A stretch of DNA of 63,930 nucleotides, counting the filler, from Squatina squatina (Eukaryota): assembly GCA_031763465.1 (NCBI GenBank). It is 4 parts of 4 records of this genome, joined end to end, with 100 filler letters (N's around TTAATTAATTAA, not from the genome) between each part and the next. Parts side by side here need not be neighbours in the genome. Positions count along the whole stretch, not along the records: positions 1 to 22,632 come from JARFOE010000194.1; 3 more parts are not named here. The stretch is one strand, 5' to 3'. The notes under the pieces are model-generated. The model was not told the DNA's origin. It did not search any database and saw only the letters and a list, made by a program, of their open reading frames with translations. A program made the translations under genes and the position numbers. Shown in pieces: positions 1-63,930 of the stretch (position 1 is the first letter of the stretch; every line of letters starts with the position of its first letter).

Positions 1-150
1 AGTCCCATGGAGATGGACAGTGGAAGGGAGCATTTGATTGACTATGTTGAAGGCTGCAGGGAGGTCAAGGAAACAAGGAGGGAAATGCACCTCATGACTT
101 TGGTGAGAACCATTTCAATTCATTGGAGGGGCAGAAACCTGATTGGAGAG
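1..150 (-). mobile_element. Degraded L2-type LINE RT fragment
   Basis: The minus strand gives LQSGFCP...LTKV...LDL.AAF remnants, similar to the copy at 41327-41620. Confidence 0.55.
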
Positions 151-662
151 ATTCAAACAGGACTCGATTTGGTTAGTGGTAAATTTGGTGCTGGAAACCC
201 TCCGGAATCTCGCTGAATGGTCATTCTTCATTATAAGCTGGGCCAGGAAATGTTAGACTCCATAACTTACTATAAAAGGCATGGTGGATACGGAGCAAAG
301 AATGGGGAAATCAGGGGAATTAATTCAAGGAATGGTCAAAAAGGTTTGAAGAAGTTTTTGAAGGTGAAGAGAGGAATAGCAAGGTGATAAGGTTTAGGGA
401 GTAAAATTTAATGGTACAGTGGTGCAATAGCTGAAGACTGATGCTGCAGCAGAGTGAAATGGGAACTAAAGTCAACTATAGTAAGAACAGAGGGTGAATG
501 CTGTTAAGTAGGGCTGGAGAAAATTAGAGACTAGAAAAGATTTCAGAGATTGAGCTGTGTAATGGGATTTGATCCTTAACAAACATCCGCACACACATAG
601 TTCCAGCAAGGATCACTTAGTTATAATTGTTTCAAGTGGAACAAGAATAGACTAAAGCATAC

Positions 663-851
663 CTGCTTGTCAAAGGCAACCCATGCTGGTGCATCACTGC
701 CTTGTCCCTTTGGGAATACACTGTACTTAGGCTTCAGCTTCTGACCAAGCAATGGTTCGCCACCAATGCCAGGTTTTTCCTCTCCAACCATCGTAGGGAC
801 TTTATTTGGGAAGTCAAAGTGATGAGATTTATGAAATTTCTCCTTTCCTAA
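663..851 (-). CDS. EFHC2: EF-hand domain-containing family member C2, coding exon 2 (partial gene)
   Basis: 189-nt exon bounded by AG (852-853) and GT (661-662). Translates LGKEKFHKSHHFDFPNKVPTMVGEEKPGIGGEPLLGQKLKPKYSVFPKGQGSDAPAWVAFDKQ, matching the recalled EFHC2 N-terminus (GKEKFHKS...KPGIGGEPLLGQK...WVAFDKQ). EFHC2-FUNDC1-KDM6A order as on human Xp11. Confidence 0.93.
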
Positions 852-1139
852 CTATAGTAAAGAAACAAAAAAACTAAAGTTGGAAAAACTTCAATAGTAG
901 AATTCACTTTCTGTTAATTTTTAATATAAAATAAACAGTATATTTTGAAAAGTTATTGCATGCAATGATTTTGTTGTAAATATCATTTTAATTCCTGATG
1001 CTTCTGTGTTCTTATTTGACGAAGAGAAGTACATGATTCTCAAGGCCTGTGTATTTTAACTACTGCTGTATGTTGACACAATAAAATGCTGTAACACCAT
1101 ATTTTCCTGGACTGCTCTCCCCCACCCAACTCAGGTACT

Positions 1140-1590
1140 AAAGTGGTACAGCACACCATAGTGTTTATGTTACTGGTCCAGTAATCCAGAGGCTTGACTA
1201 ATAATCCAGAGAATGTGATTTCAAAGCTCACCATGCAGTTTGATAACTTGAATTCAGTTTTACAAATCTGGAAAGAAAAAGCTAGTACCAGTAAAAGTGA
1301 CCATGAATCAGTTTGATTGTTGTAAAAACTCAATTGCTTCATTAAGGTCCTTTTAGGGAAGGANNNNNNNNNNNNNNNNNNNNNNNNNNNNNNNNNNNNN
1401 NNNNNNNNNNNNNNNNNNNNNNNNNNNNNNNNNNNNNNNNNNNNNNNNNNNNNNNNNNNNNNNAGCCACTCAGTACTGCAGCAGTTCAAGAAGGTGGCTT
1501 ATCACCACCTCCTCAAGGGCAACCAGGGATGGGCAATAAATACTGGCCTTGCCAGCGACGCCCACATCCCAGGAACGAATATAAAAAAAA
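1140..1590 (+). mobile_element. tRNA-derived SINE with LINE-like tail (spans a gap)
   Basis: Tail ...gggatgggcaataaa...gccagcgacgcccacatccca followed by an A-run. The same tail recurs at 39434-39460, and the core recurs reversed near 15280-15350. Confidence 0.65.
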
Positions 1591-2307
1591 GACAGTGCTG
1601 ATCTTATATTTAGTAACAAAAACTTGACGAGCACCAGATCTCAGCTGGAACTGTTCCTAAGTTAATGATTTCCTAAAGGTGGCCTCGCAAAACATTTATG
1701 GCTGATAAATAGGAAGGATCCATGTGTAAATAAATTACCAAAATTTTACTTTTTTGGTTTTAAACAATATTCTGTAAAATTTGAGGCTAAGTTTTTAATT
1801 TACATTGTCAACCAACTGAATTACATGAATGTGGAAGTATGACAGCCTCAGTCCCAGTTGCAGCTGGACAATAATAAGCTCTTTATATATTAATCAGATC
1901 CATTTTTCTAATAAATTTTAAATAGTATGTTTAATAAGCCTATACAACAGAAAATACAGCATTTACTTGGCTTGCTCTAGAGTTGGCAAAGAGCTTTACA
2001 GCATAAGTACAATATGAGAAACTATACAAAACTCTTTTTTAAACTCAACTGAGAAAATTAAAGCCTTCCTTGACAATATAAATATCTTAAATTGATTCAT
2101 TGAATTATAATTACAAGTACAGGATAAATCTTTTTTTCTTTTGTGTCCTTTTAATTAACTCTGTGCGCTTGAAATCTAAATTGTGACTCTTTGTGGGCTC
2201 TTGATACTGATGTGTGAGTTTTGCTCATACAGCGCTTTGGATTTTCAGGACCAAACTGTAGCTTTGTCTTCTTTGTTGTCATTCTGTCTGTACAGTGCCA
2301 GAAATTC

Positions 2308-2372
2308 TTAGGAAGCCAGTCCCAATAAAAAGCCTCCAACANNNNNNNNNNCTTCTTTACAAATTCAGCTGA
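2308..2372 (-). CDS. FUNDC1: FUN14 domain-containing 1, last coding exon (contains 10-N gap)
   Basis: Acceptor ttttcccccatag, then SAEFVKK-[gap][10 protein letters not shown], matching the FUNDC1 C-terminus ([23 protein letters not shown]). Stop TAA at 2308-2310. The gap is undersized (about 23 nt expected). Confidence 0.92.
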
Positions 2373-3827
2373 CTATGGGGGAAAATATTCAACAGTCAAG
2401 TAATATAACTCAAACCTGGAAATTTGCTGATAAATACATAATACTGCAACATTAATACAAAATTTAACGACATAAGATTATTTATTAAAGGAAAATACAG
2501 TGACTATTCATTTTTTGTATTGGTTGAATTATTAATAATTTTCAGAGAAAGCATACACTGATTATCTAGCATTCAAAGATAACCAAAGTTGTTACATGTT
2601 TTGTTCATGTAAATTCCAGTAATCAATCCAGAGCCTGGGATGTAAAGAAACATTATGTTCACAGGTTTCAACCTTACACTCTTTTTAAAATAACTTGTTC
2701 ATATACTTGGCTGAAAAATCTCTAAAAAAGATCTGAAATACGCATTGGTTCTGAAAGAGTTGGGTGGAGAGATTTTTGCACAACTAAAACTACAAACGAG
2801 GAGCTTATTAATTTAAAAAAAATAATAATTAGAGTTAGGAGGACGAGTGTGCTTTAAAAGACACTGCAAGAAGTTTTCCCTATTGCGATCTTCCAAGGTA
2901 CGACTGGTCAGAGATTGAAAGCAAAGCTGGCCAAGCCAAAGAATTACATTTTACAGAATATGTTTTTAACTACTAAAGTGTTTTTGTATGGCAAAAATGG
3001 AAATTTCTCACCCCAATTATGATTAAAACAAAGTTCTCACACACACAAAAATGATTTAAGTGGCACAGTCTGTTACAACATCAATGAACACATGCCCCAT
3101 GGAAATCACATTACGGTTGCCATAAATGGCAGCCCTGTTTTTGACTCAACTGTCTNNNNNNNNNNNNNNNNNNNNNNNNNNNNNNNNNNNNNNNNNNNNN
3201 NNNNNNNNNNNNNNNNNNNNNNNNNNNNNNNNNNNNNNNNNNNNNNNNNNNNNNNCCATAAACTTTACTTCAATCCTGTATACTTCCAAGCTGGTTTCAA
3301 AGTCCAATCTCCAATAGTTGAGATTTGAATCACCACTGACTCACATCAGGATACGGCTTCCGCTGATATAAAGATTTCTGCCAATGCAAACGAACATCAG
3401 GCTTATAACTTCAATCTTACTAATGCTGATTGACATTCCCTTTTTTCTGGGTGCCACTTTCTCTCCACCTATCATGTATTCCTATCTAACAGGGACAATA
3501 AAGCTTGGGAGCAACTGAACACCCAACGTGTATAGCAACTCAGTAAATGCAAAATGGACGACTGCCCCTAATACAAAGAACTGCTGCTTGGTGAACGTTA
3601 AAACTATAAACAAAATCCTGGATGTTGACTACTTTATAAGCTACGCTGGTTTTGCTGCTGTGGTATTCTTGAGCAACAGACCCCTGTACTACTGCATTTA
3701 AGGCTCTCTCACAGTTGACTTAATTTAAATAATATCGCACCCTATTACCGTGAAACTCGTTTGCCAACATTTATGAAAATTAAAATGATGAATACTACAG
3801 ATATTATTCAGATTAACCTTTATTTAC

Positions 3828-3903
3828 CTGCATCAAAAGGAACCCACCACCAATGGCTGTAGCTGCCAGCTTGCCAATCTTCTGAAATACAAAGCCTGCA
3901 CAC
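3828..3903 (-). CDS. FUNDC1: FUNDC1 coding exon 3
   Basis: 76-nt AG..GT exon encoding (W)[25 protein letters not shown], the FUN14 transmembrane segment. Phase matches exon 2. Confidence 0.95.
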
Positions 3904-4821
3904 CTGAAAGTTAGGAGATACAACAGCACTAAATATTAATGTTAGTTTTGGTTCTCCTTCTAAAACACTTTAATTGGATAAGTAATTTTACACCTCAATN
4001 NNNNNNNNNNNNNNNNNNNNNNNNNNNNNNNNNNNNNNNNNNNNNNNNNNNNNNNNNNNNNNNNNNNNNNNNNNNNNNNNNNNNNNNNNNNNNNNNNNNN
4101 NNNNNNNNNNNNNNNNNNNNNNNNNNNNNNNNNNNNNNNNNNNNNNNNNNNNNNNNNNNNNNNNNNNNNNNNNNNNNNNNNNNNNNNNNNNNNNNNNNNN
4201 NNNNNNNNNNNNNNNNNNNNNNNNNNNNNNNNNNNNNNNNNNNNNNNNNNNNNNNNNNNNNNNNNNNNNNNNNNNNNNNNNNNNNNNNNNNNNNNNNNNN
4301 NNNNNNNNNNNNNNNNNNNNNNNNNNNNNNNNNNNNNNNNNNNNNNNNNNNNNNNNNNNNNNNNNNNNNNNNNNNNNNNNNNNNNNNNNNNNNNNNNNNN
4401 NNNNNNNNNNNNNNNNNNNNNNNNNNNNNNNNNNNNNNNNNNNNNNNNNNNNNNNNNNNNNNNNNNNNNNNNNNNNNNNNNNNNNNNNNNNNNNNNNNNN
4501 NNNNNNNNNNNNNNNNNNNNNNNNNNNNNNNNNNNNNNNNNNNNNNNNNNNNNNNNNNNNNNNNNNNNNNNNNNNNNNNNNNNNNNNNNNNNNNNNNNNN
4601 NNNNNNNNNNNNNNNNNNNNNNNNNNNNNNNNNNNNNNNNNNNNNNNNNNNNNNNNNNNNNNNNNNNNNNNNNNNNNNNNNNNNNNNNNNNNNNNNNNNN
4701 NNNNNNNNNNNNNNNNNNNNNNNNNNNNNNNNNNNNNNNNNNNNNNNNNNNNNNNNNNNNNNNNNNNNNNNNNNNNNNNNNNNNNNNNNNNNNNNNNNNN
4801 NNNNNNNNNNNNNNNNNNNNN

Positions 4822-4899
4822 ATGATCGTGTTGAATGGCAGTGCAGGCTTGAAGGGCCGAATGGCCTACTCCTGCACCTATTTTCTATGTTTCTATGTA
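4822..4899 (+). mobile_element. CR1-type LINE 3' terminus
   Basis: gaagggccgaatggcctactcctgcacctattttctatgtttctatgt tail, recurring many times in the window. Confidence 0.8.
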
Positions 4900-5330
4900 T
4901 CCAGGAACTGAGTTCAGACTACCAGACTCATTTCAAGTAGAACCTTAAGAGCCAGCAGAGTCAGGAGACTTTCATCCCATCAGTATGGGCTAAATTCAAA
5001 CTAAAAATGACAAAGCTGAAAGGACAGGCCATTGATCCACTGTGCAGCCCAGGATAGTTTCATTAAAATATAACTTCTCTTTTATAAAAGCTACACATGT
5101 GGAACATTAGCACAGTGCTACTGGGCACCCCATTTTAAAACCTTCGTGGTTTTTAACCACATAAAAAAACCTCTCAAGAATTATTTTTGACTCAAACTAT
5201 TTATGTATTCCAGAGTTTGTGTTTCTCAGCTGCTTCTAAATGTCCATGTGCATTGGTAGAGGGAAAGAGAATTGTAAGAGTAGTTTAAATAGTGTTAACT
5301 TTGACAATATACAATGGTCTGCACACTCAC

Positions 5331-5487
5331 CAGCCAGTTACACCACCCATCATTAATTGAGTAGCTACAGAATATTTCTCTGCAACTGGTCCGGAATTCT
5401 GTCCAAAAATACGGCCCCACCACTCGTGTCGTCCTGAATATTCTGTCAGATCTACTACCTCAGAGGACTCGTCATCACTGTTTTGAC
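5331..5487 (-). CDS. FUNDC1: FUNDC1 coding exon 2 (LIR-region exon)
   Basis: 157-nt AG..GT exon encoding [52 protein letters not shown]. Exons 1 and 4 are not visible and presumably lie in gaps. Confidence 0.95.
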
Positions 5488-6003
5488 CTAAAGAAAGTGA
5501 ACAGTACAAACAATGGTTTATTTTTCTACTGCACAACAGACAAGCTGTTATGAGAAACAGGAGGTATGACAAATAAGAGCTGAAGGAATTGGTTTCAGTT
5601 AAAAGTTAAGAGAAAATCTGCCTCGGTTTCCATCCCCAATGCTGGTACTGTAATTACAGAGAACAAAGATAACGCTAACTGATGGCGTCATATCACTTAT
5701 CCACTCCACTATTGGGGTCAAGGACCAGCTTTTTTTATTCCAAAATCAAATTCTGGGGGTCCCTGATGATTTAGTGGGTTTACCATGGCTTGATCCCCTA
5801 TCTGCATTAACTGATCTCAACCAGGTAATGGTGGCAGCATTACAGTTGGCTTCAGTGTACCAAGGTTGAGGAGAGAGAAAAAAAAAATCACACAGGATTC
5901 CTGCTTCTGATTACTATCTAGTGATCCTTGCTGGAACGTGCATATGAATGAAAACAGGATTGAGCTCATCTGTACAATAGCAAAATACTGCGGATGCTGG
6001 AAT

Positions 6004-6083
6004 CTAGAATATAGAAACATAGAAACATAGAAAATAGGTGCAGGAGTAGGCCATTAGGCCCTTCGAGCCTGCACCGCCATTCA
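6004..6083 (-). mobile_element. CR1-type LINE 3' terminus
   Basis: (atagaaac)n tail plus the reverse complement of 4832-4899. Confidence 0.8.
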
Positions 6084-6239
6084 NNNNNNNNNNNNNNNNN
6101 NNNNNNNNNNNNNNNNNNNNNNNNNNNNNNNNNNNNNNNNNNNNNNNNNNNNNNNNNNNNNNNNNNNNNNNNNNNNNNNNNNNAAAGTTGTGCGCAGCGA
6201 ACAATCCTTTTATATTCCGACGAACCCTAACCTTGTTGA

Positions 6240-6500
6240 CGTGTATCGCGATTTCAATGATTTGCATTTTCGCTGTCCAATGAGGAGACAGCTGATACAG
6301 GCGCCAGTTCTAAAAAAAGAAAGACTGGGAATCGCAGTGGCCAATGGTTGTCGGCACTAGTCGGAAGGGGCGGGTTCTCGTGTCAGTTGATCCCGCAGCA
6401 CGAACTGACGTAAATCAACACAAAGGCACGTGGTGTGGGTGGCTGCTGGTCATTGGTGGGGAGTGGGTTTGCTGGTTGTGCGCTTACGGCGTGGATTCGG
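6240..6500. promoter_or_regulatory. TATA-less CpG-rich promoter upstream of KDM6A
   Basis: Local CpG enrichment with octamer ATTTGCAT (6260), CCAAT (6277, 6341), reverse CCAAT (6452), ETS core CGGAAG (6362), GC box GGGGCGGG (6367), CRE half-site TGACGT (6406) and E-box CACGTG (6427), about 270-500 nt before the KDM6A ATG. Confidence 0.75.
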
Positions 6501-6603
6501 TGTGACACAATTACAACTTTCTGCTTTGAAGTTTTTTCTCTTTTTTCTAATATCATTTCAATGCTGTTTTAATTTTTCTAAAAAATAAGGACTCCAGCAG
6601 CGC

Positions 6604-6738
6604 ATGGTAGAAAGGAGCAAGAGCTTGAAGGATGTGAAAGAAACAACAAAAAAGTCCACGGAAATAATAAAGAATAATAAAAATAAATTGCAAACATTTT
6701 TTTTCATCTCTGTCTGTAACCCCATGAAATCCTGTTGA
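6604..6738 (+). other. Upstream ORF (44 aa) in frame with KDM6A, ending in the ancestral start MKSC followed by TGA
   Basis: ATG 6604 is open to TGA 6736-6738: MVERSKSLKDVKETTKKSTEIIKNNKNKLQTFFFISVCNPMKSC*. The internal ATG 6724 is the canonical KDM6A start. Transcription of this stretch is not shown. Confidence 0.55.
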
Positions 6739-6765
6739 GTATCATTCGGTGATGAGGAAAAGAAA

Positions 6766-6851
6766 ATGGCGGCGGGAAAACCGAGTGAAATTGAGGATGA
6801 CTTTCCAACTCTGACGCCCCAGGAGAGAGACTCTATTGCAACTCTCGATAG
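6766..6851 (+). CDS. KDM6A: Lysine demethylase 6A (UTX), coding exon 1 from the second ATG
   Basis: MAAGKPSEIEDDFPTLTPQERDSIATLD(S), preceded in frame by VSFGDEEKK as in vertebrate KDM6A. Strong Kozak context aaaATGG. Donor GT at 6852. Confidence 0.9.
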
Positions 6852-6960
6852 GTTAGAAAATTCTGCAAGTTTTGTGTTGTGTTTTTGATTTAGTTTTAGT
6901 GTTTGTGCATAAATTAAAACCGATTTTAACGTATGTCATCTGTCTGTCGCTATCGCACAG

Positions 6961-7024
6961 CCGACTGTTTGGATTTCTGAAGGTTCATGAAGATGGCGCC
7001 AGAACGAAGGCCTTGTTAATAAAG
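6961..7024 (+). CDS. KDM6A: KDM6A coding exon 2
   Basis: 64-nt AG..GT exon encoding (S)RLFGFLKVHEDGARTKALLIK. Intron 1 is 109 nt. Confidence 0.95.
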
Positions 7025-8875
7025 GTAAGAGCTGAGAGAGACCTGCCTTTTTTGCATTTTTATCTATGTGTAGTAATAACAAACTTCTGCAATAGCCGCT
7101 TTCGAACAATAAAGCAAGGTTTGAGAAAGCCTTCCCACTTTACATAGGGTAGGCTCATTGAGTGATTTCATATGTATAATAACTTGAGAAGCAATGGTGC
7201 ATATGAACAGANNNNNNNNNNNNNNNNNNNNNNNNNNNNNNNNNNNNNNNNNNNNNNNNNNNNNNNNNNNNNNNNNNNNNNNNNNNNNNNNNNNNNNNNN
7301 NNNNNNNNNNNNNNNNNNNNNNNNNNNNNNNNNNNNNNNNNNNNNNNNNNNNNNNNNNNNNNNNNNNNNNNNNNNNNNNNNNNNNNNNNNNNNNNNNNNN
7401 NNNNNNNNNNNNNNNNNNNNNNNNNNNNNNNNNNNNNNNNNNNNNNNNNNNNNNNNNNNNNNNNNNNNNNNNNNNNNNNNNNNNNNNNNNNNNNNNNNNN
7501 NNNTGACCTGGAATCTGAACTTTGTTGTGTAAACGAAATTTACTTATTGAAGTGCAAAAAATAGGCACGTTGACGAGATTGTTTATGCGCTTTTAAGAAA
7601 AATGCACAATGTGATTCTCTCTCTCTCTCAACCTGTAGCACCAAGCAGTAAATGTAAAACATAATGAAATGGCTGCTATACCATAGCGTCTGTGTGAAAT
7701 TGTATTAAACATTTATTTTAAGTCCGGTATACATTTATTGGATGCAATTGCTGAAATGACAGCGGACCACATGTGTTCCAGGAAAACTTTTATATAGAAA
7801 TGGGCATTTGCAAGAGTCTGATTATTTGCACTGCAGTATACACGCGTTTTAAAATTAATTTTGTAATTTGATAGTTTTTGTATACATTGTGAAGTTTATT
7901 AATGTTGAATATTTCCGGAGTGTTCGATCTATCCTGTTTTTGATTACATACGTGAAAGGTTTCTTTCCGAGAAGAACTGCGTCTGTTTGTGTTTTTAATT
8001 GGGTGGTAGAGGTAAAAACCTAGTTTATGTAAGTGTTGTAATACTCTGTCCGGCATGTTTCTACTGAGCTATAATGGCTTCCATTAGTTCGAATTTTAGA
8101 TAAATCGCTTGTTTGCTTAATTCATGTTTTGTCCAAATACATTTTTGTAACGTTTTGATTGATAAGACATCACTCATTGTTTCTTAATGCATATTTATCA
8201 TTTTAAAAGTGAATATCAAGCTTTAATTCCCTTACTGGACAGTACTAAACCCTTTATTGAGTATCACTTCATTTAATTACAGCATAATGTAATGTCATAA
8301 CTCATTGCTTTTAGATTGTTCTAATTAGCTTTCCAACTTGTCATATGGCGAGACTATAAACAAGTAGTTAACTGTCAGTTGCATAGTTGTAAGTAAAAAT
8401 TGGCAGATTTGTAGACTGGACACCAAGGATTAAGGTCTAGTTGGAAACATTTGACCGCATATGTTTGTCTTGTGTAATCAAAATGCTTTCGATAGGATTC
8501 TATGAATCTTTATTGTGGATCATCACATTGCACCCATACCTGACTAGTCTATTCTCAACTAGAGACAGATACAAAACTTCCATAACCCTGGTACTTGTTT
8601 CAGTTAACAGAAAATGGGTTGGGAAAGAGTAGTGAAGTTCCTATGTAGCTCAGTGAGCTTATGTAGTATTACAGACCAACAAGGTCCCAAGTTTGATCTT
8701 GAATTTGTGCTAAACACACTGCTGATCTTAGCTCAGGTGGTGGTAGGTGTTCGACAAATGTGCGCAGTGAGAAATGACAAAAATAGTTCTGCTTTTGTTA
8801 CAAGGCTCACTAATCTCTAAATGAATGCATTCTGCCACTCATTGCTACTATAAGGAGGCCTGTATACAACGCCCA

Positions 8876-9180
8876 TTACAGTTTTAAATCCCTCTTATTC
8901 CTCAATTCTAGCCATAGAGTCTCTGCTGATTGCCTTCTCTTATCTATATCCTCTCTTACTAATGTTGTAGTAGTATATTTAATCATTAAGGCGTCCCCTC
9001 CTCCTCTACCAGTTTCTCTAATCTTTCTAAAAACCTGAGAACCTGGAATATTTAAATCCCAATCATGATCAGCTTGCAGCCATGTCTCAGTCATGGCCAC
9101 CATGCCATACCCTCCAAGCTGTATTTGAGCACCTAATTCACTCAATTTATTTCTTATATTCCATGCCTTAGTATATAAAC
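8876..9180 (-). mobile_element. CR1-type LINE ORF2 AP-endonuclease fragment
   Basis: ORF containing VAMTETWL...DLNIPG..VFRK.R..GRGGG.AL motifs. Confidence 0.85.
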
Positions 9181-9269
9181 TCTTATTTGGGCAAGAGACC
9201 CTAACTTGTCCTGTCTTGATGCTGCCTTTCTCACACCATTTAACTTAACACGTTTCCTGCTGTACCTAC

Positions 9270-9685
9270 TTCAGTTATGTGGAGAGACTCGAGGGGCTGG
9301 GAATATTTTCTTTACAGCAGAGAAGGGAGATTTAACAGAGGTGTTAACATTTTCATAGAATACATAGGAAGAAACTGTTTCTACTGGCGGGAGGGTCAGT
9401 AACCAGGGGACACCGACTTAAGGTAATTGGCAAAAGGACCAGAGGCGAGATGAGGAGAAATTGTTTTACACAGTGATTTGTTGTGATCTGGAATGCACGG
9501 CCTGAAAGGATGGTGGAAACAGATTCAATAGTAACTTTCAAAAGGGAATTTGATAAAAACTTGAAAAAGAAAAATTTGCTGGGTAATGTGGAAAGAGCAG
9601 GGGAGTAATTGGTAGCTCTTTCAAAGAGCTGGCACAGGCACGATGGGCCAAATGGCCTCCTACTGTGCTGCATCATTCTGTGAAT
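9270..9685 (+). mobile_element. CR1-type LINE 3' fragment
   Basis: Degenerate ORF2 C-terminus (TRGH.LK...FFTQ.V..WN) and a gggcc.aatggcctcct tail. Similar to 13830-14278. Confidence 0.8.
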
Positions 9686-10611
9686 TTCAAACAGATAACT
9701 TACAGATTGTTGAGTTGTCCCTGGAAGAAACTGGGCTGGATTCAAGATAGAGGCATGGAAAGGACTTTCTTCAGATGAAAGCAAAATATCAGAGGCAGAT
9801 TTCTTCATGCTTTGTAATGCTAGAAGAAAAACCAAATGTGATTGATATTCAGTTGAAAATAAATAAATGATTAAATAAAGGTCCTTTGACCTTCAAATAC
9901 TAGGTTTTCTATGACATTGACCTATTTATCTGATAACTAACAGTATGTTAGTTCTTACTTGGAGGAGGGGGTCTTTGTGGAGGCTGAGGTCGGTCAGGCA
10001 CTGACACAGATCTGCTTGTTGTACGTGGTCGAAATTCACTACAAGGAGCCATCTCCTGACTAATGGCGGTAAACGTTGTACCATCTAAAATAGGAGATGC
10101 ATATTTAGATGCCACAAAATAGCAAACAGCAAAAATCCCTAGCTTTCAGTAAAAAAAAATCAGAATATTGTTGTTGATCAGGTTCAAAAGTGGTTACATA
10201 CCTAGTATTTCTTCTTTTTGAGGCTGTGGCAGTCTGTTGAGTGACTGAAACTCAGGAGCTTCTTTAACACTAGATTCTGGAAACTCTTCTGCTGCATTTT
10301 TGTGATTCACTGTTTGTCCTGTCACCAAGTGCTGCGGAACAATTTCATCTAAATCTTCATCTATATCTCCTATAAAGAAGCAATGTGCATTTGGTTCATT
10401 TCAATAACCTACTTCATTTCCTGGAATAGAGGGCACTGATTTTTACAGCAAAAATGGGCAAACTTTCACCTTCGGCAGTAGTGTATGGCAGGCGATACCG
10501 ATCAGCATCCCCATTTTCGTTTCCATTCACTTCAAAGGAGAGGAAAATTGGGAATATAAAGGGCGGCCAATCAGATCGCCACTTTTACACCCCAAAGTTG
10601 AAAGTATGTAT

Positions 10612-10820
10612 CATAAGAACTAGGAGCAGGAGTAGGCCATTTGGCCCCTCGAGCCTTCTCCGCCATTGAACAAGATCATGTCTGAGCTTCTACCTCAACG
10701 CCATTTTCCTGCACTATTCCCAAATCCCTTGATTCTCTTAATATCTAGAAATCTATCAATCTCGGTCTTGAATATACTCAATGACTGAGCCTCCACAGCC
10801 CTCTGGGGTAGAGAATTCCA
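10612..10820 (-). mobile_element. CR1-type LINE 3' terminus
   Basis: taggagcaggagtaggccatt...ggtagagaattcca, the same family as 34745-34927 and 38530-38750. Confidence 0.8.
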
Positions 10821-11385
10821 ATCGCTTATTCTTTTCTGCTAGCTTATAGATTCATAGAATGGATTTTCTTTTTTTCCTATTTTCCCCCCTCCCCACCTGA
10901 CACTCTTTTTTCTTGGCGCTTGGCCTCCCACAGACACAAACTACAAGACCGACCCTTCATTACCTTAAGCTTCAAACGGACATTAGTGTCACCATTCACT
11001 CACTCACTAAACCATATCACACAAACCACCAAATCACTCACGCACACAAATCACTCAGACGCTCCCCAAAACACTGACTCTCTCACTGCCTGACCATTCC
11101 AAGAGGGTTGGAAAACCCTGGCCCGGCAGCTTATAGAAGGCTAAAGCCCAGAACCAATCCTCGTCAGCTTTGTCCACTTCAGACCAGAAAAAGATGTGGC
11201 CATTCCACATGTGGATAAAAGCAGCTAGTGACTCCGATTTGACCAGTGGGCCAACCCAGCAGTAGAATGGACTGCAAGGAAATTAGACAAGGAAAGCGCG
11301 AGAAAGAGTGAACGAGAGAGAGAGCATGGATGTCATTAACTACTCAAAATATTAGCTTTTAGTAATCACACCAAAATAACCATTG

Positions 11386-11815
11386 CGTCAGCTTGGCTCA
11401 GTGGTAATAAGTTTTCCTCTGAGAAAAAAGATTATGGGTTCAAGCCAACTATAGACTTCAGCACATAATCGAGGTTGACACTCCTGAGCAAGACTGGGGG
11501 AAAGCTGCATTGTTGGCGGTACTTTTGGGTGAGATGTTAAACCTAGGCTAAACCTGCCTGATGTAAGTGATCCCATGCCACCATTTAAAAAAGAACAAGG
11601 AGTTCTTCTGATATCCTACCCAACATTCTTTCCGCAAACACCACAAAAAAGCAGATTGCTCATTCATTCATTTGATGTTTGTGGGACCTTGTTGTGTGCA
11701 AATTGGCTGCTGTATTTGCCGACATAATATGGGTGACTACACTTCAAAAATAATCCATTGGTTGTCAAGTGCTTTGAGAATGTGATAAGGTGTTATATAA
11801 ATGCAACTGTTCCTT
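11386..11815 (+). mobile_element. Deu-domain SINE (AmnSINE1/SacSINE1-like), near full length
   Basis: tRNA-like head (tggctcagtgg...gggttcaagcc), Deu core gtggga..ttg.tgtg..caaattggctgc...gtgactacacttcaaaa, and L2-type tail tatataaatgcaa. Confidence 0.75.
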
Positions 11816-11919
11816 TCAAGTCCAGTAGACAAACTGGCCTTGATATTTAAGGGGAGGGTGCAGGGGAGGCTGAAAGTAGCGTAGCATATCAAGATATGAG
11901 AGAGAGTTAGGACAGTAGA

Positions 11920-12600
11920 GGATGTTCAACTACTACAAGCAGATCTAGACTGGGTTTAACTTAGAAAAAAATGTAGAGTTATGCATGTGGAAAAATAAAA
12001 TGCTAAACATACAGACATCCTACTGGGCTAAGAATTAAAGCCAGTGATGAAAAAGAGAGATCTGGGTGTTTTAATGCAATTTCTAAAGGTTGATGACCAA
12101 TGCCATGCAGCTATAGCTAAAGCAAACAGGGTCTAGGGTGTACTCAGGCTAACTTACTATAAAACAAAGCATATCATTTTGTTCTTGTACAAGACCTTGG
12201 TTAGACCTCAGTTAGATACTGTGTCTAGTTTTGGTCTCCTCACATGGTGGAGCATATCGAGGCTTTGGAAAGGGCGCAGATTAATTCCCAGTTAAAAGCA
12301 CCGTAGTTATCCAGATAGGCTCAATGTGCTCAACTATATTTTAGAGAAACATAGACTTAGGGTTGATTTAATTGAGGTTTATAAAATAATGAAGGGACTA
12401 GACTATGTTTGTGTAGACCAAGGGTCATGATTACAAGTTTTGTAAGTGCAGAACCAGGTTGGATGATGGATGGCTCTTCCTTTACCAGAGAATAATGAGC
12501 CTGTGGAACAGGTTGTCACTTCATATGGTGAACACTGATTCGCTGAATTCCTGCAAGCAAGAGCTGGACATATTTATGGCCGGGGCAAAGGTCACATCAT
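11920..12600 (+). mobile_element. Old CR1-type LINE RT fragment
   Basis: Frameshifted motifs ERDLGV, LYKTLVRPQL.YCV.FWSP and RLRVDLIEVYKIMKGLD. Confidence 0.75.
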
Positions 12601-13207
12601 ACAAAAGGTAGATATCCAATAATGTAAATCAGGTCCACTCTGACTTCCTGGTATAATTTTGATCGGTGGTCGGGTCGAATTTTCTAGATTTTTTTCTGTC
12701 TCCCTTCTCTTTCCTCTTCCTTCCTAATTGGCCTGTTTTTTTGCCTTTTACAGAAGATTACGTGGCTCCGTGTGAGTGGGGTGTATGTATGCACAAGGCC
12801 TCACAACTGTGTGGGACAGACTGGATGGACCAGCAGGTCTTCTCCTGTCCATAATTTTTGTATGTTAATGGGAGGAGCCGGCTCACAGACTTCAGCCTCC
12901 TGGAATTCAAATGAAGCGTGTCAATATAAAGGTAACTGAAGTGTTACCAATGCCTAAGTGGCATGCTGCCATGGGAATTACATGCAACAAATCATAACAC
13001 ACATTCAATGGACCGACATGAAGGCGGCATTAAATAAATTGGCACATTGTTAAGTCACCAATTTACTATATATACTATAATTAACTACTATACAGTTAAA
13101 TGAAGAACAAATAACTTCATACTATAATTTTATACCCAGAAAAACCTTCTTTGACAACACCAAAATAATAATAGATTATTTTCATAATCTTCAATCAGCT
13201 TGATCCA

Positions 13208-14278
13208 AAAAGCATTTGGTAAAGTGCCATATAATAGGCTTGTCAGCAAAGTTGAAGCCCATGGAATAAAAGGGAGAGTATGGAGACGAAATTAAGTGTC
13301 AGGAAACAGAGTAGTGGTGAATGGTTGTTTTTTGGACTGGTGTTCCCCAGGGGTCGGTACTGGACCATTCCTTCTTTTTGATATATATTAATGACTTAGA
13401 CTTGGGTGTTCTGGGCACAATTTCAAAATTTGCAGCTGACACAAAACTTGGAAGTATAGTGGACAGTGAGGAGGATAGTGATAGACTTCAGGAGGATGTT
13501 GACAGGCTGGTGGAATGGGCAGACATGTGGCAGATGAAATTTAATGCAGAAAGGTGTGAAGTGATACATTTTGGCATGAAGAACGAGAAAAAGGCAATAT
13601 AAATTAAGGTGCATGAACAGAGAGACCTGGGGGTATATGTGCACAAATCATTGAAGGTGGCAGTGCAGGTTGAGAAAGCAGATAAAAAAAACATACGGGA
13701 TACATAAATAGAGGCATAGAGTACAAAAGCAAGGAAGTTATGATGAACCTTTATAAAACACTGGTTTGGCCACAACTGGAGTGTTATGTCCAATTCTGGG
13801 CACCGTACTTTAGGAAGGATGTGAAGGCCTTGAGCTACATGGATAGACTGGAGAAGCTGGGGTTGTACTACTTCGAGCAGAGAAGGTTGAGAGGGGATTT
13901 GATGGAAGAGTTCAAATTCCTAAGGGGTCTAGACAGAGTAGATAGAGAAACTGTTCCCATTGGCAGAAAGGTCAAGAAGCAGAGGACACAGATTAAAGGG
14001 GATTGGCAAAAGAACCAAAGGCGATAAGAATTTTTTTTTTTTTAAACGTAGCGAGTGGTTAGAATCTGGAATGCACTGCCTGAAAGGGTGGTGCAGGGAG
14101 GCAGATTCAATCGTGGCTTTCAAAAGGGAATTGGATAAAGTACCTGCAGGAAAACATTTGCAGGGTTACGGACAAAGGGCGGGGGAGTTGGACTAGCTGG
14201 GGTGCTCTTCCAGAGCAGGCATGGGCTCGAAGGGCCGAATGGCCTCCTTCTGTGCTGTAACCATTCTATGATTCTATG
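13208..14278 (+). mobile_element. CR1-type LINE, RT domain to 3' end (decayed)
   Basis: GVPQGSVL, IYINDLD, KFAADTKL, WQMKFNA, LYKTLV.PQLE and RRLRGDL motifs, ending in an attctatgattctatg tail. Confidence 0.92.
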
Positions 14279-14565
14279 AGCAACACTTTGCTTTCTTTGA
14301 GATGGAACAAATCATTGCAGAAATGTAAACATGTAATTAAATATACTCAGGAACTCCCAATAAGCAGGTTATTACTGTAAAGCGAATACAGACAGGGAAA
14401 AGCTTTCTGGAATCTTGTGCTGTAGATATGGAACGTGATTTATTCTATGCTGTTTCGTTCAATGATGACATTATTTTTGTAAATTTGTTCTTCAGATTTG
14501 GGTGGTGCACCCTTTCCCTAACAGTATAAATATTCAACCAAATAGTGTGGGACTGGAGAGACGTT

Positions 14566-15268
14566 GGCCCTGAAATCGCAGTCCCAACGGGTGCGTACGA
14601 GGTGCGCAAGCTCTGAGCTTAGGGCTGTTAAGTGCGTGCGCCTAAACTCGTAAGTTGCGATCAGTCAAGATTTCCCTTGACAGATTGCAACACCCCCCCG
14701 GAAGAGGGGCCTCCGCTCTTGCCCAGCGAAGGCCCTTCAAATTGTTACGCTGATAAAAGCAGGTGTACAGGCCTGCTTTTAGCAGTATAAGTGCTTTAAA
14801 AAATTGAAAAATAGAATTGAACCACTTCTTTATTCATTAAAAACCCGGCCCAATAAGGTAGGTATTTCTTTAGTCACTTTAAAATGTTTTTAAAAAGTTT
14901 CAAAAAAATAATTTTTGTGTATAATATTTAATTATACAGCATTTTAATTAATTTTAATATTTGAGCTGTTTTAAAAAAAAGAGCTTGTGGGTTTTCGGTA
15001 TTTCCATTCATACTTCTGTTGATCTGCGTATATTTGGAGATCAGCAGAATTATGAATGGGGAGACGCCTACCTTGATTGGTTGAGGCCTCCCACTTGATC
15101 CTAGCAGTGTCTGCGAACCACATATGCTGTGAGGATACCTGGGCCTCTACGTTGGCGTTCGCACAGAGGCCCAGGAACACAAGGCTGCGAACCTACCAGG
15201 TACTCTTGGAGAAATCTTTCTGGTGGAGGCCTGCGCCAGGGAAAAGCTCCAACCGGAATTTCAGGGCC
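14566..15268. mobile_element. Non-autonomous DNA transposon (MITE, PIF/Harbinger-like ends)
   Basis: Perfect 11-bp terminal inverted repeats GGCCCTGAAAT (14566) and ATTTCAGGGCC (15258), GC-rich arms around an AT-rich centre, no transposase. A similar end occurs near 18269-18279. Confidence 0.65.
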
Positions 15269-15406
15269 ATTACATCAGACTGGCCAAAGGTGGCATATTC
15301 CTTTCCCTGAAGGACATTAATGAATTAGTTGGATGTCTACAACAATCCTGCAACTTTCACAGCCCACAAATGACTGGATTTATTGAATTCAATTACACAA
15401 TTCTCT

Positions 15407-16022
15407 ACCACAGAAGGCAGTTGAGGCCAAATCATTAAATATATTCAAGAATGAGTTAGATGTAGCGTTGAGGGCTAAAGGGATCAAGGTGATATGGGGA
15501 GAAAGCAGGAACAGGATACTGAATTTGGATGATCAGCCATGATCATATTGAATTGCGGAGCCGGCTCGATGGGCCGAATGGCCTACTCCTGTTCCTATTT
15601 TCTATGTAACCCCGAATCTCAGGAATCAACCTAGTGAACCTTCTCTGAACTGCCTCCAATGCAAGTATATCCCTCCTTAAACAAATCTGTACGTAGTAGT
15701 CCAGGTGTGGTCTCACCAGCGCCCTGTACAGTTGTAGCAAGACTTCCCTACTTGTATACTGCATCCCCCTTGCAATAAAGGCCAACGTTCCATTGGCCTT
15801 CCTAATTACTTGCTGTACCTGCATGCTCACTTTTTGTGTTTCATGTACGAGGACACCCAATCCCTCTGTATCGCAGCAATCTGTAGTCTCTCTCCATTTA
15901 AATATTCTTTTGCTTTTCTATTCTTCCTACCAAAGTGGATAAGCTCATATTTTCCCACATTATACTCCATCTGCCAAATTTTTGCCCACTCGCTTAACCT
16001 ATCTAAATCCCTTTGCAGACTC
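15407..16022. mobile_element. Two CR1 fragments in opposite orientation
   Basis: A plus-strand 3' end (15407-15608) abuts a minus-strand RT fragment (QLYRALVRPHLDY..., ORF 15543..15860). Confidence 0.85.
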
Positions 16023-16024
16023 TA

Positions 16025-16506
16025 TGGGCGGCCAATTTGTGGTCAAACCTCTAGCATGAAATTGGCACGAAACTGGCGTTAGACCACTTTTAGCTCTAAA
16101 ACGCGGGTGCAAAATTCGGGTGCCATTTGCGCCGGTGCTAAACGGGCGCAAAGCCCATAACGCTCGAGGCACTGGCGTTAGTCTAAACGCGGCGCTGTGA
16201 CGTCATCAGTGCGCACACGGCCCAAAATGGCCGCCCGTCCAGAATTGCACAGTGTCACTGTGCACTAAATCCGGCGGTGACAACGCCTGCTTTTTTCAGC
16301 GATGACACGGGCCTCACCAAAGAGAATCCAGCGCTAGCGGCAGGAGTCAGAATAGGCACCATTTTATTTTCGCTTTGCGGGTCCGTGACGCCCGCATCAC
16401 ATGACTCAGCATTTTAAAAGCCTCACTCTGAGCCTCTGCTTGCCTGTCTTTGGCTTCTCATCTGCTGGGGGCAGCAGACATTTATCGGGCCAGGTCGCCA
16501 TGGGTG
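16025..16506. repeat. GC/CpG-rich interspersed repeat, probably DNA-transposon derived
   Basis: CpG-rich non-coding block with aaaatggccgcc and tgacgtca motifs, resembling 32316-32709, 59427-59840 and 63290-63930. Confidence 0.45.
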
Positions 16507-16798
16507 NNNNNNNNNNNNNNNNNNNNNNNNNNNNNNNNNNNNNNNNNNNNNNNNNNNNNNNNNNNNNNNNNNNNNNNNNNNNNNNNNNNNNNNNNNNNNN
16601 NNNNNNTACTGCTAGTTTTAAAAATGTTCCATAGTGAAAGATCCTGAATTCTGGAATGAGATCATTGTCCCTAGATTCTGTGCCCCACATTAACATCTAA
16701 ATACCAGTTTGCTTCTAAATGTTAATCCTTAAACTCTGGAGGTGGGATGTTGTGCGATGATGTAGCATTCTCATTATTCATTCTTTTGTTTTGTTTAG

Positions 16799-16907
16799 GC
16801 TATTCACTGCTTTGAGGCGGTAATCAAGAAGTGTGAGGGAAAAGTTGACCCTGAATTGTTTTGCCAGCTTGGTCATTTCAACCTCTTGTTGGAGGATTAT
16901 CCAAAAG
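16799..16907 (+). CDS. KDM6A: KDM6A coding exon 3 (TPR region)
   Basis: 109-nt AG..GT exon encoding [36 protein letters not shown]. Phase fits exon 2. Confidence 0.95.
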
Positions 16908-17766
16908 GTAAGCAATATTCTTTCCTGTATTTACACTTATGCCAATTTATTTTTTAATTGCAAAATGAAAGCCTTGTTCAGGACAATAGGCATTATTCCT
17001 ATAGGTGACAGATGTTGCAGGATGTTAAAATTATGTTACTCTAAGGCATTGGGCAAAATGCCAAATGGTAGAGGGTGCACTACCATAATGTTTAAGGGTA
17101 ATTTTGGATGTTGTGTTTATCACTGGGAATTTTGCCAAAATAAATGGATGAAAGTTGTCTNNNNNNNNNNNNNNNNNNNNNNNNNNNNNNNNNNNNNNNN
17201 NNNNNNNNNNNNNNNNNNNNNNNNNNNNNNNNNNNNNNNNNNNNNNNNNNNNNNNNNNNNCAACCCAAGATTGTAATGACTGCTTTCTGGCATGTTGTGT
17301 AGTGCATTATGGGATTATGGAACTATAGTTGTGTTGAACTAGCTTCAGTGATTGTGAAACGTTCGTCTGGTAAGAACACAGCTCTGATCATGGTTATAAC
17401 GCAACTCATGCGCCTGCTCATGCGCCTGCTCATTACAACAAACAGAGCCCATCAGAGGGAGTGGGGACACCGCAGCTTTAATAATAGTACTTGTGCCTAT
17501 ATTTTCTTTGTTTATGAAAACCTGCTTTTAGACTTTATCGGGCAAAAAAACTATTGATGCATGTTTGTGGTCAAGAGGTTGCTCACCTTGATTATCCTGT
17601 TTTGCCTCGTTTGGTGTTCATCAAAAATTGAGCACTCCAGCTCCTTTAACTACTATTGTTACAGAATTTATATTCGAAACAAGCGCACTTATTTTATCCT
17701 GCTTATTATTCATGGGAGACACATTTGTGTGAAGTATGTGTCTCCTTTTAAATAAATCTGAGATGA

Positions 17767-17985
<219 letters not shown>

Positions 17986-20045
17986 TAAGTTCCNNNNNNN
18001 NNNNNNNNNNNNNNNNNNNNNNNNNNNNNNNNNNNNNNNNNNNNNNNNNNNNNNNNNNNNNNNNNNNNNNNNNNNNNNNNNNNNNNNNNNNNNATGCGAC
18101 CTCTCCACCGGCTTCTCTGGATGTACCCGGGAATGGGAAGAGCTGCGCTGCCCATGGACATCTGTGGGGGAAGAAAATCACAAGCTCGTGTGGATTGAGG
18201 ACTGTCAGGTAAATTCGTAGACATTTTTGTGATCGGAGACCTCTGCATGCAGGAAGCCTCCGAGTGCAAATTCAGGGCCATTATAATGAGGCTGCCTGCC
18301 TTCATTTTAACCATGATTTTATTTTTAACCACAGACGGTCAGGTTTCCCAGACTTAAAGATGGTGAGAAGGGCTGAATCCATGCCGTAAGTGCCTTTACA
18401 GCACTGTTGTGGGTCAGGAAAAGCAGGAGTCTTTCCTCCTGGCCAAATAAGCTCCCCAGTAAAACTCATGCTGGCGAGCTGTATGCTTCCCCTCCACCAA
18501 CCACCTGCCCCACCCCCAACCCCACCCATCCTGACCACCATTGGACCACTCAGTGATCATCGAGCCACCCCCAACCACCATCAGACTCCACCCCGCCCGC
18601 CCCCCACCTCCCCAATGTTGGGGAATGGACGCTCCTGTAGGGTCAGGGATCAGACCTGCCCCTGGGGTCAAGGATGAGACTCCCCTGGGAACAAACTTCT
18701 GGGTTTACCGCTTTCTACTGGACTCCCCCATGCTCGGCGGATCAAAACTTAAAATTCTGGGCTTAGTTTCCCTTTTTTGAGATAAATCCTTACAGGGGAT
18801 GGAGCACGAACTCTGCTGTAATATTGGAGTAGTAGCAAAACCCCAGTAACTTAACAATCTTCATGGATCTTTACCGAAGCAGTGAGCTAAATCTCATTAC
18901 AGTATGAATTTCTTTGGAAAATTTGATCTCTTTGGTACAATTCGAAGTAGTATTGTTTTGAGAGTTTTTTTTTAAAATGTTCCCAAGAGAACTTGAGAAA
19001 TCTCTGACTCTGAGCCAAGTTCAATCAGTAGGCAGATGTTGTACGTTTAACGATGCATCGTAAAAAATCTCAAGGTGTCCAAAGCAATGAAACTATAATT
19101 TAGACCACTGAAAATAAAAATAATTCAAACCTTAATTTCATAAACTTCCAGAGTCTCAGCCCTTGTGTGCACTTCACATTCATTGATATCAAAACATATG
19201 GACCTGTAACAGCCCCTGGTTGCACAATGCAAAGAAAGGTTTTGGTGATTTACTTCACACTTAAGCAATGGTTCATGTTCATCTGGTGTTTATGACTGAC
19301 TGTTTCATATTAAAATTGGGACTGCAAACATTGTACTGCCGAGCTATCATTTTACCCTCATTCTTCCTCCTTTAGAAGAAAGTACCTTCTGTCTGGCACT
19401 ACCTCACGAAGGTCCTAATTTGTGTCTCATTGTAGGAAAAAGCCTGCAGCCCTTGTGTTCTATCACTCCATTACACAGCTTATTAGTGGGCCAGCACTAG
19501 TGCCATTAAGTTGCAGAGGCTCTCTTAATTTTGACTGTTTTGAACTTGTATTATATTGTTTGGCTCTATTTGAATCATTGCTGTTGAAAATGTTCAGTTA
19601 AATAATCAGAAGAAAAACATATCTGTGTTAATCTCATTTTACTTGGTCCAGAACTGTATTAATCTCTTCCTTTCATCTTCTAATTTATCTATTAACTGCT
19701 GGCTCATGCTCCATCTTGGGCTACATGCAGAATACAATGATGGACCCTAAATATGTTGCGAATTCCTGTTTTGCCCACGAGTCCCCTCCCCCTTATTCCA
19801 TGTTTTCTGTGGAACCTGGCTTTCTGGTCTGTGCAATTGATGTTGTCATTTCCTTGGTCTCTTTGTGACAGCAGTATTCAGAAAGCATCTTTCACTCCAG
19901 TTTATGCGTGGTTCCAGCCCCAAGAACGAAAGTTGTAAAAGTTTTAGTTGCCAAGAGCTTTAGGGTTGTTTCAATTGAAACTTGCTTTAGACAGTTTTTC
20001 TCTTTTCTCTCCTGCACCCCCACCCCCCCACCCCACCAACTGCAG

Positions 20046-20139
20046 AGAAAGTACCGTGCTGCAAAGGAAGCCTATGAACAACTTTTGCAAACAGAGAATC
20101 TTTCTGCACAAGTGAAAGCAAATATACTGCAGCAGCTAG
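20046..20139 (+). CDS. KDM6A: KDM6A internal TPR exon (human exon 9 equivalent)
   Basis: 94-nt AG..GT exon encoding [31 protein letters not shown](G). The JmjC exons are not in this window. Confidence 0.95.
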
Positions 20140-22632
20140 GTAAGTGTTTCAGGCACTTTTTTCAAATCCCTTTTGTAATTGCAAATTCAATTTCTGTTAT
20201 GTTCTAAGTATTAAGAATGTGTTGAAACTCAAAAGGTTGCATGTTGACAGTAATGTGTTTTTCACTCCAGTTGCAAATAATTAAAACTGATCGGAATTAA
20301 ATTAAGATATTTTGCATATGACTTGCTGCAATAGAACTTGTATTTTAAGGATCTAGTTTTAGTTACTAACATTTGAGATTTTTATTTATTGTCCTGCCAG
20401 TTGTTGGACCCATTACATTCACAAGGCTGATTTTCTTAGAGATGTTCTTAAAATTTCCATTTAAGGGGTTAAAGGTGTGAATTATGAAGTAGCGTCAGTC
20501 AAAATGAATGCAGTGTTTAGTGCAGTAATATGTATTTCTCTCTTCTAGGAGAGCTGTGCCATCAGAACCATTTTGTAGCCCTTTCCCTGGGCCTCTATAT
20601 GACTATATCTGTCCTGTTCCACAGCCTTAAATTACAATGAAGTGATTTACAACCTGACCTAGCTAAGCTACACATACCAGTTACATATAGTTTAGGAGGA
20701 ACCAAATAAAATGTTTACTTTTCAGGCAGTTATACTTTCCTTCATTCTAAATAGTTTTTATGGATATAATTAACTTTATGCTTTATTTAAAAGTTGAATA
20801 CATTTTAGAATCTAAATACCAGAGTTTGAAATCTTTATCCTCTAAAAAGAATGTGTGCATGTATATAGGAAGGCCTTTTGCTTTTCTATGATAATAATCC
20901 TCTACTAATCATGTTTTCAATAATCTCTTACTGCTGATTTATACCTTGGAGGACTTCAGTTAGCATTACTGCACCCAAATGTTGGAATTATTAGTTCATT
21001 TTAAGATTATGTACAAGTTTTCTAAATTTGACATTTAATATTACAAATGTACTGAAAATTAGCTATGTNNNNNNNNNNNNNNNNNNNNNNNNNNNNNNNN
21101 NNNNNNNNNNNNNNNNNNNNNNNNNNNNNNNNNNNNNNNNNNNNNNNNNNNNNNNNNNNNNNNNNNNNCTCTTGTAGCCACAGTGTTTATGTGACTGGTT
21201 CAGTTAAGTTTCTGGTCAATGTTGACCCCCAGGATGTTGATGGTGTGGGATTCAACAATGGTAATGCCGTTGCTCCTCCCGATCACTTCTCTCCCTACCA
21301 ATCACCTTCCCCCTTCCTGATCACATACCCTTCTCACTCACCTCCCCCTCCCAATCACTTCTTCCGAACCCCTCCCAAATGGTCAAATGAGATGCTGAGT
21401 TTTATAGCACCATAAATATCTGGTAAAAGCAATTGATTTTTTTTTATGGAAAGGAAGATGTGCACACAAGTATTAAAATGTCTATTCTACGTGTCCATTT
21501 CTTGAACATCTCAAACATCAAGGATATGGTCACCTTTTTGTAAGATGTATCGTGATGTGCTGACAACCAATGTTTGTCACAGGAACATGTTCTGGGAACA
21601 TTTGATTTAGTTTTGAAGTATGCTGTTCATTATATTTTCTTTCTGTGCCATTATAAGCAGGAAACATGAAAATCACACTTTGTGTGAAAATAAATGATTC
21701 TGGATATAGCTTCACAAATGTTGGTCTTAAATTAAGTATGTTAAATGTTCAGCTTCCTTCAGCTACAATACTAGTAAACAAATAATTTTCATTTTAAATT
21801 TAACCTAACTACTGCAATTTACATTGCCATGTGCCTTAAAATCTCCTTGCACTGAAAGTAAATTCTAATGTAACTATTTTAAAAGTGTCACCAGACATGC
21901 TTAACTCTTTGGGCACAAGTTGTGGATTGATTACAGTTTCCATTAGCTGGGAACTAATCACACCAGAGTGATGTCCTGTCATAAATCTATTCACATTGCT
22001 TTTGGAGCTGTTTTGCTGCCACGTTGCTATGGCAATTCCATTGTTGACTTCTAACCACAGGTGCTAAAAATGCTGGCTTCTTATTGAAGCTGTATCTTCC
22101 AAAGGAACTTGGGAAACATTTTATGTCTGGTTGTTGCCTCTGTTCCCTACCCACTGTGCTTTAAAGCCTAGTTCACAAGACGGGTTGTTTATATTAAAGT
22201 GATGCCTTTAAGCAACCAACTGCAAGTGTACAAAGTCTTCATAGTATTCTTCCATGTTCTGTTCATGTAAAATTAAATAGCTTTGCATCTTGTCTTCATA
22301 GGCTTTCTACATTGTAAATTATCTAAGGTCAGCTGAGCTCTTAAAAACTGTAACCTTGAATCAGATCCTTGCAGTAAGATGCACTTTTTCCAAGTAGCAT
22401 ATGTGTCAATGCAACAAGATTTAAAGTTCTGGATAGATAGATTTCTTCTTTGTCTGCTCACTGTGTGCATTATAATGTAAAAGTTTAATGTCCAAAGGCT
22501 TCTAGGATTTTTAAGAGATTATATCAATTGAAAGCCAAAGCAAGTGGTACATTTTCATTATTGGTTTCCTAATGGTGATATTGTATTGGTATGATTTAGA
22601 TCTTGGGTTATACTGAAATGGCCATAGTATGG

Positions 22633-22732
22633 NNNNNNNNNNNNNNNNNNNNNNNNNNNNNNNNNNNNNNNNNNNNTTAATTAATTAANNNNNNNNNNNN
22701 NNNNNNNNNNNNNNNNNNNNNNNNNNNNNNNN
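22633..22732. other. Artificial scaffold-concatenation linker (N44-TTAATTAATTAA-N44)
   Basis: Palindromic six-frame-stop 12-mer at 22677-22688 inside exactly 100 nt. Gene content changes across it. Confidence 0.95.
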
Positions 22733-22852
22733 CAGTATATTATTATAACCCCTCGCTTTAACCCAGTTACAATCTCAGTGCAATATGTGTAACATTCCAA
22801 TTCTTTTTAAACCAGATTGAGTTGATTAGTTTTGAAACAAATGATATTGCAG

Positions 22853-22976
22853 GTATCGAAGCGTGCCCAGGAAGTGGGACTCGTATTTACAACGAGAAAA
22901 GATTCCCTTGCGAATTCTGTGGCCGCACATTTGCCCGTGGTTTTGATTGGGAGCGTCACATTCAGAGGCATGGCAT
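22853..22976 (+). CDS. ZNF462: ZNF462-like C2H2 zinc-finger protein, penultimate coding exon
   Basis: 124-nt AG..GT exon encoding IEACPGSGTRIYNEKRFPCEFCGRTFARGFDWERHIQRHG(M), a C2H2 finger resembling the recalled last ZNF462 finger EKRFPCEFCGRAFSQGSEWERHVLRHGM. Orthologue versus paralogue is unresolved. Confidence 0.78.
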
Positions 22977-23087
22977 GTAAGAACGATTTTACTCAAGGAA
23001 TGATTGGTTTAAATAAGCACAAGCATTGAATAGTCATCTACTTTTCCTGTAATGTTTCACAATTTTTTTAAATATTTTTTTAAACAG

Positions 23088-23325
23088 GGCTCTAAATGAG
23101 AGCAACCATCAAAAACTTGAAAACAGTCCAGCAACAGAAAATGCCAGTGAAGAGAATAACACTACACCTTCAAGAGTGGGAGAGCAACTAGATTCTGCTG
23201 ACAACTTGGAGACCGAAGTCTCTTACCAGGACATGCCATCCTGTCCAATCCCTGTAGCATTAATAAAGGAAAACTCCCAGGATCTAGATACTGAGACCAA
23301 AAATAGAGAGTCTGAGCTATGTTAG
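23088..23325 (+). CDS. ZNF462: ZNF462-like, last coding exon
   Basis: Follows a 111-nt GT-AG intron in compatible phase: (M)ALNESNHQKLENSPATEN...DTETKNRESELC*. The GMALN junction matches ZNF462. Stop TAG at 23323-23325. Confidence 0.75.
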
Positions 23326-24062
23326 TATACTTGAAGCATTGTACAAGTTCCTTCCCCCACCCCACCCATCCGCGCGCCCCCCCATGTTCTCCACTCCTCG
23401 CCTAGCCCTTCAGTACCTCACCCAAGTGTCTGTTCTTCATGTGTGAGGCTGAGCGGTAAGCTTGGGCCGACTATTGGACGCACAGCTGAGACCAGACCTG
23501 CCATCAATATCTCCACACGCAAGGGCACTGGAATGTGATCGAGAGCCGGAACCCATGCCAATTTTTACCTCTCCCTGGTCTGAGGCTAATTGTGGAACCT
23601 CCTACTGCCACTTAGGCGAAATCAGCTAACTCAGAAGGGATTAATCCTGGCATTCTTATTGGAGGAGGCAACACTCCTGCTTTTTGTCCCTTTCCCCATT
23701 CTTTCCATACCATACACCATGGTATGCCCAACCAATCCTTCCTGTTTATCCCATACCGTGTCTAAAGCAAACACTGGGAGCAAAGGATGGAGAAACGCTA
23801 ACATCACTTATTCTGAGGAGCAAAGATTCAACAAAGGATTTTTTTTTAATAAAAAGAATACGTTACTGACCTGATCTGGTTGTGGTGTACTTTGATTGGA
23901 ATTCCGGAGTCTGGTTAGCAACAGAACAGAAACAGTACATAAATATAAAGTATCAGAGATAGAGATCAGGCTTAAAGCATATATATTCCAAGGAAACAAA
24001 AATCAGTAAACATTTTCCAAAAGCAAGCCTGACATACTCCACCTCACGCACATCACTTCAAG

Positions 24063-24205
24063 AAAGAATGCAAGAAAGAACTTGCATTTCTATAGCGCCT
24101 CTCCCAACCTCAGGACGCCCCAAAACGCTTTACAGCCAATGAAGTCCTTCTGAAATGTAGTCACTGTTGTAATGTAGGAAACACAGCAGCCAATTTACGC
24201 ACAAA
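24063..24205 (-). mobile_element. Deu-SINE 3' part
   Basis: Reverse complement of the core and tail seen at 11680-11815. Confidence 0.8.
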
Positions 24206-26059
24206 TTTGAGGCCAAATTCTCAGATGTCACATTAATAATAGTTAAGAGTTGGTTCAAAATCTACAGCAANNNNNNNNNNNNNNNNNNNNNNNNNNNNNN
24301 NNNNNNNNNNNNNNNNNNNNNNNNNNNNNNNNNNNNNNNNNNNNNNNNNNNNNNNNNNNNNNNNNNNNNNCTGACGAGTTGATTTTCATCAGACTGTGTA
24401 GACCAGAATAAAATATTATTAAATATGAGACAGCATACATTTGTTTTGTTTTCTATAGAGCTGATAACTGAACAATTTTATTTTTTAACTTAGTATGGTC
24501 TTGTGGGAATGTCATTACTTCACTGTAGCGATTGCGACATTCATTGAAGTAATGTTTCATATTGCTCTTTTCTATTTAAAAAAAAAACAAAATATTGAAC
24601 GTGTGCATTGAAAACCAAAAAAACCCCAACATTTTTACTTTGATCCAGCTGTCAATCTATTGATGCATATCCAATGGGTCCTGGGAATCGATCAAGCACC
24701 TCTGATTCAGTGAATTTTATGTTATGATGGGACATTTTTTGCAAGCTGCTATATTGTAGCCTACGACTGGTTGAGTTCAAGACATTTGGTTGGTTTACAC
24801 CCAAAGCACCATTTTTAACCGGTTAGTTTAACTCTCAATTGGTTCTATGTTGCAGGCTGTAACTGCTCAAGGCCCCTCGCACCCACCCACCCAGTTATAG
24901 TTTATAAAATGTAACTCAGGAGGAGTTAAAGGAAGTGAAAACATCACCTGTAGCGTCTACTCTTTTTGTTCACGTTTATAAAAAAAAAACAGATTTACAG
25001 GTGTCTGTTAGAGCTGGTGTTAACAGTGGATTGACGGAGCCATTTCTGAATCTTGAATGAAGGACCAGATTGGACCCTGTTGCTATAATTAGTAGACATT
25101 GAGCCCAGATCACTTGTAGCACCAACGTTGTTTGTTTTTTTTTGTGTGTAATACAGTACTGAACAAAGCTTACCATACTAAAGAGAGTACTTTGTTTTCT
25201 TGCACTAATGCATCTGGTAAAATGGTTTTTATCATCTATTATTTAAAAAAAAACTTGTTTGTNNNCAGATATGTTCCTAACGATTACTGTTAATGTATGA
25301 TAAGTTTGTGCAAAAGGTTATCATAATTTGCAGTACCTCAGCATTAATCTTTACTGAATGTTCATTCTGTACCAGTCATACCTGTTCAAAAACTGTGTAG
25401 ATTTCCTTTTTTTTCTCCCCGCACATCTGTATTGAGATGTGCGTTACAATGTTGTAGTGAGACTACTTTACACAAATAAAAGATTCCATAGGTTAGGTTT
25501 TGTTTGCCAAGTTTACAGTTTATTGTACTCTTGTTTTATATAAACACTTTAATTAAATCACTATATGGGTTGTCAAAACCCATTGCTCGTTCAATGACTT
25601 TTTTTAGCACACTTGTTTAGGTCTCAGTTTGGATCCAGATGTTTGCATTATCAAATGAAATATTATTGTGATCAAGGTATTTTTGAAATGATGCTTTCAA
25701 AGAACAGCAACAAATACCTGTTCCTTGAAGCAATTCATTAACATCACCTATTTTCATGTTGAAAACGGGCAAAATGGGAGCAGTTTCTGTGAAAGAGACA
25801 GGGATACTGCAGATTACCATGTATATTGTGTTCTTTCTTTTGTCTACATTGTAGTTTAGGAAGCTCCTTTTAAATATTTTTGTTATCTAAAATACTTTTA
25901 AAGTTGACTGTTTAGAACATGCGTTGGAAGTCTTGTAATTTTAAACCAACTGTAAGGGTTGGGGAAATGAACTCTTTAAACATTACCAAAATTGATTGGC
26001 CTTCCTCTGTATTTTGATAGTGCAGCTTCTAAATTATGCTGCTGTAGTTTCTAGAATGA

Positions 26060-26115
26060 TCTGTAAATACTGTACTTCCTGGTATTTTGTTTTGCTGACT
26101 TGATAAATAAAAAGT
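26060..26115 (+). terminator. Probable polyadenylation signal of the ZNF462-like 3' UTR
   Basis: AATAAA at 26106-26111, with upstream TGTA elements and a downstream T-rich tract, ending an AT-rich repeat-poor region. A second AATAAA lies at 25475. Confidence 0.5.
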
Positions 26116-26284
26116 GATGACTCCTTTTTAATTTTGTAACTTTCTTGGGAGATTTGTTTTTCAACACCAACTTGTATTTATACAGTGCCTTTAAGGCACT
26201 TCACAGGAGTGTTATAAGACAAAAATTTCCTATTAAGTTCGAGACAAACAAACCAACCAACTAATTGTAGTGCTTCACAAAAGC

Positions 26285-26623
26285 AGAATACTGTTGATGC
26301 TGGGTATCTAAAGTAAAAACAGAAAATGCTGCAAATAGTCAGCAGGTCAAGCAGCCCCTATGGAGAGAGAAACCGAGTTAACGTTTCAGGATGTCAGAAC
26401 AGGAAAGAGTTTGAGATGTAACCGGTTTTAAGCAAGTACAGAGGCATAGAAAGGGGAGGGGAGGAAAGAACAAACGGGAAGGTCTGTTATAGGATTGAAG
26501 GCAGGATTGATTAAATAATAAATGGGATGATGGTGCAAGGCAAAAGGAGATGGTAATATAACAAGTGAAGAAATAAAAGATTGGTTTAGAAGAGGTGTAA
26601 AGGGGAATAGCAGAATCATCAAA
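26285..26623. mobile_element. Penelope-like repeat fragment
   Basis: aatactg..gatgctgg...aaaacagaaaatgctg...agcaggtca.gcagc...taacgtttcagg motif. A shorter copy lies at 5981-6004. The family assignment is from recall. Confidence 0.5.
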
Positions 26624-27363
26624 NNNNNNNNNNNNNNNNNNNNNNNNNNNNNNNNNNNNNNNNNNNNNNNNNNNNNNNNNNNNNNNNNNNNNNNNNNNNN
26701 NNNNNNNNNNNNNNNNNNNNNNNCCTGGAGTGGGACTATGTCCCTACAAACCACTGACCCAGATGCGAGAGTGCTACCCACTGAGCCAGGACTGACACTG
26801 TGGATAGTGGGGCCCATCATCTAGCAGAGTTTGGGTGGGACCATGATCTGTCAATGTTGAGAAGGGCTGGAAACTGACAGAATTGAGGAGGATTCCTGGG
26901 TCAGGAGTACAGGACCGTCCCAGTTCCCAAGCTGAAGCCAGTTTTAAATGTGAAGTGCTCAATAACATTGTTGCTGACCACATACTTATTGTAACCATCA
27001 CAGCTGTAAGAAATTAGAATATTTAGAATCGGATAACATGGGTGTTGTATTTAGCTTCTCAAACACAAAGCTGAAATATAAGTGATATAACTAGCCCACT
27101 CTGATTAACTGCAGAGCTTTCAAAATTCAATTCCTTTGTCTTTTAAGAAACAAAAACCCTCAGAAATAAAACACGGAGAAAGAACATAGTTTCCAATTAC
27201 ATGATTAAATCTCGGCTTGTTTCTCCAAATAGCGAACACATCTGCTGTCCTCTGTCTGTCCTTGTCTCTTCCTCTCTCACTCTCTCTCTCTGTCTGTTTA
27301 TCTGCCTCTCTCTCTCTCTTTTCCTAGCTCTGGTTGTCTCTGTGACTCTCTCTTTCCCTCACT

Positions 27364-27850
27364 GCGGGGAATTTTAATGCAGGTAAGTGTGTGGGTTTGG
27401 GTGCGAGTGGGGGGGTTGAAATCCCAGAAAAATGCGAGCGCATTGAGAAGCTGGCTCCAACCCACATTTAACTGCAGGGCATTAGGTTGCATGCGCGCAA
27501 CCCCCTCGGGAGAGGCGGGTTGTCAATTTCAATATGTTAATAGATCAATTACAGTGACATTAACGTGGGTTTTGGAGTTTAACGTTGGCTCGACAGGTTT
27601 TCCGGGTTTTCTGGAACTCATCAATGAAAGCAAGGTGAGAAGACAGCGGCTGAAGCCAAGTCAGGGAAATATGCCAATAAGGACTCAGTACTTACAACTG
27701 CTTTCTTACCTGCTTGTGTGAAAGGGTTCGTACAAAGGACTTGTACTGAGAGGTTGCTTTACACACTTTGGAGGTGTCATCTACACTTTGGAGGACCGGA
27801 GGTCTGATCTGCACCCGCTCCCAGTGCATCACAATCTTAAAATCCACCCC
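27364..27850. mobile_element. MITE-like repeat
   Basis: Imperfect inverted ends ggggaattttaa and ttaaaatccacccc, inserted into a CT-rich tract that resumes afterwards. Confidence 0.45.
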
Positions 27851-28854
27851 ACAATCTCTGCCTCTTTCTCTTTCCCTAGCTTCCACTGTCTCCCTGACTC
27901 TTTCTCTCTCTTTCCTTGCCTGACTCAAATGAAATATTGGGTAATACTTTTTAATTCTGAAATCTTATCTGAACTTGGTGTTTGAGAATTTCAAAGCATA
28001 AGGGAATATAAAAATACTGGATTGGTTTTCCTGGACATCTCTTACTTGTTGTTTTGGCAGATTTCTGGTGGGTCATGGGGATTGTCCTNNNNNNNNNNNN
28101 NNNNNNNNNNNNNNNNNNNNNNNNNNNNNNNNNNNNNNNNNNNNNNNNNNNNNNNNNNNNNNNNNNNNNNNNNNNNNNNNNNNNNNNNATGGTTTCAACA
28201 CTCCCATCAAACTACACGTCCACTGATTTTCTTTAGTGTTTGCTTTACAGTCAAAGATTGGTCACAATTTTAGTTGTTTCCGCAGTTACTTCTGCACCCA
28301 TCAGTTTAAAAAATAGTGTGTCATTTCATTATTCTGAACAAAGAAATGTATTGGAATGAAACACAGTGCAGATTTGGCTCCTTCAAGCCCACTGACACTG
28401 GATGAGATTTTGACCTAGAGGTATATGTGATCAATGGATTGCGAAAGGTTAATCTAAAACACTATTTCAAGTTAAATCGCAGTTGCAAGACAAGGGGACA
28501 TAGGCCCAAACTGGTTAACAGAATGTCCTGGACTGATAACAGGAAGCATCTCTTTATCCAAAGAATATCTGCAGTGGTCTTCTGGGTGGAACTAAAAACT
28601 TTTGAATCATTTAAAAGGCAGTGGATGCCATGATAGATGACAATAGGTTTCTATAGAAGGATAAGCTAGATCTCATCTGTACTTGCCTTTTGTGATTATG
28701 GTGCATTCTCTGGTATGAATTTTTGCACAAGATTGTCCTGTATTGACTGCTTCCCACATGAATCATTTTCTAACCTAGGTTGCTAAAACTCCTACATAAG
28801 TTAATAATAAATGATTGTATTACAGCTCATCACCACACTGCAGTTGTCTTATAA

Positions 28855-28998
<144 letters not shown>

Positions 28999-31900
28999 TG
29001 AGAGGTGTTGAAGAATACAATTGCCTNNNNNNNNNNAAACTGTGAAGGGTAACAGTATTGGTGATGAGGACCTGAACTGGCTTGGAAGTAAAGAATATTG
29101 GGCCGAGCATGTCGAACTATTCTGTGATGTTAACCATTGGTTTGTGCCCCAGTTAAGCTTCCAGTCTTGGTTCCAATGTTAACTGGAGATGTTAACAATT
29201 GATATGCATTGTTTTCTCAGTGAGAGAGGGGGCTGGATGATCAGTGGAAATACTATCATCTGCTTCCCACCAGTCCGTCAGCTCTTGAGCAATGGCTTGG
29301 GAACAGGCTGATTCCACTGGAAATTATGTGTTGCTTGGGGAAGGAGGGGGCGGGAAGAGAGAGGAGAACCTAACTGGGAGAAAATGCATTTAATAGAGGC
29401 ATAGCATTTGAATATTGTTTTTCCCAGATACGGAGTGGGTTGCAACGAAAAAGCACAGAGTGGGTGCGTCAATCTGAATTGCCAAAAGGAAACTATAGCT
29501 TCTGCCTCTAGTTTCTGGGTTCCAGGTTATTTGTGGGCAAAATGTCACAGAATGGAGACCACCAAACTAGAGTGAAAAATGAAGCCTGATAATGTTCATC
29601 ACATGTCAGAAATCTCTGACTGGAATGTGTATTGTGATACATTGTAAGTCTCGCACCAGGCTAATGAGTACTGTGTATATCTCTCACCTACATCTGTCTG
29701 TGACACTCTTGAGTGGTTAAAGCCGTTCCTGTACTGAGTTGCTAGTCATATCGAAAGCCAGTTATTTTTGTTGGTCACTGAGGAAACCACAGGTTTTTTT
29801 TAAATTTTGTTTTGTTTTTATTGTTGCTCATTTATTTTGCAAGGTAAGTTCCCTTCTGGTCCCATCGAAGATAGGAGAAAGAAACATAGAAGATAAGAGA
29901 GCCTTGCTCCTCCCTCTGGCTCGGAGTAGTCTCTGGGCTTCTGCCACTGTTGTGCTAGAGTGAAATGGGAGGAGGTACACAGGAGTGCACTAGTTTCCTC
30001 CACCCGGCCTCCACTCCCATTCCATTCTGTGGTCCTGAGCAACTGCTTTGTGCCACTCCACGGTAATGAAACTGAAGTTGGTAACTCAGTGGAGTAGGAC
30101 AGATTGAATCTGTGCACTATTGCCATGTATTTTCATTCCAGCAGCTTGTGCTATCAAACTGTTCAGCTACATATTTATCCTTTCTAAAGAACTGACTTCC
30201 AATCTCAGGTGAGCATAAGCTGGACACTAATATGAGAATTGTGCAGCACTAAAATTTTGGGAGTTGAGCTAAGTTTTAGAAAATGAAATCGAAAGGTTTG
30301 TTTCTGATGTTGAAAGTTCCTTCCTCCCAAGGGTTATTTCCCTCCGCCTCTGAAGGCAAGGGATTATGGAACCATGGCAAGTAGATGGAATTGAGATGCA
30401 GATCAGTCACGATCTAATTGAATGGCAGAACAGGCTCAAGGGGCTGAATGGCCTACTCCTGTTCCTAAGTATGACATAGTTCGTGTTTTATTTAACAGCA
30501 TTCAAATTCAGCAAGGGATAGAATCCTCAGAAAAGGAGCCCAACGGACTTGAAATCTATATTGAGCATTTGGAGTATGAAAGGCAGCTTGATTATAATTT
30601 TATTTTGCGTTATAGCTCCCTGTCTGCCAGACGACAGCATGAATACTGTTTGTGAACGAACCTGTGATTTATTGTCAGTCAACAGTTTCTTTTTTTGACA
30701 TTTTTAGAAGATATGGGTTGTACATAGCTATATTTTACTAAGCCTTAATTAAAGAGATGGGGATCTCTTTTGCTGACCTAGACAGTCTGTAAGGCAATTT
30801 TTCTCTTTTCAAATATAGCAAAACTGTTTCAAAAAAAAGTATAAATAGTTTGTAGAAGACGGAATCCAGATAGTTGGTCTTGCATTGAGTAATCTTGTAA
30901 CGACTAGCCCGCCTTCTTTATATGTCGGTTCATCAAACAGAGCCGATTTGCTTTTGAAGAAAGCTGCGCTGAAGATTTGGGATGAGCTAGAACATGTTGA
31001 TGAGAAATGCTGTAGGTTTTATTGTATTAGCTTTAAAGGTAGAACTCAAAAAAAAAAGTGGACACTTTCAAAGGCAAAATAATCACATAAATGTAATCTT
31101 AATTAAAGCCATCAATTTAAAAAAAAGTGTATCTTAATGTAGAAACTCTTCATGGCAATGATCTTCTGCTAAGCTTTTGGTGAAAACGTCTTTGTTTAGT
31201 AGTTTTTACACCATTGATCCATTTTCTTTCTGCGCTCCTCTGAACCAAGCACATTTTATACCATTTTTAATCTTTTAATTTAACTACTTGATCACCATGA
31301 ATGAAAATTGGCAATTCTGATTTTCATAATGTGTCTGGCCTTTTCACACCGTGCAACAGAATTTGTTGAAGGCGCTCTCTGCTTTTTAAGAGTGATACTT
31401 AAAACCGCACTATAAAACTTACCNNNNNNNNNNNNNNNNNNNNNNNNNNNNNNNNNNNNNNNNNNNNNNNNNNNNNNNNNNNNNNNNNNNNNNNNNNNNN
31501 NNNNNNNNNNNNNNNNNNNNNNNCATGTCACACACGTAAGAGACAAGAAGTGGTACACACTGGTCTTCTAATAATTAGCAAAGTCAGTCAATTCCATTTT
31601 AAAAGTACATTAGTTGACCTCCTCTGCCGCTGCTCACAAGTGGTCTGGGTTCTGCAGCACAGTTGTAATGTTGAGGCACTAAGGTGAAGCTGTGTTTATT
31701 CTTAAAGACAGGGACAGATACATGTCAAGTTAGAACTACATACAGTCTTCTATAACACGAGCGTGATGGATCATTTTATCGGCTTGAGATTTAATTTTAT
31801 ACTGTGGAGAGTAATTTTTGGTTAATTATAATTAATAAATTTGCAGTAAAAATTAAATATTATATTCATATTTACAATCCACTTAGCTAGTCATCATACA

Positions 31901-32315
31901 TCCAGTTATAAATTTGTAGAAGAGATGAAGATACGAATTGCATTTATTAACTTCGGCAGCAGTGTGTGGAGATCAAGGGACCACAGAGTTCCAAAAGTCA
32001 GATCATTTATTAAATCTATATTGAAGTCTGCTCTGATAATTCTATCATTATAACAACAATTTTGTGTTTATAGCTTTCAGTAGCCCACCCACACTCTCAC
32101 AATCTAATTCTCCATCCATCCCAGTGTCTAGTAAATTAGACAGTAGATATATATAATCACATCAGGCACTGTAAGCTTTTATAAATAGAATATTTATTTT
32201 TCAATGTAGTTTTAGACTACAGAATTTTACTGCATGTTCTCCTAAATGTAGATCAATTAAGTAATGCAAGATTTGCTGACACTCTGTACTAAGAATACAA
32301 TTCAAACAAGACCAA

Positions 32316-33420
32316 GGGGCCCCAATTGGAGTGGTTTCACATCCGGGTAGCTTCGAATAGCGGCGCTACCCGGATGTGGAATCAGCTTTGCATTAAAAAA
32401 TGGCAAAATGGAGAATTGGGCCTGGCACACCAGCAGCGTAAATGCCTGACCACCGGTGGCGCCATTGGCACGGGTTTGGATGCGCGATAACATAACCGCG
32501 CGCCGACCCCTCTGCGCCCACCCACAACTCCCCTGTGCACCATGGGTATTGGAGGCGGCCTGCCCTGTGATGCCACTGGCGTCGGCAAAGACAGGTTTAC
32601 CCTGCCACTGCCGGGGCGGTTAACGGGTCGTGTTCATCGCCGGTGTCCGCCATCTTGAAACATCGGCTGACTGATTGTCCCAGGAAAAAGCAGGGCCCCT
32701 TTCTGGCATNNNNNNNNNNNNNNNNNNNNNNNNNNNNNNNNNNNNNNNNNNNNNNNNNNNNNNNNNNNNNNNNNNNNNNNNNNNNNNNNNNNNNNNNNNN
32801 NNNNNNNNNTTCCNNNNNNNNNNNNNNNNNNNNNNNNNNNNNNNNNNNNNNNNNNNNNNNNNNNNNNNNNNNNNNNNNNNNNNNNNNNNNNNNNNNNNNN
32901 NNNNNNNNNNNNNNNNNNNNNNNNNNNNNNNNNNNNNNNNNNNNNNNNNNNNCTTCCTTCCCTCTGTATCCTGGTCTACAGAGGGACTAGAAGGCTCAAC
33001 TTGGGTCGGCCGAGTGGCCTTTTCCTATCTGTAGCTGCTCACCAGCTCATCTGCTTTTTGCATTGGAGATTCTAAAGGCACAGACCCCTGAGATAATTCG
33101 CAGCAAAAAAGTGGTGAGTGTTTGCGATGTAGGAGCAAGCTTTCTGCCTGCCCCACGCAACCAGTCGAAGGACCGAACCATTCTCATGGTCGGGGCTCAT
33201 TAGCATTGCCCTGAGAGCAGCTCGCCGATTGGAGGGAAACCCGGAGAGAGATCGAGTAAGTTAAGTCGGGGATGCGAGGTAAGGGGAAGGTGATCCTGGG
33301 GAGGGCTAATGGAGGGTGGGTATCGGAGGGTGGCGGTGGGGTCAATGCTTGTGAGGCATTAATGCTCTTACTGACCCCACAGAAATCATTTACAAACCTA
33401 TCCTTCCACTATATTTTCGA
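32316..33420. repeat. GC-rich interspersed repeat cluster (gapped)
   Basis: Abrupt GC/CpG rise starting ggggccccaatt, with no recognisable coding content. Confidence 0.45.
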
Positions 33421-33504
33421 CGGTCTACAAAGCTTCCCCTCCACAATGACAAATGCAGAAAATGCAAGGCAACCCAGCAAACGGGTAGCAAATTCCAGCT
33501 GCCC

Positions 33505-33723
33505 TGATCCTAAATTCTGAAATTCCCTCCCTAAACCTCTCTGCCTCTCTACCTCTCTCCTCCTTTAAGACACTTCTTCAAACCTACCTCTGTGACCAAG
33601 CTTTTGGTCACCTGCCCTCATATCTCCTTCTGCGGCTCGGTGTTAAGTGTTTTTTTATTGATATCGCTCTTGTTAAGCGCCTTGCTATGTTAAAGGCGCT
33701 ACATAAATGCAAGTTGTTATTGT
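33505..33723 (+). mobile_element. L2-type LINE 3' end
   Basis: aattccctccctaaacctct...aaaggcgctacataaatgcaagttg. The same tail occurs at 51700-51895 and 56590-56770. Confidence 0.75.
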
Positions 33724-33734
33724 TTATATCTAGT

Positions 33735-34189
33735 GTGATAGAATTGAAAAGTAGAGAGGTTATGCTGAACTTGTATCGAACCTTGGTTGGACCACATGTG
33801 GAGGTTCTGGTCACCATATTGTGAAAAGGATATAGAGGCACTGGAGAGGATGCAAATACGATACCAGAACTGCGAGGTTATAGCTATCAGGAAAGGATGA
33901 ACAGGCTGGCTCTCTTTACTCTTGAAAAGAGAAGACTGAGCAGTGACCTAGTAGAGGTCTTTACATGATGAAAACCATTGATAATTTTACACAGAGTTTC
34001 CACTTGTGGGGAGGATCAAAACTCGAGGACATCAACATAAAATAGTTAGCAAGAAATCCAATGGGGAATTCAGAAGGAGCTTCTTTACCCGGAGAGTGGT
34101 GAGAAGGTGGAACTCGCTCCCACAGGGAGTGGTTGACACGAATCGTGTAGAGGCAGTTCAGGGGAGGCTCGATGAGTAAATGAGGGAGG
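33735..34189 (+). mobile_element. CR1-type LINE RT C-terminal fragment
   Basis: LYRTLVGPH, KRRLS.DLVEV, TRGH and FFT.RVVR.WNSLP motifs with frameshifts. Confidence 0.85.
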
Positions 34190-34744
34190 NNNNNNNNNNN
34201 NNNNNNNNNNNNNNNNNNNNNNNNNNNNNNNNNNNNNNNNNNNNNNNNNNNNNNNNNNNNNNNNNNNNNNNNNNNNNNNNNNNNNNNNNGGTATGCCTAT
34301 CCGGCAGTGGAATTACAGGATTTTGTGGCGGCAGCGTTGGTGGTACTATCGTCTATGTTTTGTTTCTCCAGTGCTTTCTTGTGTTGTGAAGAGGCTGCAA
34401 TTGATTAGAGCCTGGATCTGTACTTGAGACTCGCAGTGAGTGCCCAATGTTCGTCAGCAAAGTACACATCTGTCACCATGGCTTTTGTTTATCTGAGCTG
34501 GAACAGATAACTATGTCCGTTCTACGTCTGAACATCAGCCCCGTACACAATATTTGATTTCTCTTCCCTTTCTTTCTCGTTATAATGGAAATCCCTAATT
34601 TGAAGGAATTTTAGCTTTCAAAGCAGTCATAATTAAACGGGGGGCAGTTTTTCTAATTTGTCTGTGTTGGTGTTCTGCTTAGTCGCCATGAGTGTCACAG
34701 TCATAGCAAATTGACAGAGGGAGGGGTTGTAGCATCACTAACAT

Positions 34745-34927
34745 AGCATAGAAACATAGAAAATAGGAGCAGGAGTAGGCCATTCAGCCCTTCAAGCCTG
34801 CTCCACTATTCAATATGATCATCCAAATTTAGTACCCTGTTCCCACTTCCTCCCCATATCCCTTGATCCCTTTAGCAATAAGAACTATATCTCACTCCTT
34901 CTTGAATATATTTAATGACTTTGCCTC
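34745..34927 (-). mobile_element. CR1-type LINE 3' terminus
   Basis: atagaaacatagaaaataggagcaggagtaggcc tail. Confidence 0.8.
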
Positions 34928-35027
34928 NNNNNNNNNNNNNNNNNNNNNNNNNNNNNNNNNNNNNNNNNNNNNNNNNNNNNNNNNNNNNNNNNNNNNNNNN
35001 NNNNNNNNNNNNNNNNNNNNNNNNNNN

Positions 35028-35450
35028 GGACGTCCCAAAGCGCTTTACAGCCCATGAAGTACTTTTGAAGCATAGTCACTGTTGTAATATCAGGGCGGGC
35101 GGGACACACATATCAGTCAATCTATGCACAGCAAGATCCCACAAACAGCAATGAGATAAATGGCCATCTGCTTTAGGGGATAGCTAAATATCGGGATAAG
35201 TATCGGGAGGACTCCCCTGCTCTTGTTTGAATAGCAGTCACAGGATTTTTTGTATCCACCTGAGAGGGCAGTTGGGGCCGTGGATTAACAGCTTACCCCA
35301 AAGACGGCACCCCCGGCAGTGCAGTACTCCCTCAGTACTGCACTGGGAGTGTCAGCCTGCATTATGTGCTCAAGTCTCTGGAGTGGGACTCAAACCCCTG
35401 ACTTTCGTGGCTCGGAGGAAAGAGTGCTACTCACTGAGCCATGGATAACA
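35028..35450 (-). mobile_element. Deu-domain SINE, near full length
   Basis: The minus strand has a head (tggctcagtg...ggtttgagtcccactccagagacttgagcaca) and a Deu core. Same family as 11386-11815. Confidence 0.8.
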
Positions 35451-36485
35451 CAAAGACAATGGTAGTAACTGTCAGAACTGTTCTCCTAGAGTTCACCACA
35501 GTCGGCAAGAGAGCCTAATCAATGCTTGACATTTAGTTATGAGGTCAATTGGGGCTTAATGCTGGATAAAGTGAGCTGAGTGGGACGTGATGCAGGGTCT
35601 TGGCCTTGCAGACTTGATAAAAATATATGATGAAAGACGATAAAATACATGTTGAACAATTGGATGTATCGGGCCTTTTCTGCAGGCTGCCTCAGGGATG
35701 AAATGGAGACACAAGGCGAGACTTCGGGATGTAGTTAATTTTTATTTTTGTGCGATTTGGTGTACTCTTCTATAGTTAGATTGTATTTATCTTTTGAGGA
35801 TGCCCTTTAATTTAATGCACTGCACTAAACTTTGGTGTGATTTTCTGTGCTAAAGTGAGTTTGCTGCTATTTCCAAAGCAAACAAACACATGCACATGTG
35901 AAACGGTCTGCAATAAAAACCTGCTCAATTAAGCATGTAATTCTGTGCTCTTCCTATAAACACTTTGTTTTCATAGTTTTTAAGTTCAAAACCAAAATCT
36001 TGCAGAGGATAGACAGTAAGCACGGTCCCAGCCAGTGCAAACCTGCCAATATGCTAATTAAGAATCAGTGGGCTTTTAATCTGCTCCGTGAAAGACTACA
36101 ACAATCATTAAAACATTTCTCAGATGCTCAGTACATATTTAGTACTGTAATAATGCACTCTTCCTTCTTGTAACAAGGTTTGGGTTTGCAGGCCCGTTGG
36201 AGCATGATGCTTGTTGGCCGTTGCTGATCTCCAATAGCATTGCTTGTGTTAAGTCAGTGAAGGTATTCCTGGAGGTTTTATCATATGACCTCCAGCCACC
36301 CCACCCCACACACCCACCAGTGATTAGCCGACATGTTTGCCCTTGCGGCGGCCCGCCCTCACACGCCTAATTGAACTCTAACTCGTCTTTGGATGATTCT
36401 TGACTATCAGTCAAACCGGCTTTTTTCTCCACTGCCAATATTTCATAACCAAATAATCAAAAGTGTTGAAAGAAAATGAAGAAAA

Positions 36486-36585
36486 NNNNNNNNNNNNNNN
36501 NNNNNNNNNNNNNNNNNNNNNNNNNNNNNTTAATTAATTAANNNNNNNNNNNNNNNNNNNNNNNNNNNNNNNNNNNNNNNNNNNN
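36486..36585. other. Artificial scaffold-concatenation linker
   Basis: TTAATTAATTAA at 36530-36541 flanked by 44 N on each side. Confidence 0.95.
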
Positions 36586-36712
36586 TGTGGTCTCACCAAG
36601 GCCCTGTACAACTGCAGTAGAACCTCCCTGCTCCTATACTCGAATCCTCTTGCTATGAATGCTAACATACCATTCGCTTTCTTCACTGCCTGCTGTACCT
36701 GCATGCCTACAC
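36586..36712 (-). mobile_element. CR1 RT fragment
   Basis: QVQQAVKKANGMLAFIARGFEYRSREVLLQLYRALVRP. Confidence 0.9.
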
Positions 36713-38529
36713 AGTGAAAATGTTGGTGCCTACTCTCAAACAGAGCGGACAATGACTGACTGCTGCACACTATAGCCCAGTACTCAGTGCCAATCCACAG
36801 GCAGCATGTACAGGTATGTTAGGAATTCTGTTTTGCGAAGTGTTGACATAAAGAAGATCTACTGCCATCAAGAGTCATTTCAGAAAACCCTTCTAAAGAA
36901 TGAGGCCATATTTTAAAGTTTTTGATTGATTTGTGATTCCGTTGTTTAAATTTTTTGTTTAAATGATGAGTGCTCCATCGCACCATGATCTAAATTAACA
37001 CCTGACACATGCAGTGCTCACATCTCTTTCTCCCTCCCCCATGGAATTGCCTGTGATAGATTCAGTACATCACATCTCACTGTTACTAATCCACTGATTC
37101 TGCTATCTTAACACATTTCTAATACGGGCTTTATATTTGGACCCATAGTATGAAACAGGGCCATGGCCGGACACGCTGATCTATATGTCTGCCTTCTGTG
37201 TTTCTCTACCTTGGCTGCACTTGCATGGAATGCTGCCTGTGCCCATTTACTTACTTTCCGTAGGAGATGAGGGAAGATTCCTGACAGTACAAGTCGCACA
37301 CCAGCTGATTATACTCAGCAGGCCTGATTTTACTTCTCTCATCCCGTCTTATGTCCCAAATCAAAATTGAGTCCAGAAGAGGAGAAGTCTCCTCTTCTAC
37401 TTTCTGGGAGGCAGCGACTCCTGTAGTGCAGATATACGAGTACCAATCGCCCTCAGCACCTCACTTCATGGCGGGGAAACAAAGCCACCTTGTAGCTCCA
37501 AATTGCGACACTCATTTTTGACAGGAGCAGTTGAAACTGGTAGGCAGCATGAGATCTGGAAGAATTGGCAGTTAGCTGGGATGAAGCTTCAAGCCCATTT
37601 TTAATTGTGGAACAAAAAAACCGATCAGAGCTTTTACACGCTGCCCATTTCTTTCTCTATTGATGGAAGAAATAAGAATCATTTGACATTATTAAACACA
37701 TTTGTTCAGTACCAATCTAATTCTTATTTAAGTCAACAAACACAAAATACTGTTACTGAAGTACCTCAATATTGTGTGTGCGGTTAATGAGGGGCTTTGT
37801 TAGCCGTTCAACAAAACTTCAAAGTAATTCAATCTCCAGTCATCGGTTGAAGGGACATAACCCTGGGACAGAAACTGCTCAAGGACTTTGTGCCAGGGCT
37901 AGTTTCATTGTCAAGTATGGTTTGTCTGGTTTTCCTGTATAAACAAGTATTAAATTTGCTTATATTAAACACATGAATCTGTGCTGAGTATTCTGTTGTT
38001 CACTCTCCTCGAAGCTTCCTAAATGTTGGAGGAAAGATGAATCATCCTACATTGCTGAAGTTTCCATGGACAAGCTAAATCATTCTGTTTATTGTGTGTC
38101 TGTCGTCGATAATGAAATAAACACATAGACGGAAGCAACATTCTCCCAGACTTGACTCCAATTAGTAGCAGTTATCGCTGAACCTGAAGGGCTTTGTCCT
38201 TGAATTTGTTGAATCAAATGCACTCTTTGTCCTAAATATGCTGACAAATGACAGTGCAAAATGTGCAAACTGTGAGCACTACCTAATAAGCACAGCCTCT
38301 TCCTTCTCACAGCTATAAATCTCAATAGGAAAAGATCTCTTGGCTTGTTCAACTTGAAAAACTTCTCTTCTGCTTCATCCACTGAACTTTGCCTCAAACC
38401 TTTTCCATGTCCTTGCATTAAGCACTTTCTGGACCTCTTTGAAACAATGGGTGTCGACTATTGTGAGGTCGCAGTCACAGTAGGAATTAAAACAACATAC
38501 ATGTTCTAATTCCATATAAAATTTAGGTT

Positions 38530-38752
38530 ATTGTGGATCTTTGGAATTCTCTACCCCAGAGGGCTGTGGATGCTCAGTCGATGAGAATCATGACTGAGAT
38601 TGATAGATTGTTGGATACTAAGGGAACGAAGAGATATGGGAATAGTTCAGGAAAGTGAAGTTGAGGTAGAAGATCACCAATCTCATTGAATGGTGGAGCA
38701 GGCTCGAGAGGCCGTGTGGCATTCTCCTGCCCCTATTTGTTATGTTTCTTAT
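38530..38752 (+). mobile_element. CR1-type LINE 3' terminus
   Basis: tggaattctctaccccagagggctgtgga...gaatggtggagcaggctcgag...ttcttatg. Confidence 0.8.
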
Positions 38753-39945
38753 GATGTAACTAAATAAATAAAACACACACACACAAACCACATGTATTAT
38801 TCACTGGCTGCTCATATCTGTAGCTGGGGACTGGAACTATTTCCTTGTATTTTGCACACTTCCTGGAATTCTCAGTGAAAACTTGCATTTTGAGTCAGGC
38901 ACACCAACGGGCAGAATTTGTATTTCAGCACTTGACTGCCACACGGTTCTAAGACTATAGATCGTTTTTTTTTAATAATTCACCAGATTCTGGGCTTCCC
39001 ACACTGCTCAATGCTCAGGTTGTTTATTGGTTGCTTAAATAACTCAGGGCATAAACGAGTCAAACAACTTGACATGTAAATCAACCTCATGACAGGTTAA
39101 AAAGCACAGAATTTGTATGCCCATAATTATGATTTTACTTGTTAGTGGCATTTATGAACAAAATCCTTCTGGTTGGATCCTCCTCCTCTTCAGCTGAATT
39201 TATTTTGGAACGCCTGATACAAAGTTGTGCCCGTGACTTCACCAACCTGTGGATCTTTCCTGATGGCGGCAGGTGGGAAAGAGAAGGACTCATCAGAAGC
39301 AGCATGAAATCCCACCTCCTGGCTGGTGTTGGANNNNNNNNNNNNNNNNNNNNNNNNNNNNNNNNNNNNNNNNNNNNNNNNNNNNNNNNNNNNNNNNNNN
39401 NNNNNNNNNNNNNNNNNNNNNNNNNNNNNNNNNCAGCGACGCCCACATCCCAGGAACAAATAATAAGAAAAGATCACCTCTCAGCCACCTCCTTTCAAGA
39501 CTGATGATCCCAAGTCCAAGCTGTGACACTAAAAGAACTTCGGACTCTGTTGTGTTTTGCCTCTTGCTGCTACGCGTTGTTCTGGGTCTTTCTCTGCCAC
39601 TCTGATCACTCTTTAGAAGAACAAACGTGCATTTAGCGCCTTTCATGACCTCGACGTCCCAAAGCCATCATCATATGGCTTTCTTGTGAGCTTCAAGTGA
39701 ACAGGACAAAGATCAGGGGAGATGGGTTTGAGCCAATGATTGCATGAATGGGTAATGAGCAATCAGCTACTTTTCAAAGCATGAGACTAAACCAGGTAAA
39801 CAGTCCTAATCTTCAGGTTGCTTTGTGAGGGATTCAAAGTCATTAGTAATTCACTTCAATTAGAATCAGCAGATTTTTTCATAATTCTTTCTATTTTTCA
39901 CTTTCCTTGAACTATTCATTCACACAGTTTAAAACACTTCTTTTA

Positions 39946-40064
<119 letters not shown>

Positions 40065-40920
40065 NNNNNNNNNNNNNNNNNNNNNNNNNNNNNNNNNNNN
40101 NNNNNNNNNNNNNNNNNNNNNNNNNNNNNNNNNNNNNNNNNNNNNNNNNNNNNNNNNNNNNNNNTAAACGCCGGCATGGACTGGTTGGGCCAGTCGTATA
40201 TCCTATCTAATCCTGTGTAATCTGTACCTCACATTGTTACAAATTTGATATACATGTAAAACAACTTGGGCATTTCTGAGCTGCAACCTGAACCTGATGA
40301 GCATTCCCCAGCCTGCAAAGCTCCTGACTAAACAATTAAACCGTGTTACCTTGGGCTATGTTTGCTTAGTGATTTGAGTTTCTGATTTTAAGGGGACAGG
40401 CTAACTGAAACATAGCTCCACCTTAGCAGCAGACAGGACAATCCATGGCACAACACTCCTGTTATAAGTGTGTATACTGTGAGCAATATCAGGAGATTTA
40501 AATGTCTAAAAAATCTCTCCACCCTGAAAAATTTACATTTATGTCTCACCGTTTTTTGAAGCCAATTTTACCAGTGACATGAATCCTTGTTGAAGACTTT
40601 CTGAAAATCCAAACATAACAGCCACTCTTCTGCCCACCATATCAGTAATGACTCTTTCCTGAATCCATGATGTACTTTAATGATCAGCTTTTATCTCCCA
40701 GATTTCTCAAAATTTAGTATACCTCGATATCCCCTCAGGCTCCTCTGTTCACCCTTTGTCCTACTTTCTCCCTATCCCTCCTACGCTTGTTTGGAGTCCA
40801 AGTCTCCTGCTCCAGTATAAATAGACAACAGCACGTAATGACGCATCGCGTTCACCTAGCTCAAGATATAGCTCTAGCTAATGTACAACGTACCAAGTCA
40901 CATCACAACATCCCACGTAC

Positions 40921-41096
40921 TTGCGTGTCTTCACTTCCTCCAGTTCTTTGGTGAGCTTTTCGCTTTTCTCCATTGACTCATGCAGCCTGCGTCTCAGGTC
41001 GCTGATTTCCTCTTGCGCCTCAGACTTAATATCATTTGCGATGACAACCGCAGTCTGGAGGTCGGCCTGAAACTGCCGCCATTCAGCTGACTCTTC
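40921..41096 (-). CDS. SPECC1L: Cytospin-A coiled-coil exon
   Basis: 176-nt AG..GT exon encoding [58 protein letters not shown](K). Confidence 0.95.
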
Positions 41097-41236
41097 CTAT
41101 TTAAAAAAATATATTTTGTTCATGTAAAAGCAGATGNNNNNNNNNNNNNNNNNNNNNNNNNNNNNNNNNNNNNNNNNNNNNNNNNNNNNNNNNNNNNNNN
41201 NNNNNNNNNNNNNNNNNNNNNNNNNNNNNNNNNNNN

Positions 41237-41620
41237 GACCCGTTTATTCCTACTCTTTGCTTCCTGTCTGCCAACCAATTCTCTATCCACATCAATACTG
41301 AACCCCCAATACCGTGTGCTTTAAGCTTGGAGGAAGATGGAGTGATCAACCGTGTCAAAGGCTGCAGACAAGTCGAGAAGGACGAGGAGGGACAGATTAC
41401 CTTTGTCACAGTCACAAAGGATGTCATTTGTGACTCTCATGAGAGCCGCTTTGGTACTGTGGCAGGGGCGGAAATCTGATTGGATGAATTCAAACATGGA
41501 GTTCCAGGAAAGATAGGCACGGGTTTGGAAGGTGACAACATGTTCAAGGACTTTGGAGAGGAAAGGGAGGTTGGAGATGGGGTGGTAGTTTGCAGGGGCG
41601 GTGGGGGGATAAGGGGTTTT
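41237..41620 (-). mobile_element. L2-type RT fragment fused to a CR1-type RT fragment
   Basis: NYHPISNLPFLSKVLE...LLDLSAAFDTVDH (L2, 41327-41620) directly followed by LKAHGIGGSVLMWIENWLADRKQRVGING (CR1, 41237-41325). Confidence 0.85.
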
Positions 41621-42046
41621 TTTTTGAGGGGAGAGTGATGAAGAAAAATCTGCAATCCTACCACACTCCAAAGCACAATATGTCTGTCAACTGTATCGCT
41701 GGGTCAAATCTGGTCAGACATGAGTGAAAACTCTCTGAGCATGTGATGATGCTGCCATGGCAATGTGATGAAGTGCTGAATCCAGCCTTTGCAGGAGCAA
41801 TGGATAACTCGCATATCAATCAACAGTTTCAGGTTAGGAATACTTGCACAGAGTGCTCACTGACGGGTGAGATATCCATTACCTTCTATACCAAATTTAA
41901 GCACTAACACGAGCCAACAGAGTACACTTTTGTATTTAAAACTCAATGTAGATATAGTTCACATAACTGGCAAACATTCGTAGAAATCTCTTTTGCTGGA
42001 TTCCCATAAAAGTGAATTTTATTCACTATTTTTACAACCATCATAC

Positions 42047-43136
42047 CTTAGCTAGGGTATCCTGTAGCCGATTAGCATCATTGCGGGTATGGGCCAGTTC
42101 CTCCTGGAGGTTGTTGTACAAAGCCTCGATTTTCTCTTTGTCCAGGCGCGTGGTCTCCAACAGTTCTTGTAAATCTGACTTATCGCCTGCATTGTGGAAA
42201 GCATACAACTCTGCAACCTTCTGTTTCTCGTGTTCTAACAGAGCCTTGAACCTGTTCAGCTCAATCTGATCATTTGCAACAGTTGCTTTATATTCTTCTA
42301 ACACTCCAGCAAGTGCTGTTTTGGCTTTTTGCTCAGACTCCATGATCCGCTCCATTTGGTGGTTACGCTCTTTCAGAGCGCCTATCAATTCCTGAGCATC
42401 CTTGTTGTCTTGCTCTGCCATTTTTAGGGTGTTGCTTAAATGCTGCTGCACTCCAAGAAGTTGCTCACGTTCAAAACGTGCATTTTCAGCAAGGTCCATA
42501 TATCGCTGCTCTAGTTCCATGTACCGGCCACTTTTTACATCTTCGTCTAGTACGTAAGAAATGTGGTGCTCATCCAGCAAGGAGCGAAAGTACTCATTCT
42601 GTCGACTGAAGTGCTCCAATTTATCACTTTGCTGGCACAAGGAGTCCATCAGAATGACCTTTTCTTCCCCTAATCTCTCATTTTCAGAATTCAGCTCCTG
42701 TGTTATCTGCTGAAGGTCTGCAAGTTCCTGAAGAGTAGCTTGGAGCTCCTCTGCTGTGCTGTGTTGGTTTTCTTCCATCTGGTGAATGCGCTCCGTTAAA
42801 CAAGCCACTGACACTTCACTTACATTCCCACTGCTCCCTTTCCTTGACCGCTCCCTGCTTGGTGCACCCTCAGATTCAGAAGATGATGAGGGAGCATCTA
42901 ATGCATCATCACTGGAAGTAAGCGGCTGGTAGACCTCACTGGATTCACTGTCCAAGTTATCTAGAGAATTGCTGCGGTTGTCAGTTAATGTGTTCTCATC
43001 CTGGCTCAGGAGGTCTTCCATAGAACCAGGTGCTGATCCCTCCACTGAGGATGTTAAGGTACCACCATCACTCTGGTTGCCAGCAGCTACCTCGGGACTT
43101 GAGGACTGAAAGCCAAAAAGTTTCTCTGCGCTATCT
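42047..43136 (-). CDS. SPECC1L: Cytospin-A large coiled-coil exon (5' part in gap)
   Basis: Open frame from the gap edge ([11 protein letters not shown]...[13 protein letters not shown]) through [28 protein letters not shown] to RLQDTLAK, then donor GTATGA. Corresponds to ORF 42041..43045. Confidence 0.97.
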
Positions 43137-44219
43137 NNNNNNNNNNNNNNNNNNNNNNNNNNNNNNNNNNNNNNNNNNNNNNNNNNNNNNNNNNNNNNNN
43201 NNNNNNNNNNNNNNNNNNNNNNNNNNNNNNNNNNNNAAAGCCCAAGAGATATTTCTGTCCTGCTTTAACTACTCCCATTTCTTTCAGGGGAAGAAATAAT
43301 CTCCATAAAAAGCTAGCACTGTAAGTGACTTACCTACAATCACAGCCCATGTCAACAATTCCATCAGTTACTGTTAAACGGTCACCAATACTCAGCATTC
43401 CTGATCCGACAAAGCAAGCCAAACTTGGAAGGAGAGTACAGTACTCCCTCTACACCCTCGCCTCCCCTCTGGTTAAGGTAGCCAAAAATAAGCCTGTTTC
43501 AAGTACTACAGAAGTGGCAGAAACAACTTAAGTCTTGTGCCTGTGTGTTACAAAGCAGGCACGTTAAGTCAAAGAGCAAACTGATAATCAGTTGCTAGCT
43601 ACATCATGAGTTTTTAAATTAGTGTTGATCAGTTAAAACTCAGAGCCCCCTACCCCTCCTAACTCCCAACTCACTTTGAATCCCAGGTTTACCTTATCAA
43701 AAAAATAATTTATTTCATCTGCTAAAATCTGTATGTTAGTATTCTTCACTAAGTTAGGAGGTACAATATAAATAATACTTGCTTTTAAATAGCATCAGTC
43801 ACATTGAAACCGTCTCAAAGAGCTTCATGGTCAGTTATGTCCTGAAATGTAGTAACTTATGTGGGCAAACATGGTAGTCATTTCACACCAGCAACATCCC
43901 ACAGACCAGGCAGAGAAATGAATGGTCAGGAGCATTTGAAGGATGAATGTCAACCTTCTTTGAAAAATGGCATGGGATTTTTTACATTTTAACCATTTAT
44001 GATTTAATGTCTTGCCTGAAGAACAGTGCCTCCAACAATGAAGCAGTCCTCAATACTTGCTGCACTGGTGTATCAGACTAGATTATACGGTCAAGCGCTN
44101 NNNNNNNNNNNNNNNNNNNNNNNNNNNNNNNNNNNNNNNNNNNNNNNNNNNNNNNNNNNNNNNNNNNNNNNNNNNNNNNNNNNNNNNNNNNNNNNNNNNC
44201 AACACATCCTTCCTGCTTT

Positions 44220-44326
44220 CTCCCCGCACCGTGTCCTACTCCAACTCTTCCTTCCTCCTTTCTCTCCTCCACCTTCCTCTCCTTCACCTTCTCCTCCTCC
44301 TTCCCCCCTCCTCCTTCCCCCCTCCT
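44220..44326. repeat. (CCT/CTT)n polypyrimidine low-complexity tract
   Basis: Visible degenerate triplet repeat. Confidence 0.8.
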
Positions 44327-45876
44327 GTGTGGATGGAGCTTTTCATACAGAACAGTCCAGTAAAAGAAGAAAATCAAGTACATGAAACAATGAGTAAATA
44401 GTCAGAGTAAGCAGTGCTACTGCAGGGTGCATCAACTCCACAAACTTATAGTAATGTCAATTCAACTGACAATCTAAAAACGCAAGGAACAAAAGGCTTC
44501 TACATAAGACTTGAATAAGTACTATTTATATAATTTAATCCTGATTATTTTAATAAATAACTCTAACCCACATCCCTGGACTGCGCAGGTGTCTGAACAA
44601 TTACAACAATACATCAAGAGTGGATTACAAGGGTTTATGGTCATTTGGTGAAAAGAATTATTACGTCCTGTTTAACTATAGCATTATAATACAATATTTT
44701 AACCAACCCTTGATTTCCCATTCTATTACTTCCTTTAAATTATTGGCAACTGTTTCATACAGTGCCTGACAAAATTCCCATTGTTGATTACTCAGTGTGA
44801 CTTCACAGTAGATTATTGTACTAAGTTAACGTTAAAGTTATAAGTTAAAAAATAACATTCTGGAATCTCCAGGCAATTTTTAAGACTAAAGCACTGACAT
44901 TTGGAGACTGAAGTGTTTAAAGGAGACTGAAGTTTGTTAATGAGTCTGCAGTCACTTCAAAGGCATCTGTGTTGACATGAAAGGTTGTGAGGTTTTAGCT
45001 ATTAACTGCAAATACTTTCAAAAGAGTCTTTTCTTCTGTTGTACTTATCCCAACATTGCTTCCTGCAACTCTTTCAACACTGGTGACAGTATAAACAGTA
45101 TCCTCGTCTTCTTGTTCAAATACTGTTGAATTAATTTCTGCACTCATCCCGATGAGGTACATCAATGTGAATGGTGGAAAACCACATTTTCACTTTCTCC
45201 ATTTCTGAAATTTCTGATTGAAACTGGCGAAACATATGGATAATTTGTAGCGAAGTATGTTTGGGCAGGTTAGTGCTGTGGACACACACTTAGATCTGGA
45301 GTGAAGAATGTTGCAAGCTAGTTTCACAGAAGATACTTCTGAGCAACAGTGAGAAATAGCTTTTATTACCATAGCTTGGATTGGGGTGAAACTCAGGCCC
45401 CAAAAGTGGGAGGGCAGTGAACCATTCAGCCTCTGGTAAAGTTTATGAAATTTTGCTTGTTTTGCTTTTTTATTTAAACACTAATGTTGAAATGTTATAC
45501 ACAGGGGAAGTAGTACTGAGAGCGCTAAGTAATAGTGCCATTTTAAGGGCAGCATGTTGAAGCTACACAATGCAATAGTTGAGCACAAAGTCCATAATAC
45601 ATGTTCCTGACCTTAGTCATGGGAGGTGCTGAACAATGAGGGAGGAAACACAGGAGGGTACGGCAACTAGGTTCTGATGAAGGGTCCATACTCAAAATAT
45701 TACCGTCTTTTCTCCTTCAGATGCTGACTGAGCCACTGTCTACTTCTACTGTTTGAAGTGTTTTTGATAACCATTANNNNNNNNNNNNNNNNNNNNNNNN
45801 NNNNNNNNNNNNNNNNNNNNNNNNNNNNNNNNNNNNNNNNNNNNNNNNNNNNNNNNNNNNNNNNNNNNNNNNNNNN

Positions 45877-46850
45877 ATGTTTTCTGCTCCTTGCTGTTTC
45901 TGAGCTCCATCCAAACTGATTCTACTTCTTGATTTTTGGAGCCAAGATCCTTTTCCTCTACTGTCTTTATCCCATCCTTTATTATCAAGGATACCCCTCC
46001 CCCTTTTCCATTTTGCCTATCTCTTCTAAAAGTTAAATATCCTGGAATACTGAGTTCCCAACCTTGGTCACTTTGCAACCACGTCTCCGTAATGGCTATT
46101 AGACCAAACCTATTAATTTCTATCTTCGCTATTAATTCATCTATTTTGTTGCGAATGCTTCGCGCATTCAGATATAGTGCCTTTAGCTTTGACTTTTTTC
46201 TATTTTTTCCTGATGTCACCTCAGTCACTGATGCCCTATTACCTTCTTACTCTCTCTTTCCCTTCCTGACCCACTGTTTATTTTTACTCAAAACTCTGCT
46301 CTGCTCTAGAGCCTTGACATTTCTCTTGCTGCTTTTAAATTTACTTTTTCCTGAATCGTCCCAATCACCCTCCCGTCCTCATTAGTTTAAAGCCCTGTCT
46401 ACTACCCTAGTTATTCAATCCGCCAGGACGCTGGTTACAGCCCAATTTAAGTGGTGCTCGTCCCAATAGAACAGCTCACTCTATCCTCAGTGCCAGTGCC
46501 CCCGAAGCAAAACCCTGCCTCCCACACCACTCTTTGAGCCACGCATTTAACCTTCTAAACTGCTTACCCCAAACAAATTGGCATGTGGCTGAGGTAACAA
46601 TCCAGAGATTATTACCTTTGAGGTTCTGCTTTTTAATTTAGACCTCAACTCCTCAAACTCTCAGCAGAACCTCATTCCTAGTTCAATCCATGTCGTTGGT
46701 TCCTACATAGACCATGACAACTGGATCCTCCCCTTCCCACTCCCAAGTTCTCCAGCCACGAGGAGATGTGTTTAACCCTGGCAACACAACCTTCAGAACT
46801 CCAGGCCACGGCTATCTATCCCTCTGACTATACTGTGCCCTACCACAACT
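45877..46850 (-). mobile_element. CR1-type LINE 5' portion (ORF1 remnant plus ORF2 endonuclease)
   Basis: LKALYLNARSIRNKIDEL...IAITETWL...FRRDRQNGKGGGV...VESVWMEL. The upstream part has decayed SGNH-esterase-like ORF1 motifs (VYVGTND, KVIISGLLP, LNAWL). Confidence 0.9.
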
Positions 46851-47399
46851 AAATTCCCTTTCAAAAATAGCTTGGGCAGAAATAAAGATTGTAAAGCATT
46901 TATGTTCATTTAAATGCATAAAATTAGGATATTTTAGTAATATTAATTTTTCGATCGCAATATGTCAGAATGTCATTATTATTGTAATATTAAGTGACTT
47001 TCAGCACCACATTCTGAGCGGAGATCTTTAAAAGAAAAACAGACAGACAGCCAAAAGAGGACCAAATTCCATGGAGCCGCTGGTGGTGTAGAGATTAAGA
47101 GGCTTCTTCTAATGTACTGCAAGAGATCATCTTTGACTTTATCTCTTGTGGTGTTGATGGGCCCAAGTGTNNNNNNNNNNNNNNNNNNNNNNNNNNNNNN
47201 NNNNNNNNNNNNNNNNNNNNNNNNNNNNNNNNNNNNNNNNNNNNNNNNNNNNNNNNNNNNNNNNNNNNNNAGTCAAAGGGAGGCACTGGGTGGATATATC
47301 GTACTTCCCTAAAGGAGCAAGCTGCGTCACCCTAGCATCCTGTCATATACCTCCTCTTGAACTCATTCTTTTGTTCAACAACTGAATAATACAGGATAT

Positions 47400-47585
47400 G
47401 CACGGAGCTAAAAAAAAGTCATTTATCTCATTCCCAAATTGTGGGATCTTGCTGTGCACACACTGCGGCAAAGTTCGCCTACATATCAACAGTCAGTGCA
47501 CTTCAAAGTAATTCACTGTATATATCAAGCACTTGAGAAGTTTCTGATAGATGATGAGGCACTATATAAATGCAAGTCTTTCCTT
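47400..47585 (+). mobile_element. Deu-SINE 3' part
   Basis: gtgggatcttgctgtgcac...cacttcaaagtaattca...ctatataaatgcaagtc. Another tail lies at 50257-50358. Confidence 0.75.
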
Positions 47586-48619
47586 TTCACTTCATTATGC
47601 TGGAATTTCTGAGGGTTATCAAAATTCACTACATTAAAAATGCCACGTTCTCTACTCACAGAAAGTAATCTCAAAATTCCAGACAGCATTTGAGGTGAGG
47701 ACAGGATCGGGCTTGGCTGTGATGCCTCCCATGGTAGACTAGGCTGCCAGCACTGTCTAGTGTCAGAGGACAGCTGAAGCCCGTTGAACTGTACCCCAGT
47801 AAGACTCAGCACCTTCAGGAGAGGAAGGGAGAAAATTGGAAAATAATATTTTAAAATCTATTCCAAGCTCACTGCAGCTGTTGCTAAGACTTTTGGATAT
47901 TTTTCTGCACTTAAAACATGGCTCACATTTGACTCTTTTANNNNNNNNNNNNNNNNNNNNNNNNNNNNNNNNNNNNNNNNNNNNNNNNNNNNNNNNNNNN
48001 NNNNNNNNNNNNNNNNNNNNNNNNNNNNNNNNNNNNNNNNCTGTACGTAGTCCAAATAATAAATTATTCATACAAGAGCCCTGGAAATTCGACCATTGGG
48101 GAGGGAAAAGCAGTATGGATCAAAGGACAACGATCAGGAGCGAGAACCCTGGCTGATTTTAACCCTCCGTAGCCCAGGTGCACAGAGTACAATTACAGAG
48201 GCTGAGGTCTGCTTACACAGAACAGACCAGGATTCAAATCTGGCACTGCATCACCCAGTACATTTACTAAGTTGCCCATTAGGGAGCTCTCAGTCACCAT
48301 ATCTACCAATGCACTGAATCAAACGTCTGACAGACAAACTTAACTCAGCAAACGGTCAAGTCTTCAGGGAGTATACAGAATGGGAACCAAATGTTTCCTC
48401 ACAGTGAGGCAGGGAAAACTCAGAAGGTGAATGGCCGTATTACTCTCAAGCATCCAGAAGGCAGTCACAAAACAACACTCTTAGAGAACAGGTCATCTGT
48501 CTGCCTTCTTGTCTGAAAAATGGAGTAAAACTGCATGCATGCCACTGCAGTCAGATGGAATAGTTAGTTCTAGTCAGTCAGTATGGACAGGGGTCCAATG
48601 CATGTACATGAAGACTCAC

Positions 48620-48717
48620 CTCATTCCAGTTCGGTTCCATTGTGTCCCTGTAGACTCTCGTCTTTGCCTTGTTAACAAAGTAGCCAAATGAATCTACTTC
48701 TAATGTACAGTATAAAT
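48620..48717 (-). CDS. BCR: Breakpoint cluster region protein, C2-domain exon (human exon 15 equivalent)
   Basis: 98-nt AG..GT exon encoding (N)[32 protein letters not shown]. The residues and SPECC1L synteny favour BCR over ABR. Confidence 0.93.
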
Positions 48718-50576
48718 CTGTTTAAAAACAAGAAAAACAAAACCAGACACAATAATTACACAAGACATCTGGATAAGAAGTGTGCCCGTTAAAATAAAAC
48801 TGGTTGGTGCAGTGAGTTGCAAAACAGATTACAAACATATGAAAAGGGAGAAAAGCCAGTCAGGTCCACCAATTCTCATCATACCCATTATACAGTGCAA
48901 CCTCATGCACCACCATCCCTAGTTATTAGCAGTGTTAACTCCTGGGGGAGGCAAAATGGAGAATAAAAGCCTGTGGCCAATTTCAGGAGGTCCTTAGGAA
49001 TTTTCTCCCCAACACCCTGCAGGAATCATGCAAGTTCCAGAGACAATCATTATCTATAACACATTAGTAGCTGCACTTCACTAATGCAGTTTTTCTCCCT
49101 CCCCAATGTGTCCCCATGTTCTAAGGGCATAGCAACAGAGGACTGTACAGGATTGGAATACATTATTGATATTCACTGAGCCACTCTTAAAAGATCAAAG
49201 ACACAGACCGCATTTTATCTATCTCATCCTTCTAGCCTGTAGAATTGGACACAAAATGGAGTTTTTGGGCAAGCCAGTGTTAACAAAATGGAAGAAAACT
49301 GAGAATCAAAATTCCACAGGCCAGGACTGGCAGGTGTGAGAAACCTGCAGTCCCCNNNNNNNNNNNNNNNNNNNNNNNNNNNNNNNNNNNNNNNNNNNNN
49401 NNNNNNNNNNNNNNNNNNNNNNNNNNNNNNNNNNNNNNNNNNNNNNNNNNNNNNNCTGCTGAAATAAACTAAGATAATCAGCGCTAAGTAAGTGCCCTTT
49501 AGTGCTGAAATTAGCATGTTTTTTAAAGCTGTATGAAATTTTTTTTCTAAGTGTCAAATTGCAGGCCTTAAAGTGAGAATTCAAAGACCTGAACTTTGCG
49601 CTCACCAATTCATCCATTAGCGCCAGAAACTCAGGGCAATCTAATTGGCTGCCCATAGAACTTTAATATTCTGGTAGAAATATTTTTTTCTGAATACACA
49701 ATCAGATTTTAGTGTGTTTTGTTAAAAATTTGGCAGCCAAGATAGATGGCCATAAGCACCATTTGTATTAGAGACAAGATTTTGATGTTTCTATCACCAG
49801 TGATTGTATGTATAGATCATATAAATAAAGCAAACTGTGAAGAAATGTCAAAAGTCAACCACCAAAGCCTAAACACACTGTCACACATGTGACCCTTACA
49901 GTCAGTACAGCAGACTTGTAAGCATCAAACACACCTAACAAAGATTTCTCTCTGTGAGAAAGGTACAAATCAGTTTGGGTTCAACATATCCTCACTGGAT
50001 TCCATTTAGATCTACTCTATTAATTTATTTAGCTTTGTGGCTGAAATAGATGCCTGATGTTTTAAGAACAATAGTAAGCAGCGTGTACCCGAACCTTACA
50101 AAAGCAAATTTAATAAATATAGTCTATTTATGATAATTCAAAGTTGTTTTAACAAAAAAAATCAAATTATCCAGTAATTTGAATTAACTGACTGAACATT
50201 CTGTGTATACCGCAGTCCAAATCACCCTGTGATCTATTCATTAAAAATATGTATTTACTACATTACAACAGTGACTACACTTCAAAACTACTTCACTGGC
50301 TGTAAAGTGCTTTGGGACGTCTGGTGGTTGTGAAAGGTGCTATATAAATGCAAGACTTTGAATTTTCTTTCAAATATGAGCCTTGTATATCCATACCTCA
50401 AGTATATGAGAACATACAGACTACACCTGTTGAAAACTGTGGCATTTCTATTCCATACGATAGCTGATTTTGCTTTAGCATTNNNNNNNNNNAGCAATTG
50501 CATCTAGTTATCAAAATAAAGTTACCAGAATGAGCTACAGATTTACTTATACTTGAAGGTTGACAGAGAAACTCAC

Positions 50577-50717
50577 CTCGCCTTTCTTTACAGTCATAGA
50601 CTGTCTCCTGGGAGTGATCTCTTCATTAATGCTGGACAGGAAATTCTGTGAAATACGGAGAGCATCTTGCAGCAAAGGATGATCTGGGTGATTGACTGGT
50701 GTGTGTTTTAACAAATC
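50577..50717 (-). CDS. BCR: BCR, end of DH domain exon (human exon 8 equivalent)
   Basis: 141-nt AG..GT exon encoding [47 protein letters not shown]. Confidence 0.95.
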
Positions 50718-50737
50718 CTACAGGAACACGAGATAGT

Positions 50738-50837
50738 NNNNNNNNNNNNNNNNNNNNNNNNNNNNNNNNNNNNNNNNNNNNTTAATTAATTAANNNNNNN
50801 NNNNNNNNNNNNNNNNNNNNNNNNNNNNNNNNNNNNN
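50738..50837. other. Artificial scaffold-concatenation linker
   Basis: TTAATTAATTAA at 50782-50793 flanked by 44 N on each side. Confidence 0.95.
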
Positions 50838-51289
50838 CATTAGAATGAAAATCCTAGTCCCTCTTTGTCATGGACTTTGGCAGTATTTGACCAAGCACTC
50901 CTTTAATCGAACTTTGCTAAGAAAACCTGGAAGTTTAAATTTTAAAAATTGCCACTTGTACATTGAGAGACTGTAATTATGGGGCACTGCAGCTGTCACC
51001 ACACACTATTCATGGAAACATGATGCCCTTATTAAATAACTTACATCATTGGGACAGCTAAGGACTAACTACTGGATAATAATAAAGACCTGAAATATTA
51101 CCCTCATTTCATGACTAGTTTAAGTCCTCAGGTTTAATTCCAAAGTAGATTCTAATTGCACAAATAGTTCTTAAAGCAAGTCAGTTGTGTTGTCTGATAC
51201 TCATTCTTTATATCTTTACTTAGTTAAAAATGAATTGTGTAAACTGGTGTTGCAACACAGCATACCTTCATGTACAGACTTATCCCAAT

Positions 51290-51895
51290 CATCAAGACTG
51301 CTTATTTCTACCTCAGCAACATCTTGCACCTCCGCCCTACCTCACTCCCAATGCTGCCAAAACCTTTAACCTTGCATTTGTCACTTATAGACCTGTATCT
51401 CTTTGTTGACCTCCTATCCTTCAGCCTCAATAAACTCCAACTGTTTCAAAACTCCACCACCCACATCCTGTCCAGTGTGCCCAACACATCCAACCTTGCT
51501 GACCTGCATTGGCTTCTATTCTCCAATGCATCAAAACCTCATCCTCATTTTCAAGTCTCTCCATCACCATAACTCATCCTCGTCCATAACCTCTTCCAAC
51601 CTTACATCCCTACAGTAACCTTAGGTCCTCCAAATCTGTTTTTTGGCCATCCTTTTTGACCTTACCATTGGTGGCAGAACTTGCAGCTGCTTCAGCCCTG
51701 TTCTCCAGAACTCCCTTCTTCCATCTCTCTATTTCTCCCTCCGCCTTTAAAAGCCTTTTTGCGACACATCTCTTGTTTATGGTCATCTCTCCTACTCTCA
51801 CTCGATACCTTAGTATCCGATCCTCTTTTCCTCTCTGCAAAGTGCCTTTGTATGTTTGAAATTACTACAGGCACTACATAAATGCAAGTTGTTCC
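51290..51895 (+). mobile_element. Decayed L2-type LINE 3' region
   Basis: KTAYFYLSNI, KLQLFQN and LHWL motifs, ending in an actacataaatgcaagttgtt tail. Confidence 0.75.
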
Positions 51896-53242
51896 GCTGT
51901 TTACAAAACATTAACATCTCACTTGCTTCTCAATCTTAAACAGTTTATTTGGATGAGTTCCACAGACTGTAGGCCCAACACTTCTCCACAGGGAAGGAAA
52001 GCTGGTGACATGTCACCTCAGGCCACTTACAGAACTTCTGATGAGCAGCTATGCTGCAGAATTGGCAGCAGCATGCTGAGAACCTGCCCTTTTGTTTGTG
52101 GACTCGGAGAGTGTGGTGTCAATAGGTAGGATTCTAAAGCAGGAGAGAAAATTACTCTTACTTAAAATAACAGATGCAGTCTGTTCCACTCTGGTTAAAG
52201 AGAATTTATTTTATAAAGCCAAATTTCCCTCTCTTCAATTTGGTTAATTTTCATTTTGTTGTACAATTTTGATGATTGTATGTAAATTTAAAATCTTTAA
52301 GCATCTCTTCACCTTTGCTATTGGAAATCTGCTAAGCTTTCACAAGGGGTCAGTTTGACACTTCATTATTCATTATGTCAAAGTTCATTAAATTGTGCCA
52401 CTTTCGATATAGAGCAATATGTTTCTAAACAAGCTTTTGTACTAAAGAATACATAATCTGCACCTTCTTAAACCCATGACCCCGGTCAAATATATGTATA
52501 TTGTGGAAAAACATTAATCATCTTGAAGTATAATGAACTGTTTAAAATTAACATGCAAAATAATTCATGCATATACACTGGGAAAAACTTAAATTATCTA
52601 CATACTTCTTCGCACGTGTAAGAAGACAAACTTCAAATAGTTAGCACAGCCTTGTCACTGTTGTTTAAAGCGGAATATACTTGTGTGTTAATCGCCTGCT
52701 GGGTGGAGGTAGGTAACCTGTCCTTTGATCAAAGGGACAAGTGATGGTTTTACTTTACATCCTGTCTCTCTTTAAACTGACCCATTGCTGCAGGGATAAA
52801 TTTCAGGATTTCTCTTTATACTGAGTATTTTGTTACTTATTGCATACCATCACTCAAGGCATCAGGGTATAATCCAAACACGGTTTGGGGTCCTTTCACA
52901 TGATGGCCATCAAAATGTTACCAATTCACATCAACCCTAAAGGATTTCAAATGTTGAAAAGGGACTAGCTCCTTTCGTTGGCCAAATTGTAAAAGCTTGT
53001 TCAGAAATTTGTTTCTCTTTTGTTTACATTTCCAACATCTATGTTTACTAGTGCAATGTTTAAATCTTGAGTAACAATCAAGTAGGTTAAGCATTTATTG
53101 CTGAAGGTTTCAAAGAGTTTAGAGAATAAAATGTTAAAAGCTACTCCTGCAGTAAAACTGCACACTCCCTAATCTGATAATGACTGGTATAAACGGGCCA
53201 GCCAACATGGCAATGAATTCTTGGAACCCAGTTCATAATTAC

Positions 53243-53769
53243 AGCAGAGGCAGAGGGACGGTGGGGGAATGGAGCAGAGACAGAGGGACACGGGGGGAAT
53301 GGAGCAGAGACAGAGGGACAGGGCGGGAATGGAGCAGAGACAGAGAGACACGGCGGGAATGGAGCACAGACAGAGGGACAGGGGGGGAATGGAGCAGAGA
53401 GAGAGGGACGGGGAGGAAATGGAGCAGAGACAGAGGGACAGTGGGGGGAATGGAGCAGAGACAGAGGGACAGGGAATGGAGCAGAGACAGAGGGACAAAG
53501 AATGGAGCAGAGACAGAGGGACGGGCGGGGAATGGAGCAGAGACAGAGGGACGGGCGGGGAATGGAGCAGAGACAGAGGAACAGGGAATGGAGCAGAGGC
53601 AGAGAGACAGGCAATGGAGCAGAGATAGAGGGACAGGGCGGGGAATGGAGCAGAGACAGAGGGACAGGGAATGGAGCAGAGACAGAGGGACAGGGAATGG
53701 AGCAGAGACAGAGGGACGGGCGGGGAATGGAGCAGAGACAGAGGAACAGGGAATGGAGCAGAGGCAGAG
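53243..53769. repeat. Purine-rich minisatellite (about 25-31 bp units), continuing into a gap
   Basis: About 18 tandem copies of GGAATGGAGCAGAGACAGAGGGAC with a variable short G-rich linker. Confidence 0.95.
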
Positions 53770-55180
53770 NNNNNNNNNNNNNNNNNNNNNNNNNNNNNNN
53801 NNNNNNNNNNNNNNNNNNNNNNNNNNNNNNNNNNNNNNNNNNNNNNNNNNNNNNNNNNNNNNNNNNNNNCCAAGATTAAACACTGATTCAAAATGAGTCT
53901 CTACAAGAATCTCTAGTTTCACAGACCATAAAAACCCCTGCACAAGCAACATCAAACTGTCAAAACAAATTCGTATTAAAATTCTCGGGGAGTACAGAGA
54001 CAGATGTCTATAGTAACTTTGGTTCATCTGTGTTTTCTTTCATTTAGATTCAATTACCAAAAGAGCCAGGCAATTTGAATTAATTAGTGATTTTTGCAAT
54101 AGTGCAATCTTTATTTTTCATATGTAGCATTTATAAATTAACTGTAAGTCACCCATTCATTCTATTCAAACATTCAGTTTTCCCGACAAGTTGTTGAGCA
54201 AAAGTACTTCTCAATTAACTTAATTTCCATCTTTTCAGGTCAATATGAAAGTTGCTAAGAAATGATGTGCATTGGCTTTTGAACACAGATGTGTGAAATT
54301 GATGCAAACATCAAACTTTTTTGATTTGATGGAACATTACTTTCAAAAATATACAGAACTTGACTCAGTACATCATTTCAATGGAATTTTAGGCAGAACT
54401 ACTTAGTATCTGTCACTATATCATATTGTGCAAAACCCGCTGTGCTGTTTTGTTCACACAGCATCTCAATACAGCCTCTGCTGATCAAGTAGAGAACAAA
54501 AAGCAATTATCTGGGTACAAATCTGTGAGGGAAATGGTCATCGGCTTGATCAGGTTAGGGTTAAAAGTTTGTAGCTGCTGAGAACCTTCCCTAAGAAGTA
54601 GTGTGTTAACAACCTAGCTTTCGAAGTCTTAGCCCAATTTTCCTTATGCTGACCTTTACTCCTTTCTTCCAAACCAGTTTCCTCACATTCCTCCAGTCTG
54701 GAAAATTGGTGATGAATTCTACCCCTGATTTCAAAAGCAATATTGCTTTATAGCAAATGCAAGGATCTCTCACCTGGAAGCTCCACGCATAACAACTTAT
54801 TTAGCTAATAGTAAATGTTATGCATAGATCTTCACTAGAATGTGTAGGTATGGGTGTGTAGTTTAATTGTTATGCTACCAAGGCCTTAAGTATCACATCA
54901 CTTCTAACAATATGAATAAAAGTAAAATTCTACTATTGTGAATAATTTCTCATCTGCACTGCTACAAAATCAGTTTCAAATTCATGTTTCTTTAGAAGGC
55001 AATGTGGGCAGAGAGAGATGGTGACACAGAGACAACAAACGGTAGGACACACACAAAGAAACATTGCACAAAGAGCAGAACATTTGAGAATTACAGAGTC
55101 CAGTGCAATCTGATCTGAGAAGAGAAAATCCAGGCTCTCACCCCTCAGAACAAAACTGTAGCTTTGGTTCATGTGTACTG

Positions 55181-55207
55181 TTACGCCCATATGCCCTCCT
55201 CATCATC
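55181..55207 (-). CDS. ERC2: ERC2/CAST terminal coding micro-exon (PDZ ligand IWA*); whole exon 55142-55207
   Basis: AG acceptor, then DDEEGIWA-TAA, 39 nt of UTR and a GTGAGA donor. IWA is the RIM-PDZ-binding C-terminus of ELKS/CAST proteins. Confidence 0.92.
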   Translation of the reverse strand, partial: DDEEGIWA

Positions 55208-55529
55208 CTATTGGCCGATATGTTTGAGGACATGCATGGCAGCATTGGAATGAAACAAAGAGAGGGTTAGTCAGTTTGACGCATTAGGACATTTTTATCT
55301 CTGTTGGTAGAAATGTGAGTTTGTTTAAAATAGACAGCCTGCAGCTTCAGTACAAAGACAAACAAACATACAGATTGTCTACAGANNNNNNNNNNNNNNN
55401 NNNNNNNNNNNNNNNNNNNNNNNNNNNNNNNNNNNNNNNNNNNNNNNNNNNNNNNNNNNNNNNNNNNNNNNNNNNNNNNNNNNNNCACAGCTCTCTGGGG
55501 TAAAGAATTCCAAAGATTTACAACCCACT

Positions 55530-56490
55530 GTCCCTTTTATTCCATGGGTTCAATTTTGCTGGCAAGCCTATTATGTGGCACTTTATCAAATGCCTTTTGG
55601 AAGTCCATGTACACCACATCAACCTCATTGACCTCATCAACCCGGTTACCTCATCAAAATGCTCAAATTAAGTTAGTTAAACACAATTTGCCTTCAACAA
55701 ATCCATGCTGGCTTTTCTTAATTAATCCATACTTGTCCAAGTGGCTGTTAATTTTGTTGCTGATTATCGTTTGAGCTTCCCCACTACCGAGGTTAAACTG
55801 ACTGGCCTGCAATTGCTGGGTTTATCTTTACACCATTTTTTTGAACAATGGTGTAACATTTGCAATTCTCCAGTCCTCTGGTGTCATCCTCGTATCTATG
55901 GAGAATTGGAATATTATGGTCAGTACCGCCCCGATTTCCTCCCTCAATTCCCTCAGCATCCTCGGATGCATCCCATCCACTCCTGGTGATTTATCTACTT
56001 TAAATATAACCAGCCTTTCTAGTGCGTCCTCTTTATCAAATCAAGTGTCTCCACCACCTCCTCCTTCACTATGTCTATGCAAGCATCCTTTTCCTTGGTG
56101 AAGGCAGATGCAAAGTACTCGCTCAGTCCCTCAGCCACACCCTTTGCATCCATGCATGGGTTTTTGGCCCCTCATCGGCCCCACCCCTCCTCTTACCACC
56201 CGTTTACTATTTATATGCCTATAGAAGACTTTTGGATTACCTTTTATGTTGGCTGCCATTCTATTCTCATACTCTCTCTTTGTCCCTCTTATTTTCTTTT
56301 TCGCTTCTCCTCTGGCCTTTAAAAAGATAGCCTGATTCTTAGATGTATATGCAACTTGACATCTGTCATATGCGCTCTTTTGCTGCTTCATCATATTCTC
56401 TTATCTCTTTCATCATCCAGGGATAGTTGTCCTATCCCCCTAGTGGGAATGTACCACGACTGTACCTGAACTATTTCCTCTTTAAATGCA
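55530..56490 (-). mobile_element. Decayed CR1 ORF2 fragment
   Basis: The minus strand carries YENRMAANIKGNPKVFYRHINSKR, NCRPVSLTSVVGK and DVVYMDFQKAFDKVPH motifs. Confidence 0.88.
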
Positions 56491-56770
56491 GTCCTCCGAG
56501 ATCTCTACGTTCCTCCAACTCTGGCCTCTTGTGTATTCCCCACTCCCTTCACCCCACTATTGGTGGCCATGCCTTCAACTGTCTTAGGCCCTAAGCTCTG
56601 GGATTCCCTCCTTAAACCTCTCTCTTTTCCTTTAAGGCCCTCCTTATGATCACCTGTCCTAATATCTCTTTCTTTGGCTTAATGTCAATTTTTGTTGATA
56701 ACTCTCTTGTGAATTTCTTGGAGCATTTCACAATGTTCAAGGTGCTATCTGAATGCAAGTTGCTGTTGAC
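56490..56770 (+). mobile_element. L2-type LINE 3' end
   Basis: Same tail family as 33505-33723. Confidence 0.7.
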
Positions 56771-58789
56771 AATTACTATCCACAGATACTTGGCTGCAGG
56801 GACATCCCAATTTGGTTCATTTGGATTCTTGCAATGGCTTCAACATCCACTTTGCAGTTGGGGCCACTGGATAATTAGCAAGAATGAGCACTCTGGCTGA
56901 CTTTTTTTTCTCCCCTCTCTAATCAAGGATGCTGGGGCCAATTGCATTGCCGTTGTCTAAGCAGTGACTGATCAGCTAACTCAAAGTAGGGTTAGAATTT
57001 GAGAATGTCCTGATTTATGTGGCTCACCGCATTCTTGCTGAACCATAATTTCTATGTCAAATTAACCAGTCTCCTATTACGAAGTTGATAAAAGCATAAA
57101 TTAAATTGTTCATGTTAAATTATTACTGAGGTTTCATTAAATGAACACTTCTTAAATGAGATAAAAGGACCACCATGAATAGCTCTTGGGTCAAAAATAA
57201 TCAGGATGTGACATCAGCATAAGAATGGTCTCTGAGCGCCCTAAATACCTCTGGTGTGTCTCTATGGTGTGCTTTACCCAGCACATAAAGTCCAACAAAT
57301 GTTATTGCTTCTGTAAGCCCTTTGTTCTGTGATTTATGTGCTCTCTCTCATTTCAGCAGTTACTGAGCTTCTCCAAAATAGAAAGAGTGCTCATAAATCC
57401 GTTAACAATTTCTAACGAAACAGTAATGGATTTTGATGATTGTCCAAGCTAATGTTTTATAAAGGGTACTCTTTCACATTCTAATATTAAAAGTGGTAAA
57501 GGTACAATTAGGATGCGCTTTTAAGAGATTTCTTTTTTCCTGCCTGATTGAAAAATATACCCTGTAAAACAAAGGTAATTTCTTATAATTTCTGCGAGAG
57601 TTAATAACTTATTGCTTCTTAATAAAGATCAAGATATTCCTGTTCATACAAAATTCAACAGAGCAAAAAAGTTATAATTACTTACATGTCACAACAGTGT
57701 CTTAAAAATAGATTTAAAGTAGACGCACCAATCTTATTCACTCCAACATATACTTAATCACATTTTGCATTTTGAAACTTTAGACATTTGTGTTCCCATG
57801 GCCACCTGGGCCAAAGGTGAATATTATAAGGAGGATCTTGAGATGGATCTTTAGACATGAATTGTAAGAATGGAGAAATCAATTTAAACATGTGGCTTAA
57901 CGATTTGGACTTTCAACAAGCAGCCGTGTCAAATTGTTGCCTTTAGCTGTAGACTACAAGAACTATGGCACTTCTAGTACTTCACCAAAAAACATGAAGA
58001 TAAACACGTACAGACTTAATCACAGCAGCATTACGAGACGGATGACCCAGCTATGTGCCTCTATGAACACCAACCGCAATTATCTACTTCTGCCACTTAG
58101 CATGGATTGGTAAGTTAATCACTTGCTTCCAGTGAAACAAGTACTGCCCATTTCACACGCTAATACCGATCTTATTACATCCTCAGATCAGTTTGCTTTA
58201 ATCTCCACTCAGAAATTGCAATGGATCTTCTCTTGGCTTTGGTGATTACAATTCAGAATGAGCCCTTTTAATTTTTTTTTGAAAGGGGAGAATTTTTTTT
58301 TTGAAACAGGAATATAAAATAACCTATTATGTACTTGGTCACTGAGTTATCTTTTCAAAGTATGCTAGAATTAAATGAACTAATGTTGCAATTATTAAGG
58401 AGACCCAGAAAATCCTTGGTACTCCCCTCTAAAAATTTCTTTGCCGCTATTCTGAACACCAGAGGAAATGGTGGGACCCAGGAAAGCTCATATTGCTCTT
58501 TTAAACAGGCAGTTATCTGCTGATTTTCTTCATTTTGAAGTTCTGATTAGCAAAAACACTCTCTGCAAACATAATGTTTCAAACCAGTTAATTCTGAAAT
58601 CATTCTACTGTGATTGATGCAGCCAGGCTTCTGCTAAGGCAACTTAAAAGGAGATGTAGAAAGAAGAAATTTCAATATTTTCGATATATAATTCATACCT
58701 ACTAAGAAAACTAGCAAAAGCTGACAAACAATTACAATAAAGCTGACACAGTTTACAAGAAAATCTTGCAGCATAAGAACCTGGCATCC

Positions 58790-59200
58790 AATCTATCCGA
58801 TTATCAAAAGTACCACATAACAGACTTATCCGAAAAATAGAAGCACACGCGACTAAAGGGATGGTGGTAGCTTGGGTACACAATTGGCTAACGGAAAAGG
58901 CGGCAGACAGTAGCGGTGAATGGATGTTTTTCTGACTGAAGATGCAGTGGGGACCCACAGAGATAGGTATCGGGACCACTGATTTTCTTGTTATATATAA
59001 ATTACTTGGATTTGGGGATAGTGAGTAAAATTTTGAAGTTTGTAGGTGATACAAAACTTGGCAAGGTAGTAAATAGTGAGGAGGATAGTAGCAGACTTCA
59101 AGAGAACATATGGTGAAATTGGCAGATGCAATTTAATGCAGATAAGTGTGAAGTGATGCCCTTCAGGAAGAACAATATGGAGAGACAGTATCATCTAAAT
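58790..59200 (+). mobile_element. Decayed CR1 RT fragment
   Basis: KVPHNRL..KIEAH, KFVGDTKL and WQMQFNADKCEV remnants. Confidence 0.8.
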
Positions 59201-59207
59201 GGCACTA

Positions 59208-59326
59208 CAGTAAAAGCTTGTTTATCCGGCATTCTATTAACCGGAAAACTCTTAAGCGGCATTTCAAAAATTCTGGATATTTAAATTTATTGTAACCGCG
59301 ACGGTCTGGCCTTCTGGTTCTCCCTG
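59208..59326 (+). mobile_element. Tc1/mariner Tigger/pogo-like element left end (truncated by gap)
   Basis: TA followed by CAGTAAAAGCTTGTTTATCCGG and a subterminal TTAACCGG, interrupting the CR1 fragment. Confidence 0.5.
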
Positions 59327-59426
59327 NNNNNNNNNNNNNNNNNNNNNNNNNNNNNNNNNNNNNNNNNNNNNNNNNNNNNNNNNNNNNNNNNNNNNNNNNN
59401 NNNNNNNNNNNNNNNNNNNNNNNNNN

Positions 59427-59840
59427 TGGCCTGATCCGGCTGAGGGGCTGCCATTTATCAGCCAACTAATAAGTCGGCCTATTTTAAAAAGAAATGGCAG
59501 CCAGAGGCGTAGACGCTCTCCCCTTTAATGGACCCATTGCAGCGACAGGTTTTCCTGTCACTGCAAATGCCCTGCGCTGCGGCCGCCTCCCGCAGGCGAA
59601 TTTCCCCGTGGGACACAAATGCAGCGATGAGGACTGTGCAGTGCAGTTCGGCGCGCACCTCGATGACATCATGCGCCGACCGCCGCAAAATTCAGCTGGC
59701 CAGGTGCAAAGGTCTTTGCGCCCCAGCTGAATTTCGGGGGAGGCAAGATGGCCGCCTCCCGACACCATTTATTTTTTAACATTCAATTAGCGCCCCTCAG
59801 AGGTGCTAATGGGACGCTAAAAAAGGCCAATTTTGGCCCC
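59427..59840. repeat. GC-rich MITE-like repeat, right part
   Basis: CpG-rich block ending aattttggcccc, which resembles the other GG(G)CC-ended elements in the window. Confidence 0.45.
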
Positions 59841-61362
59841 ATGATGCCCCTCAGCGGTGATGGGAAGGATAGGATATGGGCCTATCAGCACTGGGGTGTT
59901 TGCATGTCTGTAAGTTGGCATTTTTTAATTGGTTCCTGGATGTGTGTCTCTCTCTCTACATCACTTTTTATCTCTCTCACACAGCTATAAGAAAATGTAA
60001 ACTATCAGCCAACTACAGGTAATAACTAGCGCTTTCAAAATGTGCCTCTTTTTTAATTTGAAACAAATTAAGATGAGGAAAGATGAAGAAAGATACTTTG
60101 TATGGCTCTCTCTCTCTCTGGCCTAGAAATCCCTGGGATTAGAAAGGACAGTTGTCTGATTTCTGCTTGAGGTGTGGTGGGGCTGGAATATGGAGTGAAT
60201 CAGGATTACACTGGGATCCCACTCTGTTTATACAGACTTTTAAATTCCAGCTGGAGAACTATGGGTGGATCTTCTGTCCATCACCCATGTCAAGGAGGCT
60301 TTTAAGAGGGGCTTCCAGGTCTACCTGGGACTTCCATTCTTTATACCTTTTGAAGGACCTCAGTGTATTTCATACCAGTTTAAAGTTGGTGTGAGTCTCT
60401 TTGAGGCCTTCTGAAGACTCCAAACCTTCACTAGGATATGGCAACAGATCCCAGAGTGGATTCTTGTCTCTTGACAGAGTGGCTCCAGTGGGAACTGAAT
60501 ACTGGGAAAATAAATTCTTTGGCCATTTAGGCCTCGGGGGACCTCAGGCAGAGCAGTATAATCCATGCCTTACAAGGACAGATAAGTTCAGATAATGGAG
60601 GAAGGCAAAGATAAGGCATTTCCGCAATGTAATGGAAACATGTCAGAATCCTGATAGGAAATACATTAAATAACAAATCACTGACGTTTATCATCAATAA
60701 AATGAAGATCTGAAGAACTGTATTTCTTTTCAGAAAAAGGTCTGTGTTAACCTGACATCTGTTATGCATCCTTTTATCTGTAAAAATAACCTCTGAAGCA
60801 TCCAGATAAGGGAATTATTATTAATCCTTTGTGAACCAAGTTTCATATTAGAGTAGATGTGCATGATCCCATCATGTAGCATGTACAGCAAGTACTTGCT
60901 GGTTTACTAGGATTATGCAACAGTCAGTCCTTCAGTTATGCAATTCCACAGTAAACTGGAAATACTTAACCTCATTTAATTTGATGCAAATATGTGAATA
61001 TTAATCAAAAAATAAATGACATGTTAAAATGTGAACACAAGAAGTATGTTACAGTGCATGCACACAAAACTATACACCATCATTCATGAAGATTGGCTTT
61101 CCCCTTTCTCAAACTTAGTTAGTAGCACTATTCAGATGCCAGACAAGTATAGATAGCAAAGCACTTTCAATTCTTGTAATAAATTTGCCTTGTCGGCGGA
61201 ATTGGAAAGCAATTATGATAAAGTTTGAGATTGTGTCATCAGTGGCTGGCAATACCTTTTCTAATTTGTCATGGATGCAAAATGGAATTTATCAAGTGAT
61301 TGGTGCAAAGTGACCCAACAGAAGAGTGAGGCTATTTAAAGGCAAGATTGTTTCTGACTCAC

Positions 61363-61454
61363 CTGATCAGGAGAGGGTCTATGGTTACTGTGCTGTGATC
61401 TTGCCGGTGAACGATGGTGATGATGATGGTGGTGATGGTGGTGATGATCATCAT
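61363..61454 (-). CDS. ERC2: ERC2 poly-histidine exon (5' part in gap)
   Basis: DD-H11-RSPARSQHSNHRPSPDQ followed by donor GTGAGT. The poly-His tract distinguishes ERC2 from ERC1. Confidence 0.93.
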
Positions 61455-62738
61455 NNNNNNNNNNNNNNNNNNNNNNNNNNNNNNNNNNNNNNNNNNNNNN
61501 NNNNNNNNNNNNNNNNNNNNNNNNNNNNNNNNTCAAAGGCTTGTTATAGGATAAAAGCCAAAATGCTTTTGATATTGAAACCGATCCAAAGCAGAGCCAA
61601 TTACTAAAACAAAAGGAGGAATGAAAAGAACTGCATGCTGGAATTCAGCTTTAATTTGGACTTTCATTCTGTAAAAGCACCGCTGAAGAGAGAGAAGGAA
61701 AACAGTCCATTAACAGCCAATGATTCTCCTCCAAATTATGGCAATGCAACTGATATTCCGGTAGTCATGCAAAAATTAACAATGTTTTAAAAAATCATAC
61801 ATACTTGAAGAAAAGCAACATCTCATTCAAAATGGCAAAAGCTTTCATTTAATCACATTCAAAAGCAAATCCTAAAGGAATTAGATCATCCTGCTTTGGC
61901 AAGTAGAGGTTAACCTGGTTAATAAAAATTAATCCTAGAAAATATTAGCAAGAAAATAATACGGCACAGTTTATTCATTCAGAAAGCTACAATATACAAC
62001 AATAGCTTCTACCATAAGCATTGGGTGTGTATCCNNNNNNNNNNNNNNNNNNNNNNNNNNNNNNNNNNNNNNNNNNNNNNNNNNNNNNNNNNNNNNNNNN
62101 NNNNNNNNNNNNNNNNNNNNNNNNNNNNNNNNNNCACACAATGCTGTGCACCTCCAATTATTTGAATAAAATCATGCTAGTTACTCAGCAAGTTCCAAAT
62201 ATTTGAATTCTCAACGTCAATTAAAACAAATTGCAAAAAACACAGAGCAACAATTCAAACTTTGGTCCAAAATTAAACTTTTATAGTATAGACAATAGTA
62301 CCTGCATTAACAAACTTTTCTAAATGAAAGACAGGGAAGTTTTCCTGGATCATTAATTTGTCTCACTTATATCTGATAGGTTCTTTGAAGGTTTGTGGCA
62401 AACCTGCATGATCTGAAGAACCTGCATGAATGGTACTTTTTTTTTTAACAAAAGGAATTTAAAATGTGATCTTGTAAAGCTGCTTTTACAGGACAGAGGT
62501 CACGATATAGTTCTTTCGCATTTCAACAGGACCATCAAGATATCGTTAGTACATATTAATGTGTACTCCAGTAACAGTCATCATTATATTTTAGGCATTC
62601 CTTTTATGTTTTATTTTATAAATTTAATTGTTATGAATTTATGAATGGACAATTGGCCATAAAATTGTAGAATTAAAAGATGTATTTTTGTTCTCCTGCA
62701 GAATAACTTAACACAACACCAAACACAATGGAACTTGC

Positions 62739-62886
62739 CTGTTGTTTCAGCTGTTGTACTAGTCGGTCCTTCTCACGTTTAAGCGCTATCACTTCATCTT
62801 GTGTCTTTTTCTTTTTAGAGGCAGACAATTCTAATAAGGCGATATTTGCATCCTTCTCACTGATGGCTGCCAGCAGTGCTTCTTGC
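62739..62886 (-). CDS. ERC2: ERC2 coiled-coil exon with GC donor
   Basis: 148-nt exon encoding (K)QEALLAAISEKDANIALLELSASKKKKTQDEVIALKREKDRLVQQLKQQ. Acceptor ttgcag, donor CAG/GCAAGT. Confidence 0.95.
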
Positions 62887-63289
62887 CTGCAACAAAAATC
62901 TCAGTCTGGTTAAAGAACTGTCATAATTATCTGACAATGGCAATGAGGAGCCACATGAGACATTTTATTTCATGTTTATAAATTTCACATGCTGAACAGA
63001 AAATCCCTATTACTATTCATATTTCTTCAAATATATTCATGTTTGGAGCTGGGGACAAAAAGCTATCTGCGGATTTCATGATTATTGTCTCCAAATGCAG
63101 GGCAATACTCCATCCATTCTGTCCCAACAAAGTGCTTCAGCCACAAACTCAGAAGACCAACTCCTGTTGCACCAGTGTGGCATTATTTTCCATAGCAATT
63201 GCATTAGCTTAATCAATGCCAATTTAAGGTAGTGTTGTTCTGTAAGCCCATGTCCACTCGAATCGTGACATGGACTATGGCACAAAACT

Positions 63290-63930
63290 CCAACTAATTT
63301 GGCACTGACAGTCCTAAGAACGTTGCTGTGGGAAATGGCAAAAATGCCACATTGGGTTTGAGGCTGAAGCGCCTTGTTGAAGCAGCATGGAGGGAATATT
63401 GTTCTGCATTTAGCTATGCTCCGCATGACCTGGGAGTGCTGCCAAATCGGGGGCGCACAATTCGGGCTGGGCGCTTCTGGGGCAATAGTGGGCAGGAGCT
63501 GGCAATTTTCTCTTCGGCTCCCAAACCCCGCCGTTCGCCGCAGTGTTCTGGGGCGGGAGCAAGGCACAGCGATGCCGGCCTCACTCCTAGGCAGAACTGG
63601 GGTGGTTGGTCGGGGATGTCACTGGTGTGGCATCTACGCCACGCCAGCGACGTCAGCTGTGCTGTGACAGCATCGCTGCGTGCTGATGTCAGGAGCAAGG
63701 CCAAGCCTCCCTTAAAAGGGAGGGTCGCCGGCCATCCAGACGGTGCCCTACGGCCTGCCACTGGTCCACTAGGGACGCCGGCGACTGGGCCACTCGTGCC
63801 AGGCGAGGGGATGGTGGTCCGATCCGTCTGTGGGCCGCTATCAGTCAGCTGACATGAGAGTTGGTTGACAAACAAAGTCGGCGGCCACAAGCCCTACCCT
63901 TTAAGAGGGCCGTTACAGCCGCGTCCCCTG
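63290..63930. repeat. GC-rich interspersed repeat in an ERC2 intron
   Basis: CpG-rich, with cccttaaaagggagg and ccctttaagagggcc motifs also seen near 59520. Its overlapping ORFs lack recognisable domains. Confidence 0.45.

What the first reader, a model, noticed from the sequence alone, without database searches (positions are those of the whole stretch)
6604..6780. Canonical KDM6A/UTX start is cut off by an in-frame TGA and becomes a uORF
Seen: ATG AAA TCC TGT TGA GTA TCA TTC GGT GAT GAG GAA AAG AAA ATG GCG GCG (6724-6774), which reads MKSC*VSFGDEEKKMAA. The frame is also open back to ATG 6604, giving a 44-aa uORF that stops 27 nt before ATG 6766. ATG 6724 has weak Kozak context (cccATGA) and ATG 6766 has strong context (aaaATGG). 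Known: vertebrate KDM6A starts MKSCGVS...FGDEEKKMAAGK, so Gly5 (GGA) is one base from TGA. Inference: this lineage may make only the shorter MAAGK isoform by leaky scanning or reinitiation, with the old N-terminus reused as a translational dosage control on a dosage-sensitive demethylase. Residues either side of the stop are still conserved, which fits a recent change, nucleotide-level constraint or recoding.
Basis: partly seen in the sequence, partly recalled or inferred. Interest (0 to 1): 0.72.

Follow-up and report, generated by a model that had tools for sequence, protein, structure and literature searches.

The report
Lone early stop in shark KDM6A
A stop codon sits at codon 5 of a shark's KDM6A histone-demethylase gene in a very fragmented assembly; it is likely a sequencing slip or one animal's variant rather than a new control switch, and if real a second start ten codons later would likely still give an almost complete protein.

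Summary
The TGA, the three ATGs and their contexts are as described. The locus is an elasmobranch KDM6A with an intact CpG-island promoter and otherwise clean exons. All 12 cartilaginous-fish species whose models show this segment have Gly5, so the stop is private so far; no close relative was seen. The scaffold is a gappy mosaic: 41 gaps, with SPECC1L exons 20 kb away that lie on another contig in 9 of 9 references. Reads were not examined, so miscall versus real allele stays open. For a real allele: only 9 of 77 possible stops fall in this rescuable stretch, and there is no excess of other private changes. With the weak Met1 it reproduces the 'obligatory poor-context start' published for mammalian KDM6A (PMC8892498), which suggests Met1 is the working start. 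Verdict: miscall or single-animal allele 0.62, fixed lineage change 0.27, pseudogene 0.08, recoding 0.03. The scan's notes held nothing on KDM6A.

The parts
6184..6603 (+). CpG-island promoter and probable 5' leader of KDM6A: CCAAT boxes at 6277, 6341, 6452; GC box 6368; CRE half-sites 6237, 6406; E-box 6427; no TATA match
   Evidence: CpG observed/expected 1.05; the contig 6184-7211 has 0.90, highest of 37 contigs of 500 bases or more, against 0.37 for the window. Transcription start not mapped.
6604..6738 (+). 44-codon upstream ORF in the main frame, ended by the TGA; without the stop it would be a 40-residue N-terminal extension
   Evidence: Cetorhinus and Carcharodon models start at the equivalent place; identity 5 of 14 in the first part (frame differs) and 24 or 23 of 26 in the rest, which looks like leader DNA rather than a conserved peptide (inference).
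6632..6637 (+). Start-stop element (ATG followed at once by TGA), A at -3
6724..6738 (+). Canonical Met1 in poor context, reduced to a 4-codon ORF in this assembly
6736..6738 (+). TGA at the place of Gly5; 552 and 473 bases from the two ends of its 1028-base contig
   Evidence: Not checked in reads.
6752..6814 (+). Out-of-frame ATG (G at -3) and 20-codon ORF that overlaps Met15; likely decoy for ribosomes that pass Met1
   Evidence: Formed by the Asp-Glu codons of a Gly-Asp-Glu motif kept in 134 of 134 models that have the upstream segment (protein level only).
6766..6851 (+). Met15 in strong context to the GT donor of coding exon 1
6961..7024 (+). KDM6A coding exon 2, AG and GT intact
   Evidence: 22 of 22 residues match P0017; borders
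16799..16907 (+). KDM6A exon for residues 65-100; carries one private change, Ser71 to Ala
17799..17919 (+). KDM6A exon for residues 138-177
   Evidence: 40 of 40 residues match P0017; borders
20046..20139 (+). KDM6A exon for residues 208-238; last KDM6A exon found in the window

Best explanation
The TGA at codon 5 is likely a private one-base change, either a consensus miscall or an allele of the one sequenced animal, in a KDM6A gene that otherwise looks functional. The surrounding layout is probably ancient: a poor-context Met1, then an out-of-frame ATG in better context, then a strong in-frame Met15. Shown: positions, contexts, Gly5 in 12 other species, intact promoter and exons, mosaic scaffold. 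Inferred: in the normal allele Met1 makes full-length protein at a rate set by start-codon stringency, while ribosomes that pass it are split between the decoy ORF and Met15. An animal carrying the stop would lose the full-length form from that allele and keep a form short of 14 residues, mostly by leaky scanning. That would make the allele mild enough to exist, but it is not an evolved switch.
For: 20 of 23 chondrichthyan proteins (12 species from chimaera to rays) carry an identical 14-residue segment with Gly5; 2 are short isoforms without exon 1 and 1 starts at Met15. Among 134 models with the segment, position 5 is G in 118, R in 13, S in 3. The other 13 residues of the segment are unchanged in the window, so there is no decay after the stop. 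Human KDM6A is in Dataset S2 of PMC8892498, conserved obligatory poor-context starts, and the window meets both defining features, which points to Met1 as the working start. Assembly: 42 contigs, median 1.2 kb; residues 101-137, 178-207 and everything after 239 are absent; SPECC1L exons follow 20 kb later although the two genes lie on contigs of different length in 9 of 9 reference species.
Against: The stop lies in the one stretch where it can be rescued: 9 of 77 stop-making single changes in the KDM6A exons seen (12%), or 9 of 237 with the SPECC1L exon (4%), fall between Met1 and Met15. A blind error would usually land elsewhere; this favours a real allele but does not separate rare from fixed, and the finding was picked for this very position. 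No excess of errors is visible: 3 private changes in about 1260 non-synonymous sites against a mean of 1.8 in 9 references, P = 0.26. The site is in the middle of its contig. Only 15 of 75 members of the main cluster were displayed, and the window's residue pattern fits none of them, so a stop shared within an unsampled shark group would have been missed. One older S. torazame model starts at Met15 (P0007); its DNA was not seen. One search listed the best 120 of 1847 hits by score over residues 1-140, which favours models that keep the segment.
Confidence: 0.62

Rival explanations
1. The stop is fixed in this species or a small shark clade. KDM6A is then made only from Met15, by leaky scanning past the poor Met1 and the decoy ATG, with some reinitiation after the 4-codon ORF. 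The old start has become a sink, and the response to start-codon stringency would be inverted: higher stringency would give more protein, not less.
For: The stop sits in the rescuable 12% of stop-making changes. Met15 has a strong context and is kept in 135 of 137 models. The lost 14 residues lie before every Pfam match, the earliest listed stretch starting at residue 96. No excess of private changes. Stops close to the start escape decay and are rescued more readily (PMC10275272, passages). Close relatives are unsampled.
Against: No species seen shares it. The segment is identical in 12 species and kept in all 114 ray-finned fish models listed. The decoy ATG 13 nt after the stop would take part of the scanning ribosomes. 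The 27-nt gap to Met15 is shorter than the 39-42 nt and 79-140 nt optima quoted for two mRNAs in PMC10275272 section 13.
Confidence: 0.27
2. The locus is a recently disabled or truncated copy (duplicate or translocation breakpoint next to SPECC1L), with a working KDM6A elsewhere in the genome.
For: No KDM6A exon is found after residue 239, and SPECC1L follows. Two private changes at invariant columns in 171 codons, at the top of the 0-2 range of 11 elasmobranch references.
Against: No other stop or frameshift in 171 codons; 5 of 5 donors GT and 4 of 4 acceptors AG. The CpG island is intact. SPECC1L itself is present as scattered exons on small contigs with others missing, as expected from scaffolding of fragments. 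The rest of the genome was not available.
Confidence: 0.08
3. The UGA is recoded (readthrough, selenocysteine or RNA editing) so that full-length protein is still made.
For: Flanking residues are unchanged, and position 5 tolerates R and S in ray-finned fish.
Against: The base after the stop is G, not the C of the leaky UGA-CUAG context (motif recalled). Orthologues have Gly, not Cys, at this position. Nothing is shared with other species. The 3' UTR is not in the window, so a SECIS element could not be sought.
Confidence: 0.03

Closest known systems
Conserved 'obligatory poor context' start of mammalian Kdm6a/Kdm6b (Ivanov et al. 2022, PMC8892498; passages, methods section 11 and Dataset S1-S3 rows read)
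   Same: [quoted passage not shown] The paper lists human KDM6A in this class.
   Different: The paper scored placental mammals; here the layout is seen in one shark assembly. In this assembly Met1 no longer opens the main frame. In the parts read, the paper lists KDM6A and reports no test of it.
Start-proximal premature stops rescued by a downstream in-frame AUG, such as ATRX and ATP7A (review PMC10275272; passages and section 13 read)
   Same: A stop within a few codons of the start, an in-frame AUG soon after, and an N-terminally shortened but nearly whole protein predicted.
   Different: Those are proven patient alleles with protein evidence. Here the allele is unproven, and an out-of-frame AUG lies between the stop and the rescuing AUG.
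Conserved inhibitory uORFs in poor context in Hox leaders (PMC8892498, passages)
   Same: A poor-context upstream AUG in front of a stronger main AUG would make output rise with stringency.
   Different: Hox uORFs are conserved from fish to mammals and were tested in reporters. This stop is seen in one assembly and is absent from 12 related species.

Membership tests
KDM6A/UTX orthologue | N-terminal and TPR exons match KDM6A | tested here: met
   Five exons match P0017 at 92-100%
KDM6A/UTX orthologue | JmjC, helical and GATA-like domains in the same gene | not testable with these tools
   No exon after residue 239 in the window; no whole genome held
Obligatory poor-context start (PMC8892498) | U or C at -3 and A, C or U at +4 of the annotated start | tested here: met
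   ATG 6724 has C and A (definition)
Obligatory poor-context start (PMC8892498) | [quoted passage not shown] | tested here: met
   ATG 6752, G at -3, frame +1
Obligatory poor-context start (PMC8892498) | The poor AUG opens the main ORF | tested here: not met
   TGA at codon 5 in this assembly; met in the 12 orthologous species at protein level
Obligatory poor-context start (PMC8892498) | Context conserved at DNA level across species | not testable with these tools
   No orthologous shark DNA was obtained; only the Gly-Asp-Glu motif could be counted (134 of 134)
Conserved inhibitory uORF | Start and stop shared between species | tested here: not met
   12 of 12 species showing the segment have Gly5; close relatives unsampled
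Conserved inhibitory uORF | Lies in the mature mRNA and represses the main ORF | not testable with these tools
   Transcription start unmapped; no reporter or ribosome data
Start-proximal stop rescued by downstream AUG | Stop near the start with an in-frame AUG ahead of the functional domains | tested here: met
Start-proximal stop rescued by downstream AUG | The allele is real in reads and transcripts | not tested
   No reads were laid
Pseudogene | Further disabling lesions or promoter decay | tested here: not met
   None in 171 codons, splice sites intact, CpG o/e 0.90; only 171 of 1452 codons are visible
Programmed stop-codon readthrough | Leaky context (C after UGA; motif recalled) and conservation of the stop | tested here: not met
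   G follows the stop; stop not shared

The most novel reading that the evidence does not exclude
A shark lineage has fixed a stop at codon 5 of KDM6A, turning a start-codon stringency sensor shared by jawed vertebrates upside down: the ancient weak start now feeds a 4-codon dead end, all demethylase comes from Met15, and output rises rather than falls when start selection tightens. It would also be a natural proof that the conserved N-terminal peptide is dispensable.
Probability: 0.25. Interest if true: 0.6.

Novelty: new member of a known kind. Interest (0 to 1): 0.25.

Why it matters
If the stop is a miscall or a rare allele, it matters little. The lasting point is then that the weak-start-plus-decoy layout reported for mammalian KDM6A is also present in a shark, which suggests it dates from early jawed vertebrates (one assembly, DNA of other sharks not seen). 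If the stop is fixed, it is a natural experiment on whether Met15 supports a dosage-sensitive demethylase, which bears on how early KDM6A nonsense or start-loss variants in people should be read. No paper on a KDM6A Met15 isoform or on the shark start turned up in the listings; these cover only the held library and I saw listings only.

Tried and rejected
Whole-genome check: no genome held, so a second KDM6A copy could not be sought. Laying reads gave no data, so the base at 6736 is untested in this animal and in those runs. Exact look-up of the 44-residue upstream peptide: not in the collection; HMMER search with it: 0 hits among 1.84 billion representatives; both uninformative for so short an ORF. 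Pfam on that peptide: 0 families. Repeated cluster listings showed the same 15 of 75 members, so further shark species could not be read. PDB searches did not name the ORFs at 43135-42044 and 23053-23322; the first was then named. A high general error rate was considered and not supported (upper bound about 0.7% per site, far too loose to exclude one miscall). The idea that the window is the S. torazame locus of P0007 was rejected: exon 3 differs at two residues. No structure prediction was run, since the 14 lost residues lie outside all domains.

Full report
Observation. ATG 6604 opens a 44-codon frame, ATG 6724 gives four codons and then TGA at 6736-6738, and ATG 6766 follows in frame 27 nt later. 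By the definition in PMC8892498, ATG 6724 is in poor context and ATG 6766 is not. Two elements were missed: an out-of-frame ATG at 6752 with G at -3, whose 20-codon ORF overlaps ATG 6766, and a start-stop at 6632.

What the locus is. A search with exon 1, the stop read as X, found only cartilaginous-fish KDM6A (7 clusters among 12 candidates). Five exons map to S. canicula KDM6A: residues 1-42, 43-64, 65-100, 138-177 and 208-238. All 5 donors are GT and all 4 acceptors AG, with no other stop or frameshift in 171 codons. The contig that holds exon 1 has the highest CpG ratio of 37 contigs and carries CCAAT, GC-box, CRE and E-box motifs, as expected of a live promoter. The organism is an elasmobranch. 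Its exon 3 pattern matches none of the listed galeomorph or ray models, and its cytospin-A exon is nearest to Heptranchias (4 differences) and two lamniforms (5 each) among 15 references, so its closest relatives may be missing from the KDM6A comparison.

Is the stop shared? Of 23 chondrichthyan proteins, 20 from 12 species carry the same 14 residues with Gly5, 2 are short isoforms without exon 1, and 1 partial S. torazame model starts at Met15. That model may reflect a gene finder's choice; its DNA was not seen. All 114 ray-finned fish models listed keep a longer version of the segment. Over 134 models position 5 is G in 118, R in 13 and S in 3, and the Gly-Asp-Glu motif before the second Met is present in all 134. 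Limits: 15 of 75 cluster members were displayed, and one search listed 120 of 1847 hits ranked in a way that favours models with the segment.

The 44-codon ORF. Cetorhinus and Carcharodon models begin 40 residues upstream, at the place of ATG 6604. The first 14 residues agree at only 5, and the lamniform residues appear in another frame of the window; the last 26 agree at 24 and 23. This reads as slowly changing leader DNA with compensating indels rather than a conserved peptide (inference). The upstream ATG therefore predates the stop, and whether it lies in the mRNA is unknown.

Assembly quality. The window is 42 contigs, median 1.2 kb, with 41 gaps. The exons for residues 101-137 and 178-207 are absent across gaps, and nothing after residue 239 is found. 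Three SPECC1L (cytospin-A) exons lie on the minus strand at 39997-43135. In 9 of 9 reference species with both genes, the contigs reported for KDM6A and cytospin-A differ in length, so the scaffold most likely joins pieces of two chromosomes. Unchecked notes on other pieces of this genome also describe a gappy mosaic. That lowers trust in the assembly, but it concerns joins more than bases. At base level the window has 3 private changes at otherwise invariant columns in about 1260 non-synonymous sites, against a mean of 1.8 in 9 references (P = 0.26), so no excess of errors shows; the bound of about 0.7% cannot exclude one miscall.

Position argument. Of 77 single-base changes that would create a stop in the KDM6A exons seen, 9 lie between Met1 and Met15; with the SPECC1L exon it is 9 of 237. 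A stop that lands exactly where it can be rescued is what a tolerated real allele would look like. The argument is weakened because the finding was selected for this position, and it does not separate a rare allele from a fixed one.

Reads. The run search listed 24 runs, none with half of the sampled words, and no reads were laid. The base at 6736 is therefore untested.

Mechanism. [quoted passage not shown] The window shows both features. That the mammalian out-of-frame AUG is the same Asp-Glu one is my inference. In the normal allele, full-length protein would depend on how often the weak Met1 is used, and ribosomes that pass it would be divided between the decoy ORF and Met15. With the stop, ribosomes starting at Met1 would end after four codons. 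Start-proximal stops tend to escape decay and allow reinitiation (PMC10275272, passages), but 27 nt is shorter than the optima quoted there for two mRNAs (section 13), so leaky scanning is the likelier route to Met15. The product would lack 14 residues that lie before every Pfam match. The response to stringency would invert. All of this is inferred; none was measured.

Weighing. A segment unchanged in 12 species, an obligatory-start layout, no decay around the stop and a fragmentary assembly make a private change the best reading (0.62, miscall and single-animal allele taken together because only reads can part them). A fixed change stays open at 0.27 because of the position of the stop, the clean exons and the unsampled relatives. 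A dead copy (0.08) and recoding (0.03) have little support.

Novelty. Early stops rescued by a downstream AUG and the weak KDM6A start are both known kinds. No paper on the shark start or on a Met15 isoform appeared in the listings, and the scan's notes held nothing on KDM6A. Supplements of bioRxiv preprints could not be seen, and initiation-site tables there may bear on use of the second Met. Interest 0.25; 0.6 if the stop proves fixed.

Noticed in passing
window 43135-42044, 41096-40893, 40062-39997 (minus strand): Three exons of SPECC1L (cytospin-A), 99% identical to shark orthologues, with intervening exons missing. The gene is on a different contig from KDM6A in 9 of 9 reference species, so the scaffold is likely a mis-join.
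   Followed up: yes
window 6752-6814: Out-of-frame ATG in non-poor context between Met1 and Met15; with the weak Met1 it matches the layout published for mammalian KDM6A and suggests it is as old as jawed vertebrates.
   Followed up: partly
window 6632-6637: Start-stop element in the leader. The Gly-Cys-Glu residues in the two lamniform extensions hint that the same bases exist there (inference).
   Followed up: partly
window 23053-23322 (+): 90-codon acidic open frame on its own contig that looks like an exon of a third gene; no significant Pfam or PDB match, unnamed.
   Followed up: partly
window 16817-16819: Private Ser71-to-Ala change in KDM6A exon 3 at a column that is Ser in all 21 chondrichthyan proteins covering it.
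   Followed up: partly
P0007 (S. torazame partial model): The only one of 135 models with the second Met that starts there; worth checking whether that genome also has a lesion before Met15 or whether the gene finder chose the stronger ATG.
   Followed up: no
window 22633-22732, 36486-36585, 50738-50837: Three identical gap patterns of 44 N, 12 bases, 44 N; origin not examined.
   Followed up: no
window 53144-53769: Purine-rich tandem repeat that gives long open frames on both strands.
   Followed up: no
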